Shown piece after piece: positions 1 to 64,000 of a DNA stretch of 64,000 nt. Below the pieces are notes generated by a model. That model made no database searches, was not told the DNA's origin, and worked only from the letters and a program-made list of their open reading frames with translations. The DNA comes from Candidatus Brocadiia bacterium. Its GTDB lineage: Bacteria; Planctomycetota; Brocadiia; CAIUPP01. Both the position numbers and the translations under genes were made by a program. Positions within the stretch are counted from its first letter, which is position 1. Each line of letters begins with the position of its first letter. Location of the stretch: NCBI GenBank assembly GCA_050015075.1, contig JBEKCB010000001.1, positions 32,001 to 96,000 of the forward strand. Direction: 5' to 3'.

Positions 1-614
1 GCATGCTCGCCGCCCTCGATCCCGACGATCTGCGACCGGCCCGTCGGGTCGGTCATCTCCAATTGATACGCCGCCAGCCGCCGGCCGTCCGCGTCCACGA
101 CAACGTCCATCGCCCAGTACCGCGCCGCCGCCGCGGGCGCACGGGCTCCGCGGGCCGCGCCGCCCGGGAGCAGCGTCATGGCCACCGGCTGAACGGCGTA
201 CATCGCGATGGCGCGCACGTCCTCCTGGTCCACGCGGCCGTCGCCGTTGATGTCCCATTTCAGGCTCAGCCGCTCGCGGGCCTCGATCTTCCGCTCCAGC
301 GCCAGGGCATCGAGGATGTCCACCCGCCCGTCGCCGTTGACGTCCATGGTCACGGCCGAGGCCGCGGCCGGCGCAACGGCTTCCCGCCGCGCGATCGGCA
401 GGAGCACTGCCAGGCCCGCCGCCAGAACGACGGCCGCAGCGGCCGCCCATGCGGCGGCCGTCCCCGAGACGCGCTTCCGGCGCATGCGCGCGCGCGCCGC
501 GGCCAGAATCGCATCGTCCGCGCTCTGCGGGACCGTCAGGCGCGGCCTTCCAAGCGCCCGCAGGCCCGCGGCCAACCGGTCGTCCTTCGGCTGGATTTCC
601 CGCTCGTCGCTCAT
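1..614 (-). CDS. Membrane-anchored dockerin type I domain protein, putative anti-sigma factor (3' end runs off the window)
   Basis: Manual translation from the ATG at 614: MSDEREIQPKDDRLAAGLRALGRPRLTVPQSADDAILAAARARMRR, TM segment AAAWAAAAAVVLAAGLAVLL, then paired Ca-binding repeats DVNGDGRVDILDALAL and DINGDGRVDQEDVRAI. Directly downstream of an ECF sigma gene; absent from the ORF track because it is truncated. Confidence 0.8.
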   Translation of the reverse strand, partial: MSDEREIQPKDDRLAAGLRALGRPRLTVPQSADDAILAAARARMRRKRVSGTAAAWAAAAAVVLAAGLAVLLPIARREAVAPAAASAVTMDVNGDGRVDILDALALERKIEARERLSLKWDINGDGRVDQEDVRAIAMYAVQPVAMTLLPGGAARGARAPAAAARYWAMDVVVDADGRRLAAYQLEMTDPTGRSQIVGIEGGEH

Positions 615-697
615 TTCGTGTCTCCACAGGGTTAAGTGCGCGAAGGGGGCGAAAGGTTCATTGGAAACCGGCGAGGGGGCCCGTTGGAATGCTGCCG

Positions 698-1276
698 TCA
701 CTCGCCCGCGAAGAACCCCCTGGTTCTCGGGTCGTCGCGCAGCGTCTTCAGCGCGTTATGCAGCCGCGATTTCACCGTCCCGGCCGGGATCGCCAGCGCG
801 GCGGCGATTTCCTCGATCGCCATGTCGTCGGCGAACCGCATCAGCAGGACTTCGCGCTGCGCGTCCGGCAGCGTCGAGAAGACCGCCGCCAGCTCCTCAC
901 GGGCGCTGTCGGGAGGACCCTCGCGCGCCGGCAGGTCGAAGAGCCCCTGCTCGCCCGGCGCGTGCCGGTTGCGCTTGCGCCGCGCGGCGATCGAAAGGTT
1001 CTTGACCGCGGGATACAGGAAGGTCGTCAGCCGCGCCGTCAAGCGCAGCGCCGGGCGCTTTTCCAGCAGGTAGATGAACGTCTCCTGCAAGACGTCCAGC
1101 GCCAGGTCGTAATCCCCCGTGAACCGCAGCGCCAGGCCCGCCACCCAGTCGCGGTAGCGGCGGTAGAGCGCCTCGAACGCGGCCCCGTCGCCCGCGTTGA
1201 TCGCCGCGATCAACTCCTCGTCAGTGCGCGGATCGTCCCTCACCGCGTCCGCTCCGTCCTGGGGAAGGCGGGTCAA
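698..1276 (-). CDS. ECF-family RNA polymerase sigma factor
   Basis: DEELIAAINAGDGAAFEALYRRY, DVLQETF (region 2), LPDAQREVLLMR...IEEIAAALAIPAGTVKSRLH (region 4). Confidence 0.93.
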   Translation of the reverse strand: MTRLPQDGADAVRDDPRTDEELIAAINAGDGAAFEALYRRYRDWVAGLALRFTGDYDLALDVLQETFIYLLEKRPALRLTARLTTFLYPAVKNLSIAARRKRNRHAPGEQGLFDLPAREGPPDSAREELAAVFSTLPDAQREVLLMRFADDMAIEEIAAALAIPAGTVKSRLHNALKTLRDDPRTRGFFAGE

Positions 1277-1307
1277 GAGTGTTCAGCGCAAGTCGGTGGA
1301 AACGGCG

Positions 1308-1853
1308 TTATGGGACGAAAACCGCCGAGGCGACCGCGGTCGTCCACAGACCGTTCTTGTTCCCCTCGACCGACTGGCAGATGTGGGTGCTCCTGAAAAT
1401 CATGCCGCTGGCGCGATAGACCTTCTTGCGTTCGTCCCACGCCTGGTTCGGATCAATGAAGGGAATGCCCAGGGCGGAAGCCAGCATCGTCGCCGCGAGG
1501 TCCTCGGCGTAATCCCCGGCGACCTTCTCCGTCTGGCCGAAAGCGTGGTGCTCCGAAAGATAGCCGTACTGCTTCCGGTCCTTGGTCATGGCCAGGCCGA
1601 TCGAGGCGGAGATCAGGCGGTTGGGCTCGTCGGTTTCGTTGCGAGCCATCACGCAATAGACGATCTCTCCCGCTTGCAGATGCTGGAGGCCTTCGCTGCG
1701 CGGCACGATCTGGCACAGGGGCGGCAGGATGCTGGAGACGTACACCAGGTTGAACTGCTCGATGCCGGCGCTGCGCAGGGCCAGCTCGAACGACGAGAGC
1801 CTGTTCTTGTCCACGCCCACGCCTTTGGTCAGGAACATCATCTTCGGTACCAT
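1308..1853 (-). CDS. pdaD: Pyruvoyl-dependent arginine decarboxylase
   Basis: SFELALRSAGIEQFNLVYVSSILPP containing the Ser-Ser autocleavage site; YGYLSEHH; adjacent to agmatinase. Confidence 0.92.
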   Translation of the reverse strand: MVPKMMFLTKGVGVDKNRLSSFELALRSAGIEQFNLVYVSSILPPLCQIVPRSEGLQHLQAGEIVYCVMARNETDEPNRLISASIGLAMTKDRKQYGYLSEHHAFGQTEKVAGDYAEDLAATMLASALGIPFIDPNQAWDERKKVYRASGMIFRSTHICQSVEGNKNGLWTTAVASAVFVP

Positions 1854-1868
1854 GGATTCTCCCTGTTT

Positions 1869-2747
1869 TCAACGAGTCTCGCGGAGCGCCAGCATCGTGT
1901 AGCAAAGCTGCGCCGCGCCGTATTCGGTCAGCACGTCGTAGGGCCGCGGCGCGACTTCGACCACGTCGGCGCCGATCACGTTCTTGCGCCGGAAAAGCTC
2001 CCGGAGCAGCTCCAGCGCGTAGTACCACTCCAGGCCGCCCTGAACCGGCGTCCCCGTGGCCGGCATGCACGCCGGGTCGAGGCCGTCAACGTCCACGGAC
2101 AGGTAAACCCGCTCCGTCGCGATCGCCTCGACGATGGCGCTCGGCTCCGGGACCGGTCCTTTGCCCCACTCGAATACCGCAAGCTTGTTCCGGCGGGCGA
2201 AGTCCATCTCCTCTTTGGCATAGGCCCGAACGCCCACGTGGACGCACTTGAAGCCGAGCTCATGCGCTCGTCTCATCACCGTGCAGTGCGCGTAGATGCC
2301 GTGCGGGGCGTCGCTGTAATCCGAATCGTCGTGCCGCAAGTCGAAATGCGCGTCAATCTGGCAGACGGTGATTTCCCGCGCGTCGTGCCGCGAAGCCAAC
2401 GCCTGAAACGCGCCGGTCGAGACGGAGTGCTCGCCGCCGAGCATCAGGACGAACGCCCCATGATCCATGTGCTTCTCGTACTCCCGCCTCACGCGGGCGA
2501 CCATCGCGGCCGGCGAACAGCGGTTGAGGTTGGCCAGTTCGCGCAGGGCGACTTTGCGCGACGGCGACGGCATGGACTCCGCCACTCGATCGTACGTCTC
2601 CATCTGGTATTTGAGGCTCTCGACAATGGCCGCCGGGCCTTTGACGGTGCCCTTGCGATACGAGGCGGTGCGGTCGTAAGGGGCGCACAGCAGCACGATG
2701 TTCGCCGCGGACGGATCGCTGCAGTTGATCTTCAACCCCGTCGGCAT
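1869..2747 (-). CDS. speB: Agmatinase (ureohydrolase family)
   Basis: GGEHS, DAHFD and SVDVDGLDPACMPATGTP motifs; start placed at ATG 2747 after a GGAGGAG RBS. Confidence 0.93.
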   Translation of the reverse strand: MPTGLKINCSDPSAANIVLLCAPYDRTASYRKGTVKGPAAIVESLKYQMETYDRVAESMPSPSRKVALRELANLNRCSPAAMVARVRREYEKHMDHGAFVLMLGGEHSVSTGAFQALASRHDAREITVCQIDAHFDLRHDDSDYSDAPHGIYAHCTVMRRAHELGFKCVHVGVRAYAKEEMDFARRNKLAVFEWGKGPVPEPSAIVEAIATERVYLSVDVDGLDPACMPATGTPVQGGLEWYYALELLRELFRRKNVIGADVVEVAPRPYDVLTEYGAAQLCYTMLALRETR

Positions 2748-2832
2748 CGGTCTCCTCCAACGTCGCGCCACCCATTCGCGCCGCTTCAAGGACTTTACCA
2801 CGAGGTGCTGAGGACCGCAAGAAAGCCCGCTC

Positions 2833-2881
2833 GTCGTGTGCCCGTGAGGGCATACGCCGTAGCGCCTCACGGCGCCACTAC
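2833..2881. repeat. 49-bp GTAG-type REP doublet, copy 1
   Basis: GTCGTGTGCCCGTGAGGGCATAC...GTAGCGCCTCACGGCGCCACTAC; matches copies at 11747, 17839, 21565 and 38754. Confidence 0.8.
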
Positions 2882-4432
2882 AAGCCGCCGATGCGCCAGC
2901 GGGCCGTCCATCGGCACCGGGATGAATCGGTAGGGCTTGCCGTCGGTCGAGAAGTAGCTCCGGTCCGGCAGCAACCCGTAGCTCGTCCCGAAGCAGCCGT
3001 CGAGCACCACGCGGAAGAAGTTGACGTTCGTGATCGTGGGATAGAGCCGCCGCTCGCCGCCATTGGGGAGATAGAAGGCGGCGAGGTCGGCCATGCGCTC
3101 CTGCACGTTGGAGTTCTCCGCGGACGACCAGTCCACCTCGAATTCCGTCCCGTGGTCCGAGCACACGATGATCGCCGGCGGCTCCCGCGATTCGGCGATG
3201 ATCGCGGCCACCGTCTCCTCGACCCGTTTCGAAAGGTACGCCACCTGGCCCGCGTAGAGGCGCTTCGACTCCGGGCTCCGCAGCCAGGCCTGGCGCTCGG
3301 AGAGCGGCGGATCGGAGTAGATTTCCTCGCCGTTCGCGCCCCAGACGATCGGCGTGTGCGGACAGAGCAGATGGGCATACACGAAGAACGGCGACGGGCC
3401 GGTGCGCGGCAGCGTCCGCAGCGAATCCAGCGTGAACAGCAGGTGCCTGCGGTGCAGTTCCGCGGCCGAGTAACCCAGCCCGAGCCACTGTACGATCGGC
3501 TCGATCGGCGTCATCGCGAGGACGGTCTTGTTGAACTCCGAAAGGCTCGCGCCGGACTCCAGCCGCAGGTCCACGTCCTCCGGCCGGCCCGCGCCGTATT
3601 CGGGGGGCAGGTACACGGTCCGGTAGCCGTGCTCGTGCATGAAGTCGAACACGGCGTTATGGGCGATGGCCCTGGCCGGCACGCCGAGGTCCGGGCAATC
3701 CTCCTTCACCGGGCCGAGGAGCTTGTCGTCGAGGTAGGCCATGTTCAGCATCGAGGCGATCGTCATCACCGTGCGCGGGTAGTTCGACGCGCTGCGGTCC
3801 GCCACGTAGAAGCCGAGCTTCCGAAGCCCGTCCAGAAACGGCCGGTTGTCGCCGCCGCAGATCAGCTTGAGCGAGTCCGAGCGCGGATACTGGTCGAGGA
3901 GGATGAAGTAGATGTCGGGATGATCGCCCGGCCCGGCGAGCGCGCGGGGCGCCGGCGGCTTCAGCTTGCCGGCCTTCGGCAGGCTTTGCCGCCGGGCCGA
4001 TTGGGCGCAGAGCAGCGCCAGGCACGACACGACGAGGAACAGGCCGAAAGCGTTGAGGATGCGCGTGAGGTTGAAGAGTTCGCGCGCCCGCCGCAGCGCG
4101 ATCCCGGCGCACGCCAGCGTCGCCAGGAAGAACGTCCCGATCACCCAGAACTGCGCCGGATGGAAATGCCCGATCCGCGCGCCCTTCAGCCCCAGGTGGA
4201 TGTTTCCCCATGAGAAGAAGAGCCACAGGAAGAGCGAGGCCATCACCGCCGCTTTGGGCAGGCTTCTCAGGAGGATCCGCGCCGCCGCCACGGCCAGGCA
4301 GGCCAGCGCCAGCGCGCACGCCAGGGCGGACAGCGTGTCGGCGAAGCGCACCTCCGACAGGTTCCACGCGAAGAGCTGCAAGACCGGATACACCGCGAAG
4401 AGCAACGGGTGGAAGGGAAAGCGCCTCTTCAC
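2867..4432 (-). CDS. Membrane-anchored sulfatase/LTA-synthase-like (alkaline phosphatase superfamily) protein
   Basis: N-terminal TM helices, PDIYFILLDQY, SNYPRT, HLLCPHTP, SDHG; GTG start overlaps the upstream stop codon. Confidence 0.8.
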   Translation of the reverse strand: MKRRFPFHPLLFAVYPVLQLFAWNLSEVRFADTLSALACALALACLAVAAARILLRSLPKAAVMASLFLWLFFSWGNIHLGLKGARIGHFHPAQFWVIGTFFLATLACAGIALRRARELFNLTRILNAFGLFLVVSCLALLCAQSARRQSLPKAGKLKPPAPRALAGPGDHPDIYFILLDQYPRSDSLKLICGGDNRPFLDGLRKLGFYVADRSASNYPRTVMTIASMLNMAYLDDKLLGPVKEDCPDLGVPARAIAHNAVFDFMHEHGYRTVYLPPEYGAGRPEDVDLRLESGASLSEFNKTVLAMTPIEPIVQWLGLGYSAAELHRRHLLFTLDSLRTLPRTGPSPFFVYAHLLCPHTPIVWGANGEEIYSDPPLSERQAWLRSPESKRLYAGQVAYLSKRVEETVAAIIAESREPPAIIVCSDHGTEFEVDWSSAENSNVQERMADLAAFYLPNGGERRLYPTITNVNFFRVVLDGCFGTSYGLLPDRSYFSTDGKPYRFIPVPMDGPLAHRRLVVAP

Positions 4433-5799
4433 TTCTCGCTCCCCTTCTGCATCAGGTAGAGAGTCCTCCGCGAGCCGGCGATCGGCCGGACATCGAGGAT
4501 GCGGAAGTGCGCACGGAACTGCGCTTCGAATCCCGGCTGCGTGTAGTCGCCGAAGATGTCCTTCCGCGTCGCGAGCAGCGTCTGCGCCTGCGAGTCCTCT
4601 TTCGGGACGAACTCGACGATCAGCGAGCGGCACGTATCGCTCAGCCACGCGGCGATGTTCCCGAGCGGCACGTTGTTGGCGATGGCCAGGTGATGGACCA
4701 GCGCCAGCGCCAGGGCCGCGTCGGCGGGCCCGCGCTCGGAGAGCGACTGCCGCTCGCGGTTCGCCCAGCCGCAGGCGGCGCTGGGGTTCATCAGGTCCAT
4801 CACCAGCGGCAGCAGGCGCTCGTCGCGCCGCGCGACGGCGTCGAGGTAGTTCCTCTCGACGGAGACCGGGTCCGCGTCGAGCGACACGGTGAAGGCGCCC
4901 TTTTCGCCGGCGATGCGGCTGAACATCCCGGTGGCGCCGCCGAGGTCCCAGACGCTCGAAGGCTTCACGCGGTCGAGGAACTCCGCCACGATCGCGCGCT
5001 TCTGCGCGAGCGCCTCGGCGCTGTAATTCGTGTGCTCGTAGTAGCCCGACCACGCCGTCTCCTTCGGCCGCCAGTTCAGCCGGGCGACCGCGGCTTGCAG
5101 GTTGTCCACCAGGCCGAGCATCGCCCGCCGGCTCATCGGGCGGAGGCGCACGTCTCTCCGGCGCGCGTAGCCCTTCTGCAGGGCGGCATGCGCGACGACG
5201 TGCGCGAGCACGGCCGGCCGCAGCCGCGCGCGCAGCGGCAGCAGCCGGCTCGCCAGGTCGAGCGGCACGCCGTCGAGGTGAATGCGGGTCAGTTGGCCCA
5301 GGTCGGCGTGGCGATATCGGACCAGCAGCAGCGGCGCCAGGAAGTGCTGGCAGAACTGGCGATACGCCGGCCACGGCCGGCCCTCGGCGTACTCCTCGAA
5401 GGAGGACGTATCCATCAGCGCCGGGCGTCCGCGCCGGAACTGCATATTGAAGGCGGTCGCGTCGCGCAGCGACATGCCGTGCTCCAGCGCCGTCTTCTGC
5501 ACCCTGAGCAGCGCCAGCGCCTGGTGCTTCAACTGGCTGAAGCACCACTCGTACGGATAGGAGATGAACCGGAGCCGCTCGGGCTTGAGCACCTTGTAGC
5601 AGGTCTCGGGGCGCTCGGGCGCGACGGAGACTTCCTCGTGCGGCACCAGCAGTTCGGCGCGGACCAGCGCCTCGTACAGGCCTGAACTCATCAGGCGGTC
5701 GTAATGCGGCTGGTACGCGCGGTCAATCTGGCGATAAAGCTCCCCGTCGCGCGTGAAGACCCAGCCGTCCGGGTCGCGAAATGAAGCGGGCAGTCGCAA
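4429..5799 (-). CDS. NoeA-like protein with C-terminal class I SAM-dependent methyltransferase domain
   Basis: SFRDPDG, FISYPYEWCFSQLK, LRDATAFN, VWDLGGATG, LALALVHHLAI; TTG start after GGAGA. Confidence 0.82.
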   Translation of the reverse strand: MRLPASFRDPDGWVFTRDGELYRQIDRAYQPHYDRLMSSGLYEALVRAELLVPHEEVSVAPERPETCYKVLKPERLRFISYPYEWCFSQLKHQALALLRVQKTALEHGMSLRDATAFNMQFRRGRPALMDTSSFEEYAEGRPWPAYRQFCQHFLAPLLLVRYRHADLGQLTRIHLDGVPLDLASRLLPLRARLRPAVLAHVVAHAALQKGYARRRDVRLRPMSRRAMLGLVDNLQAAVARLNWRPKETAWSGYYEHTNYSAEALAQKRAIVAEFLDRVKPSSVWDLGGATGMFSRIAGEKGAFTVSLDADPVSVERNYLDAVARRDERLLPLVMDLMNPSAACGWANRERQSLSERGPADAALALALVHHLAIANNVPLGNIAAWLSDTCRSLIVEFVPKEDSQAQTLLATRKDIFGDYTQPGFEAQFRAHFRILDVRPIAGSRRTLYLMQKGSEK

Positions 5800-5860
5800 G
5801 TGGCTTCTCCAACTTACCGCCGGGGCGTCGCCGGCCCAGCCTGCGCCCGCGGCGCTCCTA

Positions 5861-5889
5861 ACAGTAGGCAGTTGCCCGGAGCGTGTCAA
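5861..5889 (-). promoter_or_regulatory. Sigma70-type promoter for the NoeA-like/sulfatase operon
   Basis: Minus strand TTGACA-N17-TACTGT. Confidence 0.5.
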
Positions 5890-6007
5890 GCGCGCCGCCG
5901 CGACTTGTTTCACTCCGCGCCCGGTGGTATCTTAGAGTATGGCGCACATGCCGGGGGCAAATGGCATTTCGCCGGGCGCCGGCGCACAGGGAGTGGGAAA
6001 AAGCCCG

Positions 6008-7936
6008 ATGCGAGCGGTGAAGGTCATCCTCTGGACGGCGATCGCCCTCTGCGGCGCGTTTGCGTTCGCGGTGATCACGCGGCTGGTCCATCCGAACGAG
6101 CCGGTCAACGCCCTGTGGCTGGTGGTCGCCGCGGCGTGCACGTATATCCTGGCCTACCGTTTCTACGGCGCGTTCCTCGCCGCCAAGGTCTTCGCGCTGG
6201 ACGACCGCAGGCCGACGCCGGCGATCACGCGCGCGGACGGGCGCGATTTCGACGCCACGAACAAGTGGGTGCTGTTCGGCCACCATTTCGCGGCGATCGC
6301 CGGGGCCGGCCCGCTCATCGGCCCGGTGCTCGCGGCGCAGTTCGGCTACCTGCCCGGTGCGCTCTGGATCCTGATCGGCGCCGTGTTCGCCGGGGCAGTG
6401 CAGGACTTCGTGGTGCTAGTGGCCTCGGTGCGGCGCGGCGGTTGCTCGCTGGCGGAGATCGCCAAGAAGGAAGTCGGGCCGGTGGCGGGCGTCTCCGCCT
6501 CCATCGCCGTCCTGTTCATCATCACCGCCGCGCTCGCGGGGCTGGGCATGGCCGTCGTGAACGCGCTGGCGCACAGCCCGTGGGGCACGTTCACCATCGC
6601 CTGCACGATCCCGATCGCGCTGTTCATGGGCTTGTATCTTTACAAGATCCGCCGCGGCAGAGTGGCGGAGATGACCGTGATCGGCGTGGCGCTGCTGCTC
6701 GGCGCGGTGGTGATGGGGCGCGTGGTCGCCGGCTCGTCCCTGGCGGGGGTTTTCACGCTCACGCGCAACCAGTTGGTCGCCGCGATGGCGATCTACGGCT
6801 TCGTCGCCTCCGTCCTGCCGGTGTGGCTGCTGCTCTGCCCGCGCGATTACCTGAGCACGTACATGAAACTGAGCACCATCCTGCTGCTGGCGGTCGGCAT
6901 CATCCTCCTGGCGCCGAACCTGAAAATGCCGGCGGTGACGCGCTTCGCGCACGGCGACGGGCCGGTGATCCCCGGCGCGCTCTTCCCGTTCCTGTTCATC
7001 ACCATCGCCTGCGGCGCGGTCAGCGGGTTCCACGCGCTCGTCGCCTCCGGCACGACGCCGAAGATGATCAGCCGCGAGTCGGAGATGCGCGCGATCGGCT
7101 TCGGAGCCATGCTGCTCGAGGGCTTCGTCTCGATCATGGCGCTGGTGGCCGCGGGCATTCTGATCCCGGGCGACTACTTCGCGATCAACTCGATGCTCGG
7201 CGCCGACCAGTTGACGGCGCTCGGATTCGCGCCGGAGCGCATCCGGGAACTCTCGCAGATGGTCGGCACGAACGTGGCGAACCGCCCCGGCGGCGCCGTC
7301 TCGCTCGCAGTCGGCATGGCCTCGGTGTTCTCGACGCTGCCGGGCATGAAGCACCTGATGGCCTACTGGTACAACTTCGCGCTGATGTTCGAGGCGCTCT
7401 TTATCCTGACGACCGTGGACGCCGGCACGCGCGTGGCGCGGTTCCTGCTCCAGGAGATGGGCGGCTATGCGTACAAGCCGCTCGGGCGGCATGCGTGGCT
7501 GCCGGGGACGCTGCTGACGAGCTTCCTGGTCGTCGCGGCCTGGAGCGCGCTGATCTATTCGGGCAGCATCTCCACCATCTGGCCCATGTTCGGCGTCGCC
7601 AACCAGTTGCTCGCCGCGGTGGCGCTGACGGTCGGGACCACGGTCCTGATCAAGCTCGGCAAGGCGCGTTACACGCCGATCACGCTCGCGCCGATGCTCT
7701 TCATGTTCACGACCACGCTGACCGCATCCTACCAGCTCATCGGGCGGTTCTGGCGGCAAGCCAAACTGGAACCCGGCAGCGCGCTGACCTACCGGCTCGA
7801 CGCCATCCTCGTCGGCGCGATGGCCTGCCTGGCCGTCGTCGTCCTCATAGACTCGCTCGTCAAGTGGCTCACGTTCCGGCCGGCCGGAACCGCCGATCTC
7901 GCACCGGCCGCCACCGAGACCGAAGCCGCCTCCTGA
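6008..7936 (+). CDS. cstA: Carbon starvation protein A family transporter (peptide/pyruvate)
   Basis: DGRDF..TNKWVLFGHHFAAIAGAGPLIGPVLA, ITIACGAVSGFH, IWPMFGVANQLL; an upstream in-frame ATG at 5939 is also possible. Confidence 0.95.
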   Translation: MRAVKVILWTAIALCGAFAFAVITRLVHPNEPVNALWLVVAAACTYILAYRFYGAFLAAKVFALDDRRPTPAITRADGRDFDATNKWVLFGHHFAAIAGAGPLIGPVLAAQFGYLPGALWILIGAVFAGAVQDFVVLVASVRRGGCSLAEIAKKEVGPVAGVSASIAVLFIITAALAGLGMAVVNALAHSPWGTFTIACTIPIALFMGLYLYKIRRGRVAEMTVIGVALLLGAVVMGRVVAGSSLAGVFTLTRNQLVAAMAIYGFVASVLPVWLLLCPRDYLSTYMKLSTILLLAVGIILLAPNLKMPAVTRFAHGDGPVIPGALFPFLFITIACGAVSGFHALVASGTTPKMISRESEMRAIGFGAMLLEGFVSIMALVAAGILIPGDYFAINSMLGADQLTALGFAPERIRELSQMVGTNVANRPGGAVSLAVGMASVFSTLPGMKHLMAYWYNFALMFEALFILTTVDAGTRVARFLLQEMGGYAYKPLGRHAWLPGTLLTSFLVVAAWSALIYSGSISTIWPMFGVANQLLAAVALTVGTTVLIKLGKARYTPITLAPMLFMFTTTLTASYQLIGRFWRQAKLEPGSALTYRLDAILVGAMACLAVVVLIDSLVKWLTFRPAGTADLAPAATETEAAS

Positions 7937-8071
7937 CCGCTCCGGCGCGGGCGATTCCCGCCGCCCGGAAACCCGCCGCATTTTCCTTGAATCGCGCGAA
8001 GTCGCGAGCTATTATGATGTTAGGAGGGCGCATGGGCATAACATCGGGGTTTCAGCGAAAGGGGTTGCACC

Positions 8072-8836
8072 ATGAAAAACCATCTCTACCTGACATGCTC
8101 CCATTCTGAAGCGCTGATCGCCTCGCAGTTGGAGCCGGCGGATTTCGGCACGTACATGGCGGTCGGCACGGAGAAACTGACGCTGGGGCAGTTGACGTTC
8201 TTCGAGATCAATCCCGACCTGAAGAGCGACTACTTCGACCTCGCCCGCGCCCGGAAGGAGTGCGTGCCGCACCCGGACGGCCGGCCGAAGGCCAGCCTCT
8301 ACATCTCCATTTACCGGGCGATGGAACACGTCGGCCTGGCGGATTACGGGACGCTCTATCTCGTCACCCGGCAAGGCCGCGTCCTGGGAATTGCGCCTCA
8401 GGCATATTCTGCGGCGAGTGACACGTCGGAGACGCACCTGTACCAGGAACTCTGCCCCGTCTGCCCGCTGATCGTCTCTTCGCTGCCGCCGAGCGTTTTC
8501 TGCCGGTTCATCACCGACCCGCAGAACGCCGTCCACGTGCCGCGCATCTTCTTCGCCGACCTGCGCGTGGACCGCGACTCGGCCGGGCGCCTGGCCGGCA
8601 CGCTGCCCTACGCCCATCCGAAGCATATCGAATCGTGCATCGAGGAACTCGAATCGGGCAAGGGCAAAAAGACCAAGACCGTGGACCGCGAGCACTCGAT
8701 GAATCTCTTCTACCGCACCGTCCGCCGCGGGTTCTACCTGGGCGACCAGACCGGCGCGAAGTACTATCCGTTCCCGACGCCGGACGAACTCGACGACACG
8801 CACCACGTGTGGTGGAAGTCGGCTTCAATGGGATAA
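8072..8836 (+). CDS. Hypothetical protein with two similar halves
   Basis: Good codon bias and RBS; HLYLTC..EALIASQLEPADF resembles HLYQELCPVCPLIVSSLPPSVF. Confidence 0.8.
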   Translation: MKNHLYLTCSHSEALIASQLEPADFGTYMAVGTEKLTLGQLTFFEINPDLKSDYFDLARARKECVPHPDGRPKASLYISIYRAMEHVGLADYGTLYLVTRQGRVLGIAPQAYSAASDTSETHLYQELCPVCPLIVSSLPPSVFCRFITDPQNAVHVPRIFFADLRVDRDSAGRLAGTLPYAHPKHIESCIEELESGKGKKTKTVDREHSMNLFYRTVRRGFYLGDQTGAKYYPFPTPDELDDTHHVWWKSASMG

Positions 8837-8900
8837 AACAAGGGCGGAAGGACGAATGCGCATTCGTCCTGCCGCCCTCAACGTTCGATTCGCGTTCAGC

Positions 8901-11486
<2,586 letters not shown>

Positions 11487-11600
11487 TTCAGTCCTTTCTT
11501 CTATCTGACCGGTGGTTCCGGAGGAAAACGGGAAGCAAAAACGGGGGTACTATAACGCACCGGCCCGGCCGAATGCAACCCTACTGCCGTCCGCGCAACC

Positions 11601-11740
11601 CATCGTCCTCGACCTACCGTAACCAATCGTCCTCGTCGTCGTCCTCGTCCTAGCGCAACCAATCGTCCTCGTCCTCGTCGTCGTCCTCGCCCTCGAACGT
11701 CCGTAACGAACGGCCGAGGACGAGGACGAGGACGAGCACG
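11601..11740. repeat. Low-complexity (GTCCTC)n / (GAGGAC)n inverted tandem repeat
   Basis: CGTCCTCGTCGTCGTCCTCGTCC arrays followed by GAGGACGAGGACGAGGACGAG. Confidence 0.7.
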
Positions 11741-11746
11741 GCGCTC

Positions 11747-11795
11747 GCAGTGTGCCCGTCAGGGCATACGAAGTAGCGCCTGACGGCGCCACTAC
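11747..11795. repeat. 49-bp GTAG-type REP doublet, copy 2
   Basis: GCAGTGTGCCCGTCAGGGCATAC-GAA-GTAGCGCCTGACGGCGCCACTAC. Confidence 0.85.
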
Positions 11796-11805
11796 GAGCG
11801 CGGCC

Positions 11806-12636
11806 TCATTCCCGCGAAGGCAGGAATCCAAGCGATCTGCGTGCGTGTTCCTCGCCGACGGAGGGCTTGCCCGCCGAAGGCGGGTTCTGGATTCCTTCTC
11901 CCCGATCAGAGTCGGGGACAGGCTTCGAGGGAATGACGGAAGGAGTTTCAGCGGGGTTTTCGCCGGAAATTGGATTCGTTTTTTCAAATCGCTTTTGCGC
12001 AGTATTCCCCTGCGCGTCAGCCTCTTGCGACTTCTCAGGCTCGGGCGCCTGCGGCTGCTCCGGCGAAGCGGATTCCGCCTCGGGTCCTATTTCCGCATCA
12101 ACCTGCACGGTCACATCGGCGACGACCGGCGGCGGCACGTTCTCTCCCGCGCGCAGCCGCTGATACCGCTCGATCTCGTGAAGCGTTTTCAGAAACTGGT
12201 TCGTCAGACGCACATTGTACAGGCCGATGAGCTCGACCATGCGCTGGAATTCCGGCTCTCTGAAAATCACGACCCGCTCGCCGCGCTTGCGCCTCTTCGC
12301 CAACTCCTTGACCGCGTACGGGTCCTGCTGCACGGTCGGTTCCTGCCAGGTGCGGACGTGGTATTCCGCCTCAGCCCGGGCGCACCGCTGCATGCGCAGA
12401 TAGGTCATCGCCAGCGTCTCGACCAGCATTTCCTCCACCCGGCCGGCCGGCTGCAGGTCGGCGACGAGGTCCTCTTCGATGACGCGGAGTTCCTCCGAGT
12501 CCTCCGGCGTCAGCGCCGCGGCGAAGATGCCGTGCCGGCGCGCGTTCAGGCGCGAAATCGCTTTCCCTTCGGGCGTCCTGACGCCTGCCTTCAGCGCATT
12601 CTCCCGATTCGCCGCGACCTGTGCCGTCGAAGCCAT
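11806..12636 (-). CDS. Hypothetical protein (AQVAANRENA...RTPEGKAISRLNARRHG type) with repeat-derived C-terminus
   Basis: N-terminal motif recalls a recurrent uncharacterised bacterial family; Pro/Glu-rich tail; the last codons overlap ATTCCC palindromes. Confidence 0.75.
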   Translation of the reverse strand: MASTAQVAANRENALKAGVRTPEGKAISRLNARRHGIFAAALTPEDSEELRVIEEDLVADLQPAGRVEEMLVETLAMTYLRMQRCARAEAEYHVRTWQEPTVQQDPYAVKELAKRRKRGERVVIFREPEFQRMVELIGLYNVRLTNQFLKTLHEIERYQRLRAGENVPPPVVADVTVQVDAEIGPEAESASPEQPQAPEPEKSQEADAQGNTAQKRFEKTNPISGENPAETPSVIPSKPVPDSDRGEGIQNPPSAGKPSVGEEHARRSLGFLPSRE

Positions 12637-12685
12637 AGCCGTTGCCTCCACCAAAACCGGTTTAGAGACCGTCAAAAACGTTTGG

Positions 12686-12845
12686 AACCACAGATGGACA
12701 CAGATGAACACAGATACGAAGACTTAAAAACGTTTGAAACCGCCGATGGACCGAGAGCGCGCAGTGTACTGCGCGCATGATGAACGCCGATACGAATTGT
12801 TTTTGAATTTCCTATCGGCGTTCATCGGCGTCCATCGGCGGTTAA
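12686..12845. repeat. 10-bp periodic repeats (CACAGATGAA / CGCCGATGAA) with an inverted partner arm
   Basis: AACCACAGATGGACACAGATGAACACAGAT; AACCGCCGATGGA...GATGAACGCCGATA versus TATCGGCGTTCATCGGCGTCCATCGGCGGTT. Confidence 0.75.
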
Positions 12846-13115
12846 AATATGTTCTCGTTGCCGTACATTATAAGTCCGGTTTTGCGCCGCGGACCGGGCG
12901 GGAGAAGTGGGTGCGCTTGCCAGCGGGTTCGGTGCGCTTCGGAGCGGCTTGAGTGCGCTTCAGTGCGCTTCGCAGCGGTTTCAGTGCGCTTTTTCCGGCG
13001 ACCTGGATTTGACAAGGGGTCGCATTTCCGCCGGCGGCTCCTTGTAGTGCGCCCGGCGGCGGACTATAATCGGCTGTGGAGCGGCAAACTCTGCGAACAT
13101 CCTGGAGGGACACGA

Positions 13116-13895
13116 ATGGCGACCGGCGAGCGGCACGACCTGGCGGTGTTCATTGACTTCGAGAATATCGCGCTGGGCATGCGCGGGCGGGCGGACCAGG
13201 TGTTCCACATCCAGCGCGTCCTGCAGCGGCTGCTCGAGAAGGGCAACATCCTCGTCAAGCGCGCGTACGCCGACTGGTCGCGCTTCGGCTCGTACACCAA
13301 GCCCTTCCACGAGGCGGCGATCGAGCTGCTCGAAGTCCCGCGCCGCGGCGATTCCGGGAAGAACTCCGCCGATATCCGCATGTGCGTGGACGCGATGGAC
13401 CTCTGCTACGCCAAGGAGCACATTGACACCTTCGTCCTCGTCTCCGGCGACAGCGATTTCTCGCCGCTGGTCTCGAAGCTGCGGGAGAACGGGAAGCGCG
13501 TGATCGGGCTGGGCCTGCGCGGCTCGACTTCGGAGCTGCTCGTGGCCAACTGCGACGAGTTCATCTTCTACGAATCGCTCGAGCCGCAACCGGCCCCCAA
13601 GCCGGAAGGAGGCGAAGGCGCGCCGGTGGACAAGGAGTCGCTGATGGACCTTATCGCGCAGACGGTGGCGGCGCTGCTGCGCGAGGGGCGCGACCCGATC
13701 CAGGCCTCGCTCGTCAAGGACACCATCAAGCGCAAGCAGCCGTCGTTCAGCGAGAGCGAGTACGGCTACAATTCGTTCACCGCCGCGCTCGAGGACGCCA
13801 TGAACCGCAAGCTGATCCTCCTGCGCGAGGACCCGCGCAGCGGCACGTACCTGGTCAACCTCGCGAAAGCGCCGGCGTCGCGATCTCGACGGTGA
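13116..13895 (+). CDS. NYN (LabA/DUF88) domain protein with C-terminal OST-HTH/LOTUS domain
   Basis: AVFIDFEN, GKNSADIRMCVD, LVSGDSDFSPL, CDEFIFYE; PSFSESEYGYNSF. Confidence 0.92.
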   Translation: MATGERHDLAVFIDFENIALGMRGRADQVFHIQRVLQRLLEKGNILVKRAYADWSRFGSYTKPFHEAAIELLEVPRRGDSGKNSADIRMCVDAMDLCYAKEHIDTFVLVSGDSDFSPLVSKLRENGKRVIGLGLRGSTSELLVANCDEFIFYESLEPQPAPKPEGGEGAPVDKESLMDLIAQTVAALLREGRDPIQASLVKDTIKRKQPSFSESEYGYNSFTAALEDAMNRKLILLREDPRSGTYLVNLAKAPASRSRR

Positions 13896-13900
13896 TTTTT

Positions 13901-14052
13901 ACCACCAAGACACCACGGCACCAAGAACGGCAACTGATATTGCAACCACGGAACACACGGAAGACACTGAAGCTGTTTAGGAAATTCATTCCGTGTGCTC
14001 CGTGTATTCCGTGGTGGCAGCCGTTGTTTCTTTGTCCCTTGGTAACTTGGCG
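13901..14052 (-). repeat. ~155-bp nested-palindrome element, reverse-orientation copy
   Basis: Reverse complement of the unit at 16533 and 26869 (CAACTGATATTGCAACCACGGAACACACGGAAGACACTGAAGCTGTTTAGGAAA). Confidence 0.85.
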
Positions 14053-14054
14053 TT

Positions 14055-15068
14055 TTATGAAGGACGCGCGACGCGCACGAGCTGCTTCCCGATGTTCTGC
14101 CCGGTGAACAGCCCGATGAACGCCTTCGGCGCGTTCTCGATGCCGTCGGTGATCGTCTCGCGGTACGTGATGCGGCCTTCCCGGATCCACTGCGCCATCT
14201 GCCGCAGGCCTTCGGGGAAGCGGTCGGTGAACTGGTAGACCATGAAGCCCTCCGCGCGCGCCCGCTGCGCCAACAGCCGCCAGAGCACCCGCGGCCCGCG
14301 CGCCAGCGTGCGGTTGTTGTACTGCGAGATCTGCCCGCACACCACGACCCGCGCACCGGCGGCCAGGCTCCCGAACGCCGCGTCACTCACCGGGCCGCCC
14401 ACGTTGTCGTAGAAGATGTTCAGGCCGTCCGGACACATCTCCTCGAGCTTCGCCGCGTAGTCGCGGACCTCCTTGTGATTGAACGCTCCGTCGAAGCGCA
14501 GTTCCTTCTCGAGGTAGGCGACCTTCTCGTCGGAGCCGGTCGAGCCGAAGACGCGGCAGCCCTTGAGCCGCGCGATCTGGCCGACCAGCGAGCCGACCGC
14601 GCCGGCGGCGCCGGAGATGAACACCGTCTCGCCCTCCTTCGGGCGGCCGATCTCCAGCAGGCCGAAATACGCCGTCATGCCCGGCATGCCCAGCACGCCG
14701 AGCGCGGTGGAGACCGGCGCGACGGAGGCGTCCACGCGCCGCACGCCCTGGCCGTCGGAGACGGCGTACTCCTGCCAGCCCCATTCGCCTGCGACGGCAT
14801 CGCCGGGATGATAGTCCGGATGCTTCGACTCGACGACCGTCCCGACCGCGCCGCCGAGCATCACGTCGCCGATGTTCGTCGGCTCGGCGTACGATTCATC
14901 GCTGATGCGGATGCGCATGTACGGGTCCACGGAAAAGAACTCCGTCCGCACCAGGAACGTCCCTGCGTGCAGCGGCGGCAGCGTACGCTCGACCAGCTTG
15001 AAGTCCGACTCCTGCGGCACGCCCTCCGGCCGCGCGGCCAGAATGACCTGACGATTCTTCACCGCCAT
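14055..15068 (-). CDS. NADP-dependent oxidoreductase (prostaglandin reductase/CurA-like MDR family)
   Basis: SVDPYMR, LGMPGMTAYFGL, GETVFISGAAGAVGS, YDNVGG, GQNIGKQLV. Confidence 0.93.
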   Translation of the reverse strand: MAVKNRQVILAARPEGVPQESDFKLVERTLPPLHAGTFLVRTEFFSVDPYMRIRISDESYAEPTNIGDVMLGGAVGTVVESKHPDYHPGDAVAGEWGWQEYAVSDGQGVRRVDASVAPVSTALGVLGMPGMTAYFGLLEIGRPKEGETVFISGAAGAVGSLVGQIARLKGCRVFGSTGSDEKVAYLEKELRFDGAFNHKEVRDYAAKLEEMCPDGLNIFYDNVGGPVSDAAFGSLAAGARVVVCGQISQYNNRTLARGPRVLWRLLAQRARAEGFMVYQFTDRFPEGLRQMAQWIREGRITYRETITDGIENAPKAFIGLFTGQNIGKQLVRVARPS

Positions 15069-15188
15069 GGCACTTGCTCCTTTATCTCGTCACATGAAGG
15101 GCACGAAGAACAGCCGATGAAATCAACATCTTCGATCAAGTCCTTCGCGCCCTTCGTGTCCTTCGTGGTGAAACATTGCCTGCGCCGC

Positions 15189-15806
15189 TTACTTAGCGCG
15201 CAGGGCCTTCGTGATTTCCGCCACGCGTTTTCCCAGCACCTCGGCGACGCCCAGCTCTTCCGGCGTGGGCTTTCGGGTGTTCTCCGGACCGGCCACGGTC
15301 GTCGGCCCGTACGGCGTTCCGCCGCGGCCGTCGGTGTGCAGCAGGCCCGGCGTCGAGTAGGGCACGCCGACGATGATCATTCCCAGGTGGATCAGCGGCG
15401 GCACCATGGAGAGCATCGTGGTCTCCTGTCCGCCGTGCATCGTGGCGGTCGAGCTGAAAACTCCCGTCGGCTTCCCCTCGAACGCGCCTTCCAGCCACAG
15501 CGCGCCGGTCGAGTCAATCAGCCGCTTCATCTGCGCGATCATATTGCCGTAGCGCGTCGGCGTGCCCCAGATGATCCCGTCGGCCGACTTCAGGTCGTCG
15601 AGCGTGCAGACCGGAATGTCCTTCTGCTGCTCCCAGACCGGCTTGCTGTGCTTGCCCGTCTTGATCTGCTCCTCCTCGTCGGCGAACTCCGCCACGCGCC
15701 GGAGGCACGCCTCGACGCCCTTGACCGACTTCACGCCCTTCTCCACCGCGCGCGCCAGTTGCAGAATGTGGCCGTACCGCGAGTAATAGACGATGAGGAC
15801 CTTCAT
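15189..15806 (-). CDS. wrbA: NAD(P)H:quinone oxidoreductase, flavodoxin-like
   Basis: VYYSRYGH, GTPTRYGNM, STATMHGGQETT, GGTPYG. Confidence 0.94.
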   Translation of the reverse strand: MKVLIVYYSRYGHILQLARAVEKGVKSVKGVEACLRRVAEFADEEEQIKTGKHSKPVWEQQKDIPVCTLDDLKSADGIIWGTPTRYGNMIAQMKRLIDSTGALWLEGAFEGKPTGVFSSTATMHGGQETTMLSMVPPLIHLGMIIVGVPYSTPGLLHTDGRGGTPYGPTTVAGPENTRKPTPEELGVAEVLGKRVAEITKALRAK

Positions 15807-15931
15807 GTTCGGCCTCCTTGCACGTTGATTGTCCTTGAATCCCGCGCACCCCAGTGCGCCGGCCCGCGTCCACGATGCTATCACTACGCAGGCGGGCACG
15901 CAAGGAATTTTCCGGCCGCCGAATGCGCTCT

Positions 15932-16060
15932 TCCACCACGACGGCAACGTCTTTCACCACGACGACACAACGAGCACTACGGTAACGGCATTTATGGCTT
16001 CTACTCTTATTGACGTTCGTCGTGCGTCGTTCGTCGTGCTCGTCGCGTCGTCGTGGTGAG
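15932..16060. repeat. 9-bp periodic inverted repeat (CACCACGACGACACAACGAGCAC family)
   Basis: Left arm CACCACGACGACACAACGAGCACTACG, right arm CGTCGTGCTCGTCGCGTCGTCGTGGTG; related copies at 45088 and 52478. Confidence 0.75.
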
Positions 16061-16109
16061 TTTACGGATTGGCTTGACTCGGGCCGGCGCGCGCGGTCTA
16101 ATATCTGCC

Positions 16110-16520
16110 ATGATGGAACGCGTCGCCATATCGCTCGAGAAGAAGCTGCTGGATCAGTTCGACCGGCTGATGGCGGGAAAAGGGTATTCGAACCGCTCCG
16201 AGGCCGTGCGCGACCTGATCCGCGAGAAGCTCGTCGAGCGCGAGTGGGCCGCGCCCGCCGGCGAGACCGTGGCCACCGTGCTGCTCGTCTACGAGCATGA
16301 CACGATGGAGCTTTCGCAGAAACTGGCGAACCTGGAGCACAAGCAATACCGCCGGATCGTGGCGGGCCTGCACATCCACATGGACCCGGAGAACTGCCTG
16401 GAAATCCTCGTCCTGCGCGGCCCGGGCAAGACGATCCAACGGCTCGGCGAGCGGCTGATCAGCCTGCGCGGCGTGAAGCACGGCCGGTTCATCCCGGGCA
16501 CCGTCGGGGCGCGGATCTAA
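16110..16520 (+). CDS. nikR: Nickel-responsive transcriptional regulator
   Basis: RHH domain (RVAISL...GYSNRSEAVRDLIR) plus Ni-site residues H..LHIHMD..NCLE. Confidence 0.95.
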   Translation: MMERVAISLEKKLLDQFDRLMAGKGYSNRSEAVRDLIREKLVEREWAAPAGETVATVLLVYEHDTMELSQKLANLEHKQYRRIVAGLHIHMDPENCLEILVLRGPGKTIQRLGERLISLRGVKHGRFIPGTVGARI

Positions 16521-16532
16521 CCGGCGTTTCTT

Positions 16533-16686
16533 ACCACCAAGACACCAAGACACTAAGAGACAACGTCTTTCACCACGGAATACACGAAGCACACCGAATG
16601 ACTTTCCTAAACAGTTTCAGTGTCTTCAGTGTGTTCCGTGGTTGCGATATCCGTTTGCGTTCTTGGTATCTTAGTGTCTTGGTGGT
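16533..16686 (+). repeat. ~155-bp nested-palindrome element
   Basis: Outer arms ACCACCAAGACACCAAGACACTAAGA / TCTTGGTATCTTAGTGTCTTGGTGGT enclose inner arms CCACGGAATACAC / GTGTGTTCCGTGG. Confidence 0.85.
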
Positions 16687-16709
16687 TGAAAAGGCGCTCT
16701 GATTTATGG

Positions 16710-16766
16710 TTGACTCGCTCCGCCTCGTTTCGTAAAATATGTTAATACGAAATCGAAAATCGTAGT
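16710..16766 (+). promoter_or_regulatory. Promoter of the Ni/Co transporter operon with overlapping palindromes (candidate NikR operator)
   Basis: TTGACT-N17-TAAAAT; TTTCGTA-N11-TACGAAA spans the -10 box, followed by TACGA-N9-TCGTA. Confidence 0.65.
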
Positions 16767-16786
16767 CAACTCACGTGGGGTCTCGC

Positions 16787-17455
16787 ATGCACATTCCGGA
16801 CGCATACCTCAGCGCGCCGGTTTTCGCGGCGGGCTACGTCGTCTCCGGCGCGGTCTGCGCGGTGGCGGTCGCGCGCGCGAACCGCAACCTGGGCGAGCGG
16901 GAAGTGCCGCTGCTCGGCATGACGGCGGCATTCATCTTCGCGGTCCAGACGCTCAATTTCCCCGTGGTCGGCGGGACGAGCGGTCATTTCCTGGGCTCGA
17001 CCTTCGCCGCGGTGCTGCTGGGGCCGCTGAACGCCTGCCTGGTGATGGCGGTCGTCCTGCTCATCCAGTGCCTGGGTTTCGGCGACGGCGGGCTGACGGC
17101 GCTCGGCGCCAATCTCTTCAACATGGGCATCGTCGGCGCCCTCGGCGGCTGGCTGCTGTTCCGCGCGCTGCGGGCGGTCCTTCCGAAGAGCCGCTGGGGA
17201 TTCCTCGCCTCGGCGGGCGCGGCATCCTGGGTGGCGATGGTCGTCGCATCCGCCATCTGCGCCGGCGAGCTGGCCGCGTCGGGGCCGCCTTTCCAGTTGC
17301 GAGTCGCGTTGCCGGCCATGGCCGGCGTCCACGCGCTCATCGGCATCGGCGAGGCCGTGATCACGGTCGCGGCGCTCTCGTCGGTCCTGGCGGTTCGGCC
17401 GGACCTGGTCGCGGCGTGGGACCGGACGCCGAAGCTCGAGGAGGCCCGGCCATGA
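16787..17455 (+). CDS. ECF-type Ni/Co transporter substrate-binding (S) component, NikM/CbiM family
   Basis: N-terminal MHIPD metal-binding motif; NFPVVGGTSGHFLG; GDGGLTALGAN. Confidence 0.93.
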   Translation: MHIPDAYLSAPVFAAGYVVSGAVCAVAVARANRNLGEREVPLLGMTAAFIFAVQTLNFPVVGGTSGHFLGSTFAAVLLGPLNACLVMAVVLLIQCLGFGDGGLTALGANLFNMGIVGALGGWLLFRALRAVLPKSRWGFLASAGAASWVAMVVASAICAGELAASGPPFQLRVALPAMAGVHALIGIGEAVITVAALSSVLAVRPDLVAAWDRTPKLEEARP

Positions 17456-17781
17456 CGCGGAGAGTGTGGGGATTCGTCCTCGCCGGGCTGCTGGTCAGCG
17501 TTCTGCTGGCCGCGTTCGTTTCGCCGTTCGCCTCGCAGGCGCCCGAGGTGCTGGAAAAACTCGCCAAGGACCACAGGTTCGCGGAAAAAGGCGAGGGCCA
17601 CGCGGCGTGGCAGCATCCGCTGATGCCGGACTACAAGGTCCCCGGCGTCCGGAGCGAATCGGTCGGCACGGCGCTCGCCGGAATCGCCGGCACGCTGCTG
17701 GTCTTCGGGGTCGCCTTCGGCGCAGCGAGGCTGATCTCCCGGAAGCGGCCCGCCGTGCCTGAAGGACAACAACGGCTTTGA
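17452..17781 (+). CDS. PDGLE-domain accessory membrane protein (NikN-like)
   Basis: SPFASQAPEVLE (PDGLE variant), PLMPDY, two TM helices; ATGA overlap with the upstream gene. Confidence 0.85.
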   Translation: MTRRVWGFVLAGLLVSVLLAAFVSPFASQAPEVLEKLAKDHRFAEKGEGHAAWQHPLMPDYKVPGVRSESVGTALAGIAGTLLVFGVAFGAARLISRKRPAVPEGQQRL

Positions 17782-17799
17782 CGGGATAACAGGATAGAC

Positions 17800-17828
17800 C
17801 GTCATTCCGAGCGGAGCGAGGAATCTCA
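17800..17828. repeat. GTCATTCCGAGCG...GAGGAATCT palindromic repeat
   Basis: CGTCATTCCGAGCGGAGCGAGGAATCTC; related ATTCCC..GGAAT palindromes at 11806-11938. Confidence 0.6.
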
Positions 17829-17838
17829 CACGGCGCTT

Positions 17839-17887
17839 GTAGTGGCGCCGTCAGGCGCTATTCCGTATGCCCTGACGGGCACACTAC
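17839..17887. repeat. 49-bp GTAG-type REP doublet, copy 3 (opposite orientation)
   Basis: GTAGTGGCGCCGTCAGGCGCTATTCCGTATGCCCTGACGGGCACACTAC. Confidence 0.85.
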
Positions 17888-18007
17888 GAGCAGAATGACG
17901 CGGGTTGTGCTTATGCGTATTGTTTTGCCGGACGGCACGCCGGATATGAGAACAGAAAAATCCTTTCGATCCTGCAATTCTGTCCGGTCGTTCGTTCGAG
18001 GGCAGAA

Positions 18008-18775
18008 GTGAGACACGCCTTTCTCGACCAATATTCCGCGCTCGAAAGCCCGGTCCATCGGCTGGACGCGCGGGCGAAGATCATCGCCTTCCTCGCGCTC
18101 ATCGTGATCGCGGTGAGCACGCCGCCGGAGGCCTGGACGGCGTTCCTCGGATACGGCGCGTTCCTCTTTGTCATGGCCGCGGCCTCGTGCCTGCCGGTCG
18201 GACATATTCTGCGGCGGGCGTGGGTCATCGTTCCGTTCGTCGCGATGACCGCGATTTTCATCCCCTTCATGAAAACCGGCGGCGCGGGCGGCGGGTACAG
18301 TTTCGGCGTCGGGTCGCCGGGCGTCCAGCGGTCGGGGATGATGATCTTCTGGAACCTGCTGATCAAATCCGGCATCGCGGTCTTCTCGATGATCCTGCTC
18401 TCCTCGACCACGCCGTTTCCGAGCCTGATGCGCGGGTTCGAGCGGCTGAAGGCGCCGCGGGTGATGGTGATGCTCGCCAGCTTCGCGTACCGGTACATCT
18501 TCGTGCTCGTGGATGAGGCGGAGCGGATGGAGCGCGCGCGGGACTCGCGCTGCTACGCCGGGCGGTGGCTGTGGCACGCGAAAGTGATCGGGCAGATGAT
18601 CGGCACGCTTTTCCTGCGCAGCTACGAGCGCGCCGAGCGCGTGTACGTGGCGATGGCCTCGCGCGGGTTCGACGGCCGGATCGTGACGCCGGCGGAGGCG
18701 CGCATGGCGGCGGCCGACGGCGCGTTCGTCGCCGCATCGGTGGGATTCTTCGTGGCGCTGAGGGTGTGGACATGA
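18008..18775 (+). CDS. ECF transporter T component, NikQ/CbiQ family
   Basis: SPVHRLDARAKI, YRYIFVLVDEAERMERARDSR, LFLRSYERAERVYVAMASRGF. Confidence 0.93.
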   Translation: MRHAFLDQYSALESPVHRLDARAKIIAFLALIVIAVSTPPEAWTAFLGYGAFLFVMAAASCLPVGHILRRAWVIVPFVAMTAIFIPFMKTGGAGGGYSFGVGSPGVQRSGMMIFWNLLIKSGIAVFSMILLSSTTPFPSLMRGFERLKAPRVMVMLASFAYRYIFVLVDEAERMERARDSRCYAGRWLWHAKVIGQMIGTLFLRSYERAERVYVAMASRGFDGRIVTPAEARMAAADGAFVAASVGFFVALRVWT

Positions 18776-19560
18776 GCGGGTCCAACTTGTCCGCCACAGC
18801 TCTCGCTCTTCGCAGCTCCGCTGCTTCGGCGGGCGAAGAAGAGTCAGCGACGGCGGACGACGCCGTGATCCAGGTGAACGCGCTTTCCTTCACCTACCCG
18901 GACGGGCAGCGCGCGCTCGACAGGCTTTCGCTGGCGGTGCGCGACGGCGAGAAGGTCGGCCTGATCGGCGCCAACGGCGCGGGGAAATCCACGCTTCTGC
19001 TGCACCTCAACGGCATCCTGCCGTGCAACGGCCGCGTGCGCGTGCTCGGGATGAAAGTCGAGAAGCCCAACCTGAAGACGGTCCGGCAGTCGGTCGGCCT
19101 CGTTTTCCAGAACCCCGACGACCAGCTCTTCTGCCCGACCGTCGGCGACGACGTGGCCTTCGGCCCGAGGCAACTGCGGCTGCCGGAGGCGGAAATCGCC
19201 GCGCGCGTGGAGCAGAGCCTGGCGGCGGTCGGCCTGCGCGGTTTCGAGGCGCGCAGCGCGTTTCACATGAGCTTCGGCGAGAAGAAGCGCGTGGCCATCG
19301 CGACGGTGCTCGCCATGAACCCGAAGGTGCTTGTCCTCGACGAGCCGACGAGCAACCTGGATCCGCGGTCGCGCAAGGAACTCATCCGGCTGCTGCGCCG
19401 GCTCGGCGGCACGCAGATCATCGCCTCGCACGACCTGGACCTCGTCCGGACGCTGTGCGACCGCGCGGTGCTGCTGTCGAAGGGCAAGGCCGTCGCGGAG
19501 GGCGAGCCGGCCAAGATTCTCGGCGACGTTGCGCTGCTGGAGGCACATGGGTTGGAATAG
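18772..19560 (+). CDS. ECF transporter ATPase, NikO/CbiO family
   Basis: Walker A GANGAGKS, FQNPDDQL, SFGEKKR, LDEP. Confidence 0.93.
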   Translation: MSGSNLSATALALRSSAASAGEEESATADDAVIQVNALSFTYPDGQRALDRLSLAVRDGEKVGLIGANGAGKSTLLLHLNGILPCNGRVRVLGMKVEKPNLKTVRQSVGLVFQNPDDQLFCPTVGDDVAFGPRQLRLPEAEIAARVEQSLAAVGLRGFEARSAFHMSFGEKKRVAIATVLAMNPKVLVLDEPTSNLDPRSRKELIRLLRRLGGTQIIASHDLDLVRTLCDRAVLLSKGKAVAEGEPAKILGDVALLEAHGLE

Positions 19561-19640
19561 CGGTTGACGGGCTTGACAGGGCGCGTCATTATGCTACGCT
19601 GCCCGTCAGGCAGGATGAATAATGCGATGGGGAGCACGCG

Positions 19641-19898
19641 ATGCCCACGATTCTGACGCTCTTGGGCTGGCGGTTTTTCTTTTACGCCAACGAAAAGAAC
19701 GAACCGATCCATATCCATTGTCAAAAGGCAGAGGCCGAGGCCAAATACTGGCTTGATGTGGATTCTTTCGAAGTGATCGAGGCGCATAGCTACAATATGA
19801 ACTCGGCGGACAAGAGGACTGTCAGAAGGATTATCTTTGAGCACTTCGACTATATTGTCGCTGAATGGAATCGCTGGCAGGAGATGACAAATGGATAA
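19641..19898 (+). CDS. DUF4160-family protein (TA module component)
   Basis: MPTIL..LGWRFFFYANE..EPIHIH....AEAKYWL; lower GC than the surroundings. Confidence 0.85.
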   Translation: MPTILTLLGWRFFFYANEKNEPIHIHCQKAEAEAKYWLDVDSFEVIEAHSYNMNSADKRTVRRIIFEHFDYIVAEWNRWQEMTNG

Positions 19899-20148
19899 AG
19901 CGCACGAAGTGCGGGAAGTCTCGTTCAGCGGCAACAAAATGCGGCTGTGGGTGGACGGGCGGAAATACGAGGTGGATATCTCGGAGCATTCCAAAAAGCT
20001 CGCGGCCGCTTCGCCTGAACAAAAGGGACATTTTGTAATTTCGCCCTCCGGTTATGGGCTTCACTGGCCGGAGTTGGATGAAGATCTTTCGATTGACGGC
20101 TTGATCGGCATAAGCCACATATGCCCCGTCGCGAAGACGGCCAGATGA
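19891..20148 (+). CDS. DUF2442-family protein (TA module component)
   Basis: ISPSGYGLHWPELDEDLSIDGL motif; overlaps the DUF4160 gene. Confidence 0.85.
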   Translation: MDKAHEVREVSFSGNKMRLWVDGRKYEVDISEHSKKLAAASPEQKGHFVISPSGYGLHWPELDEDLSIDGLIGISHICPVAKTAR

Positions 20149-20167
20149 CCCGCCATGACGGAAGGCG

Positions 20168-20236
20168 ATAGACCATAGACGATGGACGATGGTCCATGGG
20201 CTCCCGTCCATCGTCCATCGTCTATCGTCCATCGTC
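20168..20236. repeat. 7-bp periodic inverted repeat (ATGGACG / CGTCCAT)
   Basis: ATAGACCATAGACGATGGACGATGG ... CGTCCATCGTCCATCGTCTATCGTCCATCGTC. Confidence 0.75.
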
Positions 20237-21520
20237 AGCCGTCCCGTACTGCGCCAGGACCAGCCGGATGGCGGTGTCGCCGTGGGAGAGGACGCGGATG
20301 CGCAGGCGCTCGATCATCAGCGCGGGCGCGGCGGAAAAGCCGTAGCAGAAATCCACGTAGCGGATCGCCTCGAGGATGTCCTCCAGGGTGGTCTGCGAAT
20401 CGCCGCGCGCGACCGTGCGCGCGCGGGCGTACCACATCACCGCGCCCGCCGAGAGCAGCAGGAACTCCAGCCCCGACCGCAGCGGATAGTCGAAGAAGAG
20501 CTTGCCGAAATGCTGCTTGCCGTAGAGCTTCGCGGCGAGGAACCGCGAGATGGCCATCTCGGCCTCGGCGTCGAGCGGCTGCGGGCTCAACGCGGCGACC
20601 TTCGCCAGCGGCGCCGGCCCGGGCATGGCGACCAGCGGCGGCGCGCCCGCGCCGAAGGTGAACTGCACGCCGGTCCAGAACGTCCGCAGCCGCGCGCCGA
20701 GCTTGCCGAACAGGTTCATCTCGCGGTACGATCCGCCCTGCCGGCGCTGGAACAGGAAACAGAACTGCCGGAACAGCATCCGCGAAAGCGCGTTCGCCGG
20801 GCCGGGCATCGGCTCGGTCTCGGCTTCGAGGAGCAGCCCGGTCTCGAGGATCCCGATGAACTCGCGGAACTTCGGCCCGCGCACGCGGGCGAGGTTCGCC
20901 TCGTGGAGCACGTCCACGAACTTCTGCGCCAGGAACAGCCGCCGCGCCAGCGGCAGGTCGTCGCGCAGGAAGACGCGGATCAGCGCCTCCTCCAGCGCCA
21001 GGTAATCCGCCCACGGCAGCCGGCGCCGCGCGTCCCAGGCGACCTGGTCGCCGTAGCGCGGCACGCGCCCGGCCTCGACGCAGAGCGCGAGCTGCTTCTG
21101 CAGGCAGTCCATCCGCCGCGCGAGCGGCTCGCCGAGCCCGTACGCCATCGCCTTGCAACTGAACCGGCAGCCGGTGTAGACGCCGCTGGGCGTCTCGGCG
21201 AACGTGAACGGATACACGGAGCAGCCGAGCGTCTTGCCGAACTCGCCGACGTGCTTGTGCATGCGGCACTTGTTCCCGTCGAGGAAGACGCAGGCGCCGT
21301 CGGCGGCATAGCGGAGGCGATACGCGTCGGGATTCCCGAACTCGCGCAGCGGCGCGGCCCATTCCTTGCCGGCGAGGGCGGGCTCGAGTTGGCCCCAGTC
21401 GAGCTTGGACAGGCGCTCGAAGTCGGCGCGCGAGAAGCTGATGTCGTACTGGTGGCAGCACCAGCCGCAGAGCTGGCAGGCGTAGTTGACGAACCCCGGC
21501 GCGTGAAGGCTGGCGGGCAC
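20222..21520 (-). CDS. YkgJ-family cysteine-cluster (Fe-S/Zn) protein with long C-terminal extension
   Basis: CQLCGWCC ... CVFLDGNKCRMH ... CSVYPF pattern. Confidence 0.8.
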   Translation of the reverse strand: MPASLHAPGFVNYACQLCGWCCHQYDISFSRADFERLSKLDWGQLEPALAGKEWAAPLREFGNPDAYRLRYAADGACVFLDGNKCRMHKHVGEFGKTLGCSVYPFTFAETPSGVYTGCRFSCKAMAYGLGEPLARRMDCLQKQLALCVEAGRVPRYGDQVAWDARRRLPWADYLALEEALIRVFLRDDLPLARRLFLAQKFVDVLHEANLARVRGPKFREFIGILETGLLLEAETEPMPGPANALSRMLFRQFCFLFQRRQGGSYREMNLFGKLGARLRTFWTGVQFTFGAGAPPLVAMPGPAPLAKVAALSPQPLDAEAEMAISRFLAAKLYGKQHFGKLFFDYPLRSGLEFLLLSAGAVMWYARARTVARGDSQTTLEDILEAIRYVDFCYGFSAAPALMIERLRIRVLSHGDTAIRLVLAQYGTADDGR

Positions 21521-21564
21521 GGAATGGCGTCCTTATCAATCAGCAGATTGGAGACAAGCCGCTC

Positions 21565-21613
21565 GCAGTGTGCCCGTCAGGGCATACGAATTAGCGCCCG
21601 ACGGCGCCACTAC
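21565..21613. repeat. 49-bp GTAG-type REP doublet, copy 4
   Basis: GCAGTGTGCCCGTCAGGGCATACGAATTAGCGCCCGACGGCGCCACTAC. Confidence 0.85.
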
Positions 21614-21644
21614 GAACCGCTCCGCGTTCTGTCTCCCGCACTCT

Positions 21645-22466
21645 CTATTCTGAATTCCGAACGTTCGGCTCGAACGACAGCTTGCGGCAGATTTTCTCCG
21701 CGCCCTTGAGGCCGGGCCTTATGCGGAAGGCGATCTCGAGATGGCGGCGGGCGCCTTCGGTGTCGCCGATGGCCAGGTGGCATTCGGCGACTTTTTTGTG
21801 GAGGAACGCTTTCCGCTGAGGCGTCAGTTCGAGGCCCAGCGCGCGCAGGTAGTATTGCGCCGCCGCGGCCGGCCCGCTGGTCGGCGCGGCGTCGCGGCAG
21901 CAGACGTGCAGGATCCGGTCGCGCAGCTCGTGCGCGAAGTACGAGAACCGGGTCCGCGCCGCCTCGGAATGGTAGAGATCCTCGTACAGCGCCAGCGCGC
22001 GCTCGAAATCGGAGCGCCGCTGGTACTCCTCGGCGAGGAGGAACTTGCAGTCCACCCAGTCGCGCAGCTCCAGGTGATGGCTCAGGTCGTAGCCGCTGTT
22101 GGCGCGGACGAGGCGCTCGTACAGCTCCATCGCCTGCGCGACGTTGCCGCCGAGCAGGTCGTAGAGGACGCGCTCGGCCTGCGCGCGGGGATGCTCGCCT
22201 TCGGGGCGCTGCTTGGGGCGGATGGAGGACTTGCGGCGCTCGCGCTCATGGAGGACGGCGTGACGGCGGTCGTACGCCTCGCGGAGGCCGGCGTGCGAGA
22301 GCACGCGGTGCGCCTCGATCAGGGACTTGATCTGCGCGGTGGCCCATTGCGTGCGGCCGGCGTTGCGGTCCGGGTGATACTTCTTCGCCAGCGCCCGGAA
22401 CGCCCGCTTGATCTCCTGCCGGGAAGCGTTCGACGGCACGCCAAGGGTTTTGTAGTGGTCGAGCAT
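21645..22466 (-). CDS. J-domain (DnaJ-like) protein with TPR-like C-terminus
   Basis: DHYKTLGV...EIKRAFRALAKKYHPD; helical repeats in the C-terminal half. Confidence 0.88.
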   Translation of the reverse strand: MLDHYKTLGVPSNASRQEIKRAFRALAKKYHPDRNAGRTQWATAQIKSLIEAHRVLSHAGLREAYDRRHAVLHERERRKSSIRPKQRPEGEHPRAQAERVLYDLLGGNVAQAMELYERLVRANSGYDLSHHLELRDWVDCKFLLAEEYQRRSDFERALALYEDLYHSEAARTRFSYFAHELRDRILHVCCRDAAPTSGPAAAAQYYLRALGLELTPQRKAFLHKKVAECHLAIGDTEGARRHLEIAFRIRPGLKGAEKICRKLSFEPNVRNSE

Positions 22467-22618
22467 GGGTCAATAATGCCGATTGCCGACTTCCGAATGC
22501 CGAATGTGGGAAAGAGGTCGGGCTTCGCCCGTTCTAAGCGCGCTGCCGCGCGCATGAACCGGCCATTCTCTGCTCATTTCCATTTTTCCTTCAAATCCGG
22601 CATTCGGCAATTTCAGGG

Positions 22619-23245
22619 CTACTTCGCCGCAGGCGCCGCGGCCGGCGGTTGCGCGGCGGGCGGCTCGGCGGCGGGTTTCCGCTCGCCGGCGATGCCGCCG
22701 GAGAAGACGAAGGCCATGACGTCGGGCGTCGGCTTATCCACCGGCCGCACGCATTCCTTCGGGACGACGACCAGGTTGCCGCCGAAGTTGAATGCCGCCG
22801 GGATGTAAACGGCCACCTGGTCCTTCAGGCCCCAGCTCTCCATCGTCGCGCAGGTGACGAAGCCGACGAACTTGAGGTCGCTCTGCGGGATGGCGCTGAC
22901 GAGCACCGGCCGGTTGAACCGCTTCTTCTTGCCCACGAATGAGCCGAGCAGGTCTTTAAGCGACGAGTGGAACAGCTTGATCAGCGGGAACCGGTCGAAT
23001 TGCTGGTCGGCCAACTGCATCAGCGGGTGCGTGAGCAAGTTGGACGAGAGGAACCCGATGATCGTGAGCAGCGGTACGCCCACAATGAAAGCGATGACGA
23101 ACCCCACGCCGATCGTTTGCAGGTGGAACAGGCTCCGGACCGGCTCGTCAATCATGTTGAAGAGCCAGTAGAGGACCAGCATCGTGATCCACGCCGGCGC
23201 CGCAAACAGCAGTCCCTGAAAGAAATAGCGCGCTAACCGTCTCAT
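22619..23245 (-). CDS. DUF502-family membrane protein
   Basis: FFQGLLFAAP, PLIKLFHSSLKDL, FNRPVLV, AVYIP..FNFGGN, FVFSGG. Confidence 0.88.
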   Translation of the reverse strand: MRRLARYFFQGLLFAAPAWITMLVLYWLFNMIDEPVRSLFHLQTIGVGFVIAFIVGVPLLTIIGFLSSNLLTHPLMQLADQQFDRFPLIKLFHSSLKDLLGSFVGKKKRFNRPVLVSAIPQSDLKFVGFVTCATMESWGLKDQVAVYIPAAFNFGGNLVVVPKECVRPVDKPTPDVMAFVFSGGIAGERKPAAEPPAAQPPAAAPAAK

Positions 23246-23327
23246 CGGTCGTCTCCTTCGCTCCGGGCCATCGGAACCGTCTCTGCCATCCTAATCGGAA
23301 TATGTTTCAAAGACAACCGGAAAGCTA

Positions 23328-23357
23328 TTGACAAGCGGCACGAAAAAAGCCTAGAAT
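23328..23357 (+). promoter_or_regulatory. Sigma70-type promoter
   Basis: TTGACA-N18-TAGAAT upstream of the small lipoprotein gene. Confidence 0.55.
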
Positions 23358-23459
23358 TGCTTCCCGAAACAATTTTTGATCGAGTTGATGACGGTGCAGG
23401 GTTATCGAACTGGGTTCGGCGTCGTCATTGGCAGATCTTTTTTTCGGAAGGAGCGCGCG

Positions 23460-23624
23460 ATGAGAAGGACGATCGTGGCATTAATGGTCGTGGCGGGAAT
23501 GACGATGGCGATGGCGATGGCGGGCTGCGGCCCGAGCGCCGACGAAAATGCCCCCAAGCATCCGGCCGGCATGCCCACAACCACACCGCAGCCTCCGGCC
23601 GAGAAGGCTCCAGCCCAGAAGTAA
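23460..23624 (+). CDS. Small Pro-rich lipoprotein
   Basis: AAGGAG RBS; MRRTIVALMVVAGMTMAMAMAG|C lipobox; 54 aa. Confidence 0.65.
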   Translation: MRRTIVALMVVAGMTMAMAMAGCGPSADENAPKHPAGMPTTTPQPPAEKAPAQK

Positions 23625-23718
23625 TGCGGCCATCAAGTCGGCCCGCCTCGGTTTAATCCGAGGGAGCCGGTCGTATGCAATTCCGGCGCTCGCGCAATCG
23701 CAACGCGCGCAGTCCTGG

Positions 23719-23772
23719 TCCGCCTTTCCATCGCCCGCTGCACGGCGGGCGATGGAAGGCGGATTGCTTTTT
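23719..23772 (+). terminator. Long GC-rich hairpin followed by a T-tract (likely intrinsic terminator)
   Basis: TCCGCCTTTCCATCGCCCGC / GCGGGCGATGGAAGGCGGA then TTGCTTTTT. Confidence 0.55.
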
Positions 23773-23835
23773 AAGCGGCCGCCTGCGATGACGGCTTTGG
23801 GCAGCCTTCCGGAACGCCGCCTTCAAGCGCCGGGC

Positions 23836-23863
23836 TTGCAAAACTTCGTCGCAAGGTTACAAT
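23836..23863 (+). promoter_or_regulatory. Candidate promoter for the DUF350-like/Hint-Tim44 operon
   Basis: TTGCAA-N16-TACAAT. Confidence 0.5.
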
Positions 23864-23930
23864 GATGCTGCGCTCCGAAGGCCGGCGCGGACAGCGAGAC
23901 GCGCACCTTCGAGTTCAAGGAGGGGAAATC

Positions 23931-24203
23931 ATGGGCGGGCACGTGCAATACATCGGCTGGACGGTGGTGATCGCGCTGGTGGGCGGCGTGGTGGGCATTG
24001 CGCTGGTGCTGGTTTCCTCGGCGTTTCTGCCGTGGTTCATCGGCCGCATGACGCCGGCGATGGACGAGGAGAAGGAGATCGCGCGCGGCAACGTCGCGGC
24101 GGCGGAGTACTTCGGCCGGGTGGTCGCCGCGAGCATTCTGGGCATGAGCGTGGTGGTGGCGGCGGCGATCCTCGGCGCCATCATCGCGGTGCTTTCCTCG
24201 TAA
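23931..24203 (+). CDS. DUF350-like small membrane protein
   Basis: AAGGAGG RBS; two TM helices separated by MTPAMDEEKEIARGNVAAA, the TP.ld..kEI..GN.A.A pattern of DUF350. Confidence 0.78.
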   Translation: MGGHVQYIGWTVVIALVGGVVGIALVLVSSAFLPWFIGRMTPAMDEEKEIARGNVAAAEYFGRVVAASILGMSVVVAAAILGAIIAVLSS

Positions 24204-24222
24204 CCGCCGAGGAGGCAAGCCG

Positions 24223-26856
24223 ATGACGGACTCCGGAACCGGAAAGAAGTTCGGGCGCGGCGTCATCGCGCTGATGCTGGCGCTCCTGGCGGCCGGCGCC
24301 GCGTTCGCGCGCGGCGGCGGCGGCTGCCTCGAAGAGGGCACGGCGGTCCTGACGCCGTCCGGCCCGGTCGCCGTCGAGCGCCTGGCGCCGGGCGACGAGG
24401 TCCTTTCCGTCTGCGGCGGCCGGTTGATCCGGGCGACGGTCGCGGCGCGCACGCAGGTTCAGCCGGAAGAATACATTGTCCTTCGCGTAGCCGGGCGAGT
24501 GCTGCGCGTGACGGCCGAGCATCCGCTGGCGGTTGCGCCCGGCACGTTCCGCGAGGCGTCTTATCTGCGCGCCGGCGACGCGCTGCTCCTGCGCGAGGGC
24601 GACTCCAGCCGCCGGACGCCGATCGAGGCGGTCGCGCGCGTCGAAGCCGGGCGGCCTGCCTACAATCTCCTGGTCACTCCCGGCGGCACTTATCTGGCCG
24701 ACGGCCTGATCGTCCATAACAAGGGCTGCTTCCTGCCGGATACGCCGATCCTCCGCGCCGACGGGAGCGAGACCGCCATCGCGGACGTGCGGCCGGGCGA
24801 GAAACTGCTGGCGTTCACTCCCGCGGGCGAGATCGTGACCGCCACGGTCGCCGCCGTGCTGGCGATCGAGGTGGACGAATATGCCGTAGTCACTACGGAC
24901 CGCGTCACGGTGCACGTCACGGTCGAACATCCGTTCTACGTCGGCGACGGGACGTTCAAGACGCTCGAGGCGCTGAAGGTCGGCGACTCGATTTTCGCCT
25001 GGGACGGCCTGGGCCTGAGCGCGCAGCCGATTCGCAGCATCGAGCGCGTCCAGAGTCGCACGCGCGTTTACAACCTTCAGACCGACGCTCCGCACACGTA
25101 CTTCGCCTCCGGCATCGCCGTGCACAACAAGGGCGGCGGTGGCGGCTGTTTTCCTGCGGGCACGCAGATCAGCACGCCGGGCGGCAGCGCGGCGATCGAG
25201 ACGCTTCGGCCGGGCGATATCGTCCTCTCCGTGGGGCCGGATCGGCGGACGGCGGATTCGCAGGTCGAGGCGGTCCAGACCGCCTCCACGCCGATCACGG
25301 TCGTCTCCACGACGGCGGGCGAGTTGAAGACCACCGCCGAACATCCGCTGATGACGGCCGACGGCTCTTTCCGGCCGGCCGGCGAGTTGCAGCCCGGCGA
25401 CCGGATCCGCGTTTTCCGCGCCGGGCGCGTCGAGTCCGCCTCGGTCATCGAATGCCGCTCGACCGGCGAGGCGTGCCCGGTGTTCAACCTGCGCGTCGGC
25501 GACCCGCACACGTTCATCGCCGACGGATTCGTGGTCCACAACAAAGGCGGCGGCGGTGGAGGCTTCGGCGGAGGCGGCGGGTTCCACGGCGGCGGGGACC
25601 TGGACGCGACGGGCGCCCTGTTCCTCTTCGGCTTTATCGCCCTCTTCATTTTGGTGTCTGTCGTAAGCCAGAAACTGAAGGCGCGCGACGAGAACCTGGA
25701 CTTTTCGTACAGCCCTTCCGCAAGTGCGAACAAGGCGGACAAGACCCGAAAGCTGCTGGAGTTCATCGCGAAGAGCGATCCCAAGTTCGCGCCGGACCTC
25801 CTGGCGGGCACGGCCCGGTCCACGTTCGTGCTGCTCCAGAAGTGCTGGCAGGCGCGCGATTATGGGCCGATGAAGCCGCTCTTGATGCCCGATCTGTACG
25901 CCGAGCACCTGGGGCAGATTCAGGGCATGATCCGCGACCACGAGATCAACGTCATCGAGGGACTGCTCGTCGACGGGGTGGACCTGGTGAACGTGCGCTA
26001 CCCGAACGACCCCAACGGGCGCGAGTTCACTGCGCTCATCAGCGCCACCGCGCAGGACTACTACATTGACGACCGGACGCACAGCTTCGTGCGCGGCGAC
26101 GAGGAGGCGGAGCCGTTCCAGGAGTTCTGGACGTTCCACCTCGTGGACGGGCATTGGCTGCTGCGCGAGATCGAGCAGACGAAGGAGTCCGACGCGCTCA
26201 AGACGGACAATTTCTTCGAGCCGTTCACCGATCACGGTGTCAACCAGGTCTATGCGGAAACGGCCGGCCGCGAAGGGCCGGTCGGGCCGTCGGTCGAGGC
26301 CGGCGAGGAATTGAAGGTCACGCGCGTCGAGCGGCTGCTGAACTATCTCGTCGAGAACGACAAGCTCTGGGACCGGCAGGCGATGTCGGAGCGGGCGCGC
26401 AAGGTCTTCCTCGAGGTCTGTCTCGCGCGCGAGGAAGGCGATCCGGAGCACGTCCCGTCGGCGGACCTGTTCCCCGAGATCGCCGCGCACCTGAAGGAGG
26501 AAATCCGCAGCCGCCAGGCGGAGGGCGCTTCCATCGAGTTCCGCAATCTCTGCGTGCGCAAGGTGGACCTGGTCCTGGTCCGCAATTACAGCGACAAGAC
26601 GCAGGACGAATTCACCACGCGGATCAGCGCGCACGCGCAACAAGTCGTGCGCCGCAGCGGCCAGGTCGTGAGCGAGCAGCCGTACGTCACGCCGTTCGAG
26701 CAATACTGGACGTTCGGCCGGCTGGACGATCAATGGAAGCTCAAGGAAGTGGAGCCGCCCGCGAAGGGCCTCGAGATGGTCGGACAGGAGAATGTGGACG
26801 AAGGCGTCCCCGCCGCGCAGCTCGAGTGGTACTACCAGCACCCGCGCGCGACTTAA
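24223..26856 (+). CDS. Signal-peptide membrane protein with three tandem Hint (BIL/intein-like) domains and two Tim44-like domains
   Basis: GAGGAGG RBS; signal peptide ending AFA|R; three C...TxEHP...(Y/F)NL...VHN units; Gly-rich stretch; TM helix; two repeats ending PF(Q)E(F/Q)(Y)WTF...W.L.E(I/V)E. Confidence 0.9.
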   Translation: MTDSGTGKKFGRGVIALMLALLAAGAAFARGGGGCLEEGTAVLTPSGPVAVERLAPGDEVLSVCGGRLIRATVAARTQVQPEEYIVLRVAGRVLRVTAEHPLAVAPGTFREASYLRAGDALLLREGDSSRRTPIEAVARVEAGRPAYNLLVTPGGTYLADGLIVHNKGCFLPDTPILRADGSETAIADVRPGEKLLAFTPAGEIVTATVAAVLAIEVDEYAVVTTDRVTVHVTVEHPFYVGDGTFKTLEALKVGDSIFAWDGLGLSAQPIRSIERVQSRTRVYNLQTDAPHTYFASGIAVHNKGGGGGCFPAGTQISTPGGSAAIETLRPGDIVLSVGPDRRTADSQVEAVQTASTPITVVSTTAGELKTTAEHPLMTADGSFRPAGELQPGDRIRVFRAGRVESASVIECRSTGEACPVFNLRVGDPHTFIADGFVVHNKGGGGGGFGGGGGFHGGGDLDATGALFLFGFIALFILVSVVSQKLKARDENLDFSYSPSASANKADKTRKLLEFIAKSDPKFAPDLLAGTARSTFVLLQKCWQARDYGPMKPLLMPDLYAEHLGQIQGMIRDHEINVIEGLLVDGVDLVNVRYPNDPNGREFTALISATAQDYYIDDRTHSFVRGDEEAEPFQEFWTFHLVDGHWLLREIEQTKESDALKTDNFFEPFTDHGVNQVYAETAGREGPVGPSVEAGEELKVTRVERLLNYLVENDKLWDRQAMSERARKVFLEVCLAREEGDPEHVPSADLFPEIAAHLKEEIRSRQAEGASIEFRNLCVRKVDLVLVRNYSDKTQDEFTTRISAHAQQVVRRSGQVVSEQPYVTPFEQYWTFGRLDDQWKLKEVEPPAKGLEMVGQENVDEGVPAAQLEWYYQHPRAT
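24325..24720 (+). other. Hint domain 1 (132 aa)
   Basis: CLEEGTAV...VTAEHPL...AYNLLV..GGTYLADGLIVHN. Confidence 0.9.
24727..25128 (+). other. Hint domain 2 (134 aa)
   Basis: CFLPDTPI...VTVEHPF...VYNLQTDAPHTYFASGIAVHN. Confidence 0.9.
25147..25542 (+). other. Hint domain 3 (132 aa)
   Basis: CFPAGTQI...TTAEHPL...VFNLRVGDPHTFIADGFVVHN. Confidence 0.9.
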
Positions 26857-26868
26857 CGGCCGTTATTG

Positions 26869-27388
26869 AACCACCAAGGCGCCAAGGGGCAAAGAGACAA
26901 CGTCTTCCACCACGGAATACACGGAGCACACCGAATGACTTTCCCAAACGGCTTCAGTGTCTTCCGTGTACTCCGTGGTTGCAATATCAGTTGGCGTTCA
27001 AGACACCAAGGCGCATAGAGATAACGGCTTCCACCACGGAATACACGGAGCACACGGAATGACTTTCCTAAACAGCTTCAGTGTCTTCCGTGTACTCCGT
27101 GGTTGCAATATCAGTTGGCGTTCAAGACACCAAGGCGCATAGAGATAACGGCTTCCACCACGGAATACACGGAGCACACGGAATGACTTTCCTAAACAGC
27201 TTCAGTGTCTTCCGTGTATTCCGTGGTTGCAATATCAGTTGGCGTTCAAGACACCAAGGCGCATAGAGATAACGGCTTCCACCACGGAATACGCGGAGCA
27301 CACGGAATGACTTTCCTAAACAGCTTCAGTGTCTTCCGTGTATTCCGTGGTTGCAATATCAGTTGGCGCTCTTGGCGTCTTGCAGGTG
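26869..27388 (+). repeat. Tandem array of four ~124-bp units of the nested-palindrome element
   Basis: Near-identical units with a 124-bp period (the same short ORF recurs at 26957, 27081, 27205 and 27329). Confidence 0.95.
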
Positions 27389-27418
27389 AATAAAAAACCA
27401 AATTTCGAAAGAGGTCCC

Positions 27419-28426
27419 ATGCCGATGACATCCCGCGAAATCATCAAGCGCCATCTTGAATTCGCCGGCCCCGACCGGATCGGCCTCAACTTCACCGACG
27501 GCCGGGCCGACGATTTCTGCGAGGTCTGGCTCGGTCCGTCTCCGGTCTGGCGCGAGCGCCGATGGACGGAGGGCCGGCAGGAGTTCTACACCGATGAGTG
27601 GGGCAACACCTGGTTCCGCATGGCGGGCATGGGCCGCGGCGGCGAAATTTATCAGCCCGCGCTGACGGAGTGGGACCAACTGAAGGACTATCGCCTGCCG
27701 GACATGGCCGCGCCGGAACGGTACTCCACGGCGCGCCGGAAATTCGCGGCCGAGAAGGAGCGCTATCGGCTCGGCGGGCTGCCCGGGTTCCCGTTCGCGA
27801 TCTGCCGCTACCTGCGGAAGATGGAGAACTATTTCAAGGACCTTCTGCTGGAGCGCGAGCGCGTGGACGAGCTGCACGACCGCGTGGCGGCGCTGCTCGA
27901 GAACGTGATCGCGCAATACGCGCAGGCCGGGGCGGACGGCGTTATCTTCTGCGAGGACTGGGGCACACAGGAGCGGCTGCTGGTCAGCCCTGCGATGTGG
28001 CGCGAGATCTTCAAGCCGCTGTTCCGGCGCCTGTGCGCCGCCGCCCACGCGCGCGGCCTGCACGTGCTCATGCACTCGTGCGGTAACGTGCGCGACATCC
28101 TCGGCGACCTGGCCGAGGCCGGCGTGAACTGCATGCAGTTCGACCAGCCGGCGCTCTATGGGCTCGAACCGCTCGCGGCGCGGCTCCAGGCCGTGAAGCT
28201 CTGCCTCTTCTCGCCGGTGGACATCCAGCAGGTGCTGCCGAGCGGCGACCGGGCGCGGATCGTCGCCGAGGCGCGGCGCATGGCGGAGCTTTTCAACGGC
28301 CGGCGCGGCGGGTTCATCGCCAGGAATTACGCCGACCTCAAGGGCATCGGCGTCCAGCCGGAATGGGACGGCTGGGCGTACGAGACGTTCCTCGAATGCG
28401 CGGGCGGGAAACTCGCGAAGGCTTGA
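27419..28426 (+). CDS. Uroporphyrinogen decarboxylase (URO-D/MtaA-like) superfamily protein
   Basis: TDEWG, FCEDWGTQERLLVSP..WREIFKP, MHSCG, PVDIQ. Confidence 0.87.
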   Translation: MPMTSREIIKRHLEFAGPDRIGLNFTDGRADDFCEVWLGPSPVWRERRWTEGRQEFYTDEWGNTWFRMAGMGRGGEIYQPALTEWDQLKDYRLPDMAAPERYSTARRKFAAEKERYRLGGLPGFPFAICRYLRKMENYFKDLLLERERVDELHDRVAALLENVIAQYAQAGADGVIFCEDWGTQERLLVSPAMWREIFKPLFRRLCAAAHARGLHVLMHSCGNVRDILGDLAEAGVNCMQFDQPALYGLEPLAARLQAVKLCLFSPVDIQQVLPSGDRARIVAEARRMAELFNGRRGGFIARNYADLKGIGVQPEWDGWAYETFLECAGGKLAKA

Positions 28427-28442
28427 CCGGCCGCCCGATTCG

Positions 28443-29348
28443 TCACGCTTTCGGGATAAGGATCGGCGCGAGGCACGCGGGACAACGGCCCTTTCTGCCG
28501 GCGAATTCGCGTTTTGCCTTGAGGAGCTTGCCGCAGGTGCAGAGGATCGGGATCGTGTCCTCCCGCGGGATCGGCATGGGATTGCCCGGTGGCGCCGGAT
28601 AGCGGACCGCCGTGCTGTCCGCGGTCGCGGCCTCCAGAGCGCTCCGCGCCACGCGGTCGCGCCACGCCGTCCTCAGCCCGAAGATATCCAGCAGCGTCCG
28701 CTCGGTGTCGTCCATCGAAACCCGCCGCAGTTGCATCAGCACGATCGCCAGGACAAACCCGGCCGCGAATCCGCCGATGTGCGCCCAGTACGCCACGCCG
28801 CCCAGTCCCAGCGCGGCGCCGAGAATGTCGAAGGCCAGCCAGAGCAGCATGATCCAGTAGCTGCTCACCTCGAACCATCCGTACCGGATGTAGAAGAAAA
28901 GCCAGGCGAAGTAAAAGCAGCTGATCTCGTTGGTCGGGAACCACACCAGGCACATGGCCATGACGCCGCTGATGGCGCCGCTCGCGCCGATGGCCGGATG
29001 GTCGCTGAAGAGCACGTGCGCCATGCCCGCCAGGATGCCCAGCCCGACGAAGAGGAACGGGTATGCGGCGTTCCCCACCTTCTCGCAGACGGCGTTGCCG
29101 AAGACCCACAGGAAAACCATGTTGCCGGCGAGGTGGAAGATGCCGCCGTGGAGAAAGATGTGGCCGACCAGGCCGAGGGGATTCCATCCGTTCAGCACGA
29201 ACGACCCGATGGCCGGAGTTCCCGCGAGGCCGCCCGCGCCGAACTGCTCGAGGAGGTAACAGACGACCAGCAGCGCGAGGATGACATAGTTGGCGATAGG
29301 CCGCCGGTAAAGCGGAACGTCCACGTGGTAGGGCACGAGCAGGAACAT
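28443..29348 (-). CDS. Rhomboid-family intramembrane serine protease with C-terminal zinc ribbon
   Basis: FLHGGIFHLAGNM, IGASGA, AYWAHIGG; tail CTCGK...CPAC. Confidence 0.92.
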   Translation of the reverse strand: MFLLVPYHVDVPLYRRPIANYVILALLVVCYLLEQFGAGGLAGTPAIGSFVLNGWNPLGLVGHIFLHGGIFHLAGNMVFLWVFGNAVCEKVGNAAYPFLFVGLGILAGMAHVLFSDHPAIGASGAISGVMAMCLVWFPTNEISCFYFAWLFFYIRYGWFEVSSYWIMLLWLAFDILGAALGLGGVAYWAHIGGFAAGFVLAIVLMQLRRVSMDDTERTLLDIFGLRTAWRDRVARSALEAATADSTAVRYPAPPGNPMPIPREDTIPILCTCGKLLKAKREFAGRKGRCPACLAPILIPKA

Positions 29349-29504
29349 GCGCTGTTTCCCCTTGCCGGAATGACCTCGCCGACAGGCAGCGTAGCAGTTC
29401 CTCCGCGAAAATCAACCGTCCCTGAGCGGTTTACCCGGCTGACGGTCTTATGGTATCCTTGGGCGCCGTGCGCCGGTGGCCGGAATTATCGGAAGGGAAA
29501 AAGC

Positions 29505-30008
29505 ATGGCGGTGGAAAGTCTCTGGGCGCCGTGGCGGATGGAGTTCATTCGCGGGCTCGGCGGCAAGCCCGACGGCTGTTTCATCTGCGACGCCGCCGCG
29601 GCCAGCGAGGACCGGCAGAACCTGGTCGTCCGCCGCGGCCGCACCGCGTTCTGCATGCTCAACCGCTATCCTTACAACAACGGGCACCTGCTCATCTCGC
29701 CCTTCCGGCACGAGGGCAAGATTGAGTCGCTCTCCCGCGAAGAACTCGCCGAGATTCTCTCGATGACCATCGAGTCGAAGAAGCTGCTCGACCGCCTGAT
29801 GTACCCGAACGGATACAACATCGGCGTCAACCTCGGCCGCGCGGCGGGCGCCGGGCTGGAGGAGCACTTTCACCTGCACGTCGTCCCGCGCTGGTCGGGC
29901 GACACGAACTTCGTGACCACCGTCGGCTCGGTCAAGGTCATCCCGCAGGCGCTCGACGAACTCTGGGCGATGATGGACGCGGAGTGGAAGAAGGAATCGC
30001 CGTGCTGA
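29505..30008 (+). CDS. HIT-family hydrolase (Ap4A hydrolase/phosphorylase-like)
   Basis: LWAPWRM, CFIC, NRYPYNNGHL, HFHLHVVPRW. Confidence 0.92.
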   Translation: MAVESLWAPWRMEFIRGLGGKPDGCFICDAAAASEDRQNLVVRRGRTAFCMLNRYPYNNGHLLISPFRHEGKIESLSREELAEILSMTIESKKLLDRLMYPNGYNIGVNLGRAAGAGLEEHFHLHVVPRWSGDTNFVTTVGSVKVIPQALDELWAMMDAEWKKESPC

Positions 30009-31153
30009 ACCGCGAGGAGATCGAGAGACGCGAGGAGCGCGAGCTGGCGCCTTATGCGATGCGCAGCGGGCGCTCGCGCGGGCGCGCGCACGGCGAGCCG
30101 GAGCACCCGCTCCGCCCGGCCTACCAGCGCGACCGCGAGCGCGTGATCCACTCGACCGCCTTCCGCCGCCTGCAGTACAAGACGCAGGTCTTCGTCAACC
30201 ACGAGGGAGACCACTACCGCACGCGGCTGACGCACACGATCGAGGTGGCGCAGATCGCCCGCGCGATCGCGCGCTTCCTGAACTTGAACGAGGACCTCGC
30301 CGAGGCCGTCGCGCTCGCGCACGACCTGGGGCACACGCCGTTCGGCCACTCCGGCGAGGACGCGCTCCGCGAGCTGATGAAGGGGCACGGCGGCTTCGAG
30401 CACAACCTCCACGGCCTGCGCGTGGTGGACGTCCTCGAGCGCCGCTACCCGCAGTTCCGCGGCCTGAACCTGACCTGGGAAGTGCGCGAGTCCATCGCCA
30501 AGCACGTCACGACGTACGATCACCCCGCCACGCGCGATTTCGATCCGGGCCTGCGGCCACTGCTCGAGGCGCAGGTCGTCGAGGCGGCTGACAGCATCGC
30601 CTACGTCTCGCACGACCTCGACGACGGCCTCGGCGCGGGGATCCTCGACGCGAGCGTCTTCGAGAAAGTCGAGCTGCTCACCGTGGTCGCGCGCGAGGTG
30701 AGCCCGCTGCATCCCGACCTCTCCGCGCGCGATCACCGCAACGAGGCCGTCCGCACGCTCATCAACCTGCTCGTCACCGACCTATGCCGCACGACGGCGG
30801 AACGGCTGCAGGAGATGGACATCGCCTCCGTCGAGGCCGTCCGCCGCGCGCCGGGCAACCTGGTGGCGCACTCGCCGGACATGCACCGGCTCAAGGACGA
30901 CCTGCAGAAGCACCTGCACCAGCAGGTGTACCTGCACTACCGCGTTGCGCGGATGGCGAACAAGGCGCGGCGGCTGGTGAAGGAGATTTTCGAGGAGTAC
31001 ATCCTGCACCCGAGGCAGCTCCCGCCCGACTATCAGGAGTGGACTGAGCAGGCCGGGCTGCACCAGGGCGTGTGCGACTACGTGGCCGGGATGACCGACC
31101 GCTACGCCCAGGAGGAATATGCCAAGCTCTTCTCGCCGACCGAGCGCACCTGA
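30002..31153 (+). CDS. dgt: Deoxyguanosinetriphosphate triphosphohydrolase
   Basis: RDRERVIHSTAFRRLQYKTQVF, RTRLTH, AHDLGHTPFGHSGE, DYVAGMTD. Confidence 0.95.
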   Translation: MLNREEIERREERELAPYAMRSGRSRGRAHGEPEHPLRPAYQRDRERVIHSTAFRRLQYKTQVFVNHEGDHYRTRLTHTIEVAQIARAIARFLNLNEDLAEAVALAHDLGHTPFGHSGEDALRELMKGHGGFEHNLHGLRVVDVLERRYPQFRGLNLTWEVRESIAKHVTTYDHPATRDFDPGLRPLLEAQVVEAADSIAYVSHDLDDGLGAGILDASVFEKVELLTVVAREVSPLHPDLSARDHRNEAVRTLINLLVTDLCRTTAERLQEMDIASVEAVRRAPGNLVAHSPDMHRLKDDLQKHLHQQVYLHYRVARMANKARRLVKEIFEEYILHPRQLPPDYQEWTEQAGLHQGVCDYVAGMTDRYAQEEYAKLFSPTERT

Positions 31154-31165
31154 GAGGATGAAGCG

Positions 31166-32569
31166 ATGACGCCGTGGCGTCCCAGCCTGGCGAGCCCGTG
31201 GACCCGGCCGGACATGGAGCGGATCCTGGAAGACGCCCTGCGCGTCCTGGCGGAGATCGGCGTCGAGTGCCGGCAGCCGGTGATGGTCGAGCGGCTGGCG
31301 GCGCGGTTCGGATCGTATGCGGACCCGCGCGTGCGGTTCGACCCCAAGCGCGTGCGGGCGCATCTGGAGGCGACGCGCGCGCGGGCGCTAAAAGGCGCGG
31401 CGGGCTCGGACGACGAGGAGTTCAGCCTCGGCGGCTGCTGGGCAGGCATCAATTACTGCGACCCGGAGACCCAGGCCGTCCGCCCGGCCCGCAGCGACGA
31501 ATGCGCGCAGATGTGCCGCCTGTGGGACGCGCGCGAGATCGCCGGCGTGGTCCCGGTCGTGCCCGGCGACGTCCCGCCGGAGATTCAGACCCTCGCCGCA
31601 GAACGCATCGCCTTGAAGAACTCCCGGCGTCTCGGCGGCTGCCTGCCGGTGCTGGACGCGGAGGAGGCGCGCTACCTCATAGACATGAACCTCGCCGCGG
31701 GACGGCGCTACGTCCTGGCCGAGCAGATCTGCATCAGCCCGCTGCGGTTCAACGACCGGGGAATCGAGACGGCGCTGGCCTTCCTGGAAAATCCCGCCGT
31801 CGAGGTGGCGCTGTGGGGATTCATCCCGATGGCCGGCGCCAGTTGCCCGCTCGATCCGCGCAGCGCGGTGGTCCAGTCCGTCGCCGAGGAACTCGCCCAC
31901 AGCATGGCCGCCGACGCGCTGGGTCTGCCGCAGAGCGGCTTCGAGCTGGGAGTCTCGCCTTTCGACTTCCAGTACGGCTTGATCGTCTTCGGCTCGCCGG
32001 AGTGGTGCCTGTACCGGACGCTCGCCGTCCAGATGGGCGCGTTCCTCAACGGCGGACGGCCGGTCCGCCGCGGCGCCTTCCGCTCCACGGCCAAGGGGCC
32101 GGACGAACAGGCCGCGTGCGAGCGGACCGCCACGGTGCTCTGGCAGGCGCTGCTCGGCGCGCGGCGCTTCGGCGCGGTCGGCCAGCTCTCCGTGGACGAA
32201 GTCTTCAGCCCGCAGCAGGCGGTGATTGACCGCGAGATCCTGGCCTACGTCGCGCGGCTGCTCCGCGGCATGGAGGTCCAGCCCGGCCCGGACTCGGTCG
32301 AGCTGATCCGCGAGGGCGTCGCGCAGGGCAGCTTTGCCGGCGTCGCGGACACGGTCGAGCGCTTCCGCGACTTCTGCACCTTCCCCGATCTCTTCCGCCG
32401 CTGGAACGTCGAGCGCTGGCGCGCGGACCGAGAACCGACCATCCTCGGGGAAGCATGGGCCCGCGCGAAGGAGGAGATCGCCCGCAGTGCGCACCGCCTG
32501 CCGCCGGACCTGGAGAAACGAATTGACGCGATCTACTCGAAAGCGGTCCAGCATGTGAGGGCCCGGTGA
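31166..32569 (+). CDS. Trimethylamine methyltransferase (MttB) superfamily protein, no pyrrolysine codon
   Basis: ALRVLAEIGV, ISPLRF, PMAGASCP, FGSPEW, KGPDEQA, FSPQQAVIDREI. Confidence 0.75.
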   Translation: MTPWRPSLASPWTRPDMERILEDALRVLAEIGVECRQPVMVERLAARFGSYADPRVRFDPKRVRAHLEATRARALKGAAGSDDEEFSLGGCWAGINYCDPETQAVRPARSDECAQMCRLWDAREIAGVVPVVPGDVPPEIQTLAAERIALKNSRRLGGCLPVLDAEEARYLIDMNLAAGRRYVLAEQICISPLRFNDRGIETALAFLENPAVEVALWGFIPMAGASCPLDPRSAVVQSVAEELAHSMAADALGLPQSGFELGVSPFDFQYGLIVFGSPEWCLYRTLAVQMGAFLNGGRPVRRGAFRSTAKGPDEQAACERTATVLWQALLGARRFGAVGQLSVDEVFSPQQAVIDREILAYVARLLRGMEVQPGPDSVELIREGVAQGSFAGVADTVERFRDFCTFPDLFRRWNVERWRADREPTILGEAWARAKEEIARSAHRLPPDLEKRIDAIYSKAVQHVRAR

Positions 32570-34507
32570 ATGGCTAAGCTGATCGTGCGGGAAGGGCCCG
32601 GTCGCGGGACGGCATACGAGCTGGTGGATGACGTCACGAAGATCGGGCGCGACCCGGGCAACGCGGTGCAAATCCCGTCCGAGACGATCAGTCGCACGCA
32701 CGCGGAGATCGTCCGGCGCGGCGAGGGTGACGCGGAAACCTGGTCCGTGCGCGACCTGCAGAGCAAGAACGGCGTGCTCGTCAACGGCGCGCGCGTCGAG
32801 AACGCCGTGCTCTCCTCGGGCGATGAAATCCGCCTCGGCGACGCGGTGCTGAATTTCATCGAGCGCGAGTTCGACACGCTGGAGATCACCGACGCGGACG
32901 GCGCCTCGGAGCTGGCCGTGCCCGGCCCGACGGCGGTGCAGCGTCCGGCGGGCGCGCGGCAGACGCTGGCCGTCGGCGCGCACCCGCAGAAGCGGCTCCT
33001 GGCGCTGCTCGAGCTGGCGCAGGTCGCAGGGTCGGCCAAGAGCTACCCGGAACTCTTCGGCGCGGTCGTCTCGGCCATCGAGCGCGACCTGCAGCCGCAT
33101 CGGACGGTGCCGATCCTCTTCGACGAGCAGAAGGGCCTGCTGCGCCCATGGGTCAGCCAGCGCGGCGAGTTCGACAAGCACCTCTCGAAGATGCCGATCA
33201 GCTCCACGATCGTCAATTATGTGCGCGAGCACCGCGTCGCCATCCTGATCGAGGCAGCCGCCAAGGACGCGCGCCTGCGCGACGCGCAGTCCATCGCCGC
33301 GCACCGGATCACCTCGGCAATGTGCGCGCCGATCCAGATCGGCGACCGGCTGCTCGGGGAACTTTACGTGGACCGGTTCGGCGACGCGGCGCGCTTCACA
33401 AACGCGGACCTGGAACTGCTGGTGGCCATCGCGGCGCAGTCGGCGGTGGCGATCGAGAACGTGCGCGTGCGCGAGGAGATCGGGCGCGAGCGGTACGTGC
33501 GCGAGCGCGAGGCGCGCGGCGCCTACGACATCGTCGGCCAGTGCCAGGCGATGGAGAGCGTGTTCCGCTTCATCGCGAAGGCCGCGCCCGCCGACGCCGG
33601 CGTGCTGATCGAGGGCGAGAGCGGCACCGGCAAGGAACTCGTCGCGCGGGCGATCCACCTGAACAGCCCGCGCCGGCACCAGCCGTTCGAGGCGGTCAAC
33701 TGCGCGGCGATGGCGCCGACGCTGCTCGAGAGCGAACTCTTCGGCCACGTGCGCGGCGCATTCACCGGGGCCGACCGCGACCGGCCCGGGCGCTTCGAGC
33801 TGGCCGACGGCGGCACGCTCTTCCTCGACGAGATCGGCGAGCTGCCCGACGGCAGCCAGTCGAAGCTGCTCCGCGTCATCGAGACCGGCGAACTGCGGCG
33901 CGTGGGCGACATCAAGGACCGCAAGGTCAACGCGCGCGTCATCGCGGCGACGAACAAGAAACTCGCCGAGGAAGTCGCCCGGGCGCGGTTCCGCGAGGAC
34001 CTGTATTTCCGGCTCAACGTGCTGAAGATTTCGCTGCCGACGCTGCGCGAACGGCCCGGGGACATGCGCGTGCTCGCCGAGTATTTCCTCAAGCAGTTCG
34101 CCGAGAAATGCGGCCGGCCCGCGCTGCGGTTCGAGGCGGACGTCTGGCCGGTGTTCGAGGGCTACCCGTGGCCGGGGAACGTCCGCGAGTTGCGCAACGC
34201 CATCGAGCGGATGGTGGTGATGGCCGAAGGCGACGCGCTGAAGCTCGAGGATGTCCCGTTCGAGATCCGCAGCGGCAAGGGCGCCGCGCGTCCGGCGGAG
34301 GCGGCGGCACCGGCGGCGCCTCCGGACGATTCGGCCACGCTGCGCGACCTGGAGCGCGCCCACATCGCGCGCGTGATGCAGCGCACCGCCGGCAACAAAA
34401 AAGAAGCCGCGCGCATCCTGGGCATTGACCGCAGCACGCTCTACGCCAAGCTCAAGGCGTACGGGCTGGAGTCGGAAAAGGATGAAGACGGCAAGACCGA
34501 AGGATGA
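32570..34507 (+). CDS. Sigma-54-dependent transcriptional activator (FHA-GAF-AAA+-Fis HTH)
   Basis: FHA motifs IGR..ISRTHA..SKNG; GAF domain; GESGTGKE, ESELFGHVRGAFTGA, WPGNVREL, HTH. Confidence 0.95.
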   Translation: MAKLIVREGPGRGTAYELVDDVTKIGRDPGNAVQIPSETISRTHAEIVRRGEGDAETWSVRDLQSKNGVLVNGARVENAVLSSGDEIRLGDAVLNFIEREFDTLEITDADGASELAVPGPTAVQRPAGARQTLAVGAHPQKRLLALLELAQVAGSAKSYPELFGAVVSAIERDLQPHRTVPILFDEQKGLLRPWVSQRGEFDKHLSKMPISSTIVNYVREHRVAILIEAAAKDARLRDAQSIAAHRITSAMCAPIQIGDRLLGELYVDRFGDAARFTNADLELLVAIAAQSAVAIENVRVREEIGRERYVREREARGAYDIVGQCQAMESVFRFIAKAAPADAGVLIEGESGTGKELVARAIHLNSPRRHQPFEAVNCAAMAPTLLESELFGHVRGAFTGADRDRPGRFELADGGTLFLDEIGELPDGSQSKLLRVIETGELRRVGDIKDRKVNARVIAATNKKLAEEVARARFREDLYFRLNVLKISLPTLRERPGDMRVLAEYFLKQFAEKCGRPALRFEADVWPVFEGYPWPGNVRELRNAIERMVVMAEGDALKLEDVPFEIRSGKGAARPAEAAAPAAPPDDSATLRDLERAHIARVMQRTAGNKKEAARILGIDRSTLYAKLKAYGLESEKDEDGKTEG

Positions 34508-34536
34508 AGGCGGCTTCAACCTTCATCCTTCTTCGT

Positions 34537-36693
34537 TCATCCCTCCTTCAATTCATAGATCACGATGAAGTTCACGGCATTGGCGCCGGACAGTTCGAGT
34601 AATTTCGGCCAGCGCTCCCAGGGGAACGGAGCGTCGCGCATTTTCATCGGATACGCCCAGACCGGGCGCAGATATTCCTTTGCGAACCGGGCGAAGAGAT
34701 CCCAGTTGAACCCGTCGAGCATGCCCAGTTGTTCCCGCCCGTTGTAGGAATAGCGGTAAGTGGTCTGAAGCCGGTGGAGTTCCTCAGTGTCCACGTACAG
34801 GTGCGTGACGCCCTGCCTCTGCAGGCCGTCGCGGATGTCCTCCGGCGTGCGCGCGGCGCGGACGATCTCCTCGAGCGCGTTCGTGTCGAAGACGGTGCTC
34901 GCGGTGTGGACCCGGCGGCAGTAGAACATGCGCGCCTCGCCCAGGAAGAGCACTTTCGCGTTGCGCGGGAGCAGGCCGGGATCGTCGAGCGCCTTCATCG
35001 CCTCCGGCGCATACGTCTTGAAATAGTCGTCCGAGCCGACTCTCAGCGCGCTGTCGAAGGGCTGCTCGAAGTAGACGTAGTTGTTCCATCGCGACGGCTC
35101 GAAGAGCAGGAGCAGGATGACGGCGTGCCGCAGCCCGTATGCGTAGCGGTTCGGGAGCACGGCGCCGAGGCCGATGGCCGAAAGCCCCGCCAGCACCGGC
35201 GCGCCGGCCTCCAGGAAACGCAGGTTCTGCTGCGTGAAATAGAACCAGAGCGCGTAGATGAGCGCCAGGTTGCCGGCGAGCAGCAGCGCGACCAGGCGCG
35301 TCCACCGGCGCGTCAGCAACGCGAACGGCACGAAGATGAAGAGCAACAGCGAAGCTTCGGTCAGGCGCTCGCCCTCGGGGCTGTCCACGAACAACGCTTC
35401 CCTGGCCTGACGATAGAGATTCTCGGGAGACCGGTCGGCGCGTGAATGCGCCTGCATGAAACGCGCGTCCTTCTGCGCGTCCCAGTTGCGGCTGCCGAAG
35501 ACCTTGTAGAGCAGCGGGTAGACCGGGTTGCCCGTGTCGGCGAAGTTGCGGATCAGCCACGGGCTGAAGCAGAGGAGCGAGACGGCGGCGAAGAGGCCGA
35601 CGCGGCGCAGGATTTCCTTCGGCGCGACGCTCGCCGCGAAGCCGGTCCCCGCGAGCCAGACCAGGATCGGGATGAAGAACAGGAGCGCGGCGGTGTACTT
35701 GACGCCCATCGCCAGGCCGGTGGCGACGGCGGCGAGGATCACCCAGCCGCGCGGCCCCGGGCGCGTAAGCTTGCGGCGCCAGCTCCACACCAGCCCCCAG
35801 AGCGCGAGCGTGCCGTAGAACATCAGCGGCAGCTCCACGTAGGCGGAGCCGGAATACAGCGTCACCGCCGGCCACGTGTAGAAGATCGCCGCGGCGAGTT
35901 CGCCGGTGGTCCTTCCCGCGACGCCGGCGATCAGCCCGCGCAACGCCATGGCGGCCAGGAAGCCGAGCGCGGCGCAGAGCATCTGGCTGAGGATCGCGCC
36001 GCGGTCGGGCGAGCCGGTGAGGTTCATCGAGAGCAGGTACAGCATCTCCATGTTCTGCGGGAAGCTGGCGAACGCGTTGTCGCGCATGAAGAACACGCGG
36101 CCGGCGTCCCGGTACGCCGCCGGCGCGGCGAGATGATATTCGAGGGAGTCGTACGGCCAGCCGTACTGCAGGGGCGGCTCGAATGCGCAGATGAGGTTCA
36201 GGAGCAGGAAGCAGGCGAGGACCGCCCAGAGCGCCATGCGGAACCACGAGGCGCGGCGCGCCCGGCGCCCGGCGGCGATGGCGGCGCGCAGGAGCACGCC
36301 GAGGTCGCGCAGGCCCATGAAGAGCAGCGCCAGGAGCGCGACGACCCAACTGACCTTCTCCATGAAGCCCAGCGTGCCCAGCACCAGCACGAGGGTCGCC
36401 AGCACGGCCAGCCCGAGTCCGACGCCGAAGAGCGCGGTGGCGCCGTCGCCGGCGGGCCGCAGCTTGAGCCAGCGAAGCAGTGCGGCGCCGAAGCTCATCG
36501 CCGACAGGAGAATCAGCACCGTCCACGCCAGCAGGCTCAGCCGATCCATCAGGACCACGCTGATCTCGAGGCACCGGTCCTGGAGCCAGTACTGCTTCGC
36601 GAGCAGCAGGCAGACCGCCAGCGCGACGAGGCCGATGATGATCCGCGGCCAGCGGCTGCCGAAAGGCGTCCGTTTGGCGTCAGGCGCGTTCAT
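34537..36693 (-). CDS. Polytopic membrane glycosyltransferase-like protein (GT-C/ArnT-like)
   Basis: YDSLEYHL, many TM helices, AMGVKYT, PWLIRN..TGNPVYP. Confidence 0.78.
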   Translation of the reverse strand: MNAPDAKRTPFGSRWPRIIIGLVALAVCLLLAKQYWLQDRCLEISVVLMDRLSLLAWTVLILLSAMSFGAALLRWLKLRPAGDGATALFGVGLGLAVLATLVLVLGTLGFMEKVSWVVALLALLFMGLRDLGVLLRAAIAAGRRARRASWFRMALWAVLACFLLLNLICAFEPPLQYGWPYDSLEYHLAAPAAYRDAGRVFFMRDNAFASFPQNMEMLYLLSMNLTGSPDRGAILSQMLCAALGFLAAMALRGLIAGVAGRTTGELAAAIFYTWPAVTLYSGSAYVELPLMFYGTLALWGLVWSWRRKLTRPGPRGWVILAAVATGLAMGVKYTAALLFFIPILVWLAGTGFAASVAPKEILRRVGLFAAVSLLCFSPWLIRNFADTGNPVYPLLYKVFGSRNWDAQKDARFMQAHSRADRSPENLYRQAREALFVDSPEGERLTEASLLLFIFVPFALLTRRWTRLVALLLAGNLALIYALWFYFTQQNLRFLEAGAPVLAGLSAIGLGAVLPNRYAYGLRHAVILLLLFEPSRWNNYVYFEQPFDSALRVGSDDYFKTYAPEAMKALDDPGLLPRNAKVLFLGEARMFYCRRVHTASTVFDTNALEEIVRAARTPEDIRDGLQRQGVTHLYVDTEELHRLQTTYRYSYNGREQLGMLDGFNWDLFARFAKEYLRPVWAYPMKMRDAPFPWERWPKLLELSGANAVNFIVIYELKEG

Positions 36694-36748
36694 GGGACAA
36701 CCGTACCCTTTGACGGCTGAAAGCTCCGTGCGCACCGCTCGGGCGCTT

Positions 36749-36807
36749 ACTGTAAGCCCGCGCCCGGCGAAATGCAATTGACTCGCAACGCGATCCGGCG
36801 ATATACT
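36749..36807. promoter_or_regulatory. Back-to-back divergent sigma70-type promoters
   Basis: Plus strand TTGACT-N18-TATACT; minus strand TTGCAT-N17-TACAGT. Confidence 0.55.
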
Positions 36808-36875
36808 GAGTTCCTCTTGACCAGGCCCATCGCCAATCCACCCGTCCCGTTCACGGGGCAGGAGGTCTACTCCGG

Positions 36876-38264
36876 ATGGTCGCGAAGCGACGCGCGCCGC
36901 AGGCGAAGCGCAAGCCGCGCAAGGCGGGCAAGCCGGCCCGGCATGCCCGCAGCTCGCCCGCGCCGGCGAAAGTCCTCGCTCTTCGAGCGGACCTCGACCA
37001 CGCGAACGCCCGGATCGAGCAACTCCGCCGGCTGGGCGACGAACTCGCGCGCCGGGCGCAGGACGGCGAGCACGCCAAGACCACCGTCGCCCGGCTCAGC
37101 CAGGAGCTGCAGAACCGGACGCTGCGGATGGAGCAGCAACTGGCCGTGGCGCGGCAGTTCCAGCGCCTGTTCATGCCGCCGGCGCTGCCGGCGTTCCCGC
37201 AGGTGCGTTTCGCGGTGAAGTATCAGCCGTCGCCGCGCGTCGGCGGCGACCTCTACGACGTCTGCGACATGGGGAACAGTTGCGTCGGCTTCCTCGTGGC
37301 CGACGCCGCCGGCAACGGCCTCAGCGCCACGCTCATCACCGCCATCGCCAAGATCGCCTTCGACACCTTCCGCCAGAACGAGTATTCCCCGAAGGTCATC
37401 CTCGAGAAAATGAACCTGCACATCGTCCGGAACACGCTGGAGGACCAGTTCCTCACCGCGTTCCTGGGCATTCTGGACCTCGAGACGCTGCGCCTGAAGT
37501 TCGCGAACGCGTCGCACACCTGCCCGATCCTTTACGGCCCGAAGCGCTTCGAGCTGCTCGACACCGAAGGCCTCTGCTGCGGCATGTTCGAGGAGGCGCG
37601 CTGCGAGGAGAAGGAGATTCAGCTCCGGGCCGGCGACCACCTGCTCCTGTACACGCGCGGGCTGGTGCGCATGTGCAACGCCCGGAACCAGGCGTACCCG
37701 GAGCGCCGCCTGCACAAACTCCTGAAAGCGAACCGCACCCTGGAAATCGGCGCGATGGTGGAGCAGGTCGCCGAGGACTTCTCGCGCCACCTGGCCGGGG
37801 CGGAACAGGCCGAGGACCTGACGCTCGTCGGCGTGGAGGTGGCGCCGCGCGAGGTGAGGGAGGAGCGCATCGTCATCCCGAGCGAGCCGATGCAGCTCTC
37901 GCGCGTGGAGTCGTTGGTCCTCTCGCGTCTCGAGGCGCTCAACTACGGCGAGCGCGCGCTCTTCGCCGTGCGCCTGGGCCTTGAGGAGGCGATCATCAAC
38001 GCCATCAAGCACGGCAACCACATGGACAAGGCCAAGCACGTCACCGTGACCTTCTCCGTGGACCGCGAGGAATGCGTGGTGTCGGTCGAGGACGAGGGGC
38101 CGGGCTTCGATCCGGGCGCGGTGCCGGATCCGACCTCGGACGAGAACCTGGAGCTGCCGCACGGCCGCGGCCTGGTGCTGATGCGCGCGTATATGGACGA
38201 GGTGAGCTTCAACGCGAAGGGCAATCGCGTCACGATGCGCAAGAAAGCGCCCTGGGCGCGATAG
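36876..38264 (+). CDS. SpoIIE/PP2C-like domain fused to an RsbW-type anti-sigma kinase (HATPase_c_2)
   Basis: VGGDLYD, ADAAGNG; EAIINAIKHGN, EDEGPGFDP, GRGLVLM. Confidence 0.9.
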   Translation: MVAKRRAPQAKRKPRKAGKPARHARSSPAPAKVLALRADLDHANARIEQLRRLGDELARRAQDGEHAKTTVARLSQELQNRTLRMEQQLAVARQFQRLFMPPALPAFPQVRFAVKYQPSPRVGGDLYDVCDMGNSCVGFLVADAAGNGLSATLITAIAKIAFDTFRQNEYSPKVILEKMNLHIVRNTLEDQFLTAFLGILDLETLRLKFANASHTCPILYGPKRFELLDTEGLCCGMFEEARCEEKEIQLRAGDHLLLYTRGLVRMCNARNQAYPERRLHKLLKANRTLEIGAMVEQVAEDFSRHLAGAEQAEDLTLVGVEVAPREVREERIVIPSEPMQLSRVESLVLSRLEALNYGERALFAVRLGLEEAIINAIKHGNHMDKAKHVTVTFSVDREECVVSVEDEGPGFDPGAVPDPTSDENLELPHGRGLVLMRAYMDEVSFNAKGNRVTMRKKAPWAR

Positions 38265-38396
38265 GGACCGCGGATAAGGACCACGATGAAGGATAAAGGA
38301 CGAGGGATGAAGGCGGCTCATCAAGCGCCGCCGCCTTTCCGCCCCTCTTCCGCCGGCAGCGTTCATCCTTCCGGCAAGCGGGCGCAGAGGGTCTCC

Positions 38397-38747
38397 ATGG
38401 ATGAAGGTTCGGTCGTCTCGCTGGAGGTCGAGCGGCGCGGCGCCGTCTGCCTCGTCAGCCCGCACGGCCGCATCGGCGAGGCCGAAGCGCACCCCTTCCA
38501 GCGCGAACTCCTGGCGCTGGCGGACCAGGGCGCGACCAAAATCATCGTGGATCTCTCCGACGTTTCCTTCATGACCAGCAGCAGCCTCGGCGCGCTGATG
38601 GTCGTCCACAAGCGCGTGCGGCCGCAGGGCGGCTATGTCCGCCTGGCCAGCCCGCAGCCGCTGGTGCACCGCGTCCTGGAGATCACCAAGCTCACCCGGC
38701 TGTTCGGCAGCTACCGCACCGTCCGCGAAGCGCTCGCCGCGAAGTGA
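38397..38747 (+). CDS. STAS-domain anti-anti-sigma factor
   Basis: IIVDLSDVSFMTSSSLGAL, VLEITKL. Confidence 0.9.
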   Translation: MDEGSVVSLEVERRGAVCLVSPHGRIGEAEAHPFQRELLALADQGATKIIVDLSDVSFMTSSSLGALMVVHKRVRPQGGYVRLASPQPLVHRVLEITKLTRLFGSYRTVREALAAK

Positions 38748-38753
38748 GCGTTC

Positions 38754-38830
38754 GTAGTGTGCCCGTCAGGGCATACCGCTTGTAGTGGCGCCGTCAGGCG
38801 CTGCTTCGTATGCCCTGACGGGCACACTAC
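38754..38830. repeat. GTAG-type REP triplet (49-bp doublet plus an extra REP)
   Basis: GTAGTGTGCCCGTCAGGGCATAC + GTAGTGGCGCCGTCAGGCGC + GTATGCCCTGACGGGCACACTAC. Confidence 0.85.
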
Positions 38831-38966
38831 GAACGGCCTTTTGCGCGGCCGGCGAAACTTCTGCTATACTTTTCCCCTGACGGATCGTGAAACCGCGTTC
38901 GGCTGTCCGCCCGTTCGACTTGGCCCAGGCGGCCCTGAGCATGGCCGAATGGGCCGCGAGGCTCGC

Positions 38967-41591
38967 ATGACGCAAACCCCCATGATGCGGCAGTATCAGG
39001 AGATCAAGGCGCAGTATCCCGGCGCCCTCCTGCTCTTCCGCCTCGGGGATTTCTACGAGATGTTTTACGACGACGCGGTGCTCGCCTCGCGGCTGCTCGG
39101 CCTGACCCTGACCTCGCGCAGCAAGGGCGAGAAGGCCGTGCCGATGGCCGGCGTGCCGTACCATTCCGTCCACGCCTACGTCAAGCGCCTCATCCAGGCC
39201 GGATACAAAGTCGCCCTCTGCGACCAGATCGAAGACCCGCGCCAGGCCCAGGGGCTGGTGGACCGCGATGTGACACGCGTCATTACGCCCGGCACCGTGA
39301 CGGAGGACTCGCTGCTCGAGAGCAAGGACCACAACTATCTCGCCGCGCTGCTGCTCGAGGGCGATGCCGTCGGCCTGTCGTGGGTGGACCTGAGCACCGG
39401 GCAGTTCCACGCCGAGGACCTGCCGGCCGCGCACCTCGGCGATGAACTCACCCGCCTGAACCCGACCGAGCTGCTCCTGCCCGAGAGCCTGGCCTCCGCC
39501 GCCGACGGCCGCCTGGAACGCTTCCGGCGCGAGACGGGCGCGATGATCACGCCGCGGCCGGACTGGGCCTTCGGGCGCGAGACCGCGCAGAAGACGCTCT
39601 TCGAGCATTTCCGCGTGCAGTCGCTGGAAGGGTTCGGCTGCGGCTCGCTGGGTCCCTCGCTCTCGGCGGCGGGCGCGACGCTCCAGTACCTCCAGGAGAC
39701 GCAGAAGATCTCCCTCGGCCACATCCGGCGGCTAGCGCGCATGAGCGATTCGGACCGCGTGGTGCTCGACCGCTCGACGCAACTCAGCCTGGAGCTGACG
39801 CGCACGCTCCGCGAAGGCGCGCGCAAGGGCTCGCTGCTGGGCGTGCTCGACCGCACGCTGACGCCGATGGGCGGCCGGCTGCTGAAGGAGTGGATCGTCG
39901 GGCCGCTGCGGCGGATCGAGGAGATCACCGCGCGGCAGGACGGCGTGGAGGAATTCTTCAAGGACCGCGCGCTGCGGCAGGAGGCCCGGGCGCGGCTGAA
40001 CGAGGTGTACGACATCGAGCGGCTGACGGCGCGCGTGGCCACCGCGCGGGCGAACGCGCGCGACCTGCTGGCGCTGCGGCGCTCGCTGGAGCCGCTGCCC
40101 GCGCTGAAGGAGCGCCTGAGCGCGGCGGGGAACGCGCGGCTCCGCGCCATCGGCGGACAGCTCGACACGGTGGACGAGGCGCGCGCGCTTATCGGCGCGG
40201 CGATCGCCGCCGACCCGCCGGCGCTCCTGAAGGAAGGCGGCCTCATCCGCGAAGGCTATTCCGCCGAACTCGACGAACTGCGCTCGATCCAGCGCGACGG
40301 CAAGAGCTGGATCGCGCGCTTCCAGGCGAGCGAGATCGAGCGCACCAAAATCCCCTCGCTCAAGGTCGGCTACAACCAGGTCTTCGGCTATTACATCGAG
40401 GTCACGCACACGCACCAGCAGAAAATCCCCGCCGACTACCTGCGCAAGCAGACCCTGAAAAACGCCGAGCGCTACGTCACGCCGGAGCTGAAGGAGTACG
40501 AGGCGCGCGTGCTCACGGCGGAGGACCGCGCGCGCGATATCGAGTATGACCTGTTCCTCCGCGTCCGCGACGAGGTCGGCCGGCACGCCGGACGCCTGCA
40601 GGAGACGGCCCACCTGCTGGCCGAGACCGACGCGCTGGCCTCGCTCGCCGACGTGGCGGCGGAATACCACTACGCGCGGCCGCAGATGACCGAGGGCTAC
40701 GAGGTGGAGATCCGCGACGGGCGCCACCCGGTGCTCGAGCGGACGCTCTCCGAGCCGTTCGTGCCGAACGACACCGCGCTCGACGGCGCGAACACCCAGA
40801 TCATGATCATCACCGGCCCGAACATGGCAGGCAAGTCCACCTATATCCGCCAGACGGCGCTGATCGTGCTGATGGCGCACGTCGGCTCGTTCGTCCCGGC
40901 CGCCTCGGCGCGGATCGGGATGACGGACCGCATCTTCACCCGCGTCGGCGCGGCGGACGAGATCGCCCGCGGCCAGAGCACCTTCATGGTCGAGATGATC
41001 GAGACGGCGAACATCCTCCACAACGCGACGCGCCGCAGCCTGATCATCCTCGACGAGGTCGGGCGCGGCACGAGCACGTTCGACGGCGTCAGCATCGCCT
41101 GGGCCGTGGCCGAGTACATCGCGCGGAACCTGAAGAGCCGCACGCTCTTCGCGACGCATTACCACGAGCTGACGGAGCTGGCCTCGCTCTTCGAGACGAT
41201 TAAGAACTACAACATCGCCGTCCGCGAGTGGCAGGACGAGATCATCTTTCTGCGGCGGATCGTCGAGGGCGGCACCGACAAGAGCTACGGCATCCACGTC
41301 GCGCGGCTGGCGGGCGTGCCCGACGAGGTGGTCGAGCGCGCGAAGACGATCCTGGCGAACCTCGAGAACGCGGCGCTCGACGAGCGCGACCGCCCGAAAA
41401 TCGCCGCAGAAGCCGTGCGCAAGAAGCGCGGCGCGGCGGCCCGGAAATCGGACAGCCTGCAACTGACGCTCTTCAGCCGCGAATCGGACGTCGTCGCCGA
41501 TACGCTGCGGCGCCTCGACCTCGGCTCCTTGACGCCGGCGGAGGCGCTGAAGAAACTCGAAGAACTCAAGCGACTCGCCGACGGCGGCTAG
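38967..41591 (+). CDS. mutS: DNA mismatch repair protein MutS
   Basis: TPMMRQY, GDFYEMF, TGPNMAGKSTY, STFMVEM, DEVGRGT, SYGIHVA. Confidence 0.98.
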   Translation: MTQTPMMRQYQEIKAQYPGALLLFRLGDFYEMFYDDAVLASRLLGLTLTSRSKGEKAVPMAGVPYHSVHAYVKRLIQAGYKVALCDQIEDPRQAQGLVDRDVTRVITPGTVTEDSLLESKDHNYLAALLLEGDAVGLSWVDLSTGQFHAEDLPAAHLGDELTRLNPTELLLPESLASAADGRLERFRRETGAMITPRPDWAFGRETAQKTLFEHFRVQSLEGFGCGSLGPSLSAAGATLQYLQETQKISLGHIRRLARMSDSDRVVLDRSTQLSLELTRTLREGARKGSLLGVLDRTLTPMGGRLLKEWIVGPLRRIEEITARQDGVEEFFKDRALRQEARARLNEVYDIERLTARVATARANARDLLALRRSLEPLPALKERLSAAGNARLRAIGGQLDTVDEARALIGAAIAADPPALLKEGGLIREGYSAELDELRSIQRDGKSWIARFQASEIERTKIPSLKVGYNQVFGYYIEVTHTHQQKIPADYLRKQTLKNAERYVTPELKEYEARVLTAEDRARDIEYDLFLRVRDEVGRHAGRLQETAHLLAETDALASLADVAAEYHYARPQMTEGYEVEIRDGRHPVLERTLSEPFVPNDTALDGANTQIMIITGPNMAGKSTYIRQTALIVLMAHVGSFVPAASARIGMTDRIFTRVGAADEIARGQSTFMVEMIETANILHNATRRSLIILDEVGRGTSTFDGVSIAWAVAEYIARNLKSRTLFATHYHELTELASLFETIKNYNIAVREWQDEIIFLRRIVEGGTDKSYGIHVARLAGVPDEVVERAKTILANLENAALDERDRPKIAAEAVRKKRGAAARKSDSLQLTLFSRESDVVADTLRRLDLGSLTPAEALKKLEELKRLADGG

Positions 41592-41652
41592 CGCGGTCGG
41601 GAGAGAATATCCCTGTTTGATGCGGCGCGGTTGATGCGGGGCGGGTCAGCGG

Positions 41653-41880
41653 TCAGCGGATGTGGCGGCCGGTGTTCTTGAGGCTCCGCAGACGCTCGAC
41701 CTTCGACGCCCAGTCGTGCGTGTCCTGCGGATAGCCGCGCAGTCCCCAGTTATCCAGCCAGATGGCCACCTGCCGCAGGAGAATGCGGACTCGGCGCTGC
41801 GCGCGCGCCGGCTTCTTTCGGGTAGAGGGCGGCGCGTTCGGCGCCGGGCCTTGCCTGGAAGATCTTTTTCCCTCGATCAT
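41653..41880 (-). CDS. Small basic hypothetical protein
   Basis: Short ORF with plausible codon usage in an intergenic gap; no recognisable motif. Confidence 0.35.
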   Translation of the reverse strand: MIEGKRSSRQGPAPNAPPSTRKKPARAQRRVRILLRQVAIWLDNWGLRGYPQDTHDWASKVERLRSLKNTGRHIR

Positions 41881-42084
41881 CGGCCGAATTCCCAATACAG
41901 CAACGCAACCGAATCAGCGAGATGCCCATCGCGGTGAAAGCCTGGTCTGCATGCGGCAGCCTGCCTCTCCTGCCCCAAGGCGCGTCTGCGAAGGCCGGCT
42001 TCAGCGCTTGAGCCTCCAGTCAAGCTACTAAAGGCTAGCACAGCGGCCGCCGCCATGCAAGCGCTTTCAGCGAGCTGAACATGG

Positions 42085-42408
42085 TCAGAGGACCACGCTG
42101 GAGAGGTAAATCGCGCCGGCGAGGCAAGCCGCGCTGAAAACGGCTATCCCAACGACGAATACGGTTTCGTCGGCGTCTCCGGCCCGGGCCTTGGATGCCC
42201 GCGGTGCATCCCGCTGCGCCCGGTCGGCGTAACGGCTCGCCTCCTGTCGGTCCGGCGCGGCGCCCTGGAAGCAGAAGGAAGGCTGCTTCGCCGGCCGGCT
42301 CTCAGGCGGCGTCGAGTTCTCCGTTGACGCCGTCTCCGCGCGGCAAGTCGGGCTTCCGGCCGCCAGGACCAGCGTAAGCGCCAGGACTACGCAAAGCATT
42401 CTTCGCAT
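42085..42408 (-). CDS. Small exported protein with C-terminal TM helix (PA2779-like candidate C39 substrate)
   Basis: GGAGGG RBS; signal peptide; ...KARAG|DADE followed by hydrophobic TVFVVGIAVFSAACLAGAIYL. Confidence 0.65.
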   Translation of the reverse strand: MRRMLCVVLALTLVLAAGSPTCRAETASTENSTPPESRPAKQPSFCFQGAAPDRQEASRYADRAQRDAPRASKARAGDADETVFVVGIAVFSAACLAGAIYLSSVVL

Positions 42409-42448
42409 CGCCGTGACCGAGCCCTCCGATGATTGTCTTTCGACCGGA

Positions 42449-43090
42449 CTATGGACCGGCAACCGCGGCCTGCGGCGCGCGCGGCGCCAGGAGCACCATG
42501 ACATAGTCGTTCCGCTTCCAGCCGCTCATGAGGCGCGTCTTCCGCACCTGGTATCTGCCGGCGGCCGGGTCCTGGATGACGAACCATTCATCGCCGATCG
42601 TCCCGATGACGACCGTCCAGTGCTTCGGCGGCCAGAGATCGCAGAGAAGCCGCTTGATCGCCGCGTAATACGGCAGCGAAATCGCCGGATCGCCGACGGC
42701 GCCGCAGTAGGCCATGACGATGGCGGGCCGGCCCTTCCGCACGCAGTCCTCCAGGTCGCTGAGTGTGCCGCGGAAGGCGTAGGCGTCGAGGCCGGCGGTC
42801 TTCGCCGCCGCGCACAGGTCCGTGGCGGAGGTGTTATTCTTCTGGAAAGGCGCCAAGCCTTCGCGCAGGTTCGGCGAGATCCCGTGCGTCCAGTATGTCG
42901 CGACGGAAGCGAGGCACGCGGGGCCGCAGGTGAGTTCCGGGCCCTGCCGGATGGAGGGAACGCCCTCGATGATGAACGCCTCTTCGTTAAGCCCCACTCC
43001 CACATATCGCGTCGCGTCGGCGCAGCCGGAGAGTTGGAGAGCCGCCAGGAGCAGCGCGCATAGCACCACGGCTCTTCCACGGCCACCCAT
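42449..43090 (-). CDS. Stand-alone C39-like cysteine peptidase lipoprotein
   Basis: Lipobox LSG|C; Q....TCGPACLA, HWTVVIG, IQDPA catalytic pattern. Confidence 0.85.
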   Translation of the reverse strand: MGGRGRAVVLCALLLAALQLSGCADATRYVGVGLNEEAFIIEGVPSIRQGPELTCGPACLASVATYWTHGISPNLREGLAPFQKNNTSATDLCAAAKTAGLDAYAFRGTLSDLEDCVRKGRPAIVMAYCGAVGDPAISLPYYAAIKRLLCDLWPPKHWTVVIGTIGDEWFVIQDPAAGRYQVRKTRLMSGWKRNDYVMVLLAPRAPQAAVAGP

Positions 43091-43147
43091 CAGCAGACCT
43101 CAAAGGCTCACGGCATCGTCTCAGCGCGTCTTGCGCCCCACCATCTG

Positions 43148-43176
43148 ATGCTAGCACCCGCGCGGGCGAGCGTCAA
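43148..43176 (-). promoter_or_regulatory. Sigma70-type promoter for the C39 peptidase pair
   Basis: Minus strand TTGACG-N17-TAGCAT. Confidence 0.5.
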
Positions 43177-43206
43177 GAGGGCGCCGACGCATGCCGCCCT
43201 CCGCGC

Positions 43207-45063
43207 TCATTCCGGTTTGGCGAAAAGCGCCTGGAGCGTCGCGGAGGCGATCGGGCCGGCGACCGCGGCGCCGTAGCCCGGAACGTTGTGCACGACCACG
43301 ACAAAGGCCCAGCGCGGCGAATTCCACGGCAGATAACCGGCGATCCAGGCCTGGTTGATGGTGCGGTCCCGCGTCTCCGCCGTGCCGGTCTTCACCGCCG
43401 CCTTCAACTCGCGAAGCCCGGGAACGTTGCTGGCGGTGCCGGCGAGCGTGCACTGGCGCATGCCGTCGCGCACGGCTTGCAGCCCCTCCGGCGGCAGCGC
43501 GACCTCGCACGGAGTGAATGCGTCCGCTGCGGCGGTCGCGTCCGCTTCAGGCGGCGGCTCGATCCGATGCAGGATCGTGGGCCGCGGGGACTTGCCGCCG
43601 TTGGCGATCACGGCGGTCATCACCGCGATCTGCAGGGGCGTGACGCTGAGGTCGCCTTGCCCGATCCCCAGGTTCATCGTCTGGCCCGCCGGCCAGCCGC
43701 GGCGCAGTTGCGGCAGCCGGCCGGCCCATTCGTACGGCAGGTCCACGCCGGTCCGACGTCCGAGGTTGAGGGCGCTCGCCCAGGCGAGAATCGCGGGCGC
43801 GCCGGTCTGGTGCGCGACCTGGAAGAAATAGATGTTGCAGGACATGGCGAGGGCCTGCGCCATGTTCACGGCGCCGTGATGGCCTTCGCAATGGAACGTG
43901 ATGCCGCCGTAGACCAGCGTGCCGTCGCAGGTGATGGTGCGCTCGGTCCCGAACCCGCCGGCGGCCGCGGCGAGCGCGACGACTGGCTTGAAGACCGACC
44001 CCGGCGCCACGCTGTCCTGTGTCGCTCGCGACAGGTACGGCTTCATCGGCAGGTCCTCGGCGGCCGGGCCGGTGGCCGGATCGAACGAAGGCGAACTGGC
44101 CAGGACCAGCAGCTCGCCGGTCCGCAGGTCCATCACCACCGCGGCCCCGACGACGCCGGCGAGCGCCTTCTCGGCCTGCCGCTGCGCCGGCCCGGAGAGC
44201 GCCAGGTAAACGTTGCTCCCCGGCTGCGCGCCGAAGAGGACGTTCCGCGCCAGGCCGCCGGTCTTCGGGTCCACGGCGGTGTTGACGATCCCCGCCACGC
44301 CGCGCAGCGCGGCGTCGAACTGCTTCTCCGCTCCGGCGATGCCGACGCGGTCGCCTGGACGAACGTTCGGGTCTTCCGGCGTTTGGCCGGACGATGGCGG
44401 CTGCGCGCGCCCGAGATATCCCACGGTGTGCGCCGCGAATTTCCCCTGCGGGTACGATCTGCGCCACGCCGCCGAGACCGCGACGCCGGGCAGCCGGCCG
44501 GCGCCGGCGGCCGCCCGCTCGGCGGTCTCGACGGAGACGCCGCTGATCAACACGTGCGGGAGGGTCTCTTCGTAAAGCACGCGCTTGCCGAACTCCGCCT
44601 CGTGATCGCCCAACACCTGCCGGCGCATCTGGCGCACCTGGTTGACGATCTGGCCGATCCGCGCCAGGATGAAGTCGCGGTCGCACCCGGCCGCCGCGGA
44701 GAGCGCATCGAGCCGCGCCTGGAGCGTGTCCTCGGCCATCGGATGGCGCTTCTCCGCCTCGCGGATCCGCTCGCGCTCCTCCTGGAACATGTCGTTGCCG
44801 CCGAGGGAGCACATCCGGAGCAGCTCGCCGTACTGGACGGCGAGCTCCAGCGTGGGCTGGTCGCAGGCGAGGACGGCGCCGTCGCGGTCGAAGATGGTCC
44901 CGCGCGCGGCGGGGACCTCCTCCAGCGGCACCGGCCGCCGCAGCACGGCATCCGGGTCTTCGCTGGTCAGGCCGAGCACCTGCAGTTGAAAGAGCCTGGC
45001 GCCGATGCAGAGCAGCGCCGCGCAGAAGACGAAATACAGAAGGCCGAGCCGCCGGTCAAACAT
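43207..45063 (-). CDS. mrdA: Penicillin-binding protein 2
   Basis: ARGTIFDR, GSVFK (SxxK), SCN, KTGTAE; located after mreBCD. Confidence 0.92.
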   Translation of the reverse strand: MFDRRLGLLYFVFCAALLCIGARLFQLQVLGLTSEDPDAVLRRPVPLEEVPAARGTIFDRDGAVLACDQPTLELAVQYGELLRMCSLGGNDMFQEERERIREAEKRHPMAEDTLQARLDALSAAAGCDRDFILARIGQIVNQVRQMRRQVLGDHEAEFGKRVLYEETLPHVLISGVSVETAERAAAGAGRLPGVAVSAAWRRSYPQGKFAAHTVGYLGRAQPPSSGQTPEDPNVRPGDRVGIAGAEKQFDAALRGVAGIVNTAVDPKTGGLARNVLFGAQPGSNVYLALSGPAQRQAEKALAGVVGAAVVMDLRTGELLVLASSPSFDPATGPAAEDLPMKPYLSRATQDSVAPGSVFKPVVALAAAAGGFGTERTITCDGTLVYGGITFHCEGHHGAVNMAQALAMSCNIYFFQVAHQTGAPAILAWASALNLGRRTGVDLPYEWAGRLPQLRRGWPAGQTMNLGIGQGDLSVTPLQIAVMTAVIANGGKSPRPTILHRIEPPPEADATAAADAFTPCEVALPPEGLQAVRDGMRQCTLAGTASNVPGLRELKAAVKTGTAETRDRTINQAWIAGYLPWNSPRWAFVVVVHNVPGYGAAVAGPIASATLQALFAKPE

Positions 45064-45087
45064 GGCCTTCCTCACGCAAAATGCTCT

Positions 45088-45178
45088 TCCACCACGACGA
45101 CACAACGAGCACGACGCAACGGCTATTAAGGCAACAGTTATGTTTATGTGCGTTGTGCCCGTAGTGTCGTCGTGGTTT
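45088..45178. repeat. 9-bp periodic inverted repeat between mreD and mrdA
   Basis: CCACCACGACGACACAACGAGCACGACG ... CGTTGTGCCCGTAGTGTCGTCGTGGTT. Confidence 0.75.
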
Positions 45179-45186
45179 AGAATGAT

Positions 45187-45726
45187 TCATGCCGCTCCTC
45201 CGGCCTCGTCGTAGGTCGCCCTCAGGCTCCTCGCATGGCCCTTACGGCGCAGCAGGCGGTCCAGGCAGCGGAAGAACAGCCAGGCGACGCACGCGGTGAC
45301 AAGCGAGGCGGTCAGCACGCCGCGGAACGCGCCGGGCATGGGCCACAGCCGGCCGCCTTCGCGCCCGAGCGCCCACGCGGCCACGCATTCGGTAGTGAAC
45401 GCCGCCGCCCAGGCCAGCACTGCGCCGGTCGCCGCGGAGCGCGCGTCCAGGGCCGGCCGCAGACGCGCGATCACCGCTCCCGCCGCCAGGTAGAGCAGCG
45501 CGTATTCCCCGACCGGTCCCGACGAAAGCAGGTCCTTGGCGAGGCCGGTCATCCAGCACAGCGCCAGGGTGTCGGCGTCGCGCCCGGGCTGCGCGCGCAG
45601 CGCCGCGAAGGCGACCAGGATCACAAAGAGGTCCGGTCGCCAGGCCGGCGAAACGTGGCGCGGCAGCGGGCCGCACGCGAGCAGCGCCACGACCGCCAAT
45701 ACCAGCAGCCAACTGCCGACCCGCAT
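45187..45726 (-). CDS. mreD: Rod shape-determining protein MreD
   Basis: RPDLFVILV, GLAKDLLS..PVGEYAL; position in the operon. Confidence 0.85.
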   Translation of the reverse strand: MRVGSWLLVLAVVALLACGPLPRHVSPAWRPDLFVILVAFAALRAQPGRDADTLALCWMTGLAKDLLSSGPVGEYALLYLAAGAVIARLRPALDARSAATGAVLAWAAAFTTECVAAWALGREGGRLWPMPGAFRGVLTASLVTACVAWLFFRCLDRLLRRKGHARSLRATYDEAGGAA

Positions 45727-45737
45727 CGAAGGCTCTC

Positions 45738-46571
45738 CTATCCGCTCGGCGCGGCGGTTTCGGGCAACAGGATGACGGCGTCCTCGAGCAGCGCCGGGTC
45801 GAAGGCCGGCTTCACGACCACCCATTGGAATATCGCGCCGGATTCGCGGGAGACCTCGGCGCATTCGCCGACGAAAAGCCCGGGCGGGAAGACGCCGTCC
45901 ATGCCGGAGGTGACGAACACGTCGCCGACCCGGACGTCGGCCTGCGCGCTGAGATCGTCCACCTGCGCCTCGCCGCCGCCGGCGCCTTTGAGCACGCCCT
46001 CGGCGCGCGAGTGCGCGCACCGCACGCCCATGCTGCACTCCCGGTCGCCGATGAGGACGACGCTGCAGGACCACGGTCCCACGGAATCCACGCGGCCGAT
46101 CAGCGCCTGGTTCCAGAGGACCGGCGCGTTGGGCGTCACGCCCGCGCGGCCGCCCTGGTTCAGGACCATCGTGCGGCGCAAGGCGGAGGAGTCGTACTTG
46201 AGGATCCGCGCCACGACGGGGCGCCCCTGCGCCTCGGCGGGCAACTGCGCCAGGTGGCTCAGGCGCAGCTCCAGCTCGCGGCGGCGCTCGGATTCCTGGA
46301 CGAGTTGCGCCCGCAGCCGGGCATTCTGCGCTTGCAGTTCGCGCACTTCACCGGCGGCGCGCCAGAGCCGGCCGATGCGGTCCGCCCAGCCTTCGGCCGG
46401 CGACAGGGCGCCCAGCGAGGCGCCCTGGAGCACCTGGACGGGAAATGTGGCGGCCAGGCGCGCGCGCCCGGTCCAGCCGGAAGGCAGCAGCATGAGGACC
46501 AGGGAAGCAACCAGGTAGGCGGCAAACGTTCTGAGGCGAGGTTGTGCGCTCTTTGACGGCAAAGACTTCAC
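45738..46571 (-). CDS. mreC: Rod shape-determining protein MreC
   Basis: TM helix, coiled coil ELQAQNARLR, LIGRV, GDVFVTSGMDGVFPPGL.VG. Confidence 0.93.
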   Translation of the reverse strand: MKSLPSKSAQPRLRTFAAYLVASLVLMLLPSGWTGRARLAATFPVQVLQGASLGALSPAEGWADRIGRLWRAAGEVRELQAQNARLRAQLVQESERRRELELRLSHLAQLPAEAQGRPVVARILKYDSSALRRTMVLNQGGRAGVTPNAPVLWNQALIGRVDSVGPWSCSVVLIGDRECSMGVRCAHSRAEGVLKGAGGGEAQVDDLSAQADVRVGDVFVTSGMDGVFPPGLFVGECAEVSRESGAIFQWVVVKPAFDPALLEDAVILLPETAAPSG

Positions 46572-46624
46572 GCTATGTCACAAGATTGCGGATTGCGGAA
46601 TTCCGCATTCCGCAAGGGTCTGTT

Positions 46625-47671
46625 CTATTCTTCGTCGCTGTCGAGCATGTCCTTGACGCGGTCGAGTTCCTCGAGCACGGCGCCGGTGCCGCGCGCTACG
46701 GCGGTGAGCGGGTCCTCGGCGATGCGGACGGTCAGGCCGGTCTCCTTGGCGATGAGGCGGTCAATCCCGCGCAGGAGCGCGCCGCCGCCGCAGAGCGTCA
46801 TGCCGCGGTCAATCAGGTCGGCGGAGAGTTCCGGGTCGGTCGTCTCGAGGGTGCGCTTGACGGCGTCGAGGATGACCTGGATCGGCTCGGAGAGCGCCTC
46901 GCGGACTTCCTCGCTGGTGATCGTGGCGGAGCGCGGGATACCGGCGATCAGGTCGCGGCCCTTGACCGCGCGGGTCAGTTCCTTTTCGAGGGGCGCGGCG
47001 GAGCCGATTTCGATCTTGACGGCCTCGGCGCTCGGCTCGCCGATGAGCAGGTTGTAGGTGCGCTTCATGTAGTTGATGATGGCATCGTTCATGTCGTCGC
47101 CGGCGATGCGCACCGACTGGCGGGTGACGATGCCGCCGAGCGAGATGACGGCGACCTCGGTGGTGCCGCCGCCGATGTCCACGATCATGTTGCCGACCGG
47201 CTCGAGGATCGGCAGTCCGACGCCGATGCCGGCGGCCTTCGGCTCGTCAATCAGGTAGACCTTTCGGGCGCCGGCGCGCCGGGCGGAGTCAATGACGGCC
47301 TGTTTCTCGACCGGCGTGATGCCCGACGGGACGGCGATGACGACGCGCGGGCTGACCATGCGGCTGCGGCCGTGGACCTTGCGGATGAAGTATTCGAGCA
47401 TGGCGCGCGTGATCTCGAAGTCGGTGATCACGCCGTCGCGCATGGGCCGGATCACCTGGATGGATCCGGGCGTCTTGCCCATCATTTCCTTGGCGACGTT
47501 GCCGACGGCATTGCCGTTGTCGAGGACCTGGCTGGTGCCGCGCTTGACGGCGACGACGGAGGGTTCCGAGAGGACAATGCCCTGGCCGACCAGGCACACG
47601 AGCGTATTCGCCGTGCCCAGGTCTATCCCCATATCGTGGGAGAAGAGTCCCACCAGGCGGTTCAGGAACAT
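46625..47671 (-). CDS. mreB: Rod shape-determining protein MreB
   Basis: DMGIDLGTANTL, EPSVVA, VDIGGGTTEVAVISLGG, GGGALL. Confidence 0.98.
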   Translation of the reverse strand: MFLNRLVGLFSHDMGIDLGTANTLVCLVGQGIVLSEPSVVAVKRGTSQVLDNGNAVGNVAKEMMGKTPGSIQVIRPMRDGVITDFEITRAMLEYFIRKVHGRSRMVSPRVVIAVPSGITPVEKQAVIDSARRAGARKVYLIDEPKAAGIGVGLPILEPVGNMIVDIGGGTTEVAVISLGGIVTRQSVRIAGDDMNDAIINYMKRTYNLLIGEPSAEAVKIEIGSAAPLEKELTRAVKGRDLIAGIPRSATITSEEVREALSEPIQVILDAVKRTLETTDPELSADLIDRGMTLCGGGALLRGIDRLIAKETGLTVRIAEDPLTAVARGTGAVLEELDRVKDMLDSDEE

Positions 47672-47749
47672 CCCAAATCCTTAGCGCGCCGTGGCCGGCA
47701 GTCCGCAACCGGCATCAGCGAATCCCGCGCGATTCCGGCGCGGCTCAGT

Positions 47750-48082
47750 TCAGGGCGTCGTCGCGGCCGTCGCCGGAGCCGCGGTCGTCCCGGGCGTCGG
47801 CGTCGTCGTCGGAGCGGGCGCCGGAGTCACCGTTCGAGCCGGCGCGGGCGCCGCCGTCCGAGCCGGCGCCGGCGGCCTCGACACCGGCATCGTCGTGGCC
47901 GTGGGCTCGAACTTATACGGCTTCGGCGGGCCTTGATAGAACGAGATATATTCGTGCGCAGCGAAGACCACGGCCAGCAGCATGGCCGCGCACGCGATGA
48001 TCAACATCACTTCGTAGACGGACTGTCCCGCGCTGCGGGCGGGTCGGCGCGCGGACGGGGTTCCAGGCATGGCGTTCATCAT
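47750..48082 (-). CDS. Small bitopic membrane protein with Pro/Ala/Thr-rich tail
   Basis: SVYEVMLIIACAAMLLAVVFAA TM segment followed by PAPART repeats. Confidence 0.65.
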   Translation of the reverse strand: MMNAMPGTPSARRPARSAGQSVYEVMLIIACAAMLLAVVFAAHEYISFYQGPPKPYKFEPTATTMPVSRPPAPARTAAPAPARTVTPAPAPTTTPTPGTTAAPATAATTP

Positions 48083-48140
48083 CCCGCTTTAAGGTCTCAG
48101 CTTTCAGGGTCGGCCGCTGCGTCCTCGGGACCCGGCGGCG

Positions 48141-49001
48141 CTAGTCGCTCAAACGCGTCCACGCGTTGTCGCCGCGCTGGATGGGCAGCTTGGGCACAAC
48201 AACGCGCGCGGCGCACAGATCGTCCTGAACGTCGAACACGCTGACCTTCGCGACGAACACGCCTTCCCGGAAGATCGAGAAGTCGTAGTTCTTCATCACG
48301 CCCTGCTTCCGGCCCGCGTTGAGGAGGATGAAGTTGCTCTCCGCATCCACCTTGACCACTTTGGCCTTGATGTCCGGCAGGCTGGCCCAACTGGCGATGA
48401 GTTCGCGCCAGGCGACGTTCCGCCGGCTCAGCTCGGCGAAGATATCGTCATTGAGCTTGAGCGTCTCCTCCGCCTTTCCGAGCGAGTCCGTGGCGGTTTT
48501 CAACGAGGTGGTCAGCTCCGTGTTCTCTTTGTCGACTTTGTTGGCGTGGCTCTGCTCATCAATCAGCTTGGCGGTGAGCGTGTTGTTCTCGGTCTTCAGG
48601 CTGTCCGCGCTGGCGAGCAGCGTCTTCATCTCGCCGCCGAGCGAATTGAGCGCCGCCGCCTGTTCGAGGTTGAGGTTCTTGTCTTTCTGAATCTCGATAT
48701 CCTTCGCCGTGTATTCGGCGGCCTTCCGTTCGCCTTCATGGATCGCCGCATCGAGGCGAAGCTGGGCCGCGTCGGCGTTGGACTTCGCCTCCGCGATTTC
48801 CTTGACCGCCTGGTTGACCCGGTCGGTCATCTCGGCGTTCGTCCGCGTCCAGTTCTCTTTGTCCCGCGCGTAGTCGCCCTTCGTTTTTTCCAGCTCGGCG
48901 CGGAAGTCCTCGCGCTTGCCGAAGAGCACGGCGGACATGGATGCGAAAATGAGGCTCAGGATAAAGACCACGACCGTCAGCAGTTTGGCCCAGAACGTCA
49001 T
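48141..49001 (-). CDS. Membrane-anchored coiled-coil protein with C-terminal beta domain
   Basis: GGAGGAG RBS; N-terminal TM helix; long heptad region; ILLNAGRKQGV...FSIFR...IQRGD. Confidence 0.8.
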   Translation of the reverse strand: MTFWAKLLTVVVFILSLIFASMSAVLFGKREDFRAELEKTKGDYARDKENWTRTNAEMTDRVNQAVKEIAEAKSNADAAQLRLDAAIHEGERKAAEYTAKDIEIQKDKNLNLEQAAALNSLGGEMKTLLASADSLKTENNTLTAKLIDEQSHANKVDKENTELTTSLKTATDSLGKAEETLKLNDDIFAELSRRNVAWRELIASWASLPDIKAKVVKVDAESNFILLNAGRKQGVMKNYDFSIFREGVFVAKVSVFDVQDDLCAARVVVPKLPIQRGDNAWTRLSD

Positions 49002-49065
49002 GGCAACTCCTCCCAAAGGGAAGCCGGCCCTCTCGTGCGGGCCGTACATCTTCCGGCGAACAAGG

Positions 49066-49146
49066 ATTATAAGAATTGCTTTTCGCATAAGTCAAGCGAA
49101 AATCCGCATAGATTCGGTTGAGGAAGCCGGGCGCGGCTGCTACAAT
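49066..49146. promoter_or_regulatory. Divergent sigma70-type promoters
   Basis: Minus strand TTGACT-N18-TATAAT; plus strand TTGAGG-N17-TACAAT. Confidence 0.55.
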
Positions 49147-49211
49147 ACGGCCCTTCCGCGATTCCGGCCGGCGCCGGAGGGACACTTTTCCCGTTTTTCA
49201 GGCCAGAGAAT

Positions 49212-51305
49212 ATGCTCGAAAGTTTCTTCAACCCACGTTCCGTGGCGGTCATCGGCGCGTCACGCGAGGAAGGCAAAGTCGGCTACGACGTGCTGCACAA
49301 CCTGGTCCAGTACGGTTATCCCGGCAAGATCTACCCGGTCAATCCCAAGGCGGACCAGATCCTGGGCCTGCCCTGTTTCCGGTCGGTCCGCGACATTCCC
49401 GGCGAGGTGGACCTGGCGGTCCTGGTGATCCCGGCGAAGTTCTGCCTGGAAGCGACGCGCGACTGCGTCGCGAAGAAAGTGCCGGCGCTGATCATCATCA
49501 CCGCCGGCTTCAAGGAGACCGGCCGCGAAGGGGCCGATCTCGAGCGCAAGGTCGTCGAGGTCGCGCGCGAGAACGGCATGCGCATCATCGGCCCGAACTG
49601 CCTGGGGCTGATCAACACGCCCGAGAAACTCAACGCCTCCTTCGCCGCCGGCATGCCCGAAAAAGGCGACATCGCCTTCATGTCGCAGTCGGGCGCGTTC
49701 GGCACGGCGATCCTCGACTGGGCGATCGGCGAGCGGATCGGCTTCAGCAAATTCATCAGCGTCGGCAACAAGGCCGACGTGGACGAGACCACGCTCCTGG
49801 AAGCGGTCGGCGGCGACCGCGACTCGCGCGTGCTGCTCGGCTATATCGAGTCGGTCCAGCACGGCGAGGAGTTCATGCGCGTCGCGAAGGAGATCACGCG
49901 GCGCAAGCCGGTGATCCTCTTCAAGTCCGGCATGTCGGCCGCCGGCGCGAGGGCCGCCTCGAGTCACACCGGCGCGCTCGCCGGCTCCGACAACGCCTAT
50001 GCCGCCGCCTTCCGGCAATCGGGCATCCTCCGCGCGAGCGAGGTCGTGGACCTCTTCGACTGGGGCCTGGCGTTCAGCTATCAGAAGGGCATCGGCGGCC
50101 CGGAGGTGGCACTCGTCACCAACGCCGGCGGGCCGGGCATCATCGCGACCGACGCGGTGGAACGCAGCCGGCTGCAGATGGCCACGCTGACCAAGGAAAC
50201 CGTGGACGCGCTGCACAAGGCGTTGCCGCCGACGGCGAACTTCTACAACCCGATCGACGTCCTCGGCGACGCGCGCGCCGAGCGCTACGACATCGCCGTC
50301 CGCGCCGCCCTCAGCGACCCGAACGTCCGCGGCGTCATCGTGATCCTCACTCCCCAGACGAGCACCGAGCCGCTGCCGACCGCCGAGGTCGTCGCCAGGG
50401 CCGCCGCCGAGTACGGCAAGCCGGTCGTCGCCTGCTACATGGGCGGGCCGCGCGTCATCGAGGGTTTCCGCTACCTCATGGAGCATCGCGTGCCGACCTA
50501 TCCGTTCCCCGAGCGCGCCGTGGCGGCAATGGACGCGCTTTACCGGCACCGGCTGTGGATGGATACGCCGCCGGGCGAACTCTGCACCTTCCCGGTCGAG
50601 AAGGAAAAAGTCGCCGCCATCTTCCAGCAGAGCCGCGCCGCCGGCCGCCTGGAGCTGGGCGAGCAGGAAGCGCGCGAGGTGATCCGCGCGTACGGTTTCA
50701 AGGTGCCCCGCAGCCTGCTGGCGACCACTCACGAAGAAGCCGTCGCCGCCGCGCGGGAAGTCGGGCTGCCGGTGGTGATGAAAATCTCCTCGCCGGACAT
50801 CCTGCACAAGTCCGACGTCGGCGGCGTGCGCGTGGGCGTCGCCACGGAGCTGGAAGTCGTCGGCGCCTTCACGGCGATCATCGAGAGCGCCCGGCGCAAG
50901 CTGCCGCAGGCCGACCTCAGCGGCGTGCTCGTCCAGGAGATGATCCGCGGCGGCCGCGAGACGATCCTCGGCATGACGCGCGACGCGCAGTTCGGCCCGA
51001 TGATCATGTTCGGCCTCGGCGGGATCTATGTCGAGGTGCTCAAGGACGTTTCCTTCCGCATCGCCCCGCTGACCCGGCGCGACGCCGAGGAGATGGTTGC
51101 CGAGATCCGCTCCATCAAGCTGCTCCGCGGCGTCCGCGGCCAGCCGCCGGCCGACTTCAGTGCGCTCGTCGAGGGGCTGCTGCGGCTCTCGCAACTGGTG
51201 GTGGATTTCCCCGAGATCGTCGAGATGGACCTCAACCCGCTGGCCGTCTTCCCAAAGGGCGGCGGCACGGTGGCGATGGACGCGCGACTGGCCTTGAAAG
51301 GTTAA
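49212..51305 (+). CDS. Acetate/acyl-CoA ligase (ADP-forming), fused alpha-beta
   Basis: SVAVIGAS, IGPNCLG, SQSGA, ASSHTGALAG (phospho-His), NAGGPG, HKSDVGGV ATP-grasp; no GNAT domain. Confidence 0.92.
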   Translation: MLESFFNPRSVAVIGASREEGKVGYDVLHNLVQYGYPGKIYPVNPKADQILGLPCFRSVRDIPGEVDLAVLVIPAKFCLEATRDCVAKKVPALIIITAGFKETGREGADLERKVVEVARENGMRIIGPNCLGLINTPEKLNASFAAGMPEKGDIAFMSQSGAFGTAILDWAIGERIGFSKFISVGNKADVDETTLLEAVGGDRDSRVLLGYIESVQHGEEFMRVAKEITRRKPVILFKSGMSAAGARAASSHTGALAGSDNAYAAAFRQSGILRASEVVDLFDWGLAFSYQKGIGGPEVALVTNAGGPGIIATDAVERSRLQMATLTKETVDALHKALPPTANFYNPIDVLGDARAERYDIAVRAALSDPNVRGVIVILTPQTSTEPLPTAEVVARAAAEYGKPVVACYMGGPRVIEGFRYLMEHRVPTYPFPERAVAAMDALYRHRLWMDTPPGELCTFPVEKEKVAAIFQQSRAAGRLELGEQEAREVIRAYGFKVPRSLLATTHEEAVAAAREVGLPVVMKISSPDILHKSDVGGVRVGVATELEVVGAFTAIIESARRKLPQADLSGVLVQEMIRGGRETILGMTRDAQFGPMIMFGLGGIYVEVLKDVSFRIAPLTRRDAEEMVAEIRSIKLLRGVRGQPPADFSALVEGLLRLSQLVVDFPEIVEMDLNPLAVFPKGGGTVAMDARLALKG

Positions 51306-51370
51306 AGAAAGTAAACTATCCGTGGTCAGCCGGCCGCTGAGCGCTGACCGCTTTCTGTCAGGAGGACGCC

Positions 51371-52438
51371 ATGCTTCCCATACTGCTGACATCGGTGACG
51401 CCCTACGTCGGAAAAAATGTCGTGGCGCTGGGAATCGCGGAGAAGTTCCGCCGCGAGGGGAAGTCCGTCGGCTTCTTCAAGCCGATCGGCCCGCTGCCGA
51501 CGGTGGTGGACGGCCGCATGGTGGACGAGGACGCGGTGTTCTTCCACAAAGTCCTGGGACTTTCCGAGCCGCTCGAGGCGATCTGCCCGCTGGTCCTGAC
51601 CGACCAGGCGCTGGCGAACGCGCTGCGCGGCGCGCAAGGCGACGCGCGCCAGCGGATCCTCTCGGCGTACAAGACCGTCTCGCAGGGCAAGGACATCGTG
51701 ATGTCCGTCAGCATGGGACGGCTTTCCTGCGGGCTGACCTACGGCTACTCGATGGACAAATTCGCCGCGGACATCAAGGCCAAGGTGATCGTGGTGGCGC
51801 GCTACAAGTGGCCCACCGAGACGCTCGACGGCATCCTGCACATGCGCACGCTGCTCCCGGACCAGTTCGTCGGCGTGGTGTTCAACCGCGTGCCCGCCTC
51901 GAAGGCCCAGCAGATCGCGCAGGCCGTGCAGCCGTTCCTGAAGGCGCAGGGAATTGACGTGCTCGGCTGCGCGCCGGACGACACCATCCTGAACGCCGTC
52001 CCGGTCTCGGAGCTGGTCGAAGGGCTCGACGGCAAGGTGCTCTGCGCGGGCGACAAGCTCAACCAGCTCGCCGAGCATTTCAGCATCGGCGCGATGAACG
52101 TGGACTCCGCGCTGCGGTTCTTCCGCCGCGTGCCCAACAAGGCCGTGATCACCGGCGGGGACCGCCCCGACATCCAGCTCGCGGCGCTTCAGACCTCGAC
52201 GCGCTGCCTGATCCTCACCGGCGACCTCTATCCGAACGAGCGCATTCTCACCCGCGCCGAGGAGATGGGCGTGCCGGTCATCCTCGTCGGCCAGGATACC
52301 TCCACCGTCGCGGCGATCTGCGAGCAACTCCGCGGCCACCTCAGCCTCCAGAGCGAGCAGAAGACCGCCCGCGCCATCGAGCTGATGGACGGCTGCATGA
52401 ACTGGGACCTGCTGCGCAAACGACTCGACATCAAGTAG
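51371..52438 (+). CDS. Phosphotransacetylase N-terminal-like protein (BioD-like P-loop plus DRTGG domain)
   Basis: YVGKN, VGFFKPIG, VITGGDRPDIQLAAL, CLILTG. Confidence 0.88.
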   Translation: MLPILLTSVTPYVGKNVVALGIAEKFRREGKSVGFFKPIGPLPTVVDGRMVDEDAVFFHKVLGLSEPLEAICPLVLTDQALANALRGAQGDARQRILSAYKTVSQGKDIVMSVSMGRLSCGLTYGYSMDKFAADIKAKVIVVARYKWPTETLDGILHMRTLLPDQFVGVVFNRVPASKAQQIAQAVQPFLKAQGIDVLGCAPDDTILNAVPVSELVEGLDGKVLCAGDKLNQLAEHFSIGAMNVDSALRFFRRVPNKAVITGGDRPDIQLAALQTSTRCLILTGDLYPNERILTRAEEMGVPVILVGQDTSTVAAICEQLRGHLSLQSEQKTARAIELMDGCMNWDLLRKRLDIK

Positions 52439-52560
52439 CTTTTCAGTGCGGAGTGCAGGGTGAGGATTGCCGTACGTGGTGCTCGTCGTGTCGTCGTGGT
52501 GAGAATTACCATCGTGTCATCGTGGTGAGAACCGCCGCGGTCGGCTGAGAGCTCATCATT

Positions 52561-55011
52561 ATGCGACGCCCGCTCGTCAGCGTTGCTTTCGCCCTGGCGG
52601 CGGGCGTCCTCGTTTCCGGCGCGCATTTCCTTTCTCCCCCGGCGGGCCTGGCGTTCGCGGCCGCTTGCGGCCTGGCCGCCCTGCTCCTCCTCTTCCTGCG
52701 CGCGCCGCCCCGCTGGATTTTCGCGGCGGCGCTGGCGGCTCTGGTCGCCGGCGGCGCAGCTTATGCCGGTTCGCGGTTCGCCGATGAGCGCGCGCCGCAG
52801 CTCTCCGCGCTCCTTTCGACCGGAACCCGGATCCTCCACGCGCGCGGCATCGTGTGCGATTGCCCGGTCGAGCGGACGGCGCCGCGCTACGCTGGAACCG
52901 CGCAGCCGCAGGTCCTCGCGCGGTTCACCCTCGAGCTGACGCAGCTCTCCGACGGCGAGCGCTGGACGCCGATCCGCGGCCGGCTGCGCACGATCGTCCG
53001 CGGCGCCGGCGGCGTGCAGTACGGCGACGAAATCGAGGCGACGCTCCGCGCCGGCCGGCTGTTGCCGCCCGGGAATCCCGGTGAGGAGGACGTGCGGCTG
53101 CTCATGGACCGCTCGGGCATCTGCGGCGTGGCCGAGGTACGCTCGCCGGAAGGCATCCGGCGGACGGGAGAAGCGCAGGGCCTGCCCGGCCTTCGGCAGG
53201 TTTTCGCGCTGAGGGAACGGTTGCTGGGGTTCCTCAAGGAGCGGATGCCCGGCGGCGACGGCCGGATCATCCGCTGCCTGGTCCTCGGCGACCAGGACGC
53301 GCCGACGCAGAATCAGCGGCGCGAGTTCCGCGAGACGGGCACGATGCACTTCCTGGCGATCAGCGGACTGCACGTCGCGCTGCTGGCGGCGTGCTGCTGG
53401 TGGACGCTCGGCGCGTTCGGCGTCGGGCTCCGCGCGACGTCCATCGTCGTGTTCCTGGTCGCGCTGACCTACGCGCTGCTGAGCGGCTTCGAGCATGGCG
53501 TGCAGCGCTCCGTCATCATGTGCGGCGTGTGGTGCGGCGCGTATCTGCTGACGCGGAAGATGGATTTCCCGTCCGGCATGGCGCTGGCGTTCATCCTGAT
53601 CCTGCTCATCCGGCCCGCCGACCTCTACAGCATCGGGCTGCAACTGTCGTTTGCGGCCGTCCTCGGCATGTGGCTCTTCACCCGGCCGCTGGAGTACGCC
53701 ATCTTCGGGCCGCCGAACGATCCGCTCACCAAGCTGGAGACGCTGGAAGGCCGGAATTGGCCGGATTTCTTCATGCAGTCAAGATTCAGGAGCATCGTCT
53801 GCGTCGTGCTGGTCGTGTGGCTGACGACGGCGCCGCTGATCGCGCAGCGCTTTGGAATGTTCACGCCGATCGCGCCGATCGCGAGCCTGCTGCTGTTTCC
53901 GCTGTTGCCGGTGGCGGTGGTCGCCGGCATGGCCGGCGCGCTCCTCGGGCTGTTCAGCGCATTCGCCGCCCAGCCGCTGCTGTGGCTGGCGGGCGGCTGC
54001 GCCCACGTGCTGGAATGGGCCTGCCGCGCGGCGGCGCGGCTGCCGGGGGTCTGCGTTTACCTTCCGCCGCCGGGCTGGGCGATGATCCTCCTGTGCGGCG
54101 CGGTCTTCACGGCGATGGCGTACCGCGCCCAACTCGGCTTGACGCGCCGGCGCGTTGCGGCGCTGATGCTCGTCCCGGCGTTCGCGTACCTGTGGTTCAT
54201 CTGGCCGCAGTCGTCCGTCCGCCACCTGCGTGTGGACGCGATCTCGGTCGGCCATGGCAACTGCATCCTCACGCGGTTCCCGGACGGGCGCAGTCTGCTC
54301 TTCGACGCCGGCAGCGCCGGCCGCGCCGACGACATCGCCGAGCGCGTGATTGTCCCGGCGCTCTGGTCGCTGGGCGTGCGGCGGCTGGACTTGCTGGTGC
54401 TGTCGCACGGCGACGCGGACCATTACAACGGCGCCGAGGAACTCGCGCGAAGGATGCACGTCGGCGGCGTGGCGGTGACGAATTATTTCGACTATTTCGA
54501 CAACCAGCCGGGGCCGAAACGGCTGATCGAGGACCTCTCGAGCGCGCGCGTCCCGGTGAGCCGCTTCAGCAAGGGAGACCGCGTCGCCGGCTTCGCCGAC
54601 GCGGAGATCGTCGCGCTCTGGCCGCCGCCGAGCGTCCCAAAATTGAAGTGGACCGCCAACGAACTCTGCGCCGTGGTCCGCGTTCGGACGCCGGAAGGAG
54701 TCGTTCTCCTGACCGGCGATTTCGGGCACGGCGCGGCGGGCCCGCTCATCCGGCAGAACCCGGACCTGGGCGCGGACGTGCTCCAGGTTCCGCATCACGG
54801 GCGCGCCGACCCGGACGCGGCGCAACTGGCCGAGGCGGTTCGCCCGGCGGTGGCGATCATCCCCGGCGGACGCGACGCCCAGGCGGCGCCCTTCTACGCC
54901 CGAACGTCGAAGAATTTGCTTGCGACCGACGATTGCGGCATGATCAGTGTTGAGCTGAACGGCGGCGAGCCGCGCATCGCGACGTACCGCAATCGGAGAT
55001 TGGGAGATTAG
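52561..55011 (+). CDS. comEC: DNA internalization competence protein ComEC/Rec2
   Basis: [27 protein letters not shown] domain [22 protein letters not shown]. Confidence 0.93.
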
Positions 55012-55031
55012 GAAATTGGGAGATTATCAAT

Positions 55032-55565
55032 ATGGAAAACCGAATGGAGGCGATTCAGGGCGACATCACCAAGATGAAGGTGGATGCGATCGTCAACGCC
55101 GCGAACTCGTCGCTCCTGGGCGGCGGCGGCGTGGACGGGGCGATCCACCGCGCCGCCGGGCCGGAGCTGGTGGCCGAGTGCGCCACGCTCGGCGGCTGCG
55201 CGACCGGCGAGGCGAAGATCACGCGCGGCTATAATCTCCCCGCAAAACATGTCATCCATACCGTCGGCCCGGTCTGGCACGGCGGCACGCACGACCCTTC
55301 GACAAGCTCAGGGACTTTCGTGGAGGAGAAACTCCTCGCGGACTGCTACCGCAATTCCCTGCGCATCGCCGCGGAGCGCGGGCTGAAGACGGTGGCCTTT
55401 CCAGCGATCAGCACGGGGGTCTATCGCTTCCCGCCCGAACGCGCCTGCCGGATCGCCGTGGACACCGTGCGCGAATTCCTCGCCGGGCATCCGGCCATCG
55501 AGAAGGTCTCCTTCGTCTGCTTTGACACCCTAACATTCGGGCTGTATAAGAAAGCGATTGCGTGA
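55032..55565 (+). CDS. Macrodomain O-acetyl-ADP-ribose deacetylase (YmdB-like)
   Basis: [46 protein letters not shown]. Confidence 0.95.
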
Positions 55566-55570
55566 CGATA
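55517..55570 (+). repeat. 54-bp direct repeat, copy A (3' end of the macrodomain gene; contains TTGACA-N17-TATAAG)
   Basis: 49/54 identical to 58425-58478 by manual alignment. Confidence 0.85.
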
Positions 55571-55602
55571 TCATTGTGGCCAGCGCGGGAAATTGTCCTC
55601 CG

Positions 55603-56394
55603 ATGATGCCAGCGGCCCAAAACGCGCCTGCGCCCGGCAAAGCTCATACGGTCTTCCTCTCCGTCATCATCCCGGCGCACAATGAAGCGAGGCGCCTTCC
55701 TCCGACGATCGCGGCGATCCTGGATTTCCTGCACGCCCAGCCCTACAGTTCCGAAGTGGTGGTCGTCGAGAACGGCAGCCGTGACGACACGTTCGCCCTC
55801 GCGCAGGCGATGGCGCGGCAGGAACCCACCTTGCGGGTCCTCAGGGAAAAGGAGCGGGGAAAGGGGCTCGCCGTCCGGCGGGGAATGCTGGAAGCGTGGG
55901 GCGAGTATCGCCTCTTCTGCGACGCCGACTTGTCGGTGCCGGTCAGCGAGATCAACCGATTCCTCCCGCCTCTGCTGACCGATTTCGACGTCGCGATCGC
56001 CAGCCGGGAAATGCCGGGGTCGGTCCGCATTGCGGAGCCGGCCTGGCGCCACCTCGTCGGCCGGGCGTTCAACGCGATGATCCGCGCGATGGTCCTGCCC
56101 GGATTTCAGGATACGCAGTGCGGATTCAAGTGCTTCCGCGCAGGTCCGGCGCAGGACATTTTTCTCCGGCAACGGCTTTCGGGCATGGCGTTCGACGCGG
56201 AAGTGATCTACATCGCCCTTCGCCGAGGCTGCCGGATCAAGGAAGTGCCGACGCCCTGGCGCTTCAATCCGGACTCGCGTGTCAGGCTGGTGAGGGACTC
56301 GATAGAGATGGGCTGCGACCTGGTGAGGATTCGCATGAACGACCGGCGCGGATTATATGACCGAGAGTCGCGTGACGAAACAGCGCGCGGATAA
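55603..56394 (+). CDS. GT2 polyprenyl-phosphate glycosyltransferase (dolichyl-phosphate glucosyltransferase-like)
   Basis: LSVIIPAHNE, NGSRD, GKGLAVRRG, CDADLS, DTQCGFK. Confidence 0.92.
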   Translation: MMPAAQNAPAPGKAHTVFLSVIIPAHNEARRLPPTIAAILDFLHAQPYSSEVVVVENGSRDDTFALAQAMARQEPTLRVLREKERGKGLAVRRGMLEAWGEYRLFCDADLSVPVSEINRFLPPLLTDFDVAIASREMPGSVRIAEPAWRHLVGRAFNAMIRAMVLPGFQDTQCGFKCFRAGPAQDIFLRQRLSGMAFDAEVIYIALRRGCRIKEVPTPWRFNPDSRVRLVRDSIEMGCDLVRIRMNDRRGLYDRESRDETARG

Positions 56395-58441
56395 ACTCCA
56401 CGATACGGCGCGCGGGCCTTCCCGGACGGCCCGGATGCTCACGGGCTATCCGATGGTGGCGGCGCTGCTGGCGATCCATTTCGTCCTGGCCGTCACCAGC
56501 GTCATGGACAAGTGCGCCACCTCGGACGAGATGGCTCACCTGCCCGCCGGCTACTGCTATTGGATTCACAACGACTACCGCCTGAATCCGGAGAACGGCA
56601 ATCTTCCCCAGCGGTGGTGCGCCCTTCCGCTTCTTCTCGGCCGGTATGCTTTCCCGGCGGACACATCGCGGTTCTGGACCTCCTCGAACGTCTGGCCGAT
56701 CGGGCACCAGTTCTTCTACCTGATGGGCAACGATGTCCAGGCGATGCTGCTGAAGGGGCGGGCCTTTACGGCGCTCCTGAGCGTGGCGCTGGGGCTGATC
56801 GTTTACTTCTGGTCGCGGCGCCTCTTCGGGCCGACCGGAGGGATGATTTCCCTCGCCCTGTACGTTTTCAACCCGACGATGCTCGCCAACGGGAGCCTGG
56901 TCACTTCCGACATGGCGGCCGCGCTTTTCTTCACCGCCAGCCTGTGGGCCGTGAGCATCATGGTGAACAAAGTCACCGCCGCGACGGTGCTGGCGAGCGC
57001 CCTCGCGATGGCGGGGCTCTTCCTCTCGAAGTTTTCGGCGGTTCTCATCATCCCCGTCGCCGTCGTGCTGATGGGGCTTCAGCTCTTTTCCAGAGAGTCC
57101 GTGCCGGCCGGCTTCCTGCGGCCGGTTGAAGTGAAAACGATCCGGCGTCGCGCGGCGATTTTTGCGGGGACGATCCTGGTCCACGCCGTCATCATCGTCG
57201 CCGTGATCTGGGCCTTCTTCGGATTCCGCTATTCCGCGTTCAGGACCCCCGACCCTCTCAACGAGCTTTATCCGCCCTGGATCAAGGTGGCGGACGTGCC
57301 AGGGCTTGTCCCAAGGACTATTCATTTCTTCAACAGCCGCAAACTGCTGCCGGAGGCGTATCTGTTCGGTTTTGCGAACGTCTATCGGGGCTCGCTGATC
57401 CGCCGGGCGTTCCTCAACGGCGAGTATAGTCTGACAGGATGGCGCTCGTTCTTCCCGTACACATTCCTGGTCAAGACGCCTTTGGTCGTCTTCCTCGTCT
57501 TGGCGCTGGCGTTGGCCGCAGCAGTCCGAAAGACGAAGCTTGCGCGGAAAGAGGCCCGGCAGGCCGCGTGGGCGGCTCTCGCGCCCGCGCTCTATCGCAC
57601 CGCGCCGCTGTGGGTATTGCTCGTGGTCTACTGGGCTACGGCGATCTTCAGCCACATCAACATCGGCCACCGTCACATCATGCCGGTGTACCCGCCGCTG
57701 TTCATCCTGGCCGGCGCTGCGGCGCACTGGGTCACAGCGCGGGAGCGGCTTCTCTGCGCGGCGCTCGTCGGCGCCCTGTTGATCGGCGCGGCGGAATGCG
57801 CGCTGGCCTGGCCGGATTACATTCCCTATTTCAACGCGGTCGCGGGCGGATCGAAGAACGGCTATCGTCACCTGGTGGACAGTTCCCTGGACTGGGGGCA
57901 GGACCTGCCGGGCCTGAAGGAGTGGCTCGCCCGGCAGCATCTCGACGGCAACGCAGAGATGCCCGTGTATTTCGCCTATTTCGGCAACGGCAACCCGCGC
58001 TATTATCACATCCCCGGCAAACAGCTTCCCGGGTTCCCTGACATGGAACGAGATACCACGATAGGGCCGCTCACCGGCGGCATTTACTGCATCAGCGCCA
58101 CCGTGCTGCAGCAAGTGCTCTCCGACGCGCCCGGCCGCTGGACGGCTGAATATGAGGAGGCCTATCAGCAGCGCCTGCGGGACTTCGCCAGCATCGTGAA
58201 GGTGAAGGATGATCCGGTCGCCCTGCGAATCCTGATGGCCCGGGGAGGAGAAAAGGACTGGAACACGCGTCTGAGCGCGTTCGATACCCTGCGCATGGCC
58301 CGCCTCTGCGCTTTCCTGCGGCAGCGCGAGCCGGACGACGAGGTGCATTACTCGATCCTGATCTACCGCCTCACAGACGAGGATGCCCGAAAGGTGGTCT
58401 ATGGCCCGCCTCCGGAACTTGCGCCTGCTTTGACACCTTAA
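56357..58441 (+). CDS. GT-C (ArnT/PMT-like) membrane glycosyltransferase
   Basis: ATSDEMAHL, NPE, LVTSD, LSKFSA, NIGHRHIMP, LVDSSLDWGQDL. Confidence 0.85.
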   Translation: MTESRVTKQRADKLHDTARGPSRTARMLTGYPMVAALLAIHFVLAVTSVMDKCATSDEMAHLPAGYCYWIHNDYRLNPENGNLPQRWCALPLLLGRYAFPADTSRFWTSSNVWPIGHQFFYLMGNDVQAMLLKGRAFTALLSVALGLIVYFWSRRLFGPTGGMISLALYVFNPTMLANGSLVTSDMAAALFFTASLWAVSIMVNKVTAATVLASALAMAGLFLSKFSAVLIIPVAVVLMGLQLFSRESVPAGFLRPVEVKTIRRRAAIFAGTILVHAVIIVAVIWAFFGFRYSAFRTPDPLNELYPPWIKVADVPGLVPRTIHFFNSRKLLPEAYLFGFANVYRGSLIRRAFLNGEYSLTGWRSFFPYTFLVKTPLVVFLVLALALAAAVRKTKLARKEARQAAWAALAPALYRTAPLWVLLVVYWATAIFSHINIGHRHIMPVYPPLFILAGAAAHWVTARERLLCAALVGALLIGAAECALAWPDYIPYFNAVAGGSKNGYRHLVDSSLDWGQDLPGLKEWLARQHLDGNAEMPVYFAYFGNGNPRYYHIPGKQLPGFPDMERDTTIGPLTGGIYCISATVLQQVLSDAPGRWTAEYEEAYQQRLRDFASIVKVKDDPVALRILMARGGEKDWNTRLSAFDTLRMARLCAFLRQREPDDEVHYSILIYRLTDEDARKVVYGPPPELAPALTP

Positions 58442-58478
58442 CGTTCGGGCTGTATAAGAAAGTGATCGCGTGCCGATA
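58425..58478 (+). repeat. 54-bp direct repeat, copy B (contains TTGACA-N17-TATAAG)
   Basis: CTGCTTTGACACCTTAACGTTCGGGCTGTATAAGAAAGTGATCGCGTGCCGATA. Confidence 0.85.
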
Positions 58479-58500
58479 ATATGGTGAGGAGGATCGCCTC

Positions 58501-59196
58501 ATGCCCACGGCAGGCAAACCGCCGTACATCGAGAAGGCCGAGGAACGCGGCAAGTTCCAGGTGTGGGTCGTGGACGGCAGCTACATCCGCACCCACCAAG
58601 ACGAGGAATTCACCAACTTCGGCCAGCATTACCGCTACCCGTACATCCCCGTGGACGAATTCTGGATTGACCGGGAGGCCGGGTCGGGCGAGCTGAAGTT
58701 CTTCGTCGAGCACCTGTTGGTCGAGTATCGCCTCATGGCGCGGGGCATGCCGTACGAAAAGGCCCTCGTAGTGGCCGACCGGGCGGAGCGGAAGGAGCGC
58801 CGCCTGGCCGGCGACCTCAAACGCCTCACCGCCAACGGACACAAGCTGCCCGACGGCCACGACGTCCATAAGCGCCTATGGAAGCAACTCGAGAGCAGCG
58901 TCAGCGTCTGGATCGTCAGCGGCCGGCTGGTCCGCAGCGTGTTCGACATCGACTTCACCGCCGGCGGGCACGAGTTCGTGTACGAATTCGTCCCGAGCAA
59001 CGAGGTCTGGATTGACGACGACATCGAGGAGCAGGAGCGCGGCTACGTGCTCGTGCACGAGCTTCACGAGCGCAACCGCATGTCCCAGGGCATGCCCTAC
59101 AGCAAGGCGCACGCCGAATCGAGCCGCATCGAATACCACTGCCGCCAGCACCCCGACGAACTGCACGACGCGCTCGCGGCGGAAGGATGGGCGTAG
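58501..59196 (+). CDS. Hypothetical protein made of two tandem homologous domains (second has HExxE...H)
   Basis: GAGGAGG RBS; VWVVDG..IR...IPVDEFWID...GMPYEKA versus VWIVSG..VR...VPSNEVWID...HELHER..GMPYSKAH. Confidence 0.82.
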   Translation: MPTAGKPPYIEKAEERGKFQVWVVDGSYIRTHQDEEFTNFGQHYRYPYIPVDEFWIDREAGSGELKFFVEHLLVEYRLMARGMPYEKALVVADRAERKERRLAGDLKRLTANGHKLPDGHDVHKRLWKQLESSVSVWIVSGRLVRSVFDIDFTAGGHEFVYEFVPSNEVWIDDDIEEQERGYVLVHELHERNRMSQGMPYSKAHAESSRIEYHCRQHPDELHDALAAEGWA

Positions 59197-59303
59197 CGAG
59201 TGCGGAGTGCGAAGTGTAGAGGGTGGAGTGGAACGGCGGCGGTTGAGTCATTAATCCGACATCGGCCTGCGTGATGGAGCATCACTTCAAAAAAGGGGCT
59301 GAG

Positions 59304-59771
59304 ATGAACGAGAGATTTCGGGAATGTGTGGAGGGATTGGACGCAAGCTACCGCCGGTTGATTGAGATGAGGCCGGCCAAGGTTTGCAACCTTCCCGATG
59401 ATGTGCCACAGCATGGGGTCTACCTTTTCTCAGAAAACGGCAAACACCTATACGTTGGAAGGTCCAAGAATATCCGTAACCGATTGCAAGTGCACTGCCG
59501 ACCCAGTTCTCGTCACAATGCCGCCACTTTTGCATTTCTACTTGCCTCGAAAGAGACAGGGCGTCCAGCAGTGACCTACAAGACAAAAGGCGGACGCAAA
59601 GAGCTTGAGGGGACAGAGCCATTTAAGAGCGCATTCGTGAAGGCCAAGGAAAAAGTCCGGCAGATGGATGTGCGGTTTATTGAAGAACCGGACTCCGTAA
59701 AGCAAGCTCTTCTAGAAATCTACATCGCCGTCTCACTGAATACCCCCTTCAACGACTTCAAGACGACCTAG
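59304..59771 (+). CDS. GIY-YIG nuclease family protein
   Basis: GVYLF......LYVGRS.NIRNRL..H; lower GC than the surroundings. Confidence 0.82.
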   Translation: MNERFRECVEGLDASYRRLIEMRPAKVCNLPDDVPQHGVYLFSENGKHLYVGRSKNIRNRLQVHCRPSSRHNAATFAFLLASKETGRPAVTYKTKGGRKELEGTEPFKSAFVKAKEKVRQMDVRFIEEPDSVKQALLEIYIAVSLNTPFNDFKTT

Positions 59772-59791
59772 GACGGCGCGCTGGCTCGTTC

Positions 59792-60013
59792 TCACGCGGA
59801 GACGACCTCGACGGACAATACTTCCTTGACAGGATGCTTGCCAGCAATCATCTTGTCTATCCGATCGAGCGTGCTGGCGTGGAAATACCTTTCCCCGCAC
59901 TCTGCGCAGACCTCGGCCTCGACGTTTTCGACGATGTACAACTTGCCATTGAGCCAATGCTGCTTCTTGACCTTCCGGTGGGTCGTCTCACCCTCGCAGA
60001 ATTGACACTTCAT
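59792..60013 (-). CDS. YgiT-type zinc finger protein (MqsA-like antitoxin domain)
   Basis: MKCQFC...VENVEAEVCAECGE. Confidence 0.88.
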   Translation of the reverse strand: MKCQFCEGETTHRKVKKQHWLNGKLYIVENVEAEVCAECGERYFHASTLDRIDKMIAGKHPVKEVLSVEVVSA

Positions 60014-60018
60014 CTCAA

Positions 60019-60294
60019 TTACTCTTTCTCGTAAACCGTAATGATGATCAATGGCCCGGTTTCGCTGAAGCGACATAGTGCATGCAGGAGCCTGCCGTTA
60101 TTCGCCGGACCTTCCACTCGATATCTCGCCCCCCTCGGATCGCGGGTCAGCTTCTTCTCCACGACTCCTTTAAGTATAGCATACTCAACGTCTGAACGCT
60201 CGAAACCGTCGTCAGCCATCTCCTCCTCAGCATGTGAGGACAGGTAATAATCCCGCGTGCGAATCTTCGCACGTATCCTCTCGATAGCCGACAT
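60019..60294 (-). CDS. DUF4258-family putative toxin (RelE-like)
   Basis: SSHAEEEM, DPRGARY, IITVYE; upstream of the YgiT zinc-finger gene. Confidence 0.85.
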   Translation of the reverse strand: MSAIERIRAKIRTRDYYLSSHAEEEMADDGFERSDVEYAILKGVVEKKLTRDPRGARYRVEGPANNGRLLHALCRFSETGPLIIITVYEKE

Positions 60295-60372
60295 TGTTGG
60301 GCCTCTGCCTTACACTGCCGCAACCTGCTCGTGAGATGCCTTTTACGCCTTTGCTCCGGAGAAAGCTACAGG

Positions 60373-62001
60373 CTATTCGAATGCCACCTCATGGAAGTCC
60401 ACCTGGTTGACCGACGTGCCGACATCCATCGGCGTCAATTCCAGGCCGCGGACGTACGGCTTGACGAGCAGGTGGGTTCGGCCGTGCGAGAGGAAGATCC
60501 ACGGCGCGTCCTGGACGATGATCGCCTCCGCCTCGCGCAGCAGCGCGAGACGTTTTTCCGGCTGGAGTTCGCGCCGCGAACGGTCGAGCAGGTCGTCCAC
60601 CTGCGCGTTCGAGTAGCGGGCGCGGTTGCCCGCGGAGCCGGCCAGGCTGCTGTGAAAAATCCGCAGGAAGCTTTCCGCGTCGGGAAAATCCGCCGCCCAG
60701 ATCAGGCGGAAGAGGTCCGGCTCGTCCTGGTTCGTCGCCTCGAGCAGCGCCGCGAGGTCCAGCGCGCGCAACTGGACGTGGATGCCGATCCGCTGGAAGT
60801 CCGCCTGCACCGCCTGCGCCACCGCCGCGCCGGGCGGACGGGAATTGAAATACAGCGTCATCTCCGGCAACCGCTCGACCGGCTCCAGGCCCGGACCGTA
60901 GCCGGCCTCGCGCAGTTCGCTCCTCGCGCGGTCGGGGTCGTAGGAATATCCCGGCAGCGCCGGATCGAACGCAGGCGTCTCGGGCGGCAGCATGCCCTTG
61001 GCCGGCGCGCTCTCGCCGCCGAGAACTTTTTCGCAGAGGAATTGTCGGTCCACGGCGTAGTTCAGCGCGCGGCGCAGGTGGACGTTCGAGCCCCACGGCC
61101 GGTGCGACATCGCGAAACCCAGGTACTGCGTGCTGAGCGTGGCTGTCGAGCGCAACTGGCCCTTCAGCGGGCCGGACTGCACCTCCTTCAGGAATCCCTC
61201 CGGCACCGCGCAGTGCTCCAGCCCACCGGCCAGGTACTCCTGCCAGGCGACCAATGACTCCTTGATGACGCGGAACCGCAGTCCGGCGAGTTTCGCGGGG
61301 CCGCCAAAGTACTGGTCGTTCCGCGCCAGGACGACGGCGTCGTGATCGCGCCAGAAGACGAACCGGAACGGCCCCGTCCCGACCGGCCGCCGCCCGAAGT
61401 TTTCGCCGCCGCGCTCAGCACCGAAACATTCGCGCGGGACGATCGCGGCGTTGCCCATCGCGAGCAGTTGGAGCATCAGCATCGGGCTGAAGGCGTCCTT
61501 CAACCGCAGCACGACGGTATGCGCGTCAGGCGTCTCGAGCCCGGCGAGCGACCGCGCCTTTCCGTCCCGCAGCTCGCGCGTCCCGGCGATCGGCTCGACG
61601 ACCCATGCCCTCTGCGAGGCGGTCTCCGGACGCAGCAGCCGCTCGAACGAAAACCGCACGTCGTCGGCGACCATCTCGCGCCCGTTATGGAACCGCACGC
61701 CCTTCCGCAGCGTGAACGTATAGGTCAGCCCGTCGTCGGAGACCTTCCAGCTCTCGGCCAGATCGGGGACCGGCTGAAGTTTCGAGTCGAGCTTCACGAG
61801 GTTGTTGAAAATCCGCCGCGCGACCCCTTCGGAATTGACATCCGTGAACAGCGCCGGGTCGAGCGTGACGGGATTGTCCGTCAGCGGCAGGCGGTAGTAG
61901 CCATCGGCAGGCGGGCGGGACTCCGTCTCGCGTTCGCCGCAGCCGGCCAGAAGAAGCCCCGCGACCGTTACGGCGAACAACGCACGCTGCAATAATGTCA
62001 T
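60373..62001 (-). CDS. ABC transporter substrate-binding lipoprotein, family 5 (peptide/nickel)
   Basis: Lipobox LAG|C, TLDPA, PDLAESW..SDDGLTYTFTLRKGVRFHNG, PVGTGPF, W.ADFPD. Confidence 0.93.
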   Translation of the reverse strand: MTLLQRALFAVTVAGLLLAGCGERETESRPPADGYYRLPLTDNPVTLDPALFTDVNSEGVARRIFNNLVKLDSKLQPVPDLAESWKVSDDGLTYTFTLRKGVRFHNGREMVADDVRFSFERLLRPETASQRAWVVEPIAGTRELRDGKARSLAGLETPDAHTVVLRLKDAFSPMLMLQLLAMGNAAIVPRECFGAERGGENFGRRPVGTGPFRFVFWRDHDAVVLARNDQYFGGPAKLAGLRFRVIKESLVAWQEYLAGGLEHCAVPEGFLKEVQSGPLKGQLRSTATLSTQYLGFAMSHRPWGSNVHLRRALNYAVDRQFLCEKVLGGESAPAKGMLPPETPAFDPALPGYSYDPDRARSELREAGYGPGLEPVERLPEMTLYFNSRPPGAAVAQAVQADFQRIGIHVQLRALDLAALLEATNQDEPDLFRLIWAADFPDAESFLRIFHSSLAGSAGNRARYSNAQVDDLLDRSRRELQPEKRLALLREAEAIIVQDAPWIFLSHGRTHLLVKPYVRGLELTPMDVGTSVNQVDFHEVAFE

Positions 62002-62094
62002 ACGCATGAAGCCTTGTCGCAAGGCCGTGATCGCGGGCGCGTGGGAATCATCACCGGGGAGTATACCGGCCGTTTGCGCGCCGCTCGAAAACCT

Positions 62095-62364
62095 CTACAG
62101 TCTCCGGATAAGGCTGTCGTAATCAGCGTGAGAGCCGATCCAGAACCAGACGACCGTGTCGCCCTGGAGAAGTCCCATGGCTCGCCAGCCGATGCCCACG
62201 CGCACGGCGTAAGCAGGTTGCCTCTTTCCAACACGTTTGAAGCCAAGTCCGGGGTGTGACGGGTTCCTCTTCCACAGCTTGAAGTTCTTTCGGGCAAGGC
62301 GTTGAATTCGTTGAGGGAGCCTGCGAAAGCAGACGATGAAGTCTTGAGTGAGGTGCGATTTCAC
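62095..62364 (-). CDS. RelE/ParE-like toxin
   Basis: LP..IQ..ARKNF.LW..NPSHPGL.FK, RVGIGWRA, WFWIGSHADYD. Confidence 0.87.
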   Translation of the reverse strand: MKSHLTQDFIVCFRRLPQRIQRLARKNFKLWKRNPSHPGLGFKRVGKRQPAYAVRVGIGWRAMGLLQGDTVVWFWIGSHADYDSLIRRL

Positions 62365-62579
62365 AAATCGTCGAAGCCCATTGCCCGGGTCCGGCCGGCC
62401 TTGTACTCCTTCGCGGCCTTCTCGGCCAACTGGTCCACTTTATCCCGAGACTTGGCGAGCGTTTCACCCCAGCGCGATTCCCACACCAATTCGTCCAGAA
62501 ATTCCTGCGCAAATTGGTCTTGCAGGTTGTCCGGAAGCTTGGATGCTTTCTGAAACACCTTGGTCAGCAGCCTTGTCAT
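62361..62579 (-). CDS. Putative antitoxin
   Basis: MTRLLTKVF..ASKLP...QD..A...E..W...LAEKA; overlaps the toxin start; GAGGTGAGG RBS. Confidence 0.82.
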   Translation of the reverse strand: MTRLLTKVFQKASKLPDNLQDQFAQEFLDELVWESRWGETLAKSRDKVDQLAEKAAKEYKAGRTRAMGFDDL

Positions 62580-62629
62580 AACCTCACCTCGACACCGCGC
62601 TATTGAATCAAAACAACTTTAACAACTTG

Positions 62630-62658
62630 AGTCTATCGCCTGTAGTTTGCCGTGTCAA
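62630..62658 (-). promoter_or_regulatory. Promoter of the TA pair
   Basis: Minus strand TTGACA-N17-TAGACT. Confidence 0.55.
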
Positions 62659-62678
62659 TATTCAGCCCCGTGTTCGCT

Positions 62679-64000
62679 TCACCCCCAGACAATCATCCCC
62701 GGCTCGAACGGATGAACAAGGTCGGGATGGAACGGCAGGACGCGGACGGCGAATCCGCGGCGGCCGCTGTGCGTGCACGGCATGGAGCAGCGGTACGTGT
62801 AGATTCCGTCGCTAGGCTTTTCGTCCGCCGTCATCGGCGTGTAAACGGCCTCTTCGAGCTGGTCCTCGGCGGCGAGCGCGCCGAGGCCGAGCTGGACCTG
62901 GACCTCGTCGGGCCGCAGCTCTCCGAGCCACACGCGGGCGACGACCTCGATCGGGTCGCCGACGAGGAGCGCGTTGTCCACGGTGGACTTCACGTCCTCG
63001 ACGCGGATGCCGCTCCATCGCTGGCGGATGCGCTGGCGCCAGGCGGCCAGGGCTCGCGCCCGCGCGGGGCCGTCGGCGGCGAGCGCCTGGAACCGCTGGC
63101 CCGCGTCCAGGTAGTAATCGCGCACGTAGTCGGCGGTCATGCGGTTGGTGTTGAAGTACGAGCCGATCAGGTGCATGGAGCGTTTCATCCGGGCGATCCA
63201 GCGCCGCGGCAGGCCGTCGCGGCCGCGCTCGTAGAAGAGCGGCACCACTTCCTGCTCGAGGATGTCGTACAGCGCGCCGCTCTCGACGGCGTCCTGCTGC
63301 TCCGGGCTCTCGTATTTTTCGCCATGTCCGATCACCCACCCTACTTCGGGCGTGTAGCCTTCGCACCACCAACCGTCGAACGTGCTGACGTTGAGCGCGC
63401 CGTTCGCGGCGGCCTTCATGCCGCTGGTGCCGGAAGCCTCCAGCGGCGGCCTCGGCACGTTGAGCCACACGTCCGCGCCCTGCACCAGGTAGCGCGCCAC
63501 GTTGATGTCGTAGTCCTCGAGGAAGATCATCCGGTTGCGGAACCCTTCGCCCCGGACGAAATGGTTGAGTTCCTTGATCAGTTGCTTGCCGGGCGTGTCC
63601 ATCGGATGGGCCTTGCCCGCGAAGATGATCTGCACCGGGCGTTTCGGGTCGTTGAGCAGCCTGCGCAGGCGTTCCGGGTCTTTGAGAAGCAGCGTGCCGC
63701 GCTTGTACTCCGCGAAGCGCCGGGCGAACCCGATGGTGAGCGCCTCGGGATCGAAGACCTGTTCCACCTCGTCCACGACGTAGGGCGGCGCGCCGTGGCG
63801 CTGCGCCTGCTGGCGGAGGCGCTTGCGCGCGAACCAGACGAGCCGCTCGCGCCGGCGCTCGTGCGTGCGCCAGATCTCGGTGTCGGGGATGGTCTCCACG
63901 CCGGTCCATACCGAAAAGTCCATCGGCTCCTCGAGGAACCGCGGCCCCAGGTAGCGGTCGAGCAGCTCGGTCATGTCGTGGCTGAGCCATGACCGCGTGT
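62679..64000 (-). CDS. glgP: Alpha-glucan (glycogen) phosphorylase, C-terminal part (5' end outside the window)
   Basis: GFARRFAEYKR, AGKAHP, DVWLN, EASGTSGMK (PLP lysine), DGWW. Confidence 0.96.
   Translation of the reverse strand, partial: TRSWLSHDMTELLDRYLGPRFLEEPMDFSVWTGVETIPDTEIWRTHERRRERLVWFARKRLRQQAQRHGAPPYVVDEVEQVFDPEALTIGFARRFAEYKRGTLLLKDPERLRRLLNDPKRPVQIIFAGKAHPMDTPGKQLIKELNHFVRGEGFRNRMIFLEDYDINVARYLVQGADVWLNVPRPPLEASGTSGMKAAANGALNVSTFDGWWCEGYTPEVGWVIGHGEKYESPEQQDAVESGALYDILEQEVVPLFYERGRDGLPRRWIARMKRSMHLIGSYFNTNRMTADYVRDYYLDAGQRFQALAADGPARARALAAWRQRIRQRWSGIRVEDVKSTVDNALLVGDPIEVVARVWLGELRPDEVQVQLGLGALAAEDQLEEAVYTPMTADEKPSDGIYTYRCSMPCTHSGRRGFAVRVLPFHPDLVHPFEPGMIVWG

Follow-up and report, generated by a model that had tools for sequence, protein, structure and literature searches.

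The window (the whole 64,000-nucleotide stretch of DNA that was analyzed) contains an open reading frame of 877 aa, 24223..26856, on the plus strand, as are all features described here. The encoded Hint-Tim44 protein consists of a signal peptide, the peptide RGGGG, Hint A, a KG linker, Hint B, a KGGGGG linker, Hint C, a Gly-rich stretch, a transmembrane helix and two Tim44-like domains. We found that the ORF translation matches, residue for residue, the layout from signal peptide to double Tim44 that had been read from the DNA in the original prediction. Contigs from independent public runs bridge the Hint array with 0 differences (X7 record 20 spans 24294-26217, X9 record 26 spans 24000-25337 and X5 record 10 spans 24207-25119), thus the array is not an assembly artefact. 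An 886-aa ORF on the opposite strand (24181..26841) was rejected as a high-GC shadow; the homology is all on the plus strand.

A putative DUF350-family gene (23931..24203), separated by 19 nt from the start codon of Hint-Tim44, encodes a small membrane protein of 90 aa with 2 TM segments. The longest ORF of this gene begins at 23862. We prefer the start at 23931, whose ATG has a GGAGG 7 nt upstream, and homologs of this gene are mostly 89 aa. The window protein scored 23.3 bits against a 26-bit cut-off for PF03994, with a match that spans about half of the 133-position profile, while all 11 of 11 aligned homologs match DUF350 at E<=0.01 (best 6.1e-8). The gene is a conserved operon partner: in 73 of 80 loci (the best 80 of 283) it is the immediate upstream neighbor, in the same orientation. 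The two-gene cassette of DUF350 and double Tim44 is common to many anaerobic sediment and peat bacteria.

The Hint-Tim44 protein begins with a predicted Sec-type signal peptide (residues 1-29, 24223..24309), to be cleaved between AFA and R30. By eye and with a hydropathy window we observed K8, K9, R12, a hydrophobic segment at residues 10-33 and an A-x-A motif, and homologs carry A-x-[AG] followed by RGGGG at the equivalent site. The transmembrane helix lies at about residues 459-487 (25597..25683) and is followed by QKLKAR on the cytoplasmic side; by Kyte-Doolittle the hydrophobic segment with its flanking charges covers 458-487, and the model places the helix at 462-490. By the predicted topology the Hints lie outside the cytoplasm, as originally proposed, and the Tim44-like domains are on the cytoplasmic face.

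Tim44-like domains 1 (residues 512-652, 25756..26178) and 2 (residues 713-843, 26359..26751) were assigned with PF04280. The whole protein scored 81.1 bits in 2 stretches against a cut-off of 29.6, and when each half was scored alone domain 1 reached 48.2 bits and domain 2 reached 40.3 bits, both above the same cut-off. The NCBIfam profile Tim44_TimA_adap (NF033779) scored 53.2 bits, under its 80-bit cut-off, with its best stretch at 698-841. No solved structure matched the Tim44 half at the sequence level. In the model of this half (pLDDT 89.4, pTM 0.84) the helix-then-sheet layout of domain 1 is repeated in domain 2, and the top Foldseek match is the human Tim44 C-terminal domain (2cw9, E 1.6e-6). 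Further fold matches are mL45 chains, yeast Tim44 (3qk9 and 2fxt), mitoribosomal chain d and 9j9b_C. The earlier assignment of the C-terminal domains as Tim44-like is therefore upheld by the profile scores of both halves and by the top fold match.

The three Hints are Hint A (residues 35-166, 132 aa, 24325..24720; Cys35, T97-x-x-H100, H165-N166), Hint B (residues 169-302, 134 aa, 24727..25128; Cys169, T233-x-x-H236, H301-N302) and Hint C (residues 309-440, 132 aa, 25147..25542; Cys309, TAEH, H439-N440), and all 3 contain the block-B T-x-x-H. The best Pfam family for them is PT-HINT (PF07591; 97.9 bits against a cut-off of 27.7, 3 stretches), whose best stretch is residues 179-303 in Hint B; the Hint, Hint_2, Vint and Intein_splicing profiles also exceed their own cut-offs. 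The catalytic residues noticed in the window are kept throughout the family. A set of 236 family proteins gave 373 distinct full-length Hint domains, of which 372 have Cys1, 371 the block-B Thr, 363 the block-B His, and all 373 both the penultimate His and the terminal Asn. Pairwise identity among Hints A, B and C is 32-39%. The three are old paralogs and no fresh duplication, as had been suggested.

The nearest solved structure by sequence is a Clostridium thermocellum A-type BIL domain (2lwy, E 7e-11), matched by Hint B. The Hints have the Cys1, TxxH and terminal His-Asn of A-type BILs and lack a +1 Cys, Ser or Thr, which agrees with the original reading of them as A-type BIL-like; the residue at +1 is Lys in all three, rather than the Cys, Ser or Thr of class-1 inteins. 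Passages of two papers (PMC7765530, PMC5874633) place BILs in hypervariable regions of non-conserved bacterial proteins; the Hints of this family occupy a fixed site in a conserved family. In the predicted structure the three Hints are all-beta domains, and for Hint A the block pLDDT values are mostly 74-92. Neither an insert nor a remnant of a homing endonuclease was found in the three mini-sized domains, and the earlier statement that they lack an endonuclease stands. A Foldseek search with the Hint model gave 111 PDB matches at E<=0.001, and every match listed is a BIL, intein or Hedgehog Hint domain (6tyy and 1at0 for Hedgehog). The top match is Tetrahymena BIL2 (6tmm/6y75, E 6e-10, TM 0.79-0.81 on target), with ordinary mini-inteins barely behind it (E 8e-10).

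The segments that flank the Hints are short and strongly conserved. RGGGG (residues 30-34, 24310..24324), the N-extein of Hint A, precedes the first Hint in the N-terminally complete homologs listed; across 20 homologs R30, G32 and G33 do not vary, and conservation is 90% or higher at G31 and G34. Lys167-Gly168 (24721..24726) stands at +1/+2 relative to Hint A and at -2/-1 relative to Hint B, and a KG also links the first Hint to the second in the homologs listed. The linker KGGGGG occupies residues 303-308 (25129..25146). Hint C is followed by Lys441 and the Gly-rich stretch KGGGGGGFGGGGGFHGGG (residues 441-458, 25543..25596), which is predicted to be exoplasmic and disordered and has a similar counterpart in all homologs listed. 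The predicted structure has a pLDDT <50 at residues 303-308 and 441-461. Across the family the exteins between Hints are only 2-7 residues long. Gly(-1) was present in 258/258 and Lys(+1) in 257/258 Hint domains of family homologs; among the Hint domains of 150 cluster representatives the counts were 188/203 and 196/203. In PT-HINTs of other Planctomycetota proteins the -1 residue is Gly in 2 of 9 domains, and +1 is K in 4, N in 4, G in 2 and I, V, E or A in one each (n=14 domains).

The Tim44 half is matched by 915 proteins, and 119 of the 120 listed also have Hints. In species-representative genomes 283 loci were confirmed, the best 80 of which carry 13 phylum labels. The insertion site of the Hints is fixed, right after the signal peptide and RGGGG. 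We found no description of an exported tandem-Hint Tim44 architecture in the literature searched, which fits the original view that it is uncharacterised; the databases, however, already auto-annotate family proteins as TIM44-like with Hint Pfam matches. The spread of the family, the DUF350 partner, the A-B-C order, the unit-exact changes, the Gly(-1)/Lys(+1) pair and the ciliate BUBL precedent for a Lys isopeptide go beyond what was first noted for this DNA.

Arrays contain ordered runs of 1-5 Hint units, and all 68 complete arrays among the best 80 of 283 loci have 2-4 Hints. Close relatives vary in copy number by the exact loss of one unit: locus L001 is without exactly Hint A and KG, and P0003 has Hints A-B only. 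Unit duplications (A-B-A-B, A-B-C-C, A-B-C-B-B) also occur. The host protein also has Hint-free variants (P0275, P0240, P0348, P0166), thus the Hints are not indispensable to the Tim44 part. These changes would be expected if the Hints were passengers, that is, selfish or neutral units of the form Cys...His-Asn-Lys-Gly(n) that spread in Gly-rich exported regions, excise without benefit to the cell and are kept only because a copy that failed to excise would cripple the host protein. This explanation would also account for the same HN-K-G(n)-C tandem arrays in unrelated proteins such as P0257 (4119 aa, Laminin_G_3) and P0222, and for the patchy distribution of the cassette, matched in 6 of 151 genomes of the phylum and in none of the 5 that belong to the same class. 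However, the Hints have no homing endonuclease to drive such spread. The GGCTGC microhomology at both unit borders makes precise loss easy, so that unselected copies should vanish, yet Hints are present in nearly all listed homologs and in every complete array, and their types keep the A-B-C order across phyla. Hint B, moreover, evolves as slowly as the host domains (dN/dS 0.27 vs 0.26 for the Tim44 part, window vs L001). The median identity over 19 homologs is 46% for Hint A, 52% for Hint B and 41% for Hint C, and 55 and 48% for the two Tim44 domains. Among the Hints, conservation is highest for type B, which shares 73% identity with the corresponding Hint of P0122. We conclude that selection retains at least one Hint, usually of type B, and consider passenger status unlikely.

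The mature protein could instead retain the Hints as modules for binding or structure on the exoplasmic side, with the conserved residues serving a role other than bond cleavage. Nothing supports this explanation directly; processing is not known for some Hint-fold domains of other families. Against it stand the full set of catalytic residues, each retained in 363-373 of 373 domains, and the conserved Gly-Cys and His-Asn-Lys junctions. Arrays also tolerate the loss or gain of entire units, which would not be expected of a fixed structural assembly. We regard the absence of processing as very improbable.

Our preferred reading, drawn from sequence features, is that these A-type-BIL-like Hints probably self-excise outside the cytoplasm. 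The locus would encode a two-gene membrane cassette composed of a 2-TM DUF350 protein and a single-pass double-Tim44 protein with an exported Hint-bearing tail. The tail would be exported by Sec and cleaved after AFA. Each Hint would then fold exoplasmically and convert its Gly(-1)-Cys1 bond to a thioester, as the conserved Cys1 and T-x-x-H suggest, and the terminal Asn of the invariant His-Asn would cyclise and cut the bond to Lys(+1). An amine of Lys(+1) may then attack the Gly thioester and rejoin the flanks; the candidates are the alpha-amine freed by the cut and the epsilon-amine, which Tetrahymena BIL2 reportedly uses. All three Hints would be set free in the exoplasm as domains of ~14 kDa, and the mature membrane protein would retain a short exoplasmic tail. 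The folds, the conserved catalytic residues and flanks, the predicted topology, purifying selection on the Hints and their persistence despite easy precise loss were counted in favor of self-excision. The free Cys1 thiol, which may be prone to oxidation in the exoplasm, and the Hint-free variants of the host protein count against it.

Excision could also end in cleavage only, in which the Hints cut both of their ends by thioester hydrolysis and Asn cyclisation and the flanks are not rejoined. RGGGG, KG and KGGGGG would then be freed as peptides and the mature membrane protein would begin at Lys441. The catalytic residues required are the same as for excision with ligation. Passages of three papers (PMC5874633, PMC7765530, PMC7664689) describe A-type BILs as cleaving, and some as splicing, without a +1 nucleophile, and two of them (PMC5874633, PMC7765530) specify that the cleavage is C-terminal and that the splicing takes an alternative route; in passages of two of these reviews (PMC7664689, PMC7765530) BIL products are predominantly cleaved, and A-type BILs "cannot ligate the flanking sequences" (PMC7765530), so ligation is not the default expectation. 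The PT-HINTs of secreted polymorphic toxins are likewise presented, in tables of PMC3482391, as exported processing and releasing proteases. Cleavage alone leaves unexplained why a discarded N-extein RGGGG should be strictly conserved, and why Gly(-1) and Lys(+1) are jointly near-invariant here and much looser in other PT-HINTs. It also leaves unexplained the Hint-free relatives, which begin with the same RGG directly after the cleavage-site Ala and carry a plain Gly-rich exported tail. We consider it somewhat unlikely.

With ligation the mature tail would read RGGGG-KG-KGGGGG-KGGGGGGFGG..., like the tails of Hint-free relatives, which bears out the earlier suggestion that removal of the Hints gives an ordinary Gly-rich N-terminus. 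Since these relatives keep RGG and the Gly-rich tail, RGGGG looks like a host feature worth retaining, which favors ligation. On these sequence comparisons we lean slightly toward ligation of the flanks over plain hydrolysis. Lys(+1) may, however, serve Asn cyclisation or folding instead of ligation: Lys is a joint-commonest +1 residue (4/14) in single PT-HINTs of other proteins, where ligation is not expected.

A more specific possibility is that Lys(+1) is a splice nucleophile whose epsilon-amine receives the Gly-thioester in an ATP-independent exoplasmic isopeptide ligation. A passage of PMC8616854 reports that Tetrahymena thermophila BIL2 forms a Lys-epsilon isopeptide without ATP. In the window only the near-invariant Lys(+1) and the modeled fold similarity to BIL2 suggest this route, and because the BIL2 match hardly beats mini-inteins the isopeptide mechanism is not singled out. 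We think it quite unlikely. If it were true, the product would be either a Gly/Lys tail joined by epsilon linkages, in which several alpha-amines stay free, or Gly-terminated pieces attached to other envelope proteins; bacteria would then have a Lys-nucleophile class of Hint domains, with the tandem arrays as a stepwise ligation line.

In this family a conserved and widespread membrane protein carries up to five Hints, in a set order, at a single fixed position. Such natural arrays lend themselves to the study of protein ligation that is nucleophile-free or mediated by Lys, and could provide ligation tools that are compact, extein-tolerant and compatible with secretion. The analysis also draws attention to an uncharacterised cassette of two genes, DUF350 and double Tim44.

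Extracytoplasmic Hint domains are known from Hedgehog and bacterial toxins as single domains that release large cargo. The Hints of the window most resemble several known systems in part. They share with the A-type BIL 2lwy their mini-Hint size, Cys1, TxxH, His-Asn, the missing +1 Cys/Ser/Thr and their occurrence in exported proteins, but differ in forming ordered arrays at a fixed site of a conserved family, in which Gly(-1) and Lys(+1) hardly vary and the exteins measure 2-7 residues. The tandem BIL arrangement and an N-extein ending in Gly recall BUBL1 BIL2 (6tmm, 6y75), which is eukaryotic and cytosolic and has folded ubiquitin-like cargo. In contrast, the window Hints are exoplasmic, the Lys nucleophile is putative, and no ubiquitin-like cargo precedes Cys1, the inter-Hint segments being only KG and KGGGGG. 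PT-HINT toxins share the Pfam family and export; their Hint stands before a C-terminal toxin, whereas the window Hints stand in the N-terminal tail of a housekeeping-looking membrane protein, and neither a toxin domain nor an immunity gene is present at the Hint-Tim44 locus. Class-1 mini-inteins (Ssp/Npu DnaB, Mtu RecA) have the same fold (TM 0.8-0.87 on target), Cys1, TxxH, His-Asn and a fixed site in a conserved host. They are cytoplasmic and located at active sites, while the window Hints are exported, tandem and set in a low-complexity Gly run. Hedgehog Hog, once exported by its signal peptide, forms a Gly-Cys thioester outside the cytosol, as is proposed for the window Hints, but it lacks cleavage at a terminal His-Asn and employs cholesterol and a sterol-recognition region, neither of which is seen in the window protein. 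Finally, the Tim44 C-terminal domain, mL45 and bacterial Tim44-like proteins share PF04280, the fold and a cytoplasmic (matrix-equivalent) face after one TM helix, and the window protein differs from them in having two tandem domains and in carrying Hints on its exported tail.

The Hint-Tim44 open reading frame (24223..26856, + strand) encodes 877 aa, and we found that its translation exactly matches the layout that had been read from the sequence alone, namely a signal peptide, RGGGG, three Hint domains separated by KG and KGGGGG, a transmembrane (TM) helix and two Tim44-like domains. The N-terminal segment (residues 1-29) contains a hydrophobic core as well as K8, K9 and R12, and ends in AFA. 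RGGGG (30-34) stands between AFA and Hint A (35-166, 132 aa), which is followed by KG. Hint B (169-302, 134 aa) is followed by KGGGGG and Hint C (309-440, 132 aa) by KGGGGGGFGGGGGFHGGG, after which come a hydrophobic helix (about 459-487) and a 390-aa C-terminal part. All three Hints begin with Cys, contain T-x-x-H and end in His-Asn. An 886-aa antisense open reading frame was rejected as a high-GC shadow.

Among public contigs from four independent sequencing runs belonging to four studies, three span Hint junctions (X7, 24294-26217; X9, 24000-25337; X5, 24207-25119), each with zero differences. Since contigs from three independent runs bridge its junctions unchanged, the Hint array is not an assembly artefact. 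A further contig of run X9 (record 28) shows 36 differences from 25441-26348 and carries an extra CGG behind 25586, within the Gly-rich stretch; it looks like a co-occurring strain variant with a Gly run of another length. The sole read joint reported, from 24322 to 26391 in X5, was considered as a unit-deletion variant and disregarded because its shorter side is 21 letters.

The signal peptide and topology were judged by eye from sequence features and hydropathy. The positive n-region, the A-x-A motif and a second hydrophobic segment that has acidic residues ahead of it and QKLKAR behind it lead us to infer that the Sec signal is cleaved, that the Hint and Gly region is exoplasmic, and that a single TM helix separates it from Tim44 domains in the cytoplasm. 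Cys35 was rejected as a lipoprotein cysteine since the preceding GGG is incompatible with the lipobox consensus, and a Tat signal was rejected since twin Arg is absent.

We then examined the catalytic residues and junctions across homologues. In the 258 full-length Hints of the first 121 proteins, Gly(-1), Cys1 and the terminal His-Asn are present in all 258, and the +1 residue is Lys in 257 and Met in one. The 203 Hints from 150 cluster representatives, a set that includes some non-Tim44 hosts, all end in His-Asn; 200 of them have Cys1, 196 have Lys at +1 and 188 have Gly at -1. The original prediction had placed Cys1, the block-B T-x-x-H and His-Asn in every Hint of the window protein; they are present there, and 373 distinct Hints of 236 family proteins keep each of them in 363 to 373 cases (Cys1 372, block-B Thr 371, block-B His 363, penultimate His 373, terminal Asn 373). 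The first Hint is always preceded by A-x-[AG] and then RGGGG, and the linkers between Hints are Lys followed by 1-7 Gly. PT-HINT domains of other proteins in the sampled Planctomycetota have K (4), N (4), G (2) or I, V, E or A (one each) at +1 among 14 domains, and Gly(-1) in 2 of 9.

A tree of the Hint domains had few columns and 14 of 104 branches well supported, so Hints were instead typed by best match to the window protein's A, B and C in 44 complete representatives, uncertain types being marked '?'. The commonest arrays were A-B-C (9), B alone (7) and A-B (5), with A-B-A-B (2), A-B-C-C and A-B-C-B-B also present. By this typing the Hints of the window protein belong to three long-separated types, which bears out the claim that they are diverged and not a fresh duplication; their pairwise identity is 32-39%. 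The nearest locus, L001 (87% identity, labelled Candidatus Brocadiia bacterium), encodes a counterpart of the window protein from which precisely Hint A with its KG is missing, giving a B-C array, and the homologue P0003 has A-B only and is 83-92% identical to the window protein per region. The hexamer GGCTGC lies at both DNA borders of the unit missing from L001, and such microhomology would allow precise unit deletion. Of 68 complete arrays in the best 80 loci, a ranking that favours matches to a three-Hint query, 56 have three Hints, eight have four and four have two. Proteins listed as matches to the Tim44 half have two Hint matches in 63 cases, three in 39, four in 13, one in four and five in two, where some of the fours and fives are split matches on a shorter first Hint and the ones are fragments. 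The original prediction had envisaged homologues with zero to three Hints; variation in number was found, the listed proteins running from one to five Hint matches, and Hint-free relatives were found as well. Taken together, the sequences indicate that the Hints are old paralogues in a fixed order, gained and lost as exact units.

A small membrane-protein gene lies upstream, with its end 19 nt from the Hint-Tim44 start codon. Its likely start is at 23931, with GGAGG 7 nt upstream, and it encodes 90 aa with two hydrophobic segments. The protein scores just under the DUF350 cut-off (23.3 bits against 26), and 11 of 11 aligned homologues match DUF350; a loop, TPxxDEEKEIARGNxAVAEYFGR, is nearly invariant. 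In 73 of the best 80 of 283 loci, the gene immediately upstream, in the same orientation, is a homologue of this partner. Six of the seven remaining loci have less than 150 nt of upstream sequence, which leaves L038 as the one real exception. The other neighbours, a DnaJ-TPR protein (21645-22466, -), a DUF502 membrane protein (22619-23245, -), a URO-D-like protein (27329-28426, +), a rhomboid protease (28443-29348, -) and an HD/HD_assoc phosphohydrolase (29984-31153, +), were not shared beyond the close relative L001 among the 80 loci.

With residues 441-877 as query, 915 proteins were found at E<=0.001 among 8000 candidates scored. PF07591 and PF04280 occur together in 119 of the 120 matches listed, the exception (P0002) being a fragment that begins inside a Hint. 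Searching the cluster representatives exhaustively, without a profile, yielded 224 of them at E<=1e-30, and 283 of 348 candidate stretches were confirmed in species-representative genomes. The best 80 of these 283 loci carry labels from 13 phyla: Verrucomicrobiota (17), Thermodesulfobacteriota (16), Planctomycetota (12), Lentisphaerota (6), Pseudomonadota and Nitrospirota (5 each), Chloroflexota and Myxococcota (2 each) and five further phyla with one locus each, while 10 loci have no label. The Tim44 half was matched in 6 of 151 sampled Planctomycetota genomes and in none of the five sampled from the window's own class (E<=1e-10). Identity to the query is about 45-59% and alike across phyla. 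This independence from phylum, together with the patchiness within one phylum, suggests that the cassette of DUF350-like gene and downstream double-Tim44 gene has spread laterally.

These three Hints account for all PT-HINT matches in the genome to which the window belongs. PT-HINT tallies undercount the Hints of this family: the sampled genome G019 had zero PT-HINT matches and four Hint matches with a purpose-built profile. Only one of the 80 listed loci, L041 from a Legionella species strain, is without a MAG label; it has three Hints with the usual junctions, and a Legionella MAG (L045) carries the cassette too. At L116 (genome G046) and L106, from one Planctomycetota genome, the first Hint is out of frame with the rest and the locus is broken by a run of N; masking or a sequencing error could explain this, as could a frameshift. 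Many of the 80 loci come from carriers named after anaerobic groups (such as Syntrophales, Smithellaceae, Sedimentisphaerales and Anaerolineales), and all 24 listed public runs with this stretch or part of it (23800-26900; X1-X24) are labelled as peat or wetland metagenomes, with no RNA run among those listed. As speculation, a habitat low in oxygen would be favourable to an exoplasmic free Cys thiol.

Four distant double-Tim44 proteins with complete N-termini (P0260, P0245, P0246, P0258) have a signal peptide, 'ARGG...' and a Gly/Ser-rich stretch and no Hint; in another of this set, P0268, the Arg is absent from the start of the tail. These tails mark the Hints as additions to a pre-existing exported Gly-rich tail, roughly the ancestral form of which would be restored by removing them in silico, and they resemble the ordinary Tim44-protein tail that such removal had been claimed to give. 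Closer Hint-free relatives have other membrane anchors, with one TM segment in P0275 and P0240 and several in P0348 and P0166. Shorter homologues considered as Hint-free forms proved mostly to be contig-end fragments or internal gene calls, such as P0305, which begins inside 'VHNKGGG'. A metagenome scan with P0260 gave two loci, P0260's own contig end (L085) and a Hint-bearing homologue (L084). At L085, a single locus at a contig end, 3 kb of upstream sequence contained no DUF350-like open reading frame on its + strand. P0275 (71% identical in the Tim44 part) and P0240 begin with nine residues similar to the beginning of the DUF350 gene, as though a deletion had joined that beginning to the Tim44 body. 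An N-terminally cut fragment, P0272, has the junction residues of P0275 and P0240 and 99% identity to the Tim44 part of the window protein; it may represent an allele without Hints from a nearly identical strain.

Comparison of the window with L001 gave dN/dS values of 0.27 in Hint B (134 codons), 0.26 in the Tim44 part (388 codons), 0.59 in Hint C (132 codons; few changes, dS 0.098) and 0.96 in the Gly and TM segment (48 codons). Median identity to the window protein across 19 homologues is 46%, 52% and 41% in Hints A, B and C, 55 and 48% in the Tim44 domains, 21% in the signal peptide and 17% in the TM helix. The Hints, B foremost, evolve about as slowly as the folded domains of their host. 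Almost all family members retain at least one Hint, mostly of type B, in fixed order and under purifying selection. The Hints might instead be inserts that are merely tolerated and bring the cell no benefit, as arrays that grow and shrink, Hint-free hosts, and HN-K-G(n)-C arrays in unrelated hosts (for example a 4119-aa protein with Laminin_G_3) would allow; a self-excising insert would moreover be selected to keep excising whatever its value. We consider this unlikely, because the Hints lack an endonuclease and are easily and precisely lost, yet are retained, ordered and under purifying selection. We read this retention as selection for the Hints themselves. Tandem Hints with His-Asn-Lys-Gly(n)-Cys junctions were also seen in the non-Tim44 proteins P0257, P0222, P0221, P0254, P0263, P0269 and P0270; the hosts include the 4119-aa protein (five Hints with Laminin_B and Laminin_G_3) and a 1285-aa protein with eight Hint matches. 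Carrying several Hints in series seems to be a broader tendency within this Hint clade.

The conserved residues are those expected if Gly-Cys undergoes an N-S acyl shift and the terminal Asn cyclises at the His-Asn|Lys bond. The thioester could then be attacked by the alpha-amine that this cyclisation releases, and the flanks would be rejoined with Gly(-1) as an unhindered thioester donor and Lys(+1) as the amine acceptor. We favour such rejoining only slightly over plain hydrolysis, since Gly(-1) and Lys(+1) hardly vary in this family and are loose in other PT-HINT domains, since the predicted product of splicing looks like the tails that Hint-free relatives have, and since the five-residue N-extein RGGGG is strictly kept, with 'RGG' kept in Hint-free relatives, so that discarding it would make little sense. 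According to three reviews, A-type bacterial intein-like (BIL) domains keep His-Asn, lack the +1 nucleophile and are cleaved at their ends, some splicing by an alternative route (PMC5874633, PMC7765530, PMC7664689). One of these reviews describes A-type BILs as unable to ligate their flanks (PMC7765530), and another states that cleaved products predominate for BIL domains (PMC7664689).

In full-text literature covering few subscription journals and no supplements, we found nothing on Hint domains in Tim44-like proteins, nothing on tandem Hint arrays of this kind and no DUF350-Tim44 link in bacteria. Databases automatically name these proteins 'TIM44-like domain-containing protein' or 'predicted lipid-binding transport protein (Tim44 family)' and hold the Hint Pfam matches too. 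Thus the parts are already known, and a description of their arrangement and its regularities was not found in that literature.

The window protein matches Pfam PT-HINT in three stretches (97.9 bits, cut-off 27.7) and Tim44 in two (81.1 bits, cut-off 29.6), is above the cut-offs of Hint, Hint_2, Vint and Intein_splicing, and matches the NCBIfam intein N- and C-terminal splicing regions; NCBIfam Tim44_TimA_adap is sub-threshold (53.2 bits against 80). By sequence, the nearest PDB entry to Hint B is 2lwy, a 'bacterial intein-like domain' (E 7e-11), which a figure legend identifies as a Clostridium thermocellum BIL domain (PMC7664689), while the Tim44 half has no PDB match at E<=1. An AlphaFold2 model of the whole protein (mean pLDDT 81.7) has three all-beta domains, a helix (462-490) and two alpha+beta domains, with disordered Gly linkers at 303-308 and 441-461. 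The Foldseek matches listed for it are all BIL, mini-intein or Hedgehog Hint domains, the first being BIL2 of the Tetrahymena BUBL1 locus (E 6e-10), just ahead of RecA and DnaB mini-inteins. These listed matches were uninformative for the Tim44 half. Residues 490-877 were modelled separately (pLDDT 89.4, pTM 0.84). The claim of two Tim44-like domains held: each C-terminal half is above the Pfam Tim44 cut-off by itself (48.2 and 40.3 bits), and the top fold match of the separate model is the human Tim44 C-terminal domain, 2cw9 (E 1.6e-6), followed by chains at the mitoribosomal mL45 position and yeast Tim44.
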